Origin: Candidatus Bathyarchaeum sp.
Lineage (GTDB): Archaea > Thermoproteota > Bathyarchaeia > Bathyarchaeales > Bathyarchaeaceae
Direction: 5' to 3'
Length of the DNA stretch: 31,139 bases
NCBI GenBank assembly: GCA_004376385.1
Contig: SOJY01000063.1
Location: 1-31,139 of the forward strand
Shown here: positions 1 through 31,139 of the stretch, piece after piece
How the letters are laid out: each line of letters begins with the position of its first letter
How positions within the stretch are numbered: position 1 is the stretch's first letter
The notes under the pieces: generated by a model
Database searches by the model: none
Told to the model about the DNA's origin: nothing
What the model saw: the letters and a program-made list of their open reading frames with translations, nothing else
Program-made: the position numbers and the translations under genes

Positions 1-127
1 GACTTTGGAAAAAAGGTTGTTTTCAACAATCAGCTGTTATTAGTCTCCTAATATGTTTAGTTTTTTGTGTCTGCTCTGAGGATTGTGTGTAGCTTTTTCA
101 GGCAGTAATATGCACATTTTCTGGCGT

Positions 128-141
128 CATAATATTTAATA
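128..141 (+). promoter_or_regulatory. Putative archaeal BRE-TATA promoter
   Basis: CATAAT followed by TTTAATA about 30 nt upstream of ATG 173. Confidence 0.4.
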
Positions 142-172
142 CTCTGGTTAAAAATAAGTACTGCAACAAAGA

Positions 173-1342
173 ATGGTTAAGTGTATGTCTTCACCACCCA
201 GACATCAGAAGATACTCATTGTCTCTCTTTTCATTTCGTTACTGCTTCTTCTATCTAACAGCTGCTTAGCCGCCACCCACAAATACAGCTACGAACTTCT
301 AGACAGTCCAGGCGGCTCCACAACTTATCGCTTAACGGTCTCAGTAACCGAAACGCTCTATGATTACTACAGTAGCCAAGACCATAAGCTCTACAGTTAC
401 GATTTCTCCAAATTCGTGACCCCAGACGCTCTGAAGCCAATCGCAGACGACCTATGGACCATCTACAGCAACAAAGAGGACTTCGCAAACGGCGTCCTCA
501 TGATATTACATCAGATTCCATACTTAGAAAGCGACCCCCAAAAATATCCCGTAGAAACCCTTGTTGAAAACGAGGGAGACTGCGACCTCTTCTCTATAAT
601 GGCAGCCTCCATAATGAAGGCGGGTGGACTCGATGTAGTCCTGCTTCTCCTTGAGCAGCAGGATCACATGCTGGTGGGTGTTCATCTGCCAGAAAGCCCA
701 AAGGATGCTAGGTCTCAGCTTTATTTTTACAGGCATGACGGAAAGAAATACTATGTAGGCGAGACTACTGGGGGTAAGTGGGAGACTGGGTGGCGCGTTG
801 GCGAGTGCCCGGAGATTCTTCGAAGATCATCAGCAAAAGTAATACCCCTAACGAATTATGAAAGGTCAGCTCCGGGGCAGGTTTCATCCAGCTACACTAT
901 CCCAGATTCCTCGGAGATTTACATGTCGCTTTCCACGAATTTCGCCGTTTATCAAAACGATGTAGAGATAAGTGGATCACTTTCGCCTTCCTTGGCTGGA
1001 GAAACAGTCACGTTATATGTCAGTTCGATGGGTTCTCCTTTAGTTATGCTGGCAACGGTTGTAACCGACTCCAACGGACAGTATTCCCACATCTGGTATG
1101 CTCCGCCCGGTGGAATATATTCTGTCAGAGCCAACTGGTCGGGAGACGAGGACTACAGCGGTGTAGACAGCAGCGCATTCAGCCTTGTGGTCATACCCTC
1201 TGAGTTGCTGATGGTCGGAGCCATTCTGATCATCTTTTTGGTGATTCTTCTAGTAGTGACGTTGGCAACGAGAGGAAAGACATCGGAAAATCAGGAAACC
1301 TTCGAAGAATGGGATTTCGCGGATTACCCCCAAGATTTCTGA
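173..1342 (+). CDS. Secreted, membrane-anchored transglutaminase-like cysteine-protease-fold protein with an Ig-like domain
   Basis: N-terminal hydrophobic signal (ILIVSLFISLLLLL); GDC...DHM...ETT candidate Cys-His-acid triad; beta-rich GSLSP..GETVTLY..TDSNGQY..YSVRANWSGD Ig-like segment; C-terminal TM helix and acidic tail. Confidence 0.7.
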   Translation: MVKCMSSPPRHQKILIVSLFISLLLLLSNSCLAATHKYSYELLDSPGGSTTYRLTVSVTETLYDYYSSQDHKLYSYDFSKFVTPDALKPIADDLWTIYSNKEDFANGVLMILHQIPYLESDPQKYPVETLVENEGDCDLFSIMAASIMKAGGLDVVLLLLEQQDHMLVGVHLPESPKDARSQLYFYRHDGKKYYVGETTGGKWETGWRVGECPEILRRSSAKVIPLTNYERSAPGQVSSSYTIPDSSEIYMSLSTNFAVYQNDVEISGSLSPSLAGETVTLYVSSMGSPLVMLATVVTDSNGQYSHIWYAPPGGIYSVRANWSGDEDYSGVDSSAFSLVVIPSELLMVGAILIIFLVILLVVTLATRGKTSENQETFEEWDFADYPQDF

Positions 1343-1399
1343 AAACTTGTCTAACAGAAAAAAGCATAAAATATTCCAAGTTACGGGGACGACGGAGCC

Positions 1400-2062
1400 A
1401 TGAGCCTGAAAATCGATTCTAAACTCAACACTCGTTTTCCAGACCTTACTGCTCTTACGCTCCAAGTTAAAGACGTGAAGATTCAGAAGAGAGACGCTGA
1501 GCTGGAAAAATTCAAGCTTGAGATAGTTAAGCAGGTTAGGAGAGAGTATGACCTAGACGCGGTAAAGGATCAGCCGATTTTCAGGTCTTACCGAAGCTTT
1601 TTCTGGAGAATAGGAATAGATCCCACAAAAATCCGTCCAGCAGCAGAGGCTCTGATCCGAAGAATTCTAGCAGGAAAAAACCTTCCATGCATAAACACTC
1701 TTGTTGACGCCTACAACCTAGCTTCTATTAAGAGCAGAATTGCCTTAGCAACCTTTGATGCGGATAAACTGGAGGGAAACCTTCTCATGAGATTCGCAGA
1801 AGAGGGCAAGCAGTTCTATGGAATTGGAATGGAGAAACCTTTGGTCTTGAAAGGTGGAGAGATAGTTGTCTCCGACGAAGAGAAGCTGATAGCTGTTTAT
1901 CCGTATCGGGATGCTGACAACACAAAAGTAACCGAGAAAACAGAAAACGTATCAATAGTGGTTTGCGGAGTTCCCGGCATAAACGAAGAAACATTAGAAA
2001 ATGCCTCACGCGTTGCACTGGAGTATATAAATTGTTTCTGTGACGGAGAAAACCGGAAATAG
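1400..2062 (+). CDS. Stand-alone B3/4 domain protein (PheRS beta editing-domain-like, putative trans-editing deacylase)
   Basis: YRSFFWRIGIDPTKIRPAAEALIRRIL, INTLVDAYNLAS, FDADKL and F.GIG motifs typical of B3/4 proteins. Confidence 0.85.
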   Translation: MSLKIDSKLNTRFPDLTALTLQVKDVKIQKRDAELEKFKLEIVKQVRREYDLDAVKDQPIFRSYRSFFWRIGIDPTKIRPAAEALIRRILAGKNLPCINTLVDAYNLASIKSRIALATFDADKLEGNLLMRFAEEGKQFYGIGMEKPLVLKGGEIVVSDEEKLIAVYPYRDADNTKVTEKTENVSIVVCGVPGINEETLENASRVALEYINCFCDGENRK

Positions 2063-2166
2063 CGGTCTCTTACAGCGAGAAATGTGGTCTTGCGGCTAGG
2101 TTAGATAAACATTTATAGTGTTGATGTGTGTAGTAAATTTCATCTAGTTTCAGGGTATAGAGTGCT

Positions 2167-2580
2167 ATGACAGAAGAAACGAAGCCCCAAACCGAAGAAC
2201 CCCAAACAGAAGAAACCCAAACTGAAGAACAACAAACCGAAGAACCCGAAAAAGAACCAAACCAAATCGAAGAAGTAACAAAACTTTCGATTGATAAACC
2301 GTCTGACTTCAAATTCCATGCAGCTTATCTTGCTTATTCTAAGACATGGGATAAAATAGCCTCACCAAACACTAGAACTGAATTGAACGATATGTTGTTA
2401 TCCCTTTCTAAGGAAGAGATGGATTACTCAAGCTTCTACAGAGCATTAGATGACTATAGAAGGCGCGGTTCCAAACACTACGAATTCTCAAGAGAACGCA
2501 TAGAAACACAAAGAAAACGAGACTGGCGAAAAAAACAGACCAGAAGCCAAAGAAACCAAAGACACAAAGGAAAACACTAA
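2167..2580 (+). CDS. Hypothetical protein with acidic repeat N-terminus and strongly basic C-terminus
   Basis: Clean 137-aa ORF; TTTATA about 55 nt upstream; no recognised family. Confidence 0.7.
   Translation: MTEETKPQTEEPQTEETQTEEQQTEEPEKEPNQIEEVTKLSIDKPSDFKFHAAYLAYSKTWDKIASPNTRTELNDMLLSLSKEEMDYSSFYRALDDYRRRGSKHYEFSRERIETQRKRDWRKKQTRSQRNQRHKGKH
2188..2247 (+). repeat. 4 x 15-bp in-frame tandem repeat encoding QTEE[P/T/Q]
   Basis: CAAACCGAAGAACCC / CAAACAGAAGAAACC / CAAACTGAAGAACAA / CAAACCGAAGAACCC. Confidence 0.9.
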
Positions 2581-2622
2581 ATCTTCCCGTGCCTTTTTCA
2601 AAGCATCATAATTTTTGTGCCT

Positions 2623-3618
2623 TTAAAGCGCATCTATTATTGCGTCTGTAACCTGCTTTGTGGACGAAGAGCCTCCAAGGTCAGGAGTCAAAACTTTTCC
2701 TTCTTCCAGAACGGATACGACAGCTTTTTCGACGCGTTCAGCCCACCGGTTTTCGCCGAGATAATCCAGCATCATCTTAGACGCCAAAATAGCAGCCATA
2801 GGATTCGCAATTCCCCTTCCTGCAAGCCTAGGAGCAGAACCGTGAACAGGCTCAAACAGGGCATAATCTGCTCCTATGTTGGCGCTTGGAGCTAAACCTA
2901 ATCCTCCAACTAAACCCGCCGCCTCATCCGAGAGAATATCCCCGAAAAGGTTTGAGGTTACAATAACGTCGAAAATGTGAGGTTTAAGAACGAGCCTCAT
3001 GGCTGTAACGTCAACAAATGCCTCTTCCACTTCCACGTCAGGATAATCTTCCGCAACTTTGCGTGAAACCTCAAGAAATAGACCATCCGACTTACGCAAC
3101 ACATTCGCCTTAGTAACTACGGTCACCTTTTTGCGCCGCTTCATTGCCAAATCAAAAGCAAACCGTGTGATCAGTTCAGTCGCCTTTCTTGTGATTACCC
3201 TGAGGGTATAGGCAGAATCGGGCAGTTCAAACTCCATGCCGCTGTACAAGCCTTCTGTGTTCTCTCGCACAATCACCAAGTCAACATCTTTCATGCTTTT
3301 CTGAATAGGATAGCTCTTGGCGGGTCTAACATTAGCATATAATCCCAAGGCACGCCTCAACGTTATGATCGCGCTTTTGTAGCCAGGCACACCAACAGGA
3401 GTGGTGGTAGCCCCAAACAAGCAAGCTTGGGTCTTCCGTATTTCCGTTAAGACTTCATCAGGCACTGGAGTACCAGTTTTTTTGAAAACCTCGTACCCAA
3501 TCTCCATGTAACGGCAATCAAAAGTTAAGTCTGTGCTCTCCAGTAAACGGACAGCTTCAGGAACAACCTCAGCCCCAATTCCAGGACCCGGAATAACGGC
3601 TAGCTTATACGTTGTCAT
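2623..3618 (-). CDS. Homoisocitrate dehydrogenase (isocitrate/isopropylmalate dehydrogenase family)
   Basis: [53 protein letters not shown]; substrate assignment from the Lys-cluster context. Confidence 0.85.
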
Positions 3619-4090
3619 AGCCGTCGCTTCGGAGAAAGTTTACTAAACCGCCCTTCTCCACGATCCTCTGCATGAATTCGGGCAGCGGCTTCGCCTTGAG
3701 AACTATGTCCTTAGTTTTGTCGCGTACCTCACCAGTTTTGATGTTTATTTCAATGTCGTCGCCATCATCAATCTTGTCAGCGTCTTCACAAACAAAGAGC
3801 GGAAGCCCAATGTTTATGGAGTTCCTGAAGAAAATTCGGGCAAACGTTTTGGCTATAACTGCACTGACTCCCGCAGCCTTTATTGCCACAGGAGAATGTT
3901 CCCTAGATGAACCGCAGCCGAAGTTGCTTCCCGCAACTATAACGTCTCCCTCTTCTACTTCCTTAGCGAATTCTGGTCGGTACTCTATGAATGCTATTTC
4001 GCCTAACCGTTTCCTGTCGGTTGTAACAGTGTATCTTCCGGGCGTGATAACGTCTGTGTTTATGTCGTCTCCAAATTTCCATGCTCTCAT
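3605..4090 (-). CDS. hacB: Homoaconitase / isopropylmalate isomerase small subunit
   Basis: WKFGDDINTD.ITPGRY, NFGCGSSREH, FARIFFRNSINIGLP. Confidence 0.88.
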   Translation of the reverse strand: MRAWKFGDDINTDVITPGRYTVTTDRKRLGEIAFIEYRPEFAKEVEEGDVIVAGSNFGCGSSREHSPVAIKAAGVSAVIAKTFARIFFRNSINIGLPLFVCEDADKIDDGDDIEINIKTGEVRDKTKDIVLKAKPLPEFMQRIVEKGGLVNFLRSDGYDNV

Positions 4091-5334
4091 ATGTAATCCC
4101 TCGGATCAACAATCTTTCCGGTTAACGCGGCTGCCGCAACTGTTGCTGGAGAAGCTAAAATAATTTCCGCTTTCGGATGTCCCATTCTTCCAGTGAAGTT
4201 TCGGTTCTGGCTTGAAATACAAACCTCTCCCTCACACAATACTCCCTCGTGTCTACCTACGCAGGCGCCACAGCTGGGGTTGCATACGGTTGCACCCGCC
4301 GTAACTAGGTCCTGCAGGTAACCCTTCTCGAAGGCTGCAAAGTAAATATCCTCAGAAGCAGGAGAAATTATGAATCTAACGTTTCGGGCAATCTTTTTGC
4401 CTTTCAAGATTCTTGTAGCAACCTCGATGTCCTCTAATCTTCCGTTCGTGCATGTTCCCAGAAAGGCTTGATCTATGGGTTTTCCTTCAACCGCGGAGAC
4501 AGGCTCCACGTTGTCTACTACTGGAGGAAGCGCAACTTGAGGCTCAACATCTTCAACCTCTATCTCATATTCATCCGCGTAAACTGCATCTTTGTCGCTT
4601 CTGAAGATTTTTCCTGTTCTTCCTCCCAGAAAATCGAGTGTCTTCTGGTCAGCTTCAACTATGCCGTTTTTGCCTCCCATCTCAATAGCCATGTTACACA
4701 AGGTCAAACGGGAAGCGATGCTTGCGTTCTTCACGTAGTCTCCGGTGAACTCGCAGGCTTTGTAGAGGGCGCCGTCGGCTCTAACGTCTCCAACAATACT
4801 GAGGATAACGTCTTTGGTGTAGACACCTTTCTTTGTTGAGCCAGTTAAATTGAATTTTATGCTTTCAGGAACCTTGAACCAGCATTTTCCAGTAGCCATG
4901 GCTCCCCCAATGTCAGTTGACCCCAAACCAGTTGTGAAGGCGCCCAAGGCTCCTTCGGTGCAGGTGTGAGAATCAGCTCCAACAAGAACGTCTCCGGGAG
5001 CGATGAATTTTTCAACCAAAAGCTGGTGACAGACTCCGTTAGTGAAGAACCCAGAAAGGTTCTGGTCCATAACAAATTTTCTTGATTTTTGGTGCATAGT
5101 TGCTCCTGCTACAGTTGGCGCAGGAAAGAAGTGGTCGAACACGATTATGACGCGGTCTTTGTCGAAGACTTTGTCCGTGATTTTGTAGAAGCTTTCGATG
5201 GCTAAAGGTCCCGTGGAATCGTGGGCCATAGTATAGCTTACGTCGGCGACTACATAGTCTCCGGGAGCCACTTCTTTTTTGTGCGAAGCGTTGGCTAAGA
5301 TTTTTTCAGTTATTGTAGATGCCATCTTTTTCAA
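4087..5334 (-). CDS. hacA: Homoaconitase / isopropylmalate isomerase large subunit (start may be ATG 5325)
   Basis: DH, GVCHQ, GADSHTCT.GALG, LCNM..E.GGK, GTCTNGR and CGAC [4Fe-4S] cysteines, NRNF.GRMG. Confidence 0.9.
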   Translation of the reverse strand: MKKMASTITEKILANASHKKEVAPGDYVVADVSYTMAHDSTGPLAIESFYKITDKVFDKDRVIIVFDHFFPAPTVAGATMHQKSRKFVMDQNLSGFFTNGVCHQLLVEKFIAPGDVLVGADSHTCTEGALGAFTTGLGSTDIGGAMATGKCWFKVPESIKFNLTGSTKKGVYTKDVILSIVGDVRADGALYKACEFTGDYVKNASIASRLTLCNMAIEMGGKNGIVEADQKTLDFLGGRTGKIFRSDKDAVYADEYEIEVEDVEPQVALPPVVDNVEPVSAVEGKPIDQAFLGTCTNGRLEDIEVATRILKGKKIARNVRFIISPASEDIYFAAFEKGYLQDLVTAGATVCNPSCGACVGRHEGVLCEGEVCISSQNRNFTGRMGHPKAEIILASPATVAAAALTGKIVDPRDYI

Positions 5335-6572
5335 CTCTTTTCAATTTCACGTATTATTTCTTTAATTTCATCTGGAGTGTAGGAACTTCTTCGTCCATCG
5401 CGAGAAAAGGAGACCTTTACTCTCTCAAGAACCTTTCTCGCTGTCTCATCAGAGATTTTAAGACCCAACTCTTTTTCTGCCACAAAAATGATTCCGTGTC
5501 TTCCGCTAAGTTCATCTATGTACACTTTTCGTCTTTGACCCATCATCCTAGGCGGATAAAACTCGTATGTGGTCGGGTTAACGAGAACTCCATGCTGGTG
5601 TATGCCTGAACTGTGGGCGTTTACGTTATTTCCCGTCAACGGTTTGTGAGGAGGCATTCTTATTCCCGAAATCTCTTGAACAAGATTAGATAATGAAGTT
5701 AGTTGGCTCATCTCAAAGGAGCTTGCTCCATACAATATGTGCAGGGCAGGAATAATTTCTTCTGTCATTGTTATTCCCGCTCTTTCTCCTAAACCATTCA
5801 CAGATGTCGATACTGTTGATGCGCCAGCTTCTACAGATGCCAACGAATTTGCGAGAGCTAAACCAAGGTCGTTGTGGCAATGAACCTCGATTGGAATATC
5901 TATTTCTTTTCCGATTTCTCTGACTAGAAACGCCATTCCGTTTGGGCTTACGCATCCCAGAGTGTCAACGACTCTTGCTCGGTCTGCCCCTGCTTCCTCT
6001 GCTGTCTTGTAGGCTTTCTTCAAGAAATTCAGGTCGTTTTCTCGGGTTGTGTCCTCTGCGCTGTAGATGACAAAAAGCCCATAACTTTCTGCGTAACTGA
6101 TCATTTCAGTAAGCTTTTCCAGATACGTCTCTTTGCTCATGCCCTTGAACTTGTATTTCCGGTGATAAGGAGAAATGGAAAGGGACACCACGATGCCGTC
6201 GGCTCCGCTGTCCGCGACAACAGCAATATCCTCTTTTTTTGCGCGGGCGAAAGCGGATAGTTGAGCATCCAAATTCAGTTTAACTAGGGCGTCGACACAT
6301 TTTCTCTGTTTCTCTGAGGCGGCTGGGAATCCAGATTCTATCTGCGGTATCCCCACTTCATCCAGTTTCTTGGCGATTTTCAGTTTGTCTTCTATACTAA
6401 ATATTACGCCGGGGGTCTGTTCTCCCTCTCGTAGAGTGCTGTCATGAACAATATATTCGTCTAAGGAGGGAGCGTTGTAGTTAGCGAAGTTGTAGGGGCT
6501 TGAAAGAATACCTTCCCTTTTCAGTTTCTTTAGTAGCTTTTGCCCCTGTTCGTTAACATATTCTTCTTCCAC
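5331..6572 (-). CDS. Homocitrate synthase (DRE-TIM family, no IPMS regulatory domain)
   Basis: DSTLREGEQ, HCHND.G.A.AN, NGLGERAG, H.SGIH; GTG start with AGGAGG upstream; too short for the LeuA C-terminal domain. Confidence 0.82.
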   Translation of the reverse strand: MEEEYVNEQGQKLLKKLKREGILSSPYNFANYNAPSLDEYIVHDSTLREGEQTPGVIFSIEDKLKIAKKLDEVGIPQIESGFPAASEKQRKCVDALVKLNLDAQLSAFARAKKEDIAVVADSGADGIVVSLSISPYHRKYKFKGMSKETYLEKLTEMISYAESYGLFVIYSAEDTTRENDLNFLKKAYKTAEEAGADRARVVDTLGCVSPNGMAFLVREIGKEIDIPIEVHCHNDLGLALANSLASVEAGASTVSTSVNGLGERAGITMTEEIIPALHILYGASSFEMSQLTSLSNLVQEISGIRMPPHKPLTGNNVNAHSSGIHQHGVLVNPTTYEFYPPRMMGQRRKVYIDELSGRHGIIFVAEKELGLKISDETARKVLERVKVSFSRDGRRSSYTPDEIKEIIREIEKS

Positions 6573-6639
6573 TTCGGTGAGCCCTCCTTTTCACACTGTT
6601 TTGTTAATTAGGTTTCGGAAGAATACAAAACGCACAAAC

Positions 6640-6653
6640 ATATATACTTTATG
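6640..6653 (-). promoter_or_regulatory. Putative BRE-TATA for the hcs-hacAB-hicdh operon
   Basis: Minus strand CATAAAG-TATATAT about 70 nt upstream of the GTG start. Confidence 0.45.
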
Positions 6654-6727
6654 TAAAAATGACGCGTGTAGAATACGAAAAGATTACTGCCGTTTCTGAA
6701 ACCGTAATCATGTATTGTAATGGAAGT

Positions 6728-7147
6728 TTACCAGCTGCGTAAGATTATCATGGTGTTTGTGTTGGAGACGCCCGTGAGTCGTCGTATCTTCTCAAGGCAG
6801 TCGTTGACCTCGGTTATGTTTAATCCTGATATGGTAACGGCGATGTCGTATTCTCCAGTGATCTCGTAGACTGTTTCCACGTTAGAGAACTGCTTGAGCG
6901 CTTTGGAAACATCCGAGGTCGGCAAAGACGGATCTACTGAAAGAAGAGCTATGGCTTCTGTGCCTTCTGTGAGTCCAACCTTGACGGTGAATCGCTGTAT
7001 TGTCCCCGAATCAACAAGGGCTTTGATTCTCTTCCGAACAGCTCCCTCAGACAAGCCAATTCTCTTTCCGATGTCGCTGTAGGTGGCTCGACCATCATGT
7101 TTCAGAATTTCGATTATCTCCTTGTCTGTATTATCCACTTTTTTCAC
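6728..7147 (-). CDS. lysM: Lrp/AsnC-family regulator, LysM type (start GTG 7147 or 7138 rather than 7246)
   Basis: D..D..IIEIL..DGR..Y..IG..IGLSEGAVRKRIK HTH; PT..VSK, VYE.TG.YDI and TNT.IILR.W C-terminus like Sulfolobus LysM; divergent from lysW. Confidence 0.85.
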   Translation of the reverse strand: MKKVDNTDKEIIEILKHDGRATYSDIGKRIGLSEGAVRKRIKALVDSGTIQRFTVKVGLTEGTEAIALLSVDPSLPTSDVSKALKQFSNVETVYEITGEYDIAVTISGLNITEVNDCLEKIRRLTGVSNTNTMIILRSW

Positions 7148-7295
7148 GCCCACTGTATTACAGTTGCGGAAAAATTTAACGGTTTCTGAACGTTTTGCAG
7201 CAGATTCGCAACGATTTCCGTATCCCGTCTCCCCTTTTCTCACCATAACTTGGAATATTTGTTGTTTGGATTTTTGACGGTTACAGCACCAATCC

Positions 7296-7308
7296 TACGA
7301 ATTTCGTA
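7296..7308. promoter_or_regulatory. Perfect palindrome TACGA-ATT-TCGTA, candidate LysM box
   Basis: Inverted repeat in the lysM/lysW intergenic region; degenerate copies at 7210-7222 and 7347-7359. Confidence 0.55.
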
Positions 7309-7350
7309 TAATAAGTTGGAAAACGTGCAAAACCATCAGTTAGAAATCCG

Positions 7351-7365
7351 AAATTCTTATAAATA
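7351..7365 (+). promoter_or_regulatory. TATA box of the lysW operon
   Basis: TTATAAATA at 7357-7365; SD GAGGTG at 7400-7405. Confidence 0.55.
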
Positions 7366-7411
7366 GCAACCTTTTCTATAAGGTTTCATCTAAACCAAAG
7401 AGGTGGAAGTT

Positions 7412-7588
7412 GTGAAAAAAGCCAACTGTCCCGATTGCGACGCGGAAATAGAAGTCCCAAATGACGTCATGAAAGGAGAGATTCTGAGCTGCCCAAGCTG
7501 CGGTCTTGAACTAGAAGTGACTGAAAACAAGGGAGATTCTGTGGAGCTAAAAGAATTAGGAATTGAAGGGGAAGACTGGGGAGAATAG
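7412..7588 (+). CDS. lysW: LysW amino-group carrier protein (start GTG 7412 after the GAGGTG SD; track starts at 7403)
   Basis: CPDC...CPSCG zinc finger, acidic, invariant C-terminal EDWGE. Confidence 0.97.
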   Translation: MKKANCPDCDAEIEVPNDVMKGEILSCPSCGLELEVTENKGDSVELKELGIEGEDWGE

Positions 7589-7600
7589 GTTCCCCTCATC

Positions 7601-7618
7601 ATTTTCTTTTTATTGTTT
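7601..7618 (+). terminator. T-rich tract after lysW, possible leaky archaeal terminator
   Basis: ATTTTCTTTTTATTGTTT 12 nt after the lysW stop. Confidence 0.35.
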
Positions 7619-7697
7619 ACATGCGAAACAAAAAAGAGGCAGACCGAGAAACATCTATGGATCATAAAACGTTTGAAGCAAGGATGTAAGAACAGAT

Positions 7698-8879
7698 ATG
7701 AGCATCGGAATTTTGTTTGAGAGCTCCGAAACCGACGAAAAAGGCATCAAAATGACTGCAGAAGAAATGGGAATAGACTTAACGTACATCCCCTTCCGCA
7801 AAGTTGCAATTCGTCTAGACAAAAACGGTTACAGCCTTCGAACCAAAGGAAAAGATTACACAAACATTCTCAAAGACATCACAGTAGTGTTAAACAGGGC
7901 ACAAAGCAAGAACCGCAGGCTCTTCGCAGCCAACATTCTGGAGGCTTTCGGTAAACACGTGATAAACCCTCAATGCGTAGAATACGCCTGCTTCAGCAAG
8001 TTGAGGACATTACTTCATTTTTGGAAGGCTGGAATTAGGATTCCTGACACAGTTTATGTTCCAGTTGATCCTAACGAAAAAACATTGGATGGACGGGAGG
8101 TACATAACGAGGAAGACATAGCTGACTTGATGCAGCAGGAACTTGACAATAACATTGTAATCAAACCGGACGCTGGAACTCATGGAAAAAGCGTTAAACT
8201 CGCTAAAGAACGTGAAGAACTATTAAGTATTATCAGGGAAGTTGAGCCCTCGATAATTAATCCTGTGGGTGTTCTCGCCCAAAATCTTGTCCAGAAATGG
8301 TTCTATGACCTGAGAATAATAGTCACTAAAGAGTATGGAAAACAGCCATACTGTTATCCCACAGCGTTAGCGCGAGCGGGATTCAAGGATTTCAGGACAA
8401 ACACTTTCTTGGGCAACATGGTTATTGGAGTAAATTTGCCTCAGCACATTAGAGATGTTTCAGCTAAATGTGGTGCAGCCATTGGCGGAGACAGCGAAGC
8501 CTATGTTTTGGCTTTTGATGCAATGGTTGATGTGGGCGACAACAAAATCGTTGACGACGAGTATCTTAAAGCAGAGTTTGATAAGCTTGAGCCTTCTTTT
8601 GATGCTGTGAAAAACGTTAAGCGGGATAAAACTAAGAGGACAAACTTTCCAGAATGGAACAAGAAACTGGAAGCGGCTTTTGAAGACTACAAGAACCAAG
8701 ATGCTTACTTGAACATCAAGAATGTTATCGAAGAGAACATGGAAAAGAACAAACAAAAAATCATGTTCCATGAAACTAATGCGTGTCCCGAATTTTGGGA
8801 ACAAACTAGATTGGCTGCTGGGATAGATTTGGCAGAGGCACTGCTTAAAGGAGCCCAGAGCATTATAGACTCTGAATAG
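7698..8879 (+). CDS. lysX: Atypical LysX/ArgX-like ATP-grasp ligase with large insertions
   Basis: Aligns by eye with LysX (ILFES.ETDEK, VLNR, VIN, IP.T, VIKP..GTHG, Q..V.K..DLR, R....FRTN, FD...E.N..PEF); directly after lysW; 393 aa versus ~280 usual. Confidence 0.8.
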   Translation: MSIGILFESSETDEKGIKMTAEEMGIDLTYIPFRKVAIRLDKNGYSLRTKGKDYTNILKDITVVLNRAQSKNRRLFAANILEAFGKHVINPQCVEYACFSKLRTLLHFWKAGIRIPDTVYVPVDPNEKTLDGREVHNEEDIADLMQQELDNNIVIKPDAGTHGKSVKLAKEREELLSIIREVEPSIINPVGVLAQNLVQKWFYDLRIIVTKEYGKQPYCYPTALARAGFKDFRTNTFLGNMVIGVNLPQHIRDVSAKCGAAIGGDSEAYVLAFDAMVDVGDNKIVDDEYLKAEFDKLEPSFDAVKNVKRDKTKRTNFPEWNKKLEAAFEDYKNQDAYLNIKNVIEENMEKNKQKIMFHETNACPEFWEQTRLAAGIDLAEALLKGAQSIIDSE

Positions 8880-8890
8880 AGGAGAACAAA

Positions 8891-9943
8891 ATGAGGGTTG
8901 GAGTAATTGGCGGCTCAGGATATGTGGGTGGAGAACTAGTAAGGCTGTTGCTTCCCCATCCAGAAGTTGAATTAACAACAGTAACATCCCGCGCAAACGC
9001 CGGAGAATTCCTCTTTACGGTTCACCCAAACCTCAGAGGAGCCACACAACTAAAATTCAGTCCCCCAGACATTTCCAACGTCACCAAAAACTGTGACTTA
9101 GTGTTTGCTGCGATGCCCCACGGCAAATCAGTGAACCTCGTTCCGCAACTCCTTGAAACAGGAGTAAAAGTCATCGACATGAGCGCAGATTACCGCCTGA
9201 ACAACCCCGACGATTACGACAAGTGGTATGGATGGAAGCACACTCATCCAGAACTGCTAAAGGAAGCAGTTTACGGTTTACCTGAGCTTCACCGCGAAGA
9301 AATCAAGAACGCAAAACTGATAGGCTGTCCGGGATGCATGTCCACAGCTACGATTCTGGGATTGGCGCCTCTCGTAAAGGCGGGTGTAATAGAGAAGAAC
9401 AGGATAGTGGCTGATGTGAAGATTGGTTCGTCTGGTGCAGGTCAAAAACCCACTGTTGCGTCTCATCATCCTGAAAGAGCTGGAGGCGTGAGACCCTACA
9501 AGGTAGTGGGGCACAGGCACCTAGCAGAGGTCGAACAAGAACTAAACCTGCTAACAGACGAAAAGGTAACAGTATCTTTCACACCCCACGCAGTCAACAT
9601 GATTCGCGGAATTCTTTCAACAATTCATGCTTTCCTCAAAAAACCCTTGACAACAAAGGATGTCTGGAAACTTTACCGCTCCCAGTATCAAAACGAACAT
9701 TTCATACGCTTTGTTAAATTCAAGAAGGGACCTTACCAGCTGCCAAACCCCAAAGTTACGATGGGAACAAACTATGTTGACATCGGCTTTGAGTTAGATC
9801 CTCGCGCAAAAAGGATAATCGTGTTTTCTGCGATTGATAACCTCATGAGGGGTGCGTCTGGTCAAGGTGTTCAGTGTATGAATGTTATGCTCGGTGTAGA
9901 CGAAACAACTGGGCTAGAATGTCAAGGTTATCATCCGATGTGA
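8891..9943 (+). CDS. lysY: LysW-gamma-aminoadipyl/glutamyl-phosphate reductase (ArgC family)
   Basis: GGSGYVGGEL, IDMSADYRL, YGLPEL, PGC, SGAG, HRH..E, DNL.RGASGQ. Confidence 0.93.
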   Translation: MRVGVIGGSGYVGGELVRLLLPHPEVELTTVTSRANAGEFLFTVHPNLRGATQLKFSPPDISNVTKNCDLVFAAMPHGKSVNLVPQLLETGVKVIDMSADYRLNNPDDYDKWYGWKHTHPELLKEAVYGLPELHREEIKNAKLIGCPGCMSTATILGLAPLVKAGVIEKNRIVADVKIGSSGAGQKPTVASHHPERAGGVRPYKVVGHRHLAEVEQELNLLTDEKVTVSFTPHAVNMIRGILSTIHAFLKKPLTTKDVWKLYRSQYQNEHFIRFVKFKKGPYQLPNPKVTMGTNYVDIGFELDPRAKRIIVFSAIDNLMRGASGQGVQCMNVMLGVDETTGLECQGYHPM

Positions 9944-9951
9944 TAAAAAAG

Positions 9952-10758
9952 ATGCTGATTGTAGTTAAGGTTGGCGGGAGCATCCTCAAAGAGGTGCCGC
10001 CCGAAGTAGTAGCAGACATAAAGAATGTTCTTTCTGAACACCAGTTGGTTCTGGTTCATGGCGGAGGAAAAGGCGTCACAGAAATCGCCTCAAAACTAGG
10101 CAAGGAACAAAAGTTCGTGTTTTCGCCTACCGGCTTCCGCAGCAGATACACAGACAAGGAGACCATGGAAATCTTCACGATGGTTATGGCTGGACGAATC
10201 AACAAGAAACTCGTTTCAGCCCTACAGAAACAGGAGATACCGGTTGTGGGTCTCTCAGGCTTGGATGGCTATCTTTTGCGGGCAGAACGAAAGAAGCGTC
10301 TGGTTATAGTTGATGAGCGGGGAAGAAAACGGGTTATTGATGGCGGATACACAGGAAAAGTTCGCCAAGTTAACGCTTCTTTGCTACAGCTATTACTGGA
10401 GAACGGTTATGTACCGCTGGTTTCTCCGATTGCGGTGAGCGAGGAGTTTGAGCCGCTAAACGTGGATGCTGACCGGACCGCAGCCAATATCGCTGGGGCT
10501 TTGAATGCAGATAAGCTGATTCTGTTGACTGATGTAGAAGGCTTAAAGTTGGATGGCAAGCTGGTGTCGAAGCTGTCTGTTTCTGAGGTTGAGACTGCTC
10601 TTCCAAAGATTGGAGGCGGCATGATTACCAAGGTTTACGCTGCCAAAGAAGCTTTGAATCAGGGTGTTGGCGAAGTGGTTATCGGTTCTGGCGTCAGGAA
10701 GAATCCGATTTCTTCGGCTCTAAAACATGTAGGTGGTACGGTGATAAGCCGTGAATGA
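9952..10758 (+). CDS. lysZ: LysW-aminoadipate/glutamate kinase (ArgB family); start ATG 9952 or GTG 9940 rather than 9874
   Basis: VVKVGGS, VHGGG, SRYTD, GYTGKV, NVDADR.A, LTDVEG, GGM..K. Confidence 0.92.
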   Translation: MLIVVKVGGSILKEVPPEVVADIKNVLSEHQLVLVHGGGKGVTEIASKLGKEQKFVFSPTGFRSRYTDKETMEIFTMVMAGRINKKLVSALQKQEIPVVGLSGLDGYLLRAERKKRLVIVDERGRKRVIDGGYTGKVRQVNASLLQLLLENGYVPLVSPIAVSEEFEPLNVDADRTAANIAGALNADKLILLTDVEGLKLDGKLVSKLSVSEVETALPKIGGGMITKVYAAKEALNQGVGEVVIGSGVRKNPISSALKHVGGTVISRE

Positions 10759-11935
10759 AAAACAGATAGTTGAACTTGAAGAAAAAATTATGGCAAACAC
10801 CTTCGCTAAACGAGGCCTTGTTATCACACGGGGCAAGGGAGCCCTAGTTTGGGACATCAACGGCAAAGAGTATATAGACTGCACAGGCAGCTACGGAGTC
10901 GCTGTTGTTGGTCACTGTCACCCAAGAGTTGTGGAGGCGGTGCAGAGGCAAGTGGAAACGCTCATTGCATGTCACGCATCATTCTATAACGATGCCCGAT
11001 CAGAGCTTCTAGAGAAGCTTATCGGTATAGCTCCTAAGGGATTGGACAGGGTTTTTCTTTCTAACAGCGGCGCTGAATCAGTTGAGTGCGCCATCAAGTT
11101 GGCTAGGAAATATTCGGGTAAACATGAGATGATTGCCATGGTGGGGGCGTTTCACGGTAAGACAATGGGTGCCCTTTCTGCAACTTGGAAAAAGAAGTAT
11201 CGGGCTCCTTTCATGCCTTTGGTTCCGGGCTTCAAGCATGTTCCTCCAAACAATCTTGAAAAGGTGAAAGAGGCGATTACGGATAAGACGGCTGCGGTTC
11301 TTGTGGAACCTATTCGTGGAGAGAGCGGAGTCAGAGTTAATTCGGATGATTTTCTTCCTGGACTGCGGGAAATCTGTGACGAGAAAGATGTTCTGCTAAT
11401 CTTTGATGAGGTGCAGACTGGTTTTGGTCGCACAGGAAAAGTTTTCGCCTGTGAACACTGGAATGTGGTTCCTGACATTATGTGTCTTGCGAAGTCTGTT
11501 GCTGGCGGTTTGCCTATGGGAGCAACGTTTGCGAGGGAAGATGTTATGGCGGCTTTCAAGCGTGGAGAGCATTCTAGCACGTTTAGTGGTAATCCTTTGG
11601 TTTGTGCTGCGGCGAGTGCTGCAATAGATGTGCTAATCGAAGAGAAACTTCCCGAGCGGGCGGCGACCAATGGAAATTACTTCAAGGGCAAGCTAGAAGC
11701 TTTAGCTGAGAAGCATAGGATTGTCAGGGAGGTTCGCGGTTTGGGTCTCATGCTTGGGGTGGAGATGCGGTTTGACGTTTACAATATACTGCTTGATTGC
11801 ATGGAGCAAGGCGTTCTTGTTTTGGATGCTGGAAGGAATGTTGTAAGGTTTCTGCCGCCGCTGGTTATCGAGAAGGAGCAGATCGACAAGGTAGTTAAGG
11901 CTCTGGATGCGGCTATGGAGAAGGAGAACAAATGA
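10751..11935 (+). CDS. lysJ: LysW-semialdehyde aminotransferase (ArgD / class III PLP)
   Basis: YID..GSYGV..GH.HP, NSGAE..E.A.K, FHGKTMG, EPI.GE.G, DEVQTGFGRTG, LAKS.AGG, H.STF.GNP. Confidence 0.93.
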   Translation: MNEKQIVELEEKIMANTFAKRGLVITRGKGALVWDINGKEYIDCTGSYGVAVVGHCHPRVVEAVQRQVETLIACHASFYNDARSELLEKLIGIAPKGLDRVFLSNSGAESVECAIKLARKYSGKHEMIAMVGAFHGKTMGALSATWKKKYRAPFMPLVPGFKHVPPNNLEKVKEAITDKTAAVLVEPIRGESGVRVNSDDFLPGLREICDEKDVLLIFDEVQTGFGRTGKVFACEHWNVVPDIMCLAKSVAGGLPMGATFAREDVMAAFKRGEHSSTFSGNPLVCAAASAAIDVLIEEKLPERAATNGNYFKGKLEALAEKHRIVREVRGLGLMLGVEMRFDVYNILLDCMEQGVLVLDAGRNVVRFLPPLVIEKEQIDKVVKALDAAMEKENK

Positions 11936-13059
11936 GCGACTACGCAGTTGATCTGTTGACGCGTATTGTAAAGATTTACAGTCCGTCAGGCAAGGAAGAG
12001 GAGATTTCCTTGTTCTTGGTTGATGAGATGACGAAGCTTGGTTTTCGTGTTCACATGGACAAAGTTGGAAATGTGATAGGTGAAGTTGGTGAGGGCTCTC
12101 CTGTTATTTTGTTGTGTGGACACATGGACACTGTTGAAGGAGAGATTCCTGTCCGTGTTGAGGATGGACAATTGTATGGTAGGGGCTCGGTGGATGCGAA
12201 GGGTCCTTTGGCTGCTATGATTGTTGCTGCTTCCAAGTTTGTGAATGGCGGTTTTCCGGGTAAGATTCTTGTTGTTGGAGTGGTTGATGAGGAGAAGGGA
12301 GGAACAGGGATTCAGCATTTTGTTGAGGAAGGAATTCAGCCTGATTACGCCATTTTTGGTGAGCCGAGCGGCTTGGAGAAGATTGTTTTCGGTTATAAGG
12401 GTATTTTAACTGTGAAGCTTACTGTTGAGACGCCTTCGGGTCATTCTGCTGCTCCTTGGCTGTTTGACAACGCGATTGAGAAGGCTATGGAGTTTTGGAG
12501 GCAGATTCGTAAGCTCCATTTGCGTGAAGAGAAGCTGAAGAGCCGCTTCTACTCGATTACTTCATGTTTGACTGGGATTAAGGGCGGCAACAGTTCTGCT
12601 TCGTTTATTCCGTCTCATTGTGAGATTCTTGTTCAGTTGCGTATTCCGCCTCAGCTTACTCCCGAGCAAGTGTTTGATGAGGTGAAACGAAAGATTGACA
12701 GGTACAAGGCAACTAACCCGAAGGTTACGGTTAGTGTGGATATGGTGGATGTTGCTAAAGCCTATGAAGCTGACCGCAGATCAGTTATTGTCCGTGCTTT
12801 GGCTTGGGGCATAAGAAAGACGACACTGAATTATGCTTCTTTTTCGCGGAAGACGGGAACGGGCGACATGAATGTTCTTGGTAATGTATTGAAGATTCCG
12901 GTGGTTACATATGGACCAGGAGACTCACGGCTAGACCACACACCCAACGAGCATATTGACATCCAAGAATACTTGGATAGCATAGAGGTACTAAAAAAAG
13001 TGTTAACAAAGTTGCCTGACTTCGTAAAAAGGCAACAGACCAAGAAAACAAACAAGTGA
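11932..13059 (+). CDS. lysK: LysW-lysine/ornithine hydrolase (M20/ArgE family)
   Basis: GHMDTV, GRGSVDAKG, VDEE, GEPS, GH.A.P, GT.DMN, YGPGD..LDHTPNEH. Confidence 0.92.
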   Translation: MSDYAVDLLTRIVKIYSPSGKEEEISLFLVDEMTKLGFRVHMDKVGNVIGEVGEGSPVILLCGHMDTVEGEIPVRVEDGQLYGRGSVDAKGPLAAMIVAASKFVNGGFPGKILVVGVVDEEKGGTGIQHFVEEGIQPDYAIFGEPSGLEKIVFGYKGILTVKLTVETPSGHSAAPWLFDNAIEKAMEFWRQIRKLHLREEKLKSRFYSITSCLTGIKGGNSSASFIPSHCEILVQLRIPPQLTPEQVFDEVKRKIDRYKATNPKVTVSVDMVDVAKAYEADRRSVIVRALAWGIRKTTLNYASFSRKTGTGDMNVLGNVLKIPVVTYGPGDSRLDHTPNEHIDIQEYLDSIEVLKKVLTKLPDFVKRQQTKKTNK

Positions 13060-13100
13060 GCAATAACAGATTTTTTGCTCTTCACAAAGTTGGTTTGTGT

Positions 13101-13511
13101 TTAGTGGCGGTATGTTGGCAGTCTGATTAGGTGTATTGTTACTGCAGTTGCGACTGCGAATAGAATCAGAGCTATCCATATGTTTAGTATGAGAATGGCA
13201 GAGATGCTTATTGTTATCCATAAGGTTGTTATTGCGAATAGTTTTGTTTTCAGTGGGATGCCTTTACCTTCTTTGTAGTTTCGGATGTATTTTCCGAAAT
13301 ACTTGTTGTTTAGCATCCAGTGGGTCATCCGTTCTGAGCTTCTGCAGTAGCAAGCTAAGGCAAGCAACAATAGAGGTGTGGTTGGCAAAAGAGGTAATAC
13401 TATAAAGATAGCCCCAAGTACAAGAAAAACGGTGCCGGCGACAAAGAAGAGTGCGCGACCAATTTTTTGGCTGGTTTTTGTTTCTTTGGTTGTTTCGGGT
13501 TCTTGTTGCAT
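13101..13511 (-). CDS. YbaN/DUF454 family inner-membrane protein
   Basis: LG...IVLPLLPTTP.LLLA..C..RSSER...W..N...FG.YI.NY....GIP...K signature. Confidence 0.85.
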   Translation of the reverse strand: MQQEPETTKETKTSQKIGRALFFVAGTVFLVLGAIFIVLPLLPTTPLLLLALACYCRSSERMTHWMLNNKYFGKYIRNYKEGKGIPLKTKLFAITTLWITISISAILILNIWIALILFAVATAVTIHLIRLPTYRH

Positions 13512-13535
13512 ATCCAGAAGGAATGACGGTAACAG

Positions 13536-13550
13536 TATTAAAATATTTGC
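13536..13550 (-). promoter_or_regulatory. BRE-TATA for a leaderless DUF454 transcript
   Basis: Minus strand GCAAAT-A-TTTTAATA ending 25 nt before ATG 13511. Confidence 0.55.
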
Positions 13551-13605
13551 TCTTTACGCGGAAAAAACCTGAAATATTTGCGAAATTCGTGAAAAAAGGG
13601 GTAAT

Positions 13606-14046
13606 CTATAGGTCGAATGAGGTTTTGATCTTTATGAGACGCGTGGCTGCAGAAAGCGACACTTCCCTGACTCCCGGCATCATTTCGACTCTTTTTCTGA
13701 GGTCGCTTAGGTGCTCCAGATCGTGCGCATGAACCACTGCCACGATGTTGTATTCGCCGGTGTTCTGGAAAACGTGATAGGCTTCGGTTAAGTCGCTTAT
13801 TTGCTCGGACGTTTTTTCGAAGTGGTCAGGAGCTATCTTGACCATCAGTATGCCTGTTGTAGAGTATCCGATCTTTTTGGGATTAAGCAACACCGTGAAT
13901 TTGTTGATGATGCCATTGTCGATTAAGTTTTTGACGCGGTATCTTACTGTAGCCTCGCTGATTCCCAACTCGTTGGCTATATGCGTGTAAGAAGTTCTTG
14001 AATTCTCCTGAAGCAAATTCAAGATTCTCCTGTCCTTATCATCCAA
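13606..14046 (-). CDS. Second Lrp/AsnC-family regulator (start TTG 14046 rather than 14091)
   Basis: LDDKDRRILNLLQENSR.SY..IA.ELGISEATVRYRVKNL HTH; TG.Y..V RAM domain; divergent from pheA. Confidence 0.88.
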   Translation of the reverse strand: MDDKDRRILNLLQENSRTSYTHIANELGISEATVRYRVKNLIDNGIINKFTVLLNPKKIGYSTTGILMVKIAPDHFEKTSEQISDLTEAYHVFQNTGEYNIVAVVHAHDLEHLSDLRKRVEMMPGVREVSLSAATRLIKIKTSFDL

Positions 14047-14247
14047 CCGAAACACCAACAACACCCACCATAGACAACAACAAAAAAACATTTATTACTA
14101 TCGCACAAACCACAAACTACTGTTCAAATTTTCCTGTTCAACACTTTGGAAAACATCGTAATTTGCTGGAAACCTTGCCAGTTTTTGTGGTAAAGTGTTT
14201 TATTTTGGCTTTCATGTCAGATATTAGAATGGAATGGTGTGTTTGTG

Positions 14248-15078
14248 TTGCGGGTTGCTTTTCAGGGAGAACTTGGCGCTTATAGTGAGAGTGCAGTTTA
14301 CAGTTTTTTTGGTCAGTCTGCTGAGGTGAAGCCCTGCAAAAGCTTTGGTGATGTCTTCGAAAGTGTCAAAACTGGAGACGTAGATTATGGGGTTGTTCCC
14401 ATCGAAAACTCTATCGAGGGCAGCGTAAACCGCACCTACGACCTCTTCCTAGAATATGATCTGAAAGTCTGCGGCGAAATAATCATCAGAATCAGTCACT
14501 GCCTCATAGCCCACAAAGGAACCAGCATAGACTCGATCAAAAACGTCTATAGCCATCCCCAAGCCTTAGCACAATGTAGAAAATTTCTAGAACAGCATAA
14601 GCTCAAGGCAATCTCTACTTTTGATACTGCAGGCAGCGTAAAGATGATTAAAGAAGAAAACATGATGGACGCCGCAGCAATAGCCAGCGAAAGAGCCGCC
14701 CAAATCTACGACATGACCATACTCGCAAAAGAGATAGAGGACATCAAAAACAACTCCACCAGATTCTTTGTCCTAGACAAGCAGGACTCGTCCTATTCTG
14801 GAGAAGACAAAACATCCATAATTTTTGCAACCAAATCGATTCCCGGGGCATTATACAAGATATTGGGAGAGTTTGCTGACAGAAACATAAACCTAAGCAA
14901 GATAGAGTCTAGACCCACCAAGCAGACTCCATGGGAGTACCACTTCTATCTAGATTTTGAGGGGCACAGAACCGAAACAAAATGCCAAGAAGCCCTAGAA
15001 AGCATCAAAGACAAAACAATCTTTGTAAAAATCTTGGGCTCCTACAAGGCAGCCAAAAAACCCAACTTCAAACTCTAG
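14248..15078 (+). CDS. pheA: Prephenate dehydratase with ACT domain (start TTG 14248 or GTG 14239)
   Basis: AFQG..GAYSE, VPIENS.EGSV, SHPQAL.QC, TRF, PGAL...L..F....INLSKIESRP. Confidence 0.95.
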   Translation: MRVAFQGELGAYSESAVYSFFGQSAEVKPCKSFGDVFESVKTGDVDYGVVPIENSIEGSVNRTYDLFLEYDLKVCGEIIIRISHCLIAHKGTSIDSIKNVYSHPQALAQCRKFLEQHKLKAISTFDTAGSVKMIKEENMMDAAAIASERAAQIYDMTILAKEIEDIKNNSTRFFVLDKQDSSYSGEDKTSIIFATKSIPGALYKILGEFADRNINLSKIESRPTKQTPWEYHFYLDFEGHRTETKCQEALESIKDKTIFVKILGSYKAAKKPNFKL

Positions 15079-15944
15079 GAATCATCCAAAAGCCGATACA
15101 TAGCCCGATAAGCACGTTCATACTCAGGGTCTAATTCACGCAACCGCTTCTTAACCTGCCCCATCTTACGGCTGAAACCAGCACAATCCTTACTCTTCAC
15201 CATCCTGAGCCACTCTTCAACCTTACTCAAAAACAAGCCCTCAATCTTCTCCATCTCAGGCAAGCTCATGTGAAGATTCGAATAGAAAACAGGCTCCTCA
15301 GAAGAAACAGCCTCCGCCAAAGTCAACAACAACTTATACGTGGCTCCACCCACCGCTTTCGCATCAACAAAGTTAGGATTATTCATTAGAGTGTCGCCGG
15401 CAACCAAACCCACAAAATGAGGAAAACCCAAAACCAAAGACATCAACTCATCATGTTTTCTAGGCGACAAAACAGACACCACGGCTCCACACTTCTCCAG
15501 CCAGCCCCTGAACTCGCCAGCAAACCGTTTCTCCTCATCGCCTACGGGAGTAAGAACAAAATTCTGTCCCTCAAGACTTCTTGCGCCGGGACCAAAAACA
15601 GGATGCGTCCCCAACGTAACACCATGCTCCACATGCTTGTGTAGCAGATTCACGGGAATCTCTTTGATAGAGCCGATGTCCATGACAACCTGATCTGGGC
15701 GCACATGAGAACCAATCTCCCTCAAAACAGCATCTAAGCTGTCAAGAGATACACACAACAAAATCCAGTCAGCATTATCAACAGCCTCCACGTTGCTGCG
15801 GGCTACATCAACCCCAAACTCAGCCCTTAACGCCTCTGCCTTGCTTCGGGTTCGGCTAGAAACAACTACAGAAAAGCCTTCTTCACGGAATAACTTTGTG
15901 AACCATTGACCCATCTTTCCAGCGCCAATAATCGCTACTCTCAA
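15075..15944 (-). CDS. tyrA: Prephenate dehydrogenase
   Basis: IIGAGKMG Rossmann motif, DIGSIK, HPVFGP, HD..M...LG.PH. Confidence 0.92.
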   Translation of the reverse strand: MRVAIIGAGKMGQWFTKLFREEGFSVVVSSRTRSKAEALRAEFGVDVARSNVEAVDNADWILLCVSLDSLDAVLREIGSHVRPDQVVMDIGSIKEIPVNLLHKHVEHGVTLGTHPVFGPGARSLEGQNFVLTPVGDEEKRFAGEFRGWLEKCGAVVSVLSPRKHDELMSLVLGFPHFVGLVAGDTLMNNPNFVDAKAVGGATYKLLLTLAEAVSSEEPVFYSNLHMSLPEMEKIEGLFLSKVEEWLRMVKSKDCAGFSRKMGQVKKRLRELDPEYERAYRAMYRLLDDS

Positions 15945-17062
15945 GGTAGAGCCTCACAGAGCTTCTCCAAGCCCTCTCTAATCTTCTCCTCGTTCACAGT
16001 TAAGGCTATCCTAACGTATTCACGGTAATCCCCGAAGGCGGTTCCGGGAGCCACAGCAACCCCCTTGTCCAGAAGGTCCAAGGCGAAACGTTCTGAATCT
16101 AAGCCATCAACCTTAGGAAACAGATAAAACGGTGCATCAGGACGAGAAAACCGCATCTTCGACTTCGAAAGAACAGAGTACGCCGCATCTGCTCTCACCT
16201 TAAACTGCCTCCGGATATCATCTGCAATCTTTTTTCTAGACTCCAAACCCTTCAAAGCGCCGTACTGGATAAACGCTGGAACACATGTTGTGGTTATCTG
16301 GTTTAGCTTGATCATCCGCGTAGCCAATTCCTTTTCAACAACAACGTATCCGATTCTCCAGCCCGTCATCAAGAACGATTTCGAAAAACCAGTCACCAGA
16401 ATATTGTCTGCCCCAAAATCGAGGATAGATTTAGCTTTAACGAAGCTGATGTCCGAGTAAACCTCATCCGACAGAACCGTTACTCCCTTGCTTTTTGCTA
16501 TCTGAACAATCTCACTGAAAGTTTTGTCATCAATAACCTTGCTCGTTGGATTATTAGGGCTATTCAGTATTATCAGCCGCGTCTTGTCATCAATCAAAGC
16601 TTCAAGTTTTTCAGCGTCAACCTTCCAGTCAGACTCAAGGTCTCTCCTCAAAAACCGTATTTCAGCCCCAATCTTCTTCGCGGCTAACTCGTAACTGGTC
16701 CAATGAGGAGACGGAACAACAACGTTCTCTCCCCGCTTCAACAACAGAAACAACAAAGAAAAGATCGCCCACTTCGAACCAGTGGTCACAACCACATTAT
16801 CCACAGACACGCCATGAATCCTAGCCAACTCTTCTCGCAGCTTCTTCTCGCCAGCAGCAGAAGAATACTTCGTCTTTCCCTGCTTCATAGCTTCGTACGC
16901 TGCTTCAACTATTTCAGGCGGTGTTGGCAGGTCTGGGTCTCCCAGATTAAACTTGATCATCTCTTTTCCTTGATTCTCAAGTTGTATCGCTTTTTCGCTT
17001 ATTTCATACAGCATCTTCCTTAACTCCCAAGGGAACATAGAACTGACTGTTTTTCTCATCAA
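15941..17062 (-). CDS. Class I/II PLP aminotransferase (probably aromatic/aspartate)
   Basis: G.PD..TP, NSPNNPT, DEVY, GFSK....TGWRIGY, PG.AFG, R; substrate inferred from operon position. Confidence 0.85.
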   Translation of the reverse strand: MMRKTVSSMFPWELRKMLYEISEKAIQLENQGKEMIKFNLGDPDLPTPPEIVEAAYEAMKQGKTKYSSAAGEKKLREELARIHGVSVDNVVVTTGSKWAIFSLLFLLLKRGENVVVPSPHWTSYELAAKKIGAEIRFLRRDLESDWKVDAEKLEALIDDKTRLIILNSPNNPTSKVIDDKTFSEIVQIAKSKGVTVLSDEVYSDISFVKAKSILDFGADNILVTGFSKSFLMTGWRIGYVVVEKELATRMIKLNQITTTCVPAFIQYGALKGLESRKKIADDIRRQFKVRADAAYSVLSKSKMRFSRPDAPFYLFPKVDGLDSERFALDLLDKGVAVAPGTAFGDYREYVRIALTVNEEKIREGLEKLCEALP

Positions 17063-17090
17063 GAATTGTGTAATACTGCTTTAAGTCTTC

Positions 17091-17357
17091 TCATTCAGCA
17101 CCTTGAACAAAGACGCCCAAAGCAATTATGTCTTTGAAGATTGCTTCAACTTTTTGGGGATCAAGACCAGACTCCAAAGCCTTCGCCATGGCATGCAAGT
17201 AAACTTCATCTTCTCTGTGATGATCCTTGACAGCTAACCCATTTTTTCCTTTGATAGCCCCGATACATTTGCAGAGGTACATCCGATCCTTCAACAAAAG
17301 GACAAGCTTCTCATCAATCGCGTCAATCTTCTTCCGTAACGTCACTATATTCTCCAA
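17091..17357 (-). CDS. Chorismate mutase, AroQ type (start TTG 17357 or 17366)
   Basis: LRKKIDAIDEKLV.LL..R......IG..K......V.D..RE..V. Confidence 0.88.
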   Translation of the reverse strand: MENIVTLRKKIDAIDEKLVLLLKDRMYLCKCIGAIKGKNGLAVKDHHREDEVYLHAMAKALESGLDPQKVEAIFKDIIALGVFVQGAE

Positions 17358-18468
17358 CAGCCTCAACTCCCAACACCTTAGGTATCAAACCTGCCCGAAG
17401 CAGCTGATCAACCAAAACCATGGCAACAGAAGCCTCAACAACAGGAACAGCCTTCGGCACAATACACGAATCATGCCTGCCCTTAACATGAATCGTTGTA
17501 TCTGCCATATTCAACATGTCCACGGTCTTTTGCTCCTTCGAAATAGATGGAGTCGGCTTCACAGCCACCCTAACCACAATGGGCATCCCAGACGATAAAC
17601 CACCCAAGACACCGCCAGCATTATTGGTTACAGCCTCGATTTCTCCATCCCGTATCACATATGAATCATTATTCTCTGACCCCTTCAGCCGTGCAGCCTC
17701 AAATCCAACGCCAAACTCAACACCTTTAACAGCGGGAATATCAAAAAGCATCTTTGCAAGTTCTGCATCCAACGAATCAAAGATGGGTTCACCGACCCCC
17801 GCCAAAACATTGGATGCTACACACTCAACAACTCCACCCACGCTGTCACCCATCTTCTTAGCCTTCAAAATCGTTTCCTCCATCTCAACAGCAACCTTTG
17901 GGTCTGGGCACCTCACCGAGCTTCCATAAGTCTTCTCCCTAATGTCCTCAAGAGACTGTGTTGACCGCATTTTGACGCCTCCAATCTCAGTGGCGTATGC
18001 TAGAACTTCGATGCCGGCAAGCTCCAGCAGTTTCTTGGCTATAGCACCAGCCATAACAAAAGCAACTGTGATTCTGCCCGAGAATCTTCCTCCACCCCGA
18101 TGATCATTAAATCCTAAATACTTGATTCTGGCGGGATAGTCTGCGTGTCCGGGTCTAGGAGTATGCCTTATTGCATCGTAATCGTCAGAAATAACTTCCT
18201 TGTTCCACACCAAAACGCAGATTGGAGCACCAGTTGTAAATCCCTCATAGATGCCCGACAGAATCTCAACAGCGTCTTCTTCTCTTCTGGCAGAAACAAT
18301 CTCCTCTTTTTTGGGTAACCGTTTGTCAAGTTCTTTCTGGATATCCTCTTCGTTTAAAGGAAGTCCCGCTGGACACCCATCTATGACTACTCCGACGCAT
18401 CTGCCGTGGCTTTCGCCGAAGCAGGTTACAACGAATTCTTTTCCTATCGAATTAGATCCCAACGACAT
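17323..18468 (-). CDS. aroC: Chorismate synthase
   Basis: GESHG, RPGHADY, GGGR.SGR.T, NNAGG..GG.S.G, KPTPSI, GRHD.CI. Confidence 0.96.
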   Translation of the reverse strand: MSLGSNSIGKEFVVTCFGESHGRCVGVVIDGCPAGLPLNEEDIQKELDKRLPKKEEIVSARREEDAVEILSGIYEGFTTGAPICVLVWNKEVISDDYDAIRHTPRPGHADYPARIKYLGFNDHRGGGRFSGRITVAFVMAGAIAKKLLELAGIEVLAYATEIGGVKMRSTQSLEDIREKTYGSSVRCPDPKVAVEMEETILKAKKMGDSVGGVVECVASNVLAGVGEPIFDSLDAELAKMLFDIPAVKGVEFGVGFEAARLKGSENNDSYVIRDGEIEAVTNNAGGVLGGLSSGMPIVVRVAVKPTPSISKEQKTVDMLNMADTTIHVKGRHDSCIVPKAVPVVEASVAMVLVDQLLRAGLIPKVLGVEAVGEYSDVTEED

Positions 18469-19729
18469 TCGCTCCTAACACACGCAGATCACTGAAGAAC
18501 TGCGGATACGACTTATTTATGCATTCAACATTTTGAATTTTCGTTTCGCCCACGGCTCCAAGAGCCGCTACGGCACAAGCCATGGCGATCCGATGGTCAT
18601 TGTGGGGATCAATAGTCGCCCCATGCAATCCAGATGAACCGTTTATGGTTAAGCCGTCCTCGTTCACGACGATGTCTGCCCCCATCTTCTTCAGTTCTGT
18701 GCTTATCGAATCTAGTCTATCTGATTCCTTGTATCTAAGCCGCTTCGCATTATATATCTCCGAACGTCCCTCAGCGTAACACGCAAGAACAGCACAGACA
18801 GGAACCAAATCTGGAATATCCTTCGCGTCGATATCAACCCCAACAAGCTGGCCCCCTTCAACATCTACAGAATTGTCTCTTATCTTCACTGCTGCACCCA
18901 TCTCCTCAAGGATACTTACTATCGCCCTGTCGCCCTGAGCCGTTTGATACTCAAGATTCTTCACTGTTACCCGTGATGAAGTAACCGCCGCGGCTGCCAA
19001 AAGGAAAGCTGCAGACGAAAAATCTCCAGGAACAGTATGATCACATGGTCTATAACTTTGATTTGAGGGAATCCACAGGCACGAAAGCTCAGGGTTTACA
19101 GCACCTTCAAGTCCATGCTCAACCAATACTTCAAAGGTCATCTCAACGTAGCCCTTAGACTCCAGCTTAGTTGTTACAGCAATTTCCGTGTCTTCGTTTG
19201 CCTTTGGACAAGCAAACAGTAATCCAGAAATGAATTGGGAGCTTATGTCTCCCCTTATCGAAGTTTTTCCTCCACGGATTCCCCCTCCACGAACCATAAC
19301 AGATGAATTGTTTCTTTGAATAGTAGATTCGACTCCCAGTTCCTTGAGGCTTTCAAGAAGGGGCGCCACAGGTCTTCGTTCAAAGGATGCCCCAAAAAGG
19401 AATGTTGAATGTCCGGGTGCAAGGGCTGCAACTGGAATCATGAAACGCAGTGTTGACCCAGACTCTCTGCAATCTATCGGATGATCAGGAGTCTTGAGTG
19501 TTTCTTGTCCATGGATTGTCCAATAATTTTCATGTAATTCTGTTTCTGCCCCAAGGGATTTTACTGCCTCTAGGGTTGCTTGGGTGTCATCCGAGATGAG
19601 TGGATTGAAGATTTTTGAGGCTCCATTTGACAATGATGCGGCTATGAGCATCCGGTGAGTGTAAGCTTTTGATGGAGGAGCCGAGACCACACCATCCAGA
19701 TGATCTGTGTTCTCGACTGTAACATCCAT
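18452..19729 (-). CDS. aroA: EPSP synthase
   Basis: PPSK..THR, ESGSTLRF, RRP, SSQF.SGLL, GD.SSA.F, PDL.P, LR.KESDR, DHRIAMA, KSYP.F. Confidence 0.96.
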   Translation of the reverse strand: MDVTVENTDHLDGVVSAPPSKAYTHRMLIAASLSNGASKIFNPLISDDTQATLEAVKSLGAETELHENYWTIHGQETLKTPDHPIDCRESGSTLRFMIPVAALAPGHSTFLFGASFERRPVAPLLESLKELGVESTIQRNNSSVMVRGGGIRGGKTSIRGDISSQFISGLLFACPKANEDTEIAVTTKLESKGYVEMTFEVLVEHGLEGAVNPELSCLWIPSNQSYRPCDHTVPGDFSSAAFLLAAAAVTSSRVTVKNLEYQTAQGDRAIVSILEEMGAAVKIRDNSVDVEGGQLVGVDIDAKDIPDLVPVCAVLACYAEGRSEIYNAKRLRYKESDRLDSISTELKKMGADIVVNEDGLTINGSSGLHGATIDPHNDHRIAMACAVAALGAVGETKIQNVECINKSYPQFFSDLRVLGANVVGI

Positions 19730-19732
19730 TTT

Positions 19733-20605
19733 TCAGCATACCACCCTAGCTTTCTCCAGATTAATCCGAGCCTCCAAGATTTCTCCCTCACGCTTCCGCC
19801 AAACCTCCTTCACAAGGTCTACATTTTCTTCAGAAACGATAGCAGAAACAGCGGGTCCAGTTCCAGACAATCCAGCGGCAATTGCTCCTGCTGTGAGGGC
19901 ATCTACTGCAGAGGATGAATCATAACCTAGTGCTGAAGAGTAGATTAAACCGTTCAAGGTTAGGGCTGCCCAGTAGTTACCATTCAACGCTTCCTTGTAG
20001 GCAATCTTGACGGCGGAAGCCATGCTTTTCATTCGCTTCACGTCTGAGCATGCAGTATAGGTTTTTTCTGCTGGAACATAAAACAGAACAGCGGGAGCTT
20101 CAGTTAGCTCAAAGCGCTTAATGATTCGTCGTTCCATGTTGTCGGTGATTACGACTCCGCCAAAATACGAGGCGCAGGCATCGTCGAAGGCTCCAGTTAT
20201 AGTGACCTTAGCGTCTAATGCGCCGTCAACGCCCAGCTTCACCACTGTAACGTCATCTAAGTTACGTTCTATGGCGGCTGTGGTTGCCAAGGCGATGGCA
20301 TTTGCTGCTGCGCTGCTGCTCTTTAGTCCCCTTGCTACTGGAATGTTTGATGTTGTTTCGACTTTGGCGCCAAACTCCTGTTCTAAACCGAAATGTTTGA
20401 GGATACGCCCAACGGTTTTTTGTGCCAAAGCAGGGTTCTCTGAAGAGTCAGAACGAATAGTAACGTCCACATGTCCCGCTTCGTTTGTGAGGGCTACGGC
20501 AGCTTTTGTCCACAGGTCCACGCCTACGGCTGCTCCCTTGCCCGTTGCTATCGCATTAATTATCGTAGCTGCGCCGTGAGCTATTGCCTCAGCTCTTCCA
20601 GTCAA
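19733..20605 (-). CDS. aroK: Archaeal shikimate kinase (GHMP superfamily)
   Basis: GAATIINAIATGKG, IP..RGLKSSSAAANA, GAFDDA.AS..GG, GLSGTGP. Confidence 0.93.
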   Translation of the reverse strand: MTGRAEAIAHGAATIINAIATGKGAAVGVDLWTKAAVALTNEAGHVDVTIRSDSSENPALAQKTVGRILKHFGLEQEFGAKVETTSNIPVARGLKSSSAAANAIALATTAAIERNLDDVTVVKLGVDGALDAKVTITGAFDDACASYFGGVVITDNMERRIIKRFELTEAPAVLFYVPAEKTYTACSDVKRMKSMASAVKIAYKEALNGNYWAALTLNGLIYSSALGYDSSSAVDALTAGAIAAGLSGTGPAVSAIVSEENVDLVKEVWRKREGEILEARINLEKARVVC

Positions 20606-21471
20606 TGGCGGACACCCTGTTTCTCAAGTTCGTTCAATGCTGCATTCCTCATCACTTCAACAGGAGCAGGACAGTTAGTCCAGATTTCGAAGGCAACAGC
20701 TCCCTGATAAATAAGCATCTCAAGACCCGACACAACCTTGGAGCCTACAGATTTTGCGTCCGCTATAAGCCGTGTTTCTAATGGATTATAGATTATATCC
20801 ATCACGCACAAATCAATCCTCAGCAAACTCGACGGAACAGGGCTACTGTTAACGTCAGGATGCATACCCACAGAGGTGGCGTTAACCAGAATATCCGCGG
20901 TTTCCAGTTCATCCTTCAGAACCGTAGACGAGAGCGTTCCGCCTTTCACTTTGTTGCCAAAACTCTTGCGTAGCACGTCAGCTAATTTTTTTGCTTTCTC
21001 TGGGGTTCTGTTAAGGATAACAAGCTCAGCCACATCTTGGGCTGCATGATAGGCTATGGCTTTTGCTGCGCCTCCAGCTCCGAGAAGAACCAGCTTTTTT
21101 TCTTCTGGATACACGCCGTTTTCTTGCAGGGCAATCATGGCGCCATTACCGTCTGTGTTGTATCCAATCAGCTTTCCTTGGTTGCTGAGGATCGTGTTCA
21201 CTGCACCGATAGCCTTTGCCGTCGCGTCCACCTCATCCAGGTAGTTCATGACAGCGTTTTTGTGGGGCATGGTCACGTTCAATCCTCGAAGACCCAGACG
21301 TCTTGCGCCCAGAATGGCGTCCTTCAACTCTTTTGTTGTTACTGTGAAAGCCACGTAAACAAGGTTTAATCCCAACTCTTTGAAGGCGGCGTTATGCATT
21401 ACGGGACTTAGAGAGTGCTCTACTGGGTCGCCGATGATGGCGCAAACCCTAGTTTTCCCAGAGATTCCCAT
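20602..21471 (-). CDS. aroE: Shikimate dehydrogenase
   Basis: G.PV.HSLSP.MHN, NVTMPHK, GAVNT, NTDG, GAGGAA, NRT..KA, D.IYNP, GL.ML..QG. Confidence 0.96.
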   Translation of the reverse strand: MGISGKTRVCAIIGDPVEHSLSPVMHNAAFKELGLNLVYVAFTVTTKELKDAILGARRLGLRGLNVTMPHKNAVMNYLDEVDATAKAIGAVNTILSNQGKLIGYNTDGNGAMIALQENGVYPEEKKLVLLGAGGAAKAIAYHAAQDVAELVILNRTPEKAKKLADVLRKSFGNKVKGGTLSSTVLKDELETADILVNATSVGMHPDVNSSPVPSSLLRIDLCVMDIIYNPLETRLIADAKSVGSKVVSGLEMLIYQGAVAFEIWTNCPAPVEVMRNAALNELEKQGVRH

Positions 21472-21472
21472 T

Positions 21473-22159
21473 TTATTTTAGCCCCAGAGCCTCGTATGCA
21501 CGCTTCATTTCTTGTATGGTTAATTGTCCTTTTGCCGTTTTTCTTTTTTCGTCAAGAGAAGCAAAAGTAAAGAAAGCACCGAAAACAGGAGACACCAACC
21601 TAGAATGCTTACCGAGTTCGCCCATAGCAAAACAGACCAGCTTGGCTTTCTTGGAAGCCTCTGAAACAAAATTTAATGTAATCAGGTTGTCTTCCACACT
21701 TCTGGCTGTGGTTATAATCTTGCAGACATCAGCTCCCAAAGCAACTTCTTCATCGAGAACCTTGCCAAGTTGCGATAACGTAGGGGTCTGTTCAAAATCA
21801 TGGAACGAAACTATGACGTTTGCTCCCGCTTCGTGCAGATTACGAATTAATTCAATTTGCTTGGGCGTACCTAAGTCTACGTCCACGTATTCAAAGCCGT
21901 TTCTCGCGGCATCCATCAAAATTTTTTGGCGTTCAGTTTCGCTTCCAGAAAAATTGCCGTTACACACGATTGATTTGTTTGTGGCTATCAAAGGCGTTTT
22001 GCTGCATGATGGAATGTCTGCGATGCGGTCATGTTTGTTGAGGCTGTCAAGTCTTACTTCAATGAGGTCTGCGTGTTGAGTCTCAGCCTGCTCTATTAAA
22101 CAAAATGCTTCATCAACGGTTTTGGGAGGAATTGCGACGCAGACTTTGATTGTCAACAC
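21473..22159 (-). CDS. aroD: Type I 3-dehydroquinate dehydratase (start GTG 22159 or TTG 22156)
   Basis: E.RLD, YVD.DL, S.HDF..TP, D..KI, MG..G..SR, TFA, A.GQ. Confidence 0.9.
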   Translation of the reverse strand: MLTIKVCVAIPPKTVDEAFCLIEQAETQHADLIEVRLDSLNKHDRIADIPSCSKTPLIATNKSIVCNGNFSGSETERQKILMDAARNGFEYVDVDLGTPKQIELIRNLHEAGANVIVSFHDFEQTPTLSQLGKVLDEEVALGADVCKIITTARSVEDNLITLNFVSEASKKAKLVCFAMGELGKHSRLVSPVFGAFFTFASLDEKRKTAKGQLTIQEMKRAYEALGLK

Positions 22160-23223
22160 TCGATCACGGCTTCTTCTTTCACCAATGTTCCGAAGTGCCT
22201 GCCGCCCTCTTCCACGCGAGCCAGAATCTTGTCGCCCTTCTCCAAGTCCGTTACTGCCTTGGAGCCCTCTGGGGTCACAACCCGTATGGTTTCGGCGTTC
22301 TGGGAAATCAACTTCAACGTTTTGCCGTTGTATTCCGCCTCAATGAGCAGCATGGGACGCCATTCAATCTTCGCCCGCGCAACATTAGTCAACCGGACAT
22401 TTCCTTCTCTATCCACCACAAGAACTTCTTCCCCAGATTTCAACTCCGACAAGTATCTAGTTCTAGTTGGGGAAGTTAGGGCGTACAGTGAGAGCGGCCC
22501 AGCGTTTACTCTGAAGGGGCGTGTTTCCACGTATGGGCTTTCATGAACCTCAGCCTGAACCAGAAACAGCCCAGAAGACTGGCAACCCAAAAGAATGCCC
22601 TCTCCCGGCTTCATAAGGTCACACGTGTCGATGCAGGCTCGGGCGCCGGTTCCAATCTCCTTCAACTCAACAACCTCAACAGCAACCAACTCAAGCGCAA
22701 GAGACTCCTTCTTTGCACACTCTGCTGTTTCCTTGAGTTCTTCAAGGCTAGCTGTCTTCAGGACTACTCCGTCTGATCCTAGCTCCAACGTTTCCAAGGC
22801 AACCTTCGCCTCTTTTGTGCTGGAGACTTCTGCGAGCAACTTGGTTTTTCCTCGGGTCTTGGCGATTAGGTTCTCTAAGGGAATAATTTTCCAGTCAGGA
22901 GTGCCAACAATAACGTAATCGCATGAAAGCTCAGCCGCTGCTATGGCAGTCTTTTCATCCTGTTTTCCTTCAATGACTATTTTCACAGCGACAAGTCTGC
23001 CCTTAGCCTTCAACTCCTTAAGTTTCTCAGAGTCGAATATGGAAAGAACAGTGATGTCTGCTTCTTCTGATGTTGAGGCAGTTTTAATTCCAGAATTTTT
23101 GGCTATCTCTATGTCCTTTGTATCAACCAGCACGGCATCGCAGGTCTGAGCCGCAGACTTGAGCAGTTTAGTTTTCTGGTTTTCGGGAAGGGATGTGTCT
23201 AGTTCGATCCAAAGTTGTTTCAT
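22153..23223 (-). CDS. aroB': 3-dehydroquinate synthase II (archaeal alternative route)
   Basis: W.IIPLENLIA, LE.G.DGV, G.R.C.DTC.L...GEG.L.G, RPFRVNAG, YLSEL..G, KIE.RP, QNAETI, RHFG. Confidence 0.94.
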   Translation of the reverse strand: MKQLWIELDTSLPENQKTKLLKSAAQTCDAVLVDTKDIEIAKNSGIKTASTSEEADITVLSIFDSEKLKELKAKGRLVAVKIVIEGKQDEKTAIAAAELSCDYVIVGTPDWKIIPLENLIAKTRGKTKLLAEVSSTKEAKVALETLELGSDGVVLKTASLEELKETAECAKKESLALELVAVEVVELKEIGTGARACIDTCDLMKPGEGILLGCQSSGLFLVQAEVHESPYVETRPFRVNAGPLSLYALTSPTRTRYLSELKSGEEVLVVDREGNVRLTNVARAKIEWRPMLLIEAEYNGKTLKLISQNAETIRVVTPEGSKAVTDLEKGDKILARVEEGGRHFGTLVKEEAVIEC

Positions 23224-24011
23224 TTGGATTCACCAAGAATCTCTATGGCTTTGTCGACTGATACCGCTTTGTGGACAATGGCTGAGAGAGCCTTGACTAT
23301 CTTTGTTGGGTCTTCGTGTTGAAACACGTTTCTGCCAATCGAGAGCCCTGCCCCTCCAGCAGTTATGGAATCCTTTACCATCTGCAAGACATCCCTAGTG
23401 GTCTCTACTTTTGGTCCACCAGCAATAATGACTGGAACATGGCAACTGCTGACAACATCTTTGAATGATTCAACATCGCCGGTGTAGTTTGTTTTTATAA
23501 TGTCCGCTCCTAACTCTGCGCCTAAACGGGCTGCATGAGCCACCACATCCACTGCATGTGAATCCCTGATGTTTGGTCCTCGGGGATACATCATAGCCAG
23601 CAATGGCATGCCGTAATCGTCGCATTCGCAGGCTACCTTACCCAACATTGAGAGCATCTGTGCTTCCTGTTTAGCGCCCACATTAATGTGAACTGAAACA
23701 GCATCAGCCCCCAATCGGACAGCATCGTCTACAGAGCAGATTTGCACCTTATTGTTTGGGTCAGGACAATGTACGGTAATTCCGGACAAGTGAACAATTA
23801 ATCCCGCGTTTCCTGTGTCAACATTTTTTGCTATGCCCCTGTTGATGACAACCGCGTCAACGCCACCCAGCAACAACTTGTCAACGATGCTCTGCATGTT
23901 CACTAGTCCCTTAACTGGACCGATTGTTACGCCGTGATCCATGGGAACAATTACTGTCCTGTTGTCGCTTCGGAAGATTCTTCTTAGCCGTCTTTTTTTA
24001 CCTGATTCCAA
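23220..24011 (-). CDS. aroA': 2-amino-3,7-dideoxy-D-threo-hept-6-ulosonate (ADH) synthase, DhnA-type class I aldolase
   Basis: PMDHG, GADAVSVH.N.G, MYPRG, AELGADIIKT.Y.G, AGGPK, GRNVFQ; adjacent to aroB'. Confidence 0.9.
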   Translation of the reverse strand: MESGKKRRLRRIFRSDNRTVIVPMDHGVTIGPVKGLVNMQSIVDKLLLGGVDAVVINRGIAKNVDTGNAGLIVHLSGITVHCPDPNNKVQICSVDDAVRLGADAVSVHINVGAKQEAQMLSMLGKVACECDDYGMPLLAMMYPRGPNIRDSHAVDVVAHAARLGAELGADIIKTNYTGDVESFKDVVSSCHVPVIIAGGPKVETTRDVLQMVKDSITAGGAGLSIGRNVFQHEDPTKIVKALSAIVHKAVSVDKAIEILGESK

Positions 24012-24025
24012 AGGTTTTCTCTCCT

Positions 24026-25063
24026 TTAGATGAACTTCTTTACTTTCAAGTATTCTGCGTTAAGGATGCCGCATCCAGCAGCTCCCCGTATGGTATTGTG
24101 CCCCAAAGCAATAAATTTCACCCCACCTAACACGGGGTCCTTTCGGATTCTACCAACTACGGTGCTCATGCCCTTGCCCTCCATTCTGTCCAATCTAGTT
24201 TGTGGACGATCCTTCTCCCATGTAACAATAACTGGTTTTTCTGGGGCTGAAGGAAGCTTTAGCTTTTGGGGTTCCCCAACAAAGTTTTCCATAGCCTCAG
24301 CTACAGCATTGGGTTCCGCCTTCTTCTTTGTCTCTACGAAGACGGCTTCCATGTGACCATCAATCGTTGAAACTCTGTGGCAACTGGATGAAACCTTAAA
24401 ATCTGCTGGTTTTGAAGCAGTGCCCAAAATCTTCTGGGTTTCAGTTTCCATCTTGTTCTCTTCTCCTCCGATGAAGGGGATAACATTATCCACTATATCC
24501 AAGGAGGCTACGCCTGGGTATCCAGCGCCCGAGATCGCCTGCATCGTAGACACTATGAGGCTGTTGATGCCAAACTCGTCAAAGATCGGCTTCAGGGGCA
24601 AAGTTAGGACTGTTGTGCTGCAGTTGGGGTTTGTTACGATGGCGCCGTCCCACTTCCTTTTTCTGCGCTGTTCCTCTATGAGGCTGACGTGGCTGCAGTT
24701 TATTTCAGGATTCAGCATGGGAACGTCAGGGTCCATTCTGTGAGCAGATGCGTTGCTAACCACAACGTATCCTGCAGAGGCGAAATCCTCTTCCACCTTT
24801 CCAGCCACAGCAGAAGGTAACGCCGAGAAAACAATGTCAACATCCTTAACTGCCCTCGAGTCAATATCTACGACTTCCATCTGCGCAACAGCTTCCGGAA
24901 TGGGCGTTGATTGCCGCCACCTTGACGCTTCATTGTATGTTCGTCCTTTGCTTCTTTCTGAGGCTGCAACAGTTGTAACCTCGAACCATGGGTGCCCATC
25001 TAGCAGTTGAACAAAGATTTGACCGACATTGCCTGTTGCTCCTAAAACAGCTGCTTTCAACAT
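24026..25063 (-). CDS. asd: Aspartate-semialdehyde dehydrogenase (archaeal type)
   Basis: LGATG.VGQ, ASERS.G, SNAS..RM, NPNCST, QA.SGAG, HNTIRGAAG. Confidence 0.96.
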   Translation of the reverse strand: MLKAAVLGATGNVGQIFVQLLDGHPWFEVTTVAASERSKGRTYNEASRWRQSTPIPEAVAQMEVVDIDSRAVKDVDIVFSALPSAVAGKVEEDFASAGYVVVSNASAHRMDPDVPMLNPEINCSHVSLIEEQRRKRKWDGAIVTNPNCSTTVLTLPLKPIFDEFGINSLIVSTMQAISGAGYPGVASLDIVDNVIPFIGGEENKMETETQKILGTASKPADFKVSSSCHRVSTIDGHMEAVFVETKKKAEPNAVAEAMENFVGEPQKLKLPSAPEKPVIVTWEKDRPQTRLDRMEGKGMSTVVGRIRKDPVLGGVKFIALGHNTIRGAAGCGILNAEYLKVKKFI

Positions 25064-26316
25064 TTTCTGTCATCTCGTAATGCGTTTCTAACCAAATTTA
25101 GGGCTTTTTCTCTTTCGTCCCATTTTACGAAGAGAAGAATGCTGGAAGTGATTGTCATAAGTCCAAAAATGTTAATGCAGTTTACCCTCAAAGCCTCGGA
25201 TATTCTTCCTGTGAGACCCGGCGTCTGTTCTAAGCCAACGCCCTTGATTTTGAGGAATGCTAATTGTTTCCTGACAGACATGGCCAAGGTCTCCTCGTGA
25301 TTCAGGATTACTTCATGCACTTTCTCTAGAAGCAATTTGGAATTAGAGTTCTCTGAAACGTAGAGAATCATTGAATCGTAGTTCAAGGATAATCCCAGCA
25401 GTTCCGCGTGGTTCTTCACTGTTTCAGCAAGCTCTTTTATAACCTGAGGACTTTCTGAAACCCCTTTGCCTACAACAGTAATCGACAGGGAAGGAGATGG
25501 ACTTGCAAGTTCTACATCCAAGTCGCTTGAGAGTGCTCCCTTGATCAACGTACCCTCCGCGTTTAGATCGCCGTGAATGTGCTTGATTACCCTAACTTTT
25601 ACTGACGCATCCTTGTATCGCAATGCTTTCCTGTGAATGAATTTTGTGCCCGAATCCGCTAATCCAACCAAAGTGCTCACATCAATCTCTGGAAGACGCT
25701 TAGGATTGTCTATTACCTTGGGGTCGGCTGACATGATTCCTTCAGCATCAGTAACTAGGATAAGTTCATCCGCTTCTAAAGCCTTCGCTAAGATAAAGGC
25801 AGTTGTATCACTTCCACCCCTCCCCAATGTGGTTACTCGATTGTCTTTGGTTCTGCCCACGAAACCCGCAATCACAGGGATAACGCCATCCTCAACAAGG
25901 GGAAGCACATTCTGTTTAGCCCGTTCGTAGCAAGTATCCAAAATTGGGTTTGCATCTGAGAACAAGTCATCAGTTATGATCGGCCATTCGGGGTCGTGTG
26001 GGTCCACGTAACGGGAGTTCACTCCCTGTGCTTTTAATGCGGCGGCGATGATTCTGATGCTGGTTCGTTCCCCCATGGCCAGAATCTCGTCTAAATCTTT
26101 CTTATGTAACCTACCATTAGAGCTGTTTTTGGCTGCGTGAAAGAGTGTATCCGTGGTTTTTCCCATAGCCGAAACGATCACGGCGATTTGGGTACCCTTC
26201 TTTGCTTCTTTAGCAACTGCCGTAACTGCCCTCAATATCCGTTCGTGGTCTGCGAGGCTTGAACCTCCAAATTTAACCACGATTCTTTTGCGGTTTTTTT
26301 CCTTATTTTGTTTCAT
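25057..26316 (-). CDS. lysC: Aspartokinase with C-terminal ACT domains (start ATG 26316; in-frame ATG also at 26334)
   Basis: VVKFGGSS, VSAMG.TTD, GE..S, TLGRGGSD.TA, TD..G...ADP; GGAGG at 26332-26328. Confidence 0.92.
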   Translation of the reverse strand: MKQNKEKNRKRIVVKFGGSSLADHERILRAVTAVAKEAKKGTQIAVIVSAMGKTTDTLFHAAKNSSNGRLHKKDLDEILAMGERTSIRIIAAALKAQGVNSRYVDPHDPEWPIITDDLFSDANPILDTCYERAKQNVLPLVEDGVIPVIAGFVGRTKDNRVTTLGRGGSDTTAFILAKALEADELILVTDAEGIMSADPKVIDNPKRLPEIDVSTLVGLADSGTKFIHRKALRYKDASVKVRVIKHIHGDLNAEGTLIKGALSSDLDVELASPSPSLSITVVGKGVSESPQVIKELAETVKNHAELLGLSLNYDSMILYVSENSNSKLLLEKVHEVILNHEETLAMSVRKQLAFLKIKGVGLEQTPGLTGRISEALRVNCINIFGLMTITSSILLFVKWDEREKALNLVRNALRDDRKC

Positions 26317-26335
26317 AACAACTAAACCCTCCATG

Positions 26336-26380
26336 AAGCCCAGAAAGCTAAGATGCGAATTTTTTTAGCTAGCTGGGCTT
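26336..26380 (-). promoter_or_regulatory. 14-bp imperfect hairpin directly upstream of the lysC SD
   Basis: AAGCCCAG-cu-AGCUAA / 13-nt loop / UUAGCU-uu-CUGGGCUU. Confidence 0.6.
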
Positions 26381-26453
26381 AATTATAAAAGAAATAGCTA
26401 AAGCTATAGAACATCGAAGAATTACTCGTTGAAGTCGTCGAGTGGCTATTCAT
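26379..26453 (-). CDS. Putative Phe/Tyr-rich leader peptide MNSHSTTSTSNSSMFYSFSYFFYN (not in the ORF track)
   Basis: Hand-translated: ATG 26453 to TAA 26381-26379; second in-frame ATG at 26414; upstream of the aromatic operon and downstream of a BRE-TATA. Confidence 0.55.
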   Translation of the reverse strand: MNSHSTTSTSNSSMFYSFSYFFYN

Positions 26454-26495
26454 ATGCCCAGTTTCCTTTGCTTGACACAAGAAAAACCCTCTTCT

Positions 26496-26511
26496 TATAT
26501 AAAAAATTATC
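26496..26511 (-). promoter_or_regulatory. Distal BRE-TATA for the lysC-aro operon
   Basis: Minus strand GATAAT-tt-TTTATATA; predicted start ~26472, giving a ~155-nt leader. Confidence 0.5.
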
Positions 26512-26575
26512 GTAGAGAAAAAATGGAGGCAAAAGACGACTTCAAAGTACGCCTATGCCCATACTGCTTGAATGC

Positions 26576-27919
26576 TTAAACATATTTCCTGAGGTGTTCT
26601 TTTGCTTCGTTGATACTTTGGAAACCGTATTTGATGTCCTTGAAGCTCTGCCTCAATTTGATGACATCCTTTCGTACTTCGGCGCGGGTCCTCTTGCCCT
26701 TCATGACATCCAAGATCAAAGAACACAGGCGCTCTATGTCATTTTCTTTGAAGCCTCTCCGAGTCACATCCTGAAAACCTATCCTGAGACCCGACGGGTC
26801 ACCATGGTTGTGCTGATTATCGTAAGGCAAAAGATTCTTGTTCAGAACAATGTGGGCATCCTCAAGACTAAACGCGAGCTTCTGTCCGCCACCATAATCT
26901 CGAACATCAACAGCAATCTGGTGGGAACGCGTAAAACCATTCTTTCTTCCCAAAACCTTCACGCCATTCTCGAACAGGTACTTGCCCGCTGTCTGAGCGT
27001 TCTTAATTGTCTGCTTAGCCAACTCTTTACCGTACAGTTTCAGCTCCAATGCGGCTAAACCCAAGGCAGGAAGCCGTCCAAGATGAGTGCTCGAGGCGCT
27101 CAACGGGAATACCGCATGCTGCACCTTCTTGATTGCCTTCTTCATCCGTTCGTCTTCACAATTCGCGAGGATAACTCCGCCTTGAGGTCCTGGAAAAGTT
27201 TTGTGAGTTGACGCAGTTATGAAATCCACGCCTTCTCCGAAGGGGTCCTGAAACTCTCCGCCGGCAATCAAGCCCAAGACATGCGCTGCGTCATAAACAA
27301 CGTAGGCACCCGTTTCCTTAGCAACTTCTGCCAGTTCCTTAACGGGGTGAGGAAACGGGAAAACGCTGCCTCCGAAAGTCACTATGCCCGGTCTAGCTGT
27401 GTCGATTATTGTAGCAGACTTTTCTGAGTCAATGTTCAGTTCGTCTATATCGTAAGCGTGATTAATGGTCTCCAACCCCAATACTCTACCGGCAAGACCA
27501 GAGTAGTCATGACTGATATGAGCCCCAGCACTAAGTGGCAAAACAACCATCCGGTTATTTTTTGTTGCCAAAGAGACGCCTTTGAAGGTGGCAAGATTCG
27601 CGTGGGTACCTGAGACAAGCCGCACGTCAGCCCAGTTACATCCGAACAGATTTTTCATCAAATCTGCTGCGTAATTCTCGATTTTTGTAATGTATTTCTG
27701 ACCTTGATAGTGCCTCGCTTTAACGTGGCCCGCAAGGTCATTTTCTCCTTCGGCGTACCTGGATTCCAAGTCCTGTGACAAGCTTAGTATTTCGTTCACT
27801 GCCGGAGATTTGAGTCCCTCACTTGCAATCAGATTTATGCACTCTTCTCCCCGGTATCGTTCATGGTCTTCGCTGGATTTAATTAACCCGAGAGCTAACT
27901 TCAAGAAGTCATCTTCCAT
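26576..27919 (-). CDS. glyA: Serine hydroxymethyltransferase, archaeal type (start ATG 27919 after GGGAGG rather than 27973)
   Basis: NLIASE, RYAEG, YQG, SGTHAN, HISH, DAAHVLGLIAGG, STHKTFPGPQGG (PLP lysine), SG.RIG. Confidence 0.95.
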   Translation of the reverse strand: MEDDFLKLALGLIKSSEDHERYRGEECINLIASEGLKSPAVNEILSLSQDLESRYAEGENDLAGHVKARHYQGQKYITKIENYAADLMKNLFGCNWADVRLVSGTHANLATFKGVSLATKNNRMVVLPLSAGAHISHDYSGLAGRVLGLETINHAYDIDELNIDSEKSATIIDTARPGIVTFGGSVFPFPHPVKELAEVAKETGAYVVYDAAHVLGLIAGGEFQDPFGEGVDFITASTHKTFPGPQGGVILANCEDERMKKAIKKVQHAVFPLSASSTHLGRLPALGLAALELKLYGKELAKQTIKNAQTAGKYLFENGVKVLGRKNGFTRSHQIAVDVRDYGGGQKLAFSLEDAHIVLNKNLLPYDNQHNHGDPSGLRIGFQDVTRRGFKENDIERLCSLILDVMKGKRTRAEVRKDVIKLRQSFKDIKYGFQSINEAKEHLRKYV

Positions 27920-28140
27920 CGCCCATTTTCCTCCCAAACAGTTCCTCAGGGCATTTTGTTGGTTTCTGAGCATTACGTCACTTATTTACATTTCTTCACA
28001 CGAAAAACCACAGCACCAGCTTGTAACTTCAAAGGGCTTCGGCTGACAGTTTCCTGTTAAGAAATGGATGTATCATAAGTCAATATTTTGAGTTCATAAA
28101 GCTTTTCTTTATTTTCAATATCGATCTAAGCGGTGTAACC

Positions 28141-28287
28141 ATGAGCAAACGGAAACTCCACTATGGAGTGCGCCTAACCGTGGATCAGTTGAAGTACCTG
28201 AAGACTGTTGGTAAGCCTTCAGAATGGATACGTCAAGCAGTAGATGAAAAGAAAAGACGTGAAGAGAAAGACCTCAGATCAAAATGA
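28141..28287 (+). CDS. 48-aa ribbon-helix-helix (CopG/Arc/MetJ-like) protein MSKRKLHYGVRLTVDQLKYLKTVGKPSEWIRQAVDEKKRREEKDLRSK (not in the ORF track)
   Basis: Hand-translated; alternating beta strand (HYGVRLT), helix A, then SE.IR.AV helix-B signature; GGTG SD upstream. Confidence 0.72.
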   Translation: MSKRKLHYGVRLTVDQLKYLKTVGKPSEWIRQAVDEKKRREEKDLRSK

Positions 28288-28584
28288 AACGAAGCTAGAC
28301 ACGCAAAACAGCAACAGATAAACTGAAGTTCGATCCTACGCGCGTCCAAACGGAAGCAAAATAAACAAGACGGTCACAATGCTTCTAGCTTTTCAGTCAC
28401 ATTCATTTATGTTGTAGCGTATTTGTCTAAATGGATTTGAAAGTTCTTAATCATCAACCACTATCAAATTCTTGATCAATAGATGGAAAGCCAACAGAAA
28501 TCTGTCGAAAAAATTCTTTCTGAAAAAGAGTTGTTTCAAAAAAATGTCGGATTCATTACAGGTTCCAGTCTTTATTCCGACACA

Positions 28585-28626
28585 TTTTTATAGGCGGTCG
28601 GCGAAACCCTCTCTTTGAGGGTGATA
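28585..28626 (+). promoter_or_regulatory. TATA box and strong SD for HTH-fae-hps
   Basis: TTTTTATA at 28585-28592; GAGGGTGAT just upstream of GTG 28629. Confidence 0.55.
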
Positions 28627-28628
28627 TT

Positions 28629-30077
28629 GTGTCGGGATATGACGGTAGAAAACCGGAAACAAAAGAAGAATTCATCGATTTACTGGTTACAGCCAAGAAA
28701 GAGGAAAGAAGAATAAGGAAATCTCGGGGTAGCAGGTCGACGAAACCGACAATAAAGGGTACGGCCGAAGTCATGGGGATTCACCGTGACACTTTGTATC
28801 AGTGGATGAGAGAATTTGATGTTGACTTTTCGGATGTTGATGAGAGGGAACTGCTTTTCGAAGAAGCCACGAAGCGCAAAGAAACCACATATCTGATTGG
28901 CGAGGCTTTGATGGGTGAAGGCACAGAGGTTGCCCATGTAGATTTGCTGATTGGCGACAAGGATGGTCCTGTTGGGCAAGCTTTTGCCAACGGTTTGTCG
29001 AACTTGTCTGCCGGTCACACTCCGCTTCTAGCAGTTATACGTCCGAATCTTCCACCCAAACCGCATACGCTTCTTGTGCCAAAGGTCACTGTGAAAAATA
29101 TGGAGCAGATAGGAAAGATTTTTGGTCCTGCTCAGGCAGCCGTAGCAAAGGCGGTTGCTGACTCTGTCGAAGAGGGGATTATTCCGGAGGACAAGGTTGA
29201 TGATTGGGTGATCATCTGCAGCGTCTTTATTCATCCGCAGGCTAAGGATTATCGCAGCATTTATCATTATAATTATGGAGCAACAAAACTGGCGTTGTCG
29301 AGGGCTTTGGAGAATTATCCTTCACTGAAGAAGATCATGTATGATAAAGACAGGGCGAAGCATCCGATAATGGGCTTCAAAGTGCCTAGATTGTGGAGAC
29401 CACCCTACCTGCAGGTAGCCCTTGATGTTCCCAACTTGGAAAGAGTCAAGAAAATCATAAACGAGCTGCCGGAGAGCGACAGAATCATACTGGAGGTTGG
29501 TACACCTCTGCTGAAGAAGTACGGCGTGAACGTCATCCGTGACTTGAGGAAGGTGGCTAAAGACATGTTCATCGTAGCTGACCTGAAGACGTTGGATGTC
29601 GGAAAAGTGGAGGTTGACTTAGCCTTTGAGGAAACAGCCGACGCAGTTGTAGTCGCTGGTTTAGCAACTCCAGAAACTATCGACAAATTCATCAAAGAAG
29701 CAAAACGGCTAGGAATCTACGCAATAATGGATTTGATGAACGTTGACGACCCCATCGGCAAACTTCGGTCACTCAAAAGATTGCCTGATGTTGCGATTCT
29801 ACATCGTGCCATAGATGCGGAGAAAACAGGCAAAACACGCTGGGATATAATCAAGGAGATGCGGCAGACATTCCAAGGCAAGAAGTTTTTGGTAGCAGTT
29901 GCAGGCGGCATAACTCCGGAGACAGCGCCTGAAGCGTTGGCAAATGGGGCAGACATCATCATTGTCGGACGATACATAACGCAATCCAAGGACGTAGAGC
30001 GGGCAACCAGAGAATTCTTGAAGAGCACAAAAGACATGGCACAGGACATAGACCTCTTCAGGGTACACGTAGAATAA
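28629..30077 (+). CDS. fae-hps: Formaldehyde-activating enzyme / 3-hexulose-6-phosphate synthase fusion with an extra N-terminal HTH domain
   Basis: Fae: IGEAL.G.G...[38 protein letters not shown]; Hps: LQVALD, E.GTP, D.K..D, H..D, AGGI, VGR.I; aa 40-65 form an HTH. Confidence 0.93.
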
Positions 30078-30107
30078 GAGAATAAACTCCCTTTTCCCTT
30101 CTTTGTT

Positions 30108-30491
30108 TTAACTTGATTTTTTGGCTATCGCATCGATTTCTAGAAGCACTCCAGCCATTAGACCTGCCTGTACTGTAGTTCGTGCTGGCGGATTCTTCTC
30201 AAAGTATTTGCTGTAGACCTGATTAAAAGATTGAAAATCGCTAAAACTGCTAAGAAACACCGAGGTTTTCACGACATCATTTAATGTTAGGTTTATGCTT
30301 TCGAGGATATTCTTTAGGTTCTCTAGCACCTGAACTGTTTGCGCCTCAATTCCTCCATCAACAACTTTTGAGGTTTTCGTGTCAATAGGGATTTGACCAG
30401 AGACAAAAACGAAATCGCCGCTGATTACAGCCTGCGAGTAGGGACCTACTGGCTTGGGAGCATTTTCTGTGAAAACAATTTTTTTAGACAA
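30108..30491 (-). CDS. ridA: RidA-family enamine/imine deaminase
   Basis: GPYSQA, SGQIP, ENL, FN.VY..YF, PPART (catalytic Arg), EI.AIA. Confidence 0.93.
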   Translation of the reverse strand: MSKKIVFTENAPKPVGPYSQAVISGDFVFVSGQIPIDTKTSKVVDGGIEAQTVQVLENLKNILESINLTLNDVVKTSVFLSSFSDFQSFNQVYSKYFEKNPPARTTVQAGLMAGVLLEIDAIAKKSS

Positions 30492-30714
30492 CTACACCAT
30501 GCCTCATTATGGTCTCGGTTAAAAGACAATATATTATTTGGGAAAACATTGGTATAGTACAATGTTTCTGTAAGCAAAAATTAGGTAAATCAAGCTTCTT
30601 TAAGCTCAATCTTAAACCGAAGTTGACTAACCTTCAGCAGTCAAAGGCTCTTGTTAACAGGTAAACAGGTATTAAATTTGGAGAGCACAATAATAGAAAT
30701 TAAGGTGAGAAGAA

Positions 30715-31131
30715 ATGGCAAAAATTAAAGCAACTGCAAAATGGGTAGAGAATGTTCGTTCAATCGCAGATAATTCAAGAGGTCATAACGTAGTATTAGA
30801 TTTAGGAACCGCGAGCGGGGGCGACAACAAAGGCCCATCAGCACTGGAGTTAGCCATCATGTCTCTAGCGGACTGCGCCGTAACAATATTTGCGGATGTT
30901 TGCAAGCAGAGCAACGTGGAAATCAGCAAAATGGAGGTCGTGACAGAAGCGGAAAAGCCCGCTGGTTCGCCTATAATAACTGGCGTTAACATGAAAGTTA
31001 GAGTAGCCGCGAAAGCGAGAAAACAAAAACTTGACGCTATCTGGAGGAGAACCGAAGCAAACTGTCCTGTTGTATTCATCTTCCAAGAAAAGATACCAGT
31101 GAACATAGAAGTCGAAACAATCTCTGAATAA
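30715..31131 (+). CDS. OsmC/Ohr-family protein
   Basis: RGH....D......G...GP...EL....L..C and second cysteine in E..CPV. Confidence 0.88.
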   Translation: MAKIKATAKWVENVRSIADNSRGHNVVLDLGTASGGDNKGPSALELAIMSLADCAVTIFADVCKQSNVEISKMEVVTEAEKPAGSPIITGVNMKVRVAAKARKQKLDAIWRRTEANCPVVFIFQEKIPVNIEVETISE

Positions 31132-31139
31132 TTCTCCTT

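Follow-up and report, generated by a model that had tools for sequence, protein, structure and literature searches.

The lysine operon of a Candidatus Bathyarchaeum genome contains, in the place of lysX, a gene whose product departs strongly from the known ligases of this family and carries a large insertion between two magnesium-binding elements. Three questions arise from this locus: whether the organism uses this gene as its working LysX, which amino acid or acids its product loads onto the carrier protein LysW, and what the insertion is for. They were addressed using the 31,139-nucleotide stretch of DNA carrying the operon (the window), together with related genomes, family models and structure prediction.

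A divergent ligase gene in a complete lysine operon

The open reading frame at 7698..8879 (+) encodes 393 amino acids without internal stops. From its operon with lysW and from Foldseek matches, the product is predicted to be a LysW:alpha-aminoadipate (AAA), and probably also glutamate, ATP-grasp ligase. A preliminary description of the locus had claimed a complete lysWXYZJK operon, and profile matches bear this out. The operon begins with lysW (7403..7588, +), the only copy in the genome, which encodes the amino-group carrier with its zinc ribbon and C-terminal EDWGE tail. Downstream of the ligase gene follow lysY (8891..9943, +; ArgC-type reductase, profile match), lysZ (9874..10758, +), lysJ (10751..11935, +; class III aminotransferase, profile match) and lysK (11932..13059, +). 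LysZ matches the [LysW]-aminoadipate/[LysW]-glutamate kinase model NF010662 with 313 bits (cut-off 194), and since its homology begins near residue 27, the true start probably lies downstream of 9874; LysK, a [LysW]-lysine hydrolase of the M20 family, matches NF003367 with 365.8 bits (cut-off 363). On the other side of lysW lie a divergent Lrp/AsnC regulator (6728..7246, -), which is kept beside lysW in Bathyarchaeia, and the genes of the alpha-aminoadipate branch (2623..6572, -), encoding homocitrate synthase (5331-6572, -), the large (4087-5334, -) and small (3605-4090, -) subunits of homoaconitase, and homoisocitrate dehydrogenase (HICDH; 2623-3618, -). An Rfam scan of the window gave no match. 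Metatranscriptome contigs of ~99% identity cover 7711-8145 and 8433-8655 of the ligase gene, the latter reaching into the start of the insert; they are few and short, and their support is weak since DNA carry-over is possible.

Standard family models recognize the protein poorly. With the NCBIfam model TIGR02144 (LysX_arch) it reaches 82.5 bits, far below the cut-off of 275.6, and only profile positions 1-232 of 281 are covered, since the insert interrupts the match and the core itself has diverged. The Pfam model LysX_preATP_grasp (PF22626), which is recorded for most homologs, falls just short of its cut-off (26.3 vs 27 bits), while Pfam RimK (PF08443) scores 33 bits and TIGR00768 (RimK) 87.9 bits (cut-off 143.4). 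Scores with the MptN and CofF models are low (35 and 28 bits, respectively), and no match to PF18030 (Rimk_N) was found in the protein. When 1.84 billion representatives were searched exhaustively with HMMER, only 91 matches at E <= 1e-3 were obtained, of which the full-length ones were proteins of 356-395 aa with 20-47% sequence identity; representatives of canonical LysX appeared only at E ~1e-4. The conserved 76-residue bundle described below thus makes standard annotation models miss these proteins, hereafter called long forms, and automatic annotation labels them "hypothetical" or generic ATP-grasp, so that the lysine and arginine pathway of Bathyarchaeia looks incomplete, though it is not. 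In anoxic sediments, Bathyarchaeia count among the most abundant archaea.

The individual catalytic elements were located by profile alignment to LysX from Thermus thermophilus (TtLysX, PDB 3VPD/1UC8), from which the spacing of the magnesium ligands was also measured. The first ligand, D274 (8517..8519, +), aligns with TtLysX D237, and E359-T-N361 (8772..8780, +) aligns with E249-x-N251. Between the two stand 84 residues, compared to 11 in TtLysX, an excess of 73 aa; the 84-residue gap reported from the sequence was exact to the residue. The readings of three altered motifs in the preliminary description were likewise reproduced. The Gly-rich loop, GSWG in canonical LysX, reads G160-T-H-G163 (8175..8186, +), F232-R-T-N235 occupies the position of WITN/WRAN in canonical forms, and the substrate loop reads E365-F-W-E-Q-T370 (8790..8807, +), in which W367 is a one-residue insertion relative to the canonical EFK(N/G) and Q369-T370 correspond to TtLysX positions 258/259 (alignments and PMC12998189, Table 1). 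GTHG, part of the Gly-rich nucleotide loop, is specific to Bathyarchaeia, being invariant in 81 species, with GSWG, GSRG or GSEG in the other long forms. Alignment with canonical members shows the LysX/ArgX set of nucleotide-binding, magnesium-binding and catalytic residues to be complete: K101, K156, G160/G163, D204, R206, N235, D274, E359 and N361 are invariant among long forms, canonical forms and an MptN-like protein of the same genome.

A three-helix bundle between the magnesium ligands

An AlphaFold2 model of the protein, built from a 14-sequence alignment, reached a mean pLDDT of 91.5 and a pTM of 0.90. An independent ESM Atlas model, representing a 55-member Bathyarchaeota cluster, superposes on it over all 393 residues (TM 0.97, rmsd 1.5 Å). 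The top 12 Foldseek matches were all LysX or ArgX chains (target TM 0.81-0.91). The best solved ones were TtLysX, ArgX from S. tokodaii and LysX/ArgX of T. kodakarensis, all of which share only 15-19% sequence identity with the long form and give a query TM of ~0.6, meaning that the solved structures match the core only. On these models, the long form is firmly predicted to have an ATP-grasp fold with the pre-ATP-grasp N-domain typical of LysX.

The insert comprises residues 279-354 (8532..8759, +), close to the ~8540-8755 given in the preliminary description, and these 76 residues stand in place of the beta-turn that joins the D274 strand to the E359-x-N361 strand. The helical character noticed from the sequence took shape in the AlphaFold2 model as a three-helix bundle (H287-308, a kinked H312-332, H335-350) with a pLDDT of 92-97, and the insert keeps its three helices when folded alone (pLDDT 79.5). 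Two smaller insertions specific to long forms, both noticed earlier from the sequence, are real by alignment: residues ~122-137 (8061..8108, +), following the PDTVYV motif and modelled as a beta-hairpin, and ~5 extra residues within 212-221 (8331..8360, +), near TKEYGKQPY.

In the 81 Bathyarchaeia species the insert is of fixed length and free of gaps. Five of its residues (F317, W320, L324, E325 and Y337) are invariant in these species and K296, N321 and I344 are kept at >=95%, with a mean identity to the query of 55% for the insert vs 68% for the core. It can be aligned in homologs of only 20-30% identity, across distant long forms among which Y337 is invariant, and is therefore older than their divergence; the fixed length and the alignability at such low identity argue that it is not a chance feature. 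Searches with the insert alone pointed to no known domain: Foldseek against solved structures returned only generic helical hairpins, all at E >= 3, a language-model feature search gave scores below 0.9 throughout, which is chance level, and no AlphaFold DB cluster representative spanned the insert (best query TM 0.64). The preliminary description had left room for the insert being known from a characterized family; a literature search found no description of an insertion in LysX, nor a relevant paper joining LysX with Bathyarchaeota. LysX with this helical bundle is an undescribed structural variant of the enzyme.

In ATP-grasp enzymes, the adenine pocket is lined by the residues that immediately follow the first magnesium ligand and by those that immediately precede the second. 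By this topology, the insert would sit at the far end of the magnesium-ligand hairpin, on the adenine side and ~15 Å or more from the amino-acid pocket, with the tip of the hairpin projecting past the nucleotide's adenine end, adjacent to the mobile central domain and remote from the amino-acid loop. Such a position favors a role in structure, assembly or partner contact over one in substrate choice.

Distribution, phylogeny and association with LysW

In sequence databases clustered at 90% identity, the long form matched ~1,650 representatives, nearly all of 390-400 aa and from metagenome-assembled genomes (MAGs) of Bathyarchaeota, and the form with CPEFWEQ and KPDAGTHG was found encoded in at least 144 species genomes of Bathyarchaeia. 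Close loci carry the name Candidatus Bathyarchaeum, including one in the closed genome of B. tardum M17C-01. This species is a cultivated relative and expression of the protein is expected to be easy; the paper on B. tardum does not discuss lysine or arginine synthesis (PMC10477458). Distant members bearing the insert are labelled, in the source names of their MAGs, as Bathyarchaeota B24 lineage, Nitrososphaerota, Geothermarchaeales, Thorarchaeota and Odinarchaeia. Among 400 genomes of the phylum, full-length matches were found in families f1 (this genus only), f2, f10, f19, f22, f27, f33, f37 and f56; the remaining lineages encode canonical forms of ~286 aa, in which the profile match ends at the insert.

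A phylogenetic tree was constructed with IQ-TREE from 40 rows and 285 columns, with the insert columns dropped and four long-branch rows left out. The 16 long forms and 23 canonical LysX/ArgX sequences fell on opposite sides of a branch with support of 100/99, and a quick tree of all 44 rows gave the same split. Together with the conservation of the long form over many lineages, this split lends weight to the earlier proposal of a distinct subfamily. As the tree is rooted with a single long-branch outgroup, the MptN-like protein of the same genome, the long-form clade can safely be regarded as separate from all canonical LysX/ArgX sampled, and its position as their sister clade is provisional. 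For the debate on how carrier-protein-dependent lysine and arginine synthesis arose from a bifunctional ancestor, the clade would be a third deep lineage to consider.

Genomic context ties the clade to LysW and the lysine pathway. The order Lrp + lysW-X-Y-Z(-J-K) is conserved in Bathyarchaeia. In f22, f27 and f37, lysW, lysZ and lysK form an operon without an X gene and the long form is encoded elsewhere in the genome, in f22 adjoining homocitrate synthase and an Lrp regulator. In the f56 genome (G344), which also has a canonical copy, the long form adjoins homoaconitase and HICDH. In a search that took in the 400 genomes of the phylum, canonical LysX, called at TIGR02144 E <= 1e-60, was not found in f1, f2, f10, f22 or f27, nor in the sampled genomes of f33 and f37. 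The window's own genome and four sister genomes, one of them a closed genome of the same genus, also contain no canonical lysX by this search; this and the intact catalytic residues speak against the scenario, considered at the outset, of an inactive protein alongside a canonical lysX elsewhere. The claim that it is the only LysX holds in that no other LysX was found in the genome; a second gene of the RimK family is nevertheless present (C269), encoding a protein of 292 aa that is closest to MptN. We considered C269 as a possible ArgX and rejected it. In four Bathyarchaeia genomes of 98-100% completeness that lack LysW (G141, G264, G013, G133), the long form is absent, but the MptN-like paralog is kept with an unchanged score of ~270 bits. 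The paralog persists without LysW and is therefore not a hidden ArgX, while the loss of the long form together with LysW ties the long form to the carrier. A third ATP-grasp gene, in B. tardum, encodes an unrelated ATP-grasp_3 protein of 407 aa in a cluster with a hydantoinase and an amino-acid kinase. Most likely, the long-form gene serves this Candidatus Bathyarchaeum genome as its working LysX, with an activity that is predicted.

Substrate, role of the insert and known ligases

Previous work has shown that a five-residue signature at TtLysX positions 182/192/203/258-259 separates the ligase types, with F-I-T-NS in LysX, I-Y-V-GF in ArgX and Y-I-T-NA in bifunctional enzymes, and that the F182I variant of TtLysX loads both AAA and glutamate (PMC12998189). 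The long form studied here reads I-L-T-QT (I208, L224, T236 and Q369/T370), and this signature is conserved in the 81 Bathyarchaeia species. Compared to the LysX signature, positions 192, 203 and 259 are conservative or identical, N is replaced by Q at 258 (N in most other long forms), and F by I at 182. Only the Ile at 182 matches the ArgX signature, since position 203 is T rather than V and 258 is Q rather than G; with the bifunctional signature the T and the N-like residue are shared and position 182 differs. T stands at both 203 and 259 in every long form, and position 258 is N, Q or H in almost all of them. The substrate pocket is thus predicted to be LysX-type, and the idea of rewritten specificity motifs was overstated, given T at 203 and Q/N-T at 258/259.

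The same picture emerges from canonical copies in genomes that also have a long form. Genomes with two canonical copies encode one with F-I-T-NT and another whose position 203 is V or I and whose position 258 is G. In f19 (G071 and G135) and f56 (G344), the canonical copy coexisting with the long form has I at 203 and G at 258 and is ArgX-type; the G071 copy sits in argG-lysW-lysX, and both f19 copies group with ArgX-type copies from Sulfolobales in the tree. Wherever there is a second ligase, the long form would accordingly act as the LysX, a comparative pattern that amounts to a testable prediction: long forms LysX-type, coexisting canonical copies ArgX-type.

The gene content of the genus suggests, in addition, that the ligase serves arginine synthesis. 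ArgJ was not found in the genus, and just a single gene each of the ArgB and ArgC types scores above cut-off, both belonging to the lysW operon. argG is present in the genus; OTC is found in three sister genomes and was not found in the window's own assembly, which is 79% complete. The combination of absent ArgJ, single ArgB- and ArgC-type genes, and retained argG and OTC makes a dual AAA/Glu ligase likely, and LysZ matches the equivalog for a bifunctional AAA/Glu kinase. Ornithine synthesis would then most likely run through the same LysW operon, with the ligase also loading glutamate. Dual use is plausible from the genome content and from the Ile at signature position 182 (PMC12998189).

In the proposed mechanism, LysX would activate the gamma-carboxyl group of the C-terminal Glu of LysW with ATP and then join it to the alpha-amino group of AAA, opening the LysW-carried route to lysine; as the sole LysW ligase it would also load glutamate, in the manner of the bifunctional LysX/ArgX of Thermococcus kodakarensis. 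The clade would be an old one, in which a rigid three-helix bundle took the place of the beta-turn between the magnesium strands and two further, smaller inserts were gained, and the bundle would serve as a structural, oligomerization or partner-contact module that does not determine the choice between AAA and Glu. Taken as a whole, this reading, of a working LysX from an old clade with a LysX-type pocket, likely bifunctional and with an insert for structure, assembly or partner contact, appears to us a good deal more probable than its alternatives.

That the clade might not be LysX at all, acting on another substrate or carrier and merely adjoining lysine genes, is suggested by the very low scores with LysX models, the long branch between long forms and canonical LysX/ArgX, and the members unlinked to lysW. 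We consider it highly improbable, in view of the strict co-occurrence with LysW in the genomes checked and of the long-only lineages, which have no other ligase for an otherwise complete LysW-Y-Z-J-K set; even the unlinked members adjoin genes of the AAA branch, and the proteins combine the LysX/ArgX fold and pre-ATP-grasp domain with a LysX-type pocket. A less radical alternative keeps the long form as a strict AAA ligase, with ornithine and arginine made or acquired otherwise in Bathyarchaeum. It agrees with the LysX-type residues at 203 and 258/259 in every long form and with the ArgX-type nature of the coexisting second ligase, and an organism that grows on proteinaceous substrates could import amino acids (PMC10477458). 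We regard it as a minority option, still the stronger of the two: the genus keeps argG and OTC, yet has neither ArgJ nor a second ArgB- or ArgC-type gene, the one other member of the RimK family there does not depend on LysW, LysZ fits the equivalog for the bifunctional kinase, and the Ile at position 182 is the very change that gave TtLysX its glutamate activity.

A different role has also been considered for the insert, namely that of a regulatory or docking domain that binds either the globular domain of LysW or a downstream enzyme (LysZ/LysY), or that senses lysine or arginine. As a docking domain it would channel the carrier, and as a sensor it would balance the loading of AAA vs Glu in the shared pathway. 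In favor of such a role, the insert contains conserved polar or charged residues (E293, K296, K308, D310, N321 and E325) and the basic loop RDKTKRTN (+3), both models (AlphaFold2 and ESM Atlas) fix the bundle confidently to the core, and flux would have to be controlled if one ligase supplied two pathways (discussed in PMC12998189). The net charge of the insert is, however, about -1, unlike the basic surface expected for a partner of the acidic LysW, and neither the feature search nor Foldseek revealed similarity to a known ligand-binding or regulatory domain. Moreover, the long forms of f19 and f56 keep the insert despite a separate ArgX-type ligase, and the hairpin tip would point away from the substrate and the LysW entry side. 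We therefore hold a regulatory or docking role to be unlikely. Equally doubtful is its fuller version, in which the bundle is the control or docking module of an ancient, deep-branching LysX lineage and either, as an allosteric or partner-binding element, apportions the ligase between the AAA (lysine) and Glu (arginine) branches or passes LysW on to LysZ/LysY; if true, an early and separate answer to the shared lysine/arginine carrier pathway would survive in this clade.

The preferred reading, a working and probably bifunctional LysX with a structural insert, can be set against the characterized ligases. The RimK/MptN/CofF alpha-L-glutamate ligases belong to the same RimK-type ATP-grasp superfamily (PF08443), but the long form scores low on the MptN and CofF models and lacks Rimk_N, and the MptN-like gene of the genome is separate. 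TtLysX (PDB 1UC8, 1UC9, 3VPD) has the same three-domain ATP-grasp fold with a pre-ATP-grasp domain (target TM 0.87-0.91) and shares the magnesium ligands, the catalytic Lys and Arg, T at 203, an N-like/T pair at 258/259 and the place of its gene beside lysW. The two proteins are nevertheless only 17-19% identical, and the long form adds the 73-aa three-helix insert and the two smaller ones, has GTHG and Ile where TtLysX has GSWG and Phe 182, carries the extra W367, scores below the TIGR02144 cut-off and lies on the other side of the 100/99 split. LysX/ArgX from T. kodakarensis (TK0278, PDB 5K2M) is likewise a single LysW ligase, working with one LysZ/LysY/LysJ/LysK set for both lysine and ornithine, and resembles the long form in T203, the N-like residue at 258 and the fold (target TM 0.81-0.82). 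It differs in its signature (Y-I-T-NA vs I-L-T-QT) and in its length of 273 aa without the insert, and the bifunctionality established for it is for the long form a prediction. ArgX from Sulfolobus/Sulfurisphaera tokodaii (PDB 3VPB, 3VPC) resembles the long form in fold (target TM 0.85-0.86), use of LysW and the Ile at 182, but its I-Y-V-GF signature is unlike that of the long form at 192, 203 and 258/259; the coexistence of ArgX-type canonical copies with long forms in f19 and f56 implies that the two enzymes have different roles.

Distribution of LysX- and ArgX-type ligases in related genomes

A two-ligase arrangement was found in family f19, where a single locus of genome G071 (contig C44, 4772–13993) encodes, in order, argG, lysW, a canonical ArgX-type ligase and, after approximately 3 kb, lysY-Z-J-K. 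Among the ORFs of the intervening stretch, one has a LAGLIDADG domain and two have no match in Pfam. The long form of the same genome is encoded on a different contig, adjoining a ribulose-phosphate 3-epimerase gene. G197 (family f3, locus L120) and G240 (family f9, locus L121), from the same order and the same class as the window's genome, respectively, each encode one canonical ligase and no long form. This single enzyme has an ArgX-type signature, with V or L at position 203 and G at position 258 (Thermus thermophilus LysX numbering). LysW may serve arginine alone in Bathyarchaeia such as these.

Among the long forms, the representatives P0156, P0158 and P0162 exceed the others in length (414–434 aa) and form a subgroup within the long-form clade, beside a member labelled Odinarchaeia. 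They align with the window's protein only to about residue 260, and the insert of this subgroup may be larger or of another kind. Members of the cluster represented by P0230 (47% identical) carry the NCBI label Candidatus Thorarchaeota; the gene may have moved between Bathyarchaeia and Asgard archaea, or the label may come from mis-binning.

Gene boundaries and surroundings of the lys operon

At 61 aa, with a GTG start at 7403 or 7412, lysW is so small that gene callers can overlook it. Antisense to it lies a 91-aa ORF (7390–7665, reverse strand) without a Pfam match, which was rejected as a gene and regarded as a shadow frame. The lysZ ORF as listed (9874–10758, forward strand) begins with a GTG at 9874, and its first 70 nt lie within lysY; as homology to LysZ/ArgB starts only at about residue 27–28, the true start is probably near 9950.

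Downstream of the operon is a second Lrp/AsnC regulator (13606–14091, reverse strand), followed by prephenate dehydratase (14239–15078, forward strand) and prephenate dehydrogenase (15075–15944, reverse strand), the latter two opening an aromatic amino-acid gene block.

Other ATP-grasp and RimK-family genes

B. tardum encodes an ATP-grasp_3/preATP-grasp_3 protein in a cluster with one hydantoinase_A-like and one amino-acid-kinase-family protein (locus L128, contig C1 of G162, 3195–6146, reverse strand); the cluster resembles a module for the biosynthesis of a methanofuran-type cofactor. In the window's genome, the second RimK-family gene (C269:18087–18941, reverse strand, equivalent to L001:1480–2358) adjoins fdhD and encodes 292 aa. 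The top-scoring model for this protein was MptN, at 272 bits, below the cut-off of 350. Since the gene is retained in Bathyarchaeia that lack LysW, its product is probably a cofactor glutamate ligase.

Follow-up and report, generated by a model that had tools for sequence, protein, structure and literature searches.

An aromatic leader ORF and a conserved hairpin at its stop codon upstream of lysC in Candidatus Bathyarchaeum: a possible one-hairpin attenuator

Results

The lysC-aro locus and its leader

The window, i.e. the whole stretch of DNA that was analysed (31,139 nt; Candidatus Bathyarchaeum sp., GCA_004376385.1 SOJY01000063.1:1-31139), has close relatives in Candidatus Bathyarchaeum (e.g. 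B. tardum CP122380.1, lysC identity 84%) and carries an operon with the order lysC-asd-aroA'-aroB'-aroD-aroE-aroK-aroA-aroC, the downstream genes being assigned by Pfam. The first four genes match aspartate kinase, aspartate-semialdehyde dehydrogenase, a DeoC-family aldolase (AroA') and dehydroquinate synthase II, the following five match dehydroquinase, shikimate dehydrogenase, GHMP kinase, EPSP synthase and chorismate synthase, and an aminotransferase and a prephenate dehydrogenase come after chorismate synthase. An Lrp/AsnC gene is also present in the window according to Pfam. Upstream of and including lysC, the following features can be assigned:

26576-27973, minus strand: SHMT gene, preceding the promoter block
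26491-26514, minus strand: promoter block TACGATAAT-TTTTATAT-AGAAG, BRE/TATA-like, nearly invariant in an alignment of 25 congeneric species
26454-26473, minus strand: short 5' UTR with a weak SD-like AGGA and the word CUGGGC (26461-26456)
26379-26453, minus strand: leader ORF MNSHSTTSTSNSSMFYSFSYFFYN, 24 codons, stop codon TAA at 26381-26379
26385-26411, minus strand: Phe/Tyr tract TTC TAT AGC TTT AGC TAT TTC TTT TAT, including segment 1 (26402-26395)
26336-26380, minus strand: hairpin 2:3 (5' arm 26380-26365, loop 26364-26352, 3' arm 26351-26336)
26327-26332, minus strand: lysC Shine-Dalgarno (SD) sequence GGAGGG, 3 nt past the hairpin, GGAGG-like in all 25 congeners
25057-26316, minus strand: lysC (aspartate kinase; Pfam AA_kinase and ACT), the first gene of the operon

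From the usual archaeal TATA-to-start spacing, transcription is predicted to start at about 26473. Within the genus (25-species alignment) the AAGGAAACUGGGY of the 5' UTR is conserved, as is a TACGATA word at the promoter. The leader start codon is kept as ATG (TTG in one species, L016), its stop codon as TAA, TAG or TGA, and indels are in frame. At this locus seven of the last ten sense codons of the leader encode Phe or Tyr. The lysC start at ATG 26316-26314, as assumed in the first-pass annotation of this DNA, lies at a conserved position (ATG, TTG or GTG across congeners), and an in-frame ATG upstream of it (26334) is not conserved in the alignment.

A stable hairpin between the leader stop codon and the lysC SD

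The first-pass annotation had named several RNA segments on the minus strand, all of which read as claimed: segment 2 (AAGCCCAGCUAGCUAAA, 26380-26364), segment 3 (UUAGCUUUCUGGGCUU, 26351-26336), segment 1 (UUUAGCUA, 26402-26395) with its partner UAGCUAAA (26371-26364), the 5' CUGGGC (26461-26456) and the SD region GGAGGGUU (26332-26325). The claimed 14-bp pairing of segments 2 and 3 was borne out by a computed fold of -19.1 kcal/mol, in which the 5' arm reads AAGCCCAG..AGCUAA and the 3' arm UUAGCU..CUGGGCUU, bases 2 and 3 of the stop codon form the first two pairs, and the 3' flank UUCAU leads to the SD. Compared with dinucleotide shuffles, the fold of the stop-to-SD interval gave a z-score of -5.1 (0/300 shuffles as good), the whole leader of 176 nt being less exceptional (z -2.08). 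An inverted-repeat search independently recovered hairpin 2:3, the 8-nt 1:2 pair and the 5' CUGGGC pair. A cmscan of 25800-27000 against all 4227 Rfam families with E up to 10 led to no match, including Phe_leader (RF01859), and in 26200-26700 neither an intrinsic-terminator-like site nor a sigma-70 promoter was found. Five AGCT tetramers reported for 26346-26405 were confirmed by counting, with about 0.27 expected in these 60 nt from the window average; as the whole window contains 139 such words (about 1 per 224 nt), no more than its own shuffles, the five represent a local cluster.

Covariation was judged by counting paired alignment cells against shuffles and by RNAalifold. In the genus, 94.9% of the cells of hairpin 2:3 are paired. 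In ten of its pairs a single partner varies, and every such change is C to U or A to G, with retention of a G-U pair on the sense RNA. Another pair has gone from G-C to A-U in L022-L024, L005 showing the G-U intermediate. As an RNA element, hairpin 2:3 is real and specific to one strand, and it connects the leader ORF physically with the lysC ribosome-binding site.

The hairpin recurs with unrelated sequences in the class Bathyarchaeia

An aro-linked lysC was present in 161 of 401 sampled genomes of the class Bathyarchaeia, and 24 congeneric leaders and 80 further upstream regions were compared. About 77 of 110 loci have a short ORF with 5-11 Phe, Tyr or Trp residues among its last 14 codons, and the leader peptides are otherwise unrelated across the class (e.g. 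FFSFDYYFYYFN, FFDFFYYYFYFE, NPYYYYYYYCFF and FSGYWYTFNY). A stable hairpin at the stop codon of the aromatic leader (median -18.3 kcal/mol) could be detected in about 75 Bathyarchaeia genomes, its sequences falling into 14 families that are not mutually alignable, with a median fold z-score of -4.1 for 19 representatives of these families. Measured from where the stop codon ends, its 5' base lies at -3 to +5 nt (-2 to 0 in 62 of 75 loci), and its 3' end is 0-9 nt before the SD (mode 3; 75 loci). In addition, the stop codon covaries with the last two bases of the hairpin, UAA with UU, UAG with CU or UU, and UGA with UC, the last in three separate families. A hairpin flush with the stop codon in unrelated families, together with this covariation, argues strongly for an RNA structure that is anchored where the leader ORF ends.

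The distance from the leader stop to the lysC start is 51-77 nt across loci. These distances are not constant modulo 3, and a frameshift fusion of leader and lysC was therefore rejected. When the window's own genome was scanned for the same ORF-hairpin-SD architecture with other amino acids, 47 weak matches were obtained, this locus being the only convincing one; short Cys- and His-rich ORFs of the genome had no suitable downstream gene.

Position of the aromatic codons and constraint on the tract

Across the class, Phe, Tyr or Trp occurs with a frequency of 0.5-0.9 at codons -12 to -2 of the leader, a stretch of about one ribosome footprint, with a peak of 0.73-0.92 at codons -3 to -5 and a decrease to 0.50 at -2 and 0.36 at -1. 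If the ribosome front is placed about 12 nt beyond the A-site codon, a stall at codons -3 to -5 would bring it up against the base of the helix without opening it, and a stall at -1 or -2 would melt the helix. Aromatic codons at -1 and -2 remain in a third to half of the families.

Within the genus, codon heterozygosity is 0-0.08 at several leader codons compared with 0.33-0.50 at invariant lysC residues, and synonymous choice in the tract is nearly fixed (TTC in 25/25, TAT in 25/25 and AGC in 24/25 species), indicating some constraint on the tract at the nucleotide level. Its source could be the 1:2 helix, a small internal hairpin, a stem between the tract and the TIR or something else, the genus varying too little to tell these apart; this near-invariance of synonymous sites lies outside what a one-hairpin model explains.

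Strand asymmetry and accessibility of the SD

The 5' half of the hairpin is purine-rich in all 14 families, and the 3' half plus tail has a U content of 0.40 compared with 0.18 in the 5' half (12/14 families, p 0.0006). For the genus of the window the U fraction of the 3' half plus tail is 0.48, and families B, J, K and N have a 3' strand that is weakly U-rich. As compensatory evolution via G-U intermediates keeps the purine/pyrimidine orientation, the 14 families are not fully independent in this respect, and the asymmetry could be inherited instead of selected.

That the SD would be more open when the hairpin is closed was in part reproduced in silico by ribosome-masked folding. With everything 5' of the stop covered, mean SD accessibility in 15 families was 0.60, and with 11 nt more of the 5' arm masked it was 0.36, a decrease observed in 13 of the 15 (p 0.001) and amounting in this genus to a change of the unpaired SD from 0.70 to 0.24; the largest family, B, was flat (0.52 versus 0.49). 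Full-length leaders under ribosome masks gave noisy and inconsistent SD accessibilities, only a stall in the middle of the tract versus a ribosome at the stop differing (12/15 families, p 0.03, uncorrected). Pairing of the SD with the 22 nt in front of it is stronger at these loci than in 503 genes from the same genome (p 0.002), and compared with shuffles of the same 22 nt no arrangement-specific effect was found (7/14 families, p 0.23). The predicted occlusion of the SD by the freed 3' strand is an effect of its U/pyrimidine-rich base composition. For naked RNA of this locus, the folds predict an SD that is unpaired with a probability of only 0.01, which ranks at the 5th percentile among GGAGG-led genes of the genome; masking the middle or late tract with a ribosome raises this probability to 0.41-0.73. 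Naked SD accessibility ranges from 0.01 to 0.85 within the genus, and the class mean is 0.35 compared with 0.36 for ordinary genes.

Competing stems

According to the first-pass annotation, segment 2 can pair alternatively with segment 1 inside the Phe/Tyr codons or with the 5' CUGGGC, and a free segment 3 can pair with the SD. As drawn, the 1:2 and 3:SD helices have -4.4 kcal/mol each (best local fold for the latter -5.2 kcal/mol) and the duplex of the 5' UTR with segment 2 has -12.7 kcal/mol. Enforcing both 1:2 and 3:SD led to -27.7 kcal/mol for the leader, which is 15 kcal/mol less stable than the minimum free energy (MFE) of -42.6 kcal/mol. The alternatives exist at this locus and are topologically incompatible with 2:3, but they could prevail only where segment 2 is covered by a ribosome.

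For the 1:2 helix no covariation was found within the genus (all 500 shuffles as good), and the G to A change of L022-L024 that is compensated in 2:3 leads to a C-A mismatch in 1:2. The 3:SD helix likewise showed no covariation beyond shuffles in the genus, and the SD variants GGAUGG, GGAGUG and GGAGGA occur without compensation in segment 3. Pairing of the 5' CUGGGC with GCCCAG is formed in 96% of the genus cells, but its covariation is not above shuffles. The same 5' UTR word can also pair with GGGUUUAGUU of the lysC spacer, for which RNAalifold gave weak covariation in the genus, together with a small hairpin within the Phe/Tyr tract. This 5' UTR feature was not found in other families.

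Across families, 1:2 and tract:TIR duplexes were no better than codon permutations (mean z near zero) despite single strong cases (1:2 in L084, z -4.9; the base stem in L100, z -4.5), and tract:TIR duplexes were not enriched over random upstream segments of 498 control genes (median -6.6 versus -7.4). Complementarity to the SD was mixed between the 3' and the 5' arm (7/14 families each way), the freed 3' arm with its downstream region showed no consistent effect across families compared with shuffled arms, and a competitor of the 5' arm in the 5' UTR or early ORF reached a mean z of -0.29 (p 0.13), suggestive only in this genus. As none of these cross-family tests was consistent and the naked SD resembles that of ordinary genes, no second helix is conserved. 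The proposal of mutually exclusive stems therefore holds for this locus as a set of possible pairings, but of these stems 2:3 alone is backed by conservation and covariation. As evolved, specific pairings, three were not corroborated: the 1:2 helix, which is broken in L022-L024 and does not surpass codon-permuted controls in 14 families; the competitor 5' CUGGGC; and the 3:SD helix, which does not surpass shuffled controls in 14 families. The 1:2 and 5' CUGGGC pairings may contribute in the genus Bathyarchaeum, and the conserved design does not need them.

Discussion

A possible one-hairpin attenuator

The best reading of the locus, which we hold tentatively and at a little less than an even chance, is a ribosome-mediated Phe/Tyr attenuator with a single hairpin, the direction of its switch being read from geometry and composition only. 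Under starvation, with scarce charged tRNA-Phe or tRNA-Tyr, the leader ribosome would wait in the tract, mostly at codons -3 to -5, where its front edge would touch the hairpin and leave it closed. The closed hairpin would lock away the U-rich strand and present the SD in a short single-stranded stretch, and lysC and the operon would be on. When Phe and Tyr are plentiful, the ribosome would reach the last codons or the stop and unzip about 10 nt of the 5' arm, by which the 3' strand would become free beside the SD. Arrival at the stop is taken as the off event because the U-rich 3' strand would then be released next to the SD; a hairpin that inhibits or terminates and is melted by the ribosome would give the wrong sign for a biosynthetic operon unless stalling occurs only at the last two codons, which is exactly where aromatic codons are depleted. 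The first-pass annotation had proposed the same logic, a stall leaving 2:3 closed and the SD open and a ribosome at the stop masking segment 2, and this part agrees with the geometry and the masked folds; its helix between segment 3 and the SD found no support as an evolved pairing.

Two outputs, acting alone or together, may be considered for the off state. The freed 3' strand could pair with the SD, as the first-pass annotation had proposed, in this genus CUUUCUGGGC with (C)UUGGAGGG, which would be a weak, G-U-rich pairing. The freed U-rich strand could also admit the termination nuclease FttA/aCPSF1 to the nascent RNA before a lysC ribosome loads. Published structures (PMC11616081) show that FttA requires RNA which is single-stranded and preferably U-rich at a distance of 20-36 nt behind the RNA 3' end. 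With the U-rich strand at this distance, the polymerase would be at the first lysC codons and the SD would not yet have emerged. An FttA ortholog is encoded in the genome (TIGR03675 match of 908.8 bits with a cut-off of 580.2; G000 C3:13216-15099). Only during masking of the 5' arm would the U-rich strand be free of pairing. A putative FttA polarity at this locus is plausible. The shift in SD accessibility expected from the folds is modest (about 2- to 3-fold), and as the hairpin should re-form fast after the ribosome has left, repression would need dense ribosome traffic or slow termination.

Alternative explanations

The main rival is sequestration and melting of the ErmC/SecM or mycobacterial poly-Cys uORF type, in which the lysC SD and start would be held by the Phe/Tyr codons in a long lower stem under the hairpin in ribosome-free RNA, and a stalled ribosome would melt this stem and free the SD. 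The MFE structure of the leader indeed pairs UCUUUUAU with AUGGAGGG, AGCUA with UAGUU and UAUAGC with GUUAUG (total -43.5 kcal/mol), the SD changes from 0.01 unpaired in naked RNA to 0.41-0.73 under the tract mask, and there are precedents, one supported (Ms5788A of Mycobacterium; bioRxiv 10.1101/834739) and one predicted (the actinobacterial LEU element; PMC1262725). This lower stem, however, is not conserved and is lost in congeners with UAUUUUUAUUAU or an altered lysC spacer; tract:TIR duplexes do not exceed codon permutations or control upstream segments, the class mean of naked SD accessibility equals that of ordinary genes, and the hairpin would have no reason to begin exactly at the stop codon. 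We consider this mechanism rather unlikely. The lack of a conserved competitor helix would also be expected if the hairpin does not switch at all and, as an insulator or stabiliser, constitutively folds away the stop-to-SD spacer. It might then shield an uncoupled polymerase from FttA or RNases during a leader stall, or block re-initiation on lysC, and any regulation would occur elsewhere, e.g. at the promoter or through ribosome protection of the U-rich ORF. Such a role would be in line with a hairpin that takes up the entire gap and leaves no free RNA on either side, with the 15 kcal/mol by which 2:3 beats the alternative fold of the first-pass annotation, and with the requirement of FttA for single-stranded RNA, and the TACGATA promoter word and the Lrp/AsnC gene could provide transcriptional control. 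A purely protective hairpin, on the other hand, need neither contain nor covary with the stop codon, nor does protection call for the purine/U strand asymmetry, and where the aromatic codons sit with respect to the base of the helix suggests that contact between ribosome and hairpin matters. We regard constitutive insulation as improbable.

Three further possibilities are unlikely. U4-U6 runs directly after the hairpin in families D, E and F and, within the genus, in L021-L025 would fit classical transcription attenuation with the hairpin as an intrinsic terminator or pause hairpin, but the run is missing in families B and C and thus not conserved, no terminator-like site was found here, and melting of a terminator by the ribosome would again give the wrong sign unless the ribosome stalls at the last two codons only. 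In archaea, intrinsic termination relies on oligo-U and not on a hairpin, and we consider this explanation very improbable. Ribosomes finishing the leader might instead open the hairpin and re-initiate at, or be handed over to, lysC and thereby boost its translation, since unfolding and termination-reinitiation are known in prokaryotes (review PMC12548453), leader genes have been proposed as re-initiation boosters (PMC4833913), and a closed hairpin shortens the effective distance from stop to start. Such coupling appears very unlikely, as its sign would be wrong for a biosynthetic operon, starvation reducing expression; moreover, by the time a ribosome reaches the stop it will have unzipped the very helix that would bring the two sites together, and 51-77 nt fall outside the 1-65 bp range, with a frequency peak at 10-11 bp, examined for that proposal (PMC4833913). 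Finally, the repeats could be a DNA operator for a transcription factor with the AGCT cluster and the palindrome ATAGCTTTAGCTAT as binding sites, as the first-pass annotation had raised against its own proposal. The enrichment of AGCT in 60 nt above the window expectation, the near-invariant synonymous sites of the leader in the genus and an identical A-to-C change in both arms of L012 would agree with an operator. Yet the one-sided changes in the arms are wobble-compatible only on the minus-strand RNA; on the other strand they are A-C mismatches and would break a DNA palindrome. Just three AGCT words are retained in the genus and none outside it, the hairpin is kept as a structure with unrelated sequences in 14 families, and the site lies 70-135 nt downstream of the TATA box, so that an operator is extremely improbable.

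Significance

What is added here is a class-wide definition of the RNA architecture together with the negative result on competing stems. About 75 natural variants allow the architecture behind this archaeal leader to be described as a conserved design with a flush hairpin, stop-codon covariation, a tract of footprint length that ends short of the helix, and a purine/U asymmetry, with no second helix or terminator. It allows concrete tests of translation, of RNA folding and possibly of a link to FttA-dependent termination in Archaea, and Candidatus Bathyarchaeum is now available as an enrichment culture with complete genomes. As aspartate kinase and asd head the operon, aromatic control and not lysine or threonine control is predicted for them. 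The bolder proposal that archaea have their own one-hairpin attenuation, in which a ribosome at the stop exposes the U-rich strand to FttA/aCPSF1 and the SD and a ribosome starved of Phe-tRNA or Tyr-tRNA leaves this strand hidden, is unlikely, but if true it would be the first amino-acid-sensing attenuator tied to factor-dependent termination in Archaea and a direct in vivo use of transcription-translation coupling for archaeal gene control.

Comparison with known systems

Leader-peptide attenuation is a textbook bacterial mechanism. A literature search for it in archaea led to no example, descriptions being found only for bacteria. As in trpL-trpE and pheL-pheA of E. coli, a short leader ORF rich in codons for the end products of the pathway is present here, and this aromatic leader ORF is conserved (25 congeners; about 77 loci of the class). 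In trp, the 5' arm of the 2:3 antiterminator follows right after the leader stop and is masked by a ribosome at the stop but not by a stalled ribosome. The hairpin described here has the same geometry, its 5' arm beginning at the leader stop, and would be the counterpart of this classical 2:3 antiterminator, with an unpaired U-rich strand in place of the 3:4 helix. Unlike in trpL and pheL, mutually exclusive conserved helices were not found, support being limited to the 2:3 equivalent: there is no conserved 1:2 or 3:4 helix, no intrinsic terminator and no Rfam Phe_leader match, and in this archaeon the output is probably translational and/or FttA-dependent.

Ms5788A (bioRxiv 10.1101/834739) is likewise an amino-acid-sensing uORF before a biosynthetic operon, with controlled SD availability and polarity downstream, and in the MFE structure of the present locus the regulatory codons pair with the SD as well. 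The duplex of codon tract and SD, however, is the demonstrated core of Ms5788A, whereas here it is unconserved and the conserved part is an independent stop-to-SD hairpin. The LEU element upstream of leuA (PMC1262725) shares with this locus a run of regulatory codons and a compact structure closed by a base stem of codon run and SD, in both cases predicted only; it differs in its conserved-sequence pseudoknot, for which a protein ligand has been proposed, compared with a simple hairpin of free sequence and a base stem peculiar to this one sequence here. In tnaC-tnaA of E. coli, where a ribosome at the leader stop controls the access of Rho, the decisive point is whether RNA beside that stop can be reached by a factor-dependent terminator; the same would apply here, with FttA, which has a Rho-like role in archaea (PMC11616081), as the candidate factor. 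The logic would be different, as the stalled tna ribosome keeps the factor from its entry site and thereby induces a catabolic operon, whereas here the hairpin would putatively hide the site and the terminating ribosome expose it.

Leader codons and the lysC start region

Across the 25 species of the genus alignment, the synonymous sites in the Phe/Tyr/Ser codons of the leader (26385-26411, minus strand), the short ORF preceding lysC, are almost invariant, while the third positions of lysC vary freely in the same species. This invariance is accounted for by none of the helices tested. The longest lysC ORF begins at ATG 26334 (minus strand), a codon that overlaps the SD and is not conserved; the conserved start is ATG 26316 (minus strand), replaced in some congeners by TTG or GTG. 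Between SD and start codon lies GGGUUUAGUU (26317-26329, minus strand), with which a 5' UTR word, AACUGGGC (26454-26466, minus strand), is able to pair. Double changes occur at three pairs of this helix within the genus, but 31-86 of 500 shuffles were equally good.

Variation of the upstream region

In one congener (L012), TAGCT has become TCGCT by an identical A-to-C change in each arm of the flush hairpin, the stem-loop between the leader stop codon and the lysC SD (26336-26380, minus strand). This breaks two pairs without compensation and looks like a parallel change of a direct repeat. In a relative from family f9 (L050), the aromatic leader is present, the flush hairpin is absent and the SD itself is held in a local 8-bp hairpin (GCCUUUAA/UUGGAGGC).

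Both leader and hairpin are absent from the lysC upstream regions L051-L077 and L102-L106, from other Bathyarchaeia families. There, another conserved upstream ORF is found, reading MGD.LFGDGVY..., ..GGYIFGGHIYGDHYW.. or MGGHLYWHKPAPE; its core TTTTCGGTGATGGCGTTTAC, 130-200 nt upstream of lysC, is near-invariant in nucleotides and contains two SD-like GGTGA words. Possible identities for this ORF are another leader type, an arrest peptide and an RNA element.

Promoter and candidate regulator

TACGATA (26508-26514, minus strand), immediately 5' of the TATA box, is invariant in 25/25 congeners; it may serve the operon promoter as a BRE or as a regulator site. The aromatic gene cluster has, at its far end, two divergently placed neighbouring genes:

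13606-14091, minus strand, Lrp/AsnC-family regulator gene
14239-15078, plus strand, prephenate dehydratase gene

The Lrp/AsnC-family product is a candidate for transcriptional control of this same aromatic pathway.

Follow-up and report, generated by a model that had tools for sequence, protein, structure and literature searches.

In Escherichia coli, the leaders of pheL-pheA and trpL-trpE couple operon expression to the supply of the end product; the pheL peptide ends in FFFTFP, and the stop codon of the trp leader abuts region 2, which is invaded only by a terminating ribosome. For Corynebacterium glutamicum aroR-aroF, a leader containing the motif Phe-Tyr-Phe in front of the DAHP synthase gene reportedly exerts its effect at the level of transcription (Neshat et al. 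2014, cited after a passage of PMC11802643). In mycobacteria, ribosomes stalled on leaderless short ORFs with polycysteine tracts prevent an RNA fold in which the ribosome-binding site further downstream would be masked (Canestrari et al., 10.1101/834739). In ermCL-ermC and cat, as outlined in a passage of the same paper (10.1101/834739), a ribosome arrested on the leader remodels hairpins that govern the downstream Shine-Dalgarno (SD) sequence. A full-text literature search retrieved descriptions of leader-peptide control for bacteria only and no report for archaea, with papers beyond the searched literature being possible; the relevant passage of PMC8448881 names promoter recruitment as the sole known target of archaeal transcription regulation.

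The window analyzed here, a stretch of 31,139 nt from Candidatus Bathyarchaeum sp. (assembly GCA_004376385.1, contig SOJY01000063.1), contains a biosynthetic operon preceded by a short ORF (Table 1). Like pheL and trpL, this ORF would open the operon mRNA and is rich in codons for the end products of the pathway. Reading of the minus strand from 26453 to 26379 confirmed the 24-codon upstream ORF (uORF) of the initial annotation, with four Phe and three Tyr codons among codons 15–23, and its internal ATG, which is codon 14. The aromatic run ends one codon before the stop, and the first half of the peptide is rich in Ser and Thr. Most leaders of the genus also contain one Trp codon, which has been lost from the window copy by a change of TGG to TCG. 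In a survey of the 1.59-Mb assembly for ATG-initiated ORFs of 10–60 codons, covering both strands and all frames, the leader was the sole one among 15,103 ORFs with at least seven aromatic residues in its last ten positions. A cruder genome-wide screen for uORFs rich in one amino acid yielded noise only.

Table 1. Features of the leader region and the downstream operon; positions refer to the window.
Feature	Position	Strand	Description
Predicted archaeal promoter	26496..26512	-	BRE-like CGATAA, then TATA box TTTATATA (26503-26496)
Leader ORF	26379..26453	-	24 codons and UAA; ATG 26453-26451, TAA 26381-26379; peptide MNSHSTTSTSNSSMFYSFSYFFYN
Candidate helix P1, 5' strand AAUAGC	26445..26450	-	Leader codons 2-3; tentative
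Aromatic codon run	26385..26411	-	Codons 15-23, F Y S F S Y F F Y; presumed stalling zone
Candidate helix P1, 3' strand GCUAUU	26393..26398	-	Leader codons 19-21, within the aromatic run; tentative
Helix P2, hairpin abutting the leader stop	26336..26380	-	AAGCCCAG-CU-AGCUAA, 13-nt loop, UUAGCU-UU-CUGGGCUU
Shine-Dalgarno GGAGGG of aspartate kinase	26327..26332	-	4-5 nt past the end of P2
Aspartate kinase, first operon gene	25057..26316	-	NCBIfam NF005159, E 1e-114
Remaining operon genes	15075..25063	-	asd to prephenate dehydrogenase (tyrA)
Type II chorismate mutase, 91 aa	17091-17366	-	Between aroC and aminotransferase
Prephenate dehydratase	14239-15078		Convergent to the operon

The position claimed for the ORF, directly ahead of an operon for Phe and Tyr synthesis, agrees with the gene content: an aspartate kinase gene and 11 further genes follow on the same strand. 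The ORF finder gives ATG 26334 as the start of the kinase; it is assigned here to ATG 26316, since the interval from 26334 to 26316 is interrupted by frame breaks or stops in relatives. The kinase gene is followed by asd and by the genes for ADH synthase (aroA'), DHQ synthase II (aroB'), aroD, aroE, archaeal aroK, aroA, aroC, chorismate mutase, an aminotransferase and prephenate dehydrogenase (tyrA), twelve genes in total which abut or overlap. The chorismate mutase gene fills an apparent gap between aroC and the aminotransferase gene, so that with its 12 genes the operon covers every step of the route leading from aspartate to the precursors of Tyr and Phe. Its products, namely chorismate, prephenate and the Tyr/Phe precursors, lead to exactly the amino acids that are enriched in the leader ORF. 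Lysine is made by the LysW/alpha-aminoadipate route, the genes of which are also present in the window; the kinase and asd are therefore dispensable for lysine synthesis and free to feed aspartate semialdehyde to aroA'.

To find out how far the leader extends beyond the window, upstream regions of kinase orthologs were inspected in related genomes, all metagenome-assembled and from uncultured organisms. An aromatic-rich uORF ends 37–72 nt before the start of the orthologous kinase at 28 of 28 loci of one set, at 80 of 80 loci of another, and at 31 of 59 more distant loci. The set of 28 consists of 25 loci of the genus and three from other families, the latter three with kinases 51–63% identical; here the uORF ends about 40–55 nt before the projected start. 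The 80 loci were the best ones, all from Bathyarchaeia, in a scan of one genome per species that yielded 403 relatives, and the more distant loci stem from a class-wide draw of 401 genomes, from which 60 upstream regions of distant orthologs (47–58% identity) were taken. The aromatic-rich uORF is absent from two loci where the kinase is a paralog (37% identity). In total, 120 distinct leader sequences were obtained from at least 12 families (f1, f5, f6, f9, f11, f14, f19, f27, f30, f32, f34 and f37). Their N-terminal halves vary in sequence, with length differences in whole codons. Within clades, cores such as S-F-[DG]-Y-Y-F-Y-Y are well conserved; between families, only the aromatic composition is kept.

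Families f26 and f35 possess another conserved upstream ORF with few aromatic codons (MGDRLFGDGVY... or MSGYIFGGHIYGDHYW...). At these loci (L114–L129 and L154–L173, e.g. L117, L118 and L120) the replacement ORF or RNA block is located about 100–150 nt upstream, and the kinase frame remains open for 30–70 codons further upstream, overlapping the block, which could be a diverged leader or an N-terminal extension of the kinase. In the window, the kinase frame closes within P2. At loci L141, L142, L160, L171 and L146 (f9 subgroup and f15), a run of Thr codons precedes the aromatic run, e.g. MNKPIATTTTTQFGYFSGYW...; these codons might add sensing of the aspartate family. The feature is not general, because the largest clade has Lys, Glu, Asn and Ser at this place. 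The regions upstream of trpE in three Bathyarchaeum genomes (L111–L113) do not contain a Trp-rich leader, so that a general use of leader peptides is not seen in the lineage. In the same three regions, the annotated start of trpE is overlapped by a short ORF in another frame, MRD(N/S)(V/F)W..., which renders the true start of trpE uncertain. A phylum-wide pattern scan for six consecutive TWY codons gave matches as frequently as the reversed control.

Codon statistics were calculated for the last 11 sense codons of the 120 leaders, anchored at the stop codon. Phe, Tyr and Trp account for 68% of the codons in frame 0, as compared to 10% and 14% in the other two frames, and stops are absent from this stretch in frame 0, whereas frame 2 contains a stop in 90 of the 120 leaders. 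All three stop codons are used (TAA 71, TAG 34, TGA 15). At codons -2 to -10 before the stop, 51–96% of the leaders encode Phe, Tyr or Trp; codon -1 is aromatic in just 23%, compared with 81–96% at codons -2 to -5. A run that ends one to two codons before the stop is a feature shared with pheL and trpL, and many leaders of the Bathyarchaeia end in YYYHFP. In the most aromatic codons (-2 to -5 and -7), 82–97% of the leaders have T at position 1; position 2 is mainly T or A, which exchanges Phe for Tyr, and position 3 is T or C, which is synonymous. By this signature, the pattern is one of selection for Phe or Tyr codons and not of a T/A-rich promoter element. The comparison suggested along with the initial annotation, a search upstream of lysC in relatives for conserved Phe/Tyr-rich uORFs with synonymous variation, has thus produced 120 leaders with T/C switches at the third position.

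The TATA box TTTATATA of the predicted promoter is located 42 nt upstream of the leader ATG, and the promoter block ACGATAAT(C/T)TTTTATA is kept across all loci of the genus. Given the position of the TATA box, the usual archaeal TATA-to-start spacing predicts a transcription start at about 26473 and a 5' UTR of about 20 nt, in agreement with the distance of about 20 nt between start and uORF that had been claimed. A sigma-70 promoter and terminator scan of the window, which is not suited to archaea, gave nothing. The locus was found in 24 public read runs; two of these are labelled as RNA, with one short contig each, and one of the two is probably DNA.

As in trpL, the stop codon of the leader abuts the 5' strand of a hairpin, which is region 2 there and P2 here. 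The initial annotation had stated that the UAA supplies the first two hairpin bases; indeed, its AA pairs with U26337-U26336 to form the first two pairs of P2. The SD begins 4 nt after the last paired base (5 nt if the hairpin is taken to end at 26338). P2 starts 0–4 nt after the stop in all 120 leaders, in 104 of them with the first base itself, and an SD-like motif begins 0–13 nt, mostly 2–7 nt, past the hairpin in 119 of 120, i.e. outside P2. The hairpins measure 28–62 nt and fold with energies between -9 and -30 kcal/mol. Among 62 representatives that differ in their stems, the energy averages -16.7 kcal/mol as compared to -7.3 kcal/mol for dinucleotide shuffles evaluated under the same positional rule; 6.5% of the shuffles perform equally well. 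Within clades, 95–96% of the P2 cells are paired, with some compensatory changes. Between families, the stem is replaced outright while pairing is kept, as in GCCCAG/CUGGGC, GGAGAAACC/GGUUUCUCC, GCUUCGAAACC/GGUUUCGAAGC and AGCCAAGAC/GUCUAGGCU, indicating that structure and placement are conserved and not a protein-binding sequence. A stop codon combined with the GCCCAG...CUGGGC pattern has one further match in the genome, on another contig. Searches against Rfam 15 gave no match at gathering score anywhere in the window.

A second helix, P1, probably connects the beginning of the leader mRNA with the aromatic run. Among 53 leaders of a neighboring clade, RNAalifold without prior input predicts a 7-bp helix, UCGAAGC:GCUUCGA, which joins the 5' UTR (UCGAAGC, 1–5 nt before the ATG) with the AGC-UUC-GA codons that open the aromatic run. 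None of its pairs is broken in 371 cells, and the changes that occur are one-sided and G-U-compatible only. The AGC-UUC-G(A/G)C codons show no synonymous change; other Phe codons of the same leaders do change. In the f9 subgroup, the equivalent helix comprises 11 bp, CCAAUAGCCAC:GUGGCUAUUGG. Its 5' strand is read as Pro-Ile-Ala-Thr in this subgroup, and the AAUAGCC core of this strand as Asn-Ser-His in the genus of the window; conservation in differing frames points to the RNA level. In f30, the 5' strand of the helix is the SD-like AGAAGGAGUC of the uORF itself. For the window, P1 is considered tentative because only 82% of the cells pair in the genus alignment. When the best duplex between the 5' region and the aromatic run was determined for all leaders, it was moderately better than for shuffles (mean z -1.2). 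P1 is likely to be real in general; outside two clades, its support is moderate.

That a presumably translated leader ORF rich in Phe and Tyr codons reports the aromatic supply to the operon is strongly supported by these comparisons, and the element is probably a cis-acting, ribosome-stalling leader-peptide sensor of this supply. Of the leader-peptide attenuator initially proposed, the Phe/Tyr-rich leader sensor is supported, in view of the 120 leaders, the frame-specific codons, the three stops and the fixed geometry of hairpin and SD. The "classical" part of the proposal is not, as P2 carries no conserved U tail and a mutually exclusive set of 1:2, 2:3 and 3:4 hairpins could not be demonstrated; translational control is therefore at least as likely as transcription termination.

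In the proposed mechanism, the operon mRNA would start about 20 nt upstream of the 24-codon ORF, and the position of the ribosome on the leader would provide a readout of the level of charged aromatic tRNAs, i.e. those for Phe and Tyr and, in most relatives, Trp. With ample supply, the ribosome would reach the stop codon and melt the GC-rich base of P2; this would free the 3' arm and lower access to the SD of the kinase gene. With scarce supply, the ribosome would stall in the run, 2–12 codons before the stop, covering the 3' strand of P1 and leaving P2 folded. Under these conditions the kinase's ribosome-binding site may be open, resulting in increased operon expression. Since codon -1 is mostly non-aromatic, a stalled ribosome would abut the hairpin, and only a terminating one would invade P2. 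According to commonly cited footprint dimensions, a ribosome whose A site is three or more codons away from the stop falls short of the hairpin; at codon -2 it would open about 3 bp, and at the stop codon about 9 nt, covering the GC-rich base of P2.

SD accessibility was modelled by partition-function folding with a 27-nt ribosome footprint masked. The mean for 119 leaders was 0.34 when a ribosome occupied the stop, 0.38 when the RNA was free, and 0.445 when the ribosome was stalled four codons before that position. The respective values are 0.17, 0.71 and 0.81 for f14, and 0.32, 0.36 and 0.43 for the genus of the window. The masking effect is small and clade-dependent, being strong in f14 but slight in this genus and in the largest clade. 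Its sign agrees with the physiology to be expected, in that kinase translation would go down under sufficiency and up under starvation, although the effect is weak. Our best guess for the output is that the hairpin controls the initiation of translation, rather than termination or mRNA decay, and the model lends weak support to it. Within the sensor hypothesis, the chances that P2 reports completion of the leader appear about evenly balanced. A duplex between the uORF tail and the kinase's ribosome-binding site ("P3") was also considered. Individual cases looked compensatory; over 86 leaders, the pairing was at chance (mean z -0.3, 8 of 86 below -1.64), and the candidate was rejected as a general feature. 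An SD outside P2 together with chance-level tail pairing argues against simple sequestration of the SD.

The element differs in several respects from the described systems. As compared to E. coli pheL and trpL, it belongs to the other prokaryotic domain of life, a conserved terminator with a U tract and a demonstrable 3:4 partner are missing, and the strand that contains the codons has its predicted partner upstream, in the 5' UTR or around the start, and not downstream. The archaeal leader moreover mixes Phe, Tyr and often Trp codons, and the first gene under its presumed control is an aspartate kinase feeding the aroA'/aroB' route. C. glutamicum aroR, as far as it is described in the source cited above, is similar in that a mixed Phe/Tyr leader regulates, via ribosome stalling, the enzyme through which the common aromatic pathway is entered, but has only Phe-Tyr-Phe, whereas the archaeal leaders possess 7–10 aromatic codons and a hairpin abutting the stop. 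With the mycobacterial polycysteine ORFs, the archaeal leader shares the location of an amino-acid-specific short ORF at the head of a biosynthetic operon and access to the ribosome-binding site as the proposed output. However, the Cys tract itself pairs with the ribosome-binding site there; the equivalent pairing is at chance here, and the conserved element is the hairpin between stop and SD. In ermCL and cat, too, an arrested leader ribosome remodels hairpins which govern a downstream SD, but arrest in these systems, going by the passage cited, is drug-induced and dependent on the nascent peptide, and the SD is inside the hairpin, in contrast to its position just outside in the archaeal leaders.

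Classical transcription attenuation, in which P2 and a U-rich tail would terminate the archaeal RNA polymerase and a ribosome at the last leader codons would block P2 and allow read-through, is an unlikely explanation. P2 is followed by UUCAU in the window, by UUCUU or UUUUU in other members of the genus, and by U5–U7 in families f14 and f11, where the arrangement looks terminator-like; f1 in part also has a U-rich tail. In the U5–U7 families, a transcriptional variant is conceivable; in most members of the largest clade (58 distinct leaders), the 8 nt that follow P2 contain 0–2 U. To touch the hairpin, a ribosome would have to stall at the final codon or the one before it, although codon -1 is in most cases non-aromatic, and a conserved pairing partner of the 3' arm of P2 (region 3:4) was not found in the leaders. 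Simple coupling models moreover give the wrong sign, with starvation leading to termination, and in archaea it is oligo-T, not a hairpin, that intrinsic termination requires. A constitutive device without amino-acid sensing, operating by termination-reinitiation, ribosome hand-over or protection against 5'-3' decay, would agree with the observation that the folded hairpin sets the uORF stop beside the kinase SD in every family and, in one clade, with the involvement of the mRNA 5' end in P1; bacterial leader ORFs have been proposed to raise downstream translation, as mentioned in a passage of PMC4833913. We nevertheless regard it as quite improbable, as it does not account for the frame-specific enrichment of end-product codons, which is seen in at least 12 families although the remainder of the peptide is free to drift.

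The well-kept cores within clades, such as the one quoted above, might also indicate an aromatic-rich micropeptide that acts in trans, e.g. on the kinase or the membrane. There is very little to recommend this reading: the codons paired with the 5' UTR in P1 are invariant without synonymous change, suggesting conservation at the RNA level, the AAUAGCC block occurs in different frames in different families, and it is composition and not sequence that persists across families. That the ORF arose by chance from promoter DNA rich in T and A, with the internal TTTTATAA as the real TATA box, is hardly credible. The aromatic run is indeed T/A-rich and contains TATA-like strings, and the initial annotation had raised both points as caveats; chance T-richness is, however, excluded by the frame specificity of the three-base periodicity, and the ORF is unique within its genome, with leader start and stop being kept in 120 leaders. 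A transcript starting past the internal TATA would begin inside the loop of P2 and leave the conserved 5' arm untranscribed. If such a box were the only promoter, it would be difficult to explain why pairing between the two arms is conserved, since this pairing implies transcription of the 5' arm.

A sensor of aromatic supply at this position would explain the coupling to its end products of an unusual operon in which the genes for aspartate kinase and asd are combined with those of the aroA'/aroB' shikimate route. A class-wide archaeal leader ORF would show ribosome-sensing logic in the second prokaryotic domain. If true, a terminator-free sensor would demonstrate for the first time that ribosomes mediate amino-acid control in archaea, and its mechanism might be of a new type. 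It is conceivable, but rather doubtful, that archaea possess a widespread leader-sensor class of their own, in which a hairpin clamped between leader stop and SD reads completion of the leader without a terminator, possibly via (re-)initiation. The repeated geometry of aromatic run, spacer codon, stop, hairpin and SD offers a mutable element for studies of translation feedback in archaea. As regards annotation, the 24-codon gene has been missed in hundreds of genomes.

Several other genes of the window deserve mention. An Lrp/AsnC-family regulator is encoded at 13606–14091 (-), adjoining the divergent prephenate dehydratase gene, and a second one at 6728–7246 (-), between two gene clusters of the LysW-dependent lysine route; both are candidate protein-level regulators of these same pathways. 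A RimK/LysX-like ligase of 393 aa, encoded at 7698–8879 (+), scores 82 bits against a LysX cut-off of 276 bits and exceeds the profile length by about 110 aa, suggesting that the LysX of the LysW cluster is divergent or contains an insertion. The 220-residue product of 1400–2062 (+) is a stand-alone B3/4 domain protein, a domain type known from the beta subunit of Phe-tRNA synthetase. A Fae-Hps fusion is encoded at 28629–30077 (+); its Fae domain starts at residue 90, after an N-terminal extension of about 89 residues.

Follow-up and report, generated by a model that had tools for sequence, protein, structure and literature searches.

The window, 31,139 nt of a Candidatus Bathyarchaeum sp. contig (SOJY01000063.1), carries at 28629-30077 (+ strand) a gene with a GTG start that encodes a 482-residue protein, HTH-Fae-Hps. 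The Fae domain occupies residues 90-248 (28896-29372, +; PF08714, E 3e-72; alignment with 1Y5Y) and the Hps domain, of the OMPdecase fold, residues 259-462 (29403-30014, +; PF00215, E 1e-37; Hps chains of the PDB). The two Pfam models are covered from 1 to 159 of 159 and from 1 to 220 of 221 positions, in that order, with Fae before Hps. Upstream, at 28141-28287 (+), lies a conserved 48-codon gene with a ribbon-helix-helix (RHH)-like pattern, a possible second regulator, for which tblastn finds homologues, 71-93% identical, in 21 of 36 loci and whose product has no match in Pfam or NCBIfam.

Hps splits hexulose-6-phosphate into ribulose-5-phosphate and formaldehyde, and Fae condenses formaldehyde with H4MPT. 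The NCBIfam equivalog model for Fae/Hps, NF009833 (392 positions), aligns over its positions 2-390 with residues 88-481 at 610 bits (cut-off 274), which bears out the initial annotation in placing the start of the enzyme near residue 88. Likewise, residues 86-247 align with residues 4-165 of the solved Fae 1Y5Y. The match to Fae-Hps is full-length, in line with the catalytic motifs that had looked intact. Purifying selection is strong (dN/dS 0.04 for Fae), and Fae is encoded only once in the genome, by this gene. The Phi partner is encoded as well. By its sequence, the product is probably an active bifunctional Fae-Hps. Canonical Fae-Hps proteins (NF009833; Methanosarcina, Methanocaldococcus) are the same enzyme over residues 88-481, but they lack a DNA-binding domain, and only 1-4 residues precede their Y-L-I-G-E-A. 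Residues 1-87 lie outside all Fae-Hps models (Pfam, NF009833 and 1Y5Y).

An N-terminal helix-turn-helix extension

The 87-residue in-frame extension (28629-28889, +) is real, translated, conserved and HTH-shaped, according to AlphaFold models, an alignment of its relatives (A1) and dN/dS. The Shine-Dalgarno sequence proposed for it, GAGGGTGAT at 28617-28625 (+), is conserved as GAG(A/G)GTG. In the first 100 residues, in-frame ATG, GTG or TTG codons occur only at 1, 49, 56, 60, 94 and 95, so the position at which a canonical Fae-Hps begins has no start codon, just as had been read from this ORF; between residues 61 and 93 the ORF contains none. The dN/dS ratio is 0.11 for codons 1-70 and ranges from 0.05 to 0.20 over their parts, with the lowest value in the HTH; upstream DNA read in frame as a control gives 0.87. 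Codons 3-48 are themselves under purifying selection. Residues 1-92 are matched by 276 database proteins (479-530 aa, Fae plus OMPdecase) at 55-89% identity, and the same architecture recurs in more than 50 examined loci of other assemblies, complete MAG chromosomes included. The junction at 28889/28890 is bridged by DNA contigs of two other runs (X1 record 2, 28654-29708; X5 record 12, 28000-29294). That the extension is an artefact, with the start codon misplaced or a small HTH gene fused to fae-hps during assembly, is refuted for practical purposes by these spanning contigs, the repeated architecture, the selection on codons 3-48, the stretch without starts and the Shine-Dalgarno sequence and TATA box conserved 5' of codon 1; nothing was found in its favor. 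A metatranscriptome (X19) supplied a single 228-nt contig, within the Fae domain (29096-29323) and away from the 5' end. Another data set, X20, is probably DNA rather than RNA and is uninformative on the 5' end.

In the AlphaFold model, helices at residues 12-33, 42-49 and 53-63 form a three-helix HTH at pLDDT 85-91. A long basic helix (12-33) leads into an invariant R-S-x-x-P-T loop, followed by the two helices of the HTH proper (residues 42-63; 28752-28817, +; dN/dS 0.05). The peptide P40 to V65, in which an HTH had been recognized, is found at 28746-28823, as the initial annotation gave it. The predicted recognition helix opens with an invariant H-R-D-T-L-Y, and constraint is strongest on this helix and the preceding basic loop, both in A1 and by dN/dS. 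Residues 73-87 form a linker that is disordered in the model and variable in sequence and length in A1. A candidate DNA-binding domain (an HTH at pLDDT ~90, its family below Pfam thresholds) and a full-length enzyme are thus found in one polypeptide, as in the enzyme-regulator fusions known as trigger enzymes (PutA, BirA, RbkR).

The fold class is clear from the model, while the family falls below Pfam thresholds and none can be named. The best Pfam matches are sub-threshold (HTH_28, E 6e-4; HTH_Tnp_1, 1e-3; HTH_23, 2e-3), Foldseek returned no match at E<=0.001 against the PDB or AFDB clusters, and a profile of the extension found no relevant relative among PDB sequences. The structural neighbors are all DNA-binding HTH domains. 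VIA-align over 48,161 chains reached at best Z 5.5, with weak matches (Z<=5.5) scattered over sigma-r4, TetR, AraC and NtrC domains. The domain had been called Fis-like, which does not hold as a family assignment: neither the protein nor the extension matches Pfam HTH_8 (PF02954) at E<=1. In fold, Fis (Foldseek E 1.6) and NtrC1 do no better than sigma-r4, TetR or AraC domains. A related protein, P0134, reaches HTH_8 at E 0.15. The C-terminal HTH of Fis and NtrC (HTH_8) resembles the extension in being a short three-helix HTH with an R-x-T-L-Y-like recognition helix (NtrC1: Z 4.4, rmsd 2.5 Å over 44 residues), but those domains act as dimers on paired half-sites and, unlike the HTH of the window, lie at the C-terminus. 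Look-alikes in the ESM Atlas are small HTH proteins, many of them viral, with scores <=0.90, and serve as leads only. A weak second HTH match in the genome (C130, E 8e-4) was rejected: it is excisionase/MerR-like, and its recognition helix differs.

The extension is spread over a large branch of the Bathyarchaeia: 67 of the 301 genomes sampled carry it, each with a single strong match and always on Fae-Hps. By family, the carriers are 12/12 in f1, 47/48 in f2, 5/6 in f5 and 1/1 in f6. An exhaustive search of representative proteins listed, for the most part, copies of this gene that are truncated or frameshifted; no full-length copies are on the list, perhaps because they are represented there by proteins lacking the extension. 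One protein, P0140, may be a free-standing form of 108 residues; it lies on a 719-bp contig.

In other Bathyarchaeia lineages, Fae-Hps carries an RHH domain or a sigma-r4-like HTH in place of the window-type HTH. A profile of the RHH type (A3) matches ParD 3KXE at E 2e-4 and further ParD and CopG/Arc/MetJ chains, and Pfam RHH_1 reaches only E 0.0017, for one member (L036). The sigma-r4-like type is recognized at E 1e-4, above the Pfam cut-off. Word-seeded searches yielded four proteins of the RHH type and one of the HTH-B type, and the breadth of both was taken from the genome survey instead. A Fae-domain tree leaves the deep order of head types unresolved (66/76 support).

Repeats in the promoter

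The promoter of HTH-Fae-Hps contains an array of TGTCGG/CCGACA hexamers, one beside the TATA box, another overlapping the start codon and, further upstream, one or two additional copies. In 40 non-redundant loci the TATA box, TTTTTATA at 28585-28592 (+), keeps its position at -44 from the start codon. The proximal operator-like site, TCCGACA on the plus strand and TGTCGGA on the minus strand (28576-28582, -), abuts the TATA box at the BRE position, and part of its conservation could reflect basal promoter function. The start-codon site, TGTCGGG (28630-28636, +), runs from base 2 of the start codon through codon 2 into codon 3. Each of these two sites has the exact hexamer in 36/40 loci. Upstream, TGTCGGA at -84 (28545-28551, +) lies 32 bp, or 3 turns, from the proximal site, and a degenerate far site at -126, TGTCGAA (28503-28509, +), lies 42 bp, or 4 turns, from the -84 site; 15 of the 40 loci have an exact TGTCGG there. 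A possible intragenic site, weakly indicated, is CCGACA in the codons of the invariant residues Pro40-Thr41 (28746-28751, -), 116 bp (11 turns) from the start-codon site. These exact codons occur in 40/52 loci, against ~10% expected from codon use.

Several observations give the array an operator-like character. First, the only columns conserved at >=90% in the 40 promoters are TCCGACA, the TATA box and the start TGTCGG. Second, exact hexamers number 2.95 per 152 nt in these promoters, compared with 0.041 genome-wide, and their spacings cluster at 31-34, 41-44 and 52-54 bp, which correspond to 3, 4 or 5 helical turns. Third, Ser2 is encoded by TCG in 22/23 loci (12% TCG elsewhere in the gene), and the first base of the start codon (A/G/T) and residue 3 (G/E/D) vary, yet TG-TCG-G is kept. 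Judging from this codon usage, the start-site hexamer is under DNA-level constraint inside the ORF. Conserved, helically phased and operator-like, the sites provide new support for a regulatory role of the extension. The start-codon site falls near +15 relative to the predicted transcription start.

In the 1.59-Mb assembly, the only intergenic cluster of >=3 hexamers is the gene's own promoter. The composite pattern CCGACA-N3-TTWWATA finds the own promoter in 4/5 near-complete relatives, plus 2 other matches; a control pattern gave 1 match. No hexamers occur in the phi promoter. Further candidate targets were rejected: those at C166:4021 and C280:428-530 lie within coding sequence, and those at C34:393 and C135:334 are lone hexamers at TATA-like words with no other sites. 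The only target found for the candidate regulator is its own gene.

Across lineages, sequence comparison indicates that promoters differ in motif according to which DNA-binding domain the enzyme carries. TGTCGG is absent from 13 promoters of RHH-type Fae-Hps genes, which have GTGACA(C) repeats at -124 and -72 instead, and genome-wide these repeats are almost unique to RHH-type promoters. Bathyarchaeial Fae-Hps genes without an extension (L053-L055, L081) lack both motifs. Where the HTH is naturally deleted (a 412-aa protein), the sites have decayed to CCGGCA and ATGTCAGG, and a paralog with a degenerate HTH (recognition helix Q-L-D-T-L-Y) has no sites. Motif and domain occur together largely through common inheritance in a single clade; only the deletion, the degenerate paralog and the RHH swap, two or three independent events, break this dependence.

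A candidate self-regulating enzyme

The reading we favor, and consider probable, is that HTH-Fae-Hps is a self-regulating enzyme-repressor that acts on its own gene. The initial annotation had suggested an enzyme-regulator; that idea is strengthened by the conserved, phased TGTCGG/CCGACA array that co-varies with the domain type, and loses its Fis-like family assignment. It had also known of no description of this architecture, and our literature search likewise found none. In the proposed mechanism, a monomer-type three-helix HTH, flexibly tethered to the N-terminus of the enzyme, most likely reads the heptamer TGTCGGA. The heptamers at the BRE/TATA junction, at the start codon and 3-5 turns upstream would all lie on one face of the DNA, and several HTHs on one enzyme oligomer could occupy them together. 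Such joint occupancy would shut off access of TFB/TBP and RNA polymerase, and the enzyme would thereby repress its own synthesis. We infer the binding of the sites by the HTH, the repressive effect, a Fae-like (pentamer) oligomer and modulation by ligands; pentameric display of the HTHs is argued solely by analogy with Methylobacterium Fae. Counting against self-repression are the below-threshold family match, the weak fold matches (best Z 5.5) and the spacing of single heptamers at 31-54 bp. HTH proteins mostly use paired half-sites, and single 7-bp sites so far apart are unusual.

A tentative extension of self-repression, which we hold clearly less probable, is a metabolite-sensing enzyme-repressor. 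Its oligomeric core would carry several monomeric heads that wrap the promoter of its own gene through sites at whole-turn spacing, and occupancy by formaldehyde/H4MPT or by a sugar phosphate would release them. This arrangement would have arisen at least three times (HTH, RHH and sigma-r4-like), and each type would have an operator of its own.

It is possible, at a similarly low level of confidence, that the same DNA-binding enzyme is instead an activator, or a dual regulator switched by ligands (a true trigger enzyme), in which substrate occupancy of Fae or Hps would shift the geometry of the HTHs and with it their occupancy of the DNA. Archaeal activators usually bind at upstream positions such as those of the sites at -84 and -126. 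The fusion of three unrelated DNA-binding domains to the same enzyme suggests that the enzyme body is more than a scaffold, for example a sensor, and the analogues PutA, BirA and RbkR are ligand-responsive (PMC5397151). However, the BRE site and the site at ~+15 fit simple occlusion, and a disordered linker of variable length argues against rigid allosteric transmission. Candidate ligands in such a switch are formaldehyde, H4MPT, Ru5P and hexulose-6-P.

An improbable alternative assigns the TGTCGG array to another regulator, such as the 48-residue upstream protein, and leaves the HTH extension with other targets or another role. The small gene has an RHH-like sequence and adjoins HTH-fae-hps in 21/36 loci, but the array is kept where its homologue was not found within 2.4-4 kb upstream (L003, L004, L020-L030, f2, f5) and is gone once the HTH is deleted or degenerate. 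Neither another member of the HTH family nor another cluster of sites exists in the genome. We consider it slightly less probable still that the extension does not bind DNA and is an oligomerization, protein-docking or RNA-binding module of HTH-like shape. The sub-threshold Pfam matches, the PDB profile search without a relative and fold Z-scores within the range of common helical arrangements would allow this. Such a role would leave the matching promoter repeats without explanation, and it sits poorly with constraint that peaks on the predicted recognition helix and basic loop and with the substitutes in other lineages, ParD/CopG-type RHH or sigma-r4-like HTH, both DNA-binding folds.

Bathyarchaeia are among the most abundant archaea of anoxic sediments, and to our knowledge almost nothing is known about their gene regulation. 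Self-repression by HTH-Fae-Hps would offer a candidate regulator-operator pair for this class, an 87-residue domain with a 7-bp site, and, if true, an archaeal addition to the few enzymes known to double as transcription factors. Control of Fae-Hps bears on carbon flow because it is at this enzyme that toxic formaldehyde from pentose synthesis enters the H4MPT C1 pool. If the metabolite-sensing version is true, tight self-control of formaldehyde-releasing pentose synthesis would be a general need in an abundant, largely uncultured class. Three unrelated DNA-binding domains on one enzyme, together with the deletion and decay variants, amount to a natural experiment, with promoter repeats seen for the HTH and RHH types. 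Current annotation gives the protein only a Fae/Hps name and misses the HTH domain.

Comparison with known enzyme-regulators

Like HTH-Fae-Hps, BirA (biotin ligase/repressor) and NadR join an enzyme to an N-terminal HTH. Their repression is tied to their own metabolism, and as dimers they bind a single palindromic operator, with the co-repressor produced in the active site; we know of no such co-repressor-making chemistry for Fae or Hps. RbkR, an archaeal riboflavin kinase and regulator, was found by comparative genomics of promoter motifs, and the prediction that it binds operators in the promoters of its pathway was later confirmed (PMC5397151). It too is an archaeal enzyme fused to an N-terminal domain of the HTH class, and binding at the Fae-Hps promoter is likewise predicted. 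RbkR uses a winged HTH, palindromic operators and a riboflavin regulon, whereas Fae-Hps has single heptamers at whole-turn spacing and its own gene as the only target found.

PutA of Escherichia coli and Salmonella combines an N-terminal RHH with proline dehydrogenase and P5C dehydrogenase, and resembles HTH-Fae-Hps in that two metabolic activities share a polypeptide with a small DNA-binding domain (a candidate one in Fae-Hps), placed N-terminally on a flexible linker. PutA represses its own operon through several operator sites, and its switch is flavin reduction with membrane binding. The enzymes and pathways are unrelated, PutA is bacterial rather than archaeal, and the window protein has an HTH rather than an RHH. 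The RHH-type Fae-Hps proteins of other Bathyarchaeia share the fold class of PutA's RHH.

The N-terminal extension and its enzyme

The window comes from a MAG of 1.59 Mb (79% complete) and is most closely related to Candidatus Bathyarchaeum and other Bathyarchaeia. The Fae-Hps gene, HTH-fae-hps (28629-30077, + strand), has a GTG start and encodes 482 residues. In Pfam the Fae domain covers residues 90-248, and residues 259-462 have the Hps/OMPdecase fold. The NCBIfam Fae/Hps equivalog aligns over its whole length with residues 88-481 (610 bits; cut-off 274), and residue 4 of the solved Fae 1Y5Y aligns with residue 86. Both alignments show residues 1-87 as extra sequence in front of a complete Fae-Hps; the initial annotation had claimed this. 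HTH-fae-hps is the only Fae gene in the assembly and a Phi (HxlB) gene is located elsewhere in it, which identifies HTH-Fae-Hps as the organism's working copy, its enzyme function being predicted. Homologues are publicly annotated only as 'bifunctional enzyme Fae/Hps'.

The extension is part of the gene. Within the first 100 residues, in-frame ATG, GTG or TTG occurs only at codons 1, 49, 56, 60, 94 and 95. Codons 61-93 thus hold none, and the earlier remark that no start lies near residue 88 stands; canonical bathyarchaeial Fae-Hps starts 1-4 codons ahead of Y-L-I-G-E-A, where the window gene has no start codon. The strong Shine-Dalgarno sequence (SD) reported before codon 1 is present (GAGGGTGAT, 28617-28625), and its position, like that of the TATA box (TTTTTATA, 28585-28592), is conserved across 40 non-redundant loci. 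Residues 1-92 are matched at 55-89% identity by 276 database proteins of 479-530 residues in which both a Fae and an OMPdecase domain occur; most of these share the N-terminus (M/V)-S-(G/E)-(Y/F)-D-G-K-K-P. In pairwise comparisons codons 3-33 have a dN/dS of 0.20, codons 3-48 of 0.15 and codons 34-70 of 0.05; the value is 0.04 in the Fae domain and 0.87 in upstream DNA read in frame. The stretch is present in 18 runs from ~11 studies (marine sediment, cold seep and subsurface samples), and DNA contigs from 2 of these runs span the junction between extension and Fae-Hps. Taken together, the start-codon map, SD and TATA box, homologues, dN/dS and bridging contigs exclude for practical purposes both a translation start downstream of the HTH and an assembly join, the two errors the initial annotation had itself raised.

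In an AlphaFold model built with 16 homologues, residues 12-33 form a long basic helix; a loop with invariant R-S-x-x-P-T joins it to a helix-turn-helix whose helices span 42-49 and 53-63 (pLDDT 85-91). Residues 73-87 are a disordered linker that varies in length. Pfam matches of the extension are all to HTH families and all sub-threshold (HTH_28, HTH_Tnp_1, HTH_23; E about 1e-3). Every neighbour in the structure searches is a DNA-binding HTH domain (sigma regions 3 and 4, TetR, AraC, NtrC1, Fis), at weak scores (Foldseek E>0.1; best Z 5.5), and the sequence profile found no relative among solved structures. As modelled, the extension is a three-helix HTH that belongs to none of the named families. 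Of the proposed 'Fis-like HTH', the HTH shape is upheld by the model and its neighbours; membership of Fis is not, as HTH_8 (Fis) was absent from the Pfam search. The T-L-Y-x-W-x-x-x-F of the extension's recognition helix also occurs in three proteins with 4-5 tandem HTH units (P0146, P0147, P0153). At one locus a separate gene directly 3' of fae-hps (L088:297-1033, +) has the same HTH family in its N-terminal 75 residues and, after these, a TIR-like / nucleoside 2-deoxyribosyltransferase-like region that stop codons at 759-763 interrupt. The HTH family thus occurs in a second context, again beside fae-hps.

Fae is found in 180/301 sampled Bathyarchaeia genomes and the window-type HTH in 67/301. 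Within the window's order the HTH occurs in 12/12 genomes of family f1, 47/48 of f2, 5/6 of f5 and 1/1 of f6, and it occurs in one genome belonging to another order. There is one strong match per genome in these 67, the sole exception being a second copy in G102. The matches always head a Fae-Hps frame (open frames of ~480-530 residues; the G130 copy is cut by a contig end).

The promoter array of HTH-type genes

New in this analysis is a putative operator, an array of repeats in the promoter of HTH-fae-hps itself. When upstream DNA of related loci is aligned, the hexamer TGTCGG (complement CCGACA) recurs at fixed places. In the window these are a degenerate far site (TGTCGAA, 28503-28509, +, at -126), a middle site (TGTCGGA, 28545-28551, +, at -84), a proximal site abutting the TATA box (TCCGACA, 28576-28582, reading TGTCGGA on the - strand) and a site covering the start codon (TGTCGGG, 28630-28636, +). 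Across 41 promoters with <75% identity to each other, aligned with MAFFT, conservation reaches 90% only in the columns of TCCGACA, of the TATA box and of the TGTCGG at the start. With one promoter omitted for its mis-set start, the exact hexamer stands at the proximal site in 36/40, at the start codon in 36/40, at the middle site in 31/40 and at the far site in 15/40. Its density in these 40 is 2.95 per 152 nt, against a genome background of 0.041. Middle-to-proximal distances cluster at 31-34, 41-44 or 52-54 bp, equal to 3, 4 or 5 DNA turns, and some f2 lineages have the upstream copy inverted with the phasing retained.

The start-codon hexamer is under constraint at the DNA level and not at the protein level. 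Both the start codon's first base (A/G/T) and residue 3 (G/E/D) vary, and TG-TCG-G is still retained; the Ser2 codon is TCG in 22/23 loci, against 12% TCG among the gene's other Ser codons. A weak candidate for a fifth copy, CCG-ACA (28746-28751), lies 116 bp from the start-codon site and encodes Pro40-Thr41, which are invariant in the HTH loop. These residues are encoded by CCG-ACA in 40/52 loci (~10% expected); the copy may be a site within the gene or may have arisen by chance.

The array is nearly unique, and the HTH-fae-hps gene appears to be its only visible target. In the 1.59-Mb assembly, this promoter is the one intergenic place where three hexamers fall within 160 bp; the other hexamer cluster lies inside an acyl-CoA synthetase-like gene, and the phi promoter has no copies. 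In five near-complete relatives, CCGACA-N3-TTWWATA matched the Fae-Hps promoter in 4/5 and two places elsewhere in total; the reversed control pattern gave 1 match.

Other heads and natural variants

The promoter motif changes with the type of domain. In RHH-type Fae-Hps (13 loci, several families) the extension has 55 residues, opens M-S-D-D-K-G-L-V-R-A-P-G-R-I-T, and matches ParD and CopG/Arc/MetJ ribbon-helix-helix proteins by profile (3KXE, E 2e-4); the RHH-type loci, in other Bathyarchaeia, are L036, L038-L041, L044-L046, L048-L052 and L078. TGTCGG is absent from the 13 promoters, which have GTGACA(C) at ~-124 and -72; an inverted GTCACA usually follows within a few bases, directly 5' of the TATA box. 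In 3/5 genomes tested, this composite motif is almost confined to the Fae-Hps promoter. GTGACA/TGTCAC appears only four times in the 41 HTH-type promoters, never at the RHH-type positions. A third head, HTH-B, has 69 residues and a sigma-70 region-4 / ECF-like HTH (Pfam E 1e-4, above cut-off); it is found in one genome (L079:518-1903, -, 461 aa) and one further protein cluster. Only TGTCGG/CCGACA and GTGACA/TGTCAC were sought in the L079 promoter, and neither is there; four plain Fae-Hps loci without extension also have neither.

Two natural variants inside the HTH type have both lost the promoter hexamers. The Fae-Hps of G127, a family f2 genome (L080:269-1507, +, 412 aa), has lost the HTH in frame and retains the first ten codons. 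Its gene groups with HTH-type f2 genes in the Fae-domain tree (support 97/79), which makes the absence a secondary loss. The sites in its promoter have decayed to CCGGCA at the TATA box and ATGTCAGG at the start, with the upstream copy absent. The second copy in G102 (L082) has lost invariant HTH residues (K-P-T..G-T-A to K-L-T-D-I-G-V-A) and has Q-L-D-T-L-Y for H-R-D-T-L-Y in the recognition helix; its promoter lacks the hexamer. Because related loci share ancestry, the co-occurrence statistics of motif and domain are inflated; independent events are limited to the deletion, the degenerate paralog and the domain swaps.

Proposed autoregulation and its alternatives

Archaeal transcription starts ~25 bp beyond the TATA centre. 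By this geometry the start is predicted near 28612-28618, with a leader of ~14 nt beginning at the SD. The proximal site would lie over the BRE position and the start-codon site near +15, and protein bound at either would block TFB/TBP or RNA polymerase. Each site is a single heptamer with no partner half-site nearby, and the spacing is in whole turns, which fits independently tethered heads on an oligomeric enzyme. Fae of Methylobacterium is a pentamer, and the 1Y5Y and 1Y60 entries together hold ten Fae chains. Several HTH heads joined by the enzyme would bind one face of the DNA. From the blocking positions and the phased single sites we propose negative autoregulation, in which accumulating enzyme would occupy its own promoter. 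The enzyme-regulator suggested by the initial annotation is thus partly supported: the array strengthens a regulatory role, and the HTH probably binds these candidate sites. Ligand control by formaldehyde, H4MPT or sugar phosphates is less likely than not.

Another regulator could own the array, for example the product of a conserved 48-codon gene (28141-28287, +) 340 bp upstream of HTH-fae-hps. Its sequence is 71-93% identical across 21/36 related loci and has an RHH-like pattern (strand, helix, G-x-S, helix), with no Pfam or NCBIfam match; it is probably unannotated in many MAGs. However, the array is retained in loci without a homologue of this gene within the examined flanks, and it disappears along with the HTH. 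A role for the extension other than DNA binding would leave unexplained both the cognate repeats and the replacement by two other DNA-binding folds.

The small gene lies between HTH-fae-hps and a serine hydroxymethyltransferase gene (glyA, 26576-27973, -) that is divergent to both and keeps its position in 20/36 loci. The enzyme is another source of methylene-H4MPT/THF. Its called start may be too far upstream, because the family model begins at residue 35.

The initial annotation knew of no description of this architecture, and a full-text search of partial literature likewise found none of Fae-Hps with Bathyarchaeota, helix-turn-helix or DNA-binding fusions; neither Fae nor formaldehyde is mentioned in the genome paper of Bathyarchaeum tardum. 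As an enzyme predicted to be also a transcription factor, HTH-Fae-Hps is in kind like PutA (RHH and proline dehydrogenase), BirA, NadR and archaeal RbkR (PMC5397151). It differs from these four in its enzyme, in an HTH without a named family, in an operator-like layout of phased single sites and not palindromes, and in the three different heads that one enzyme carries within the Bathyarchaeia.
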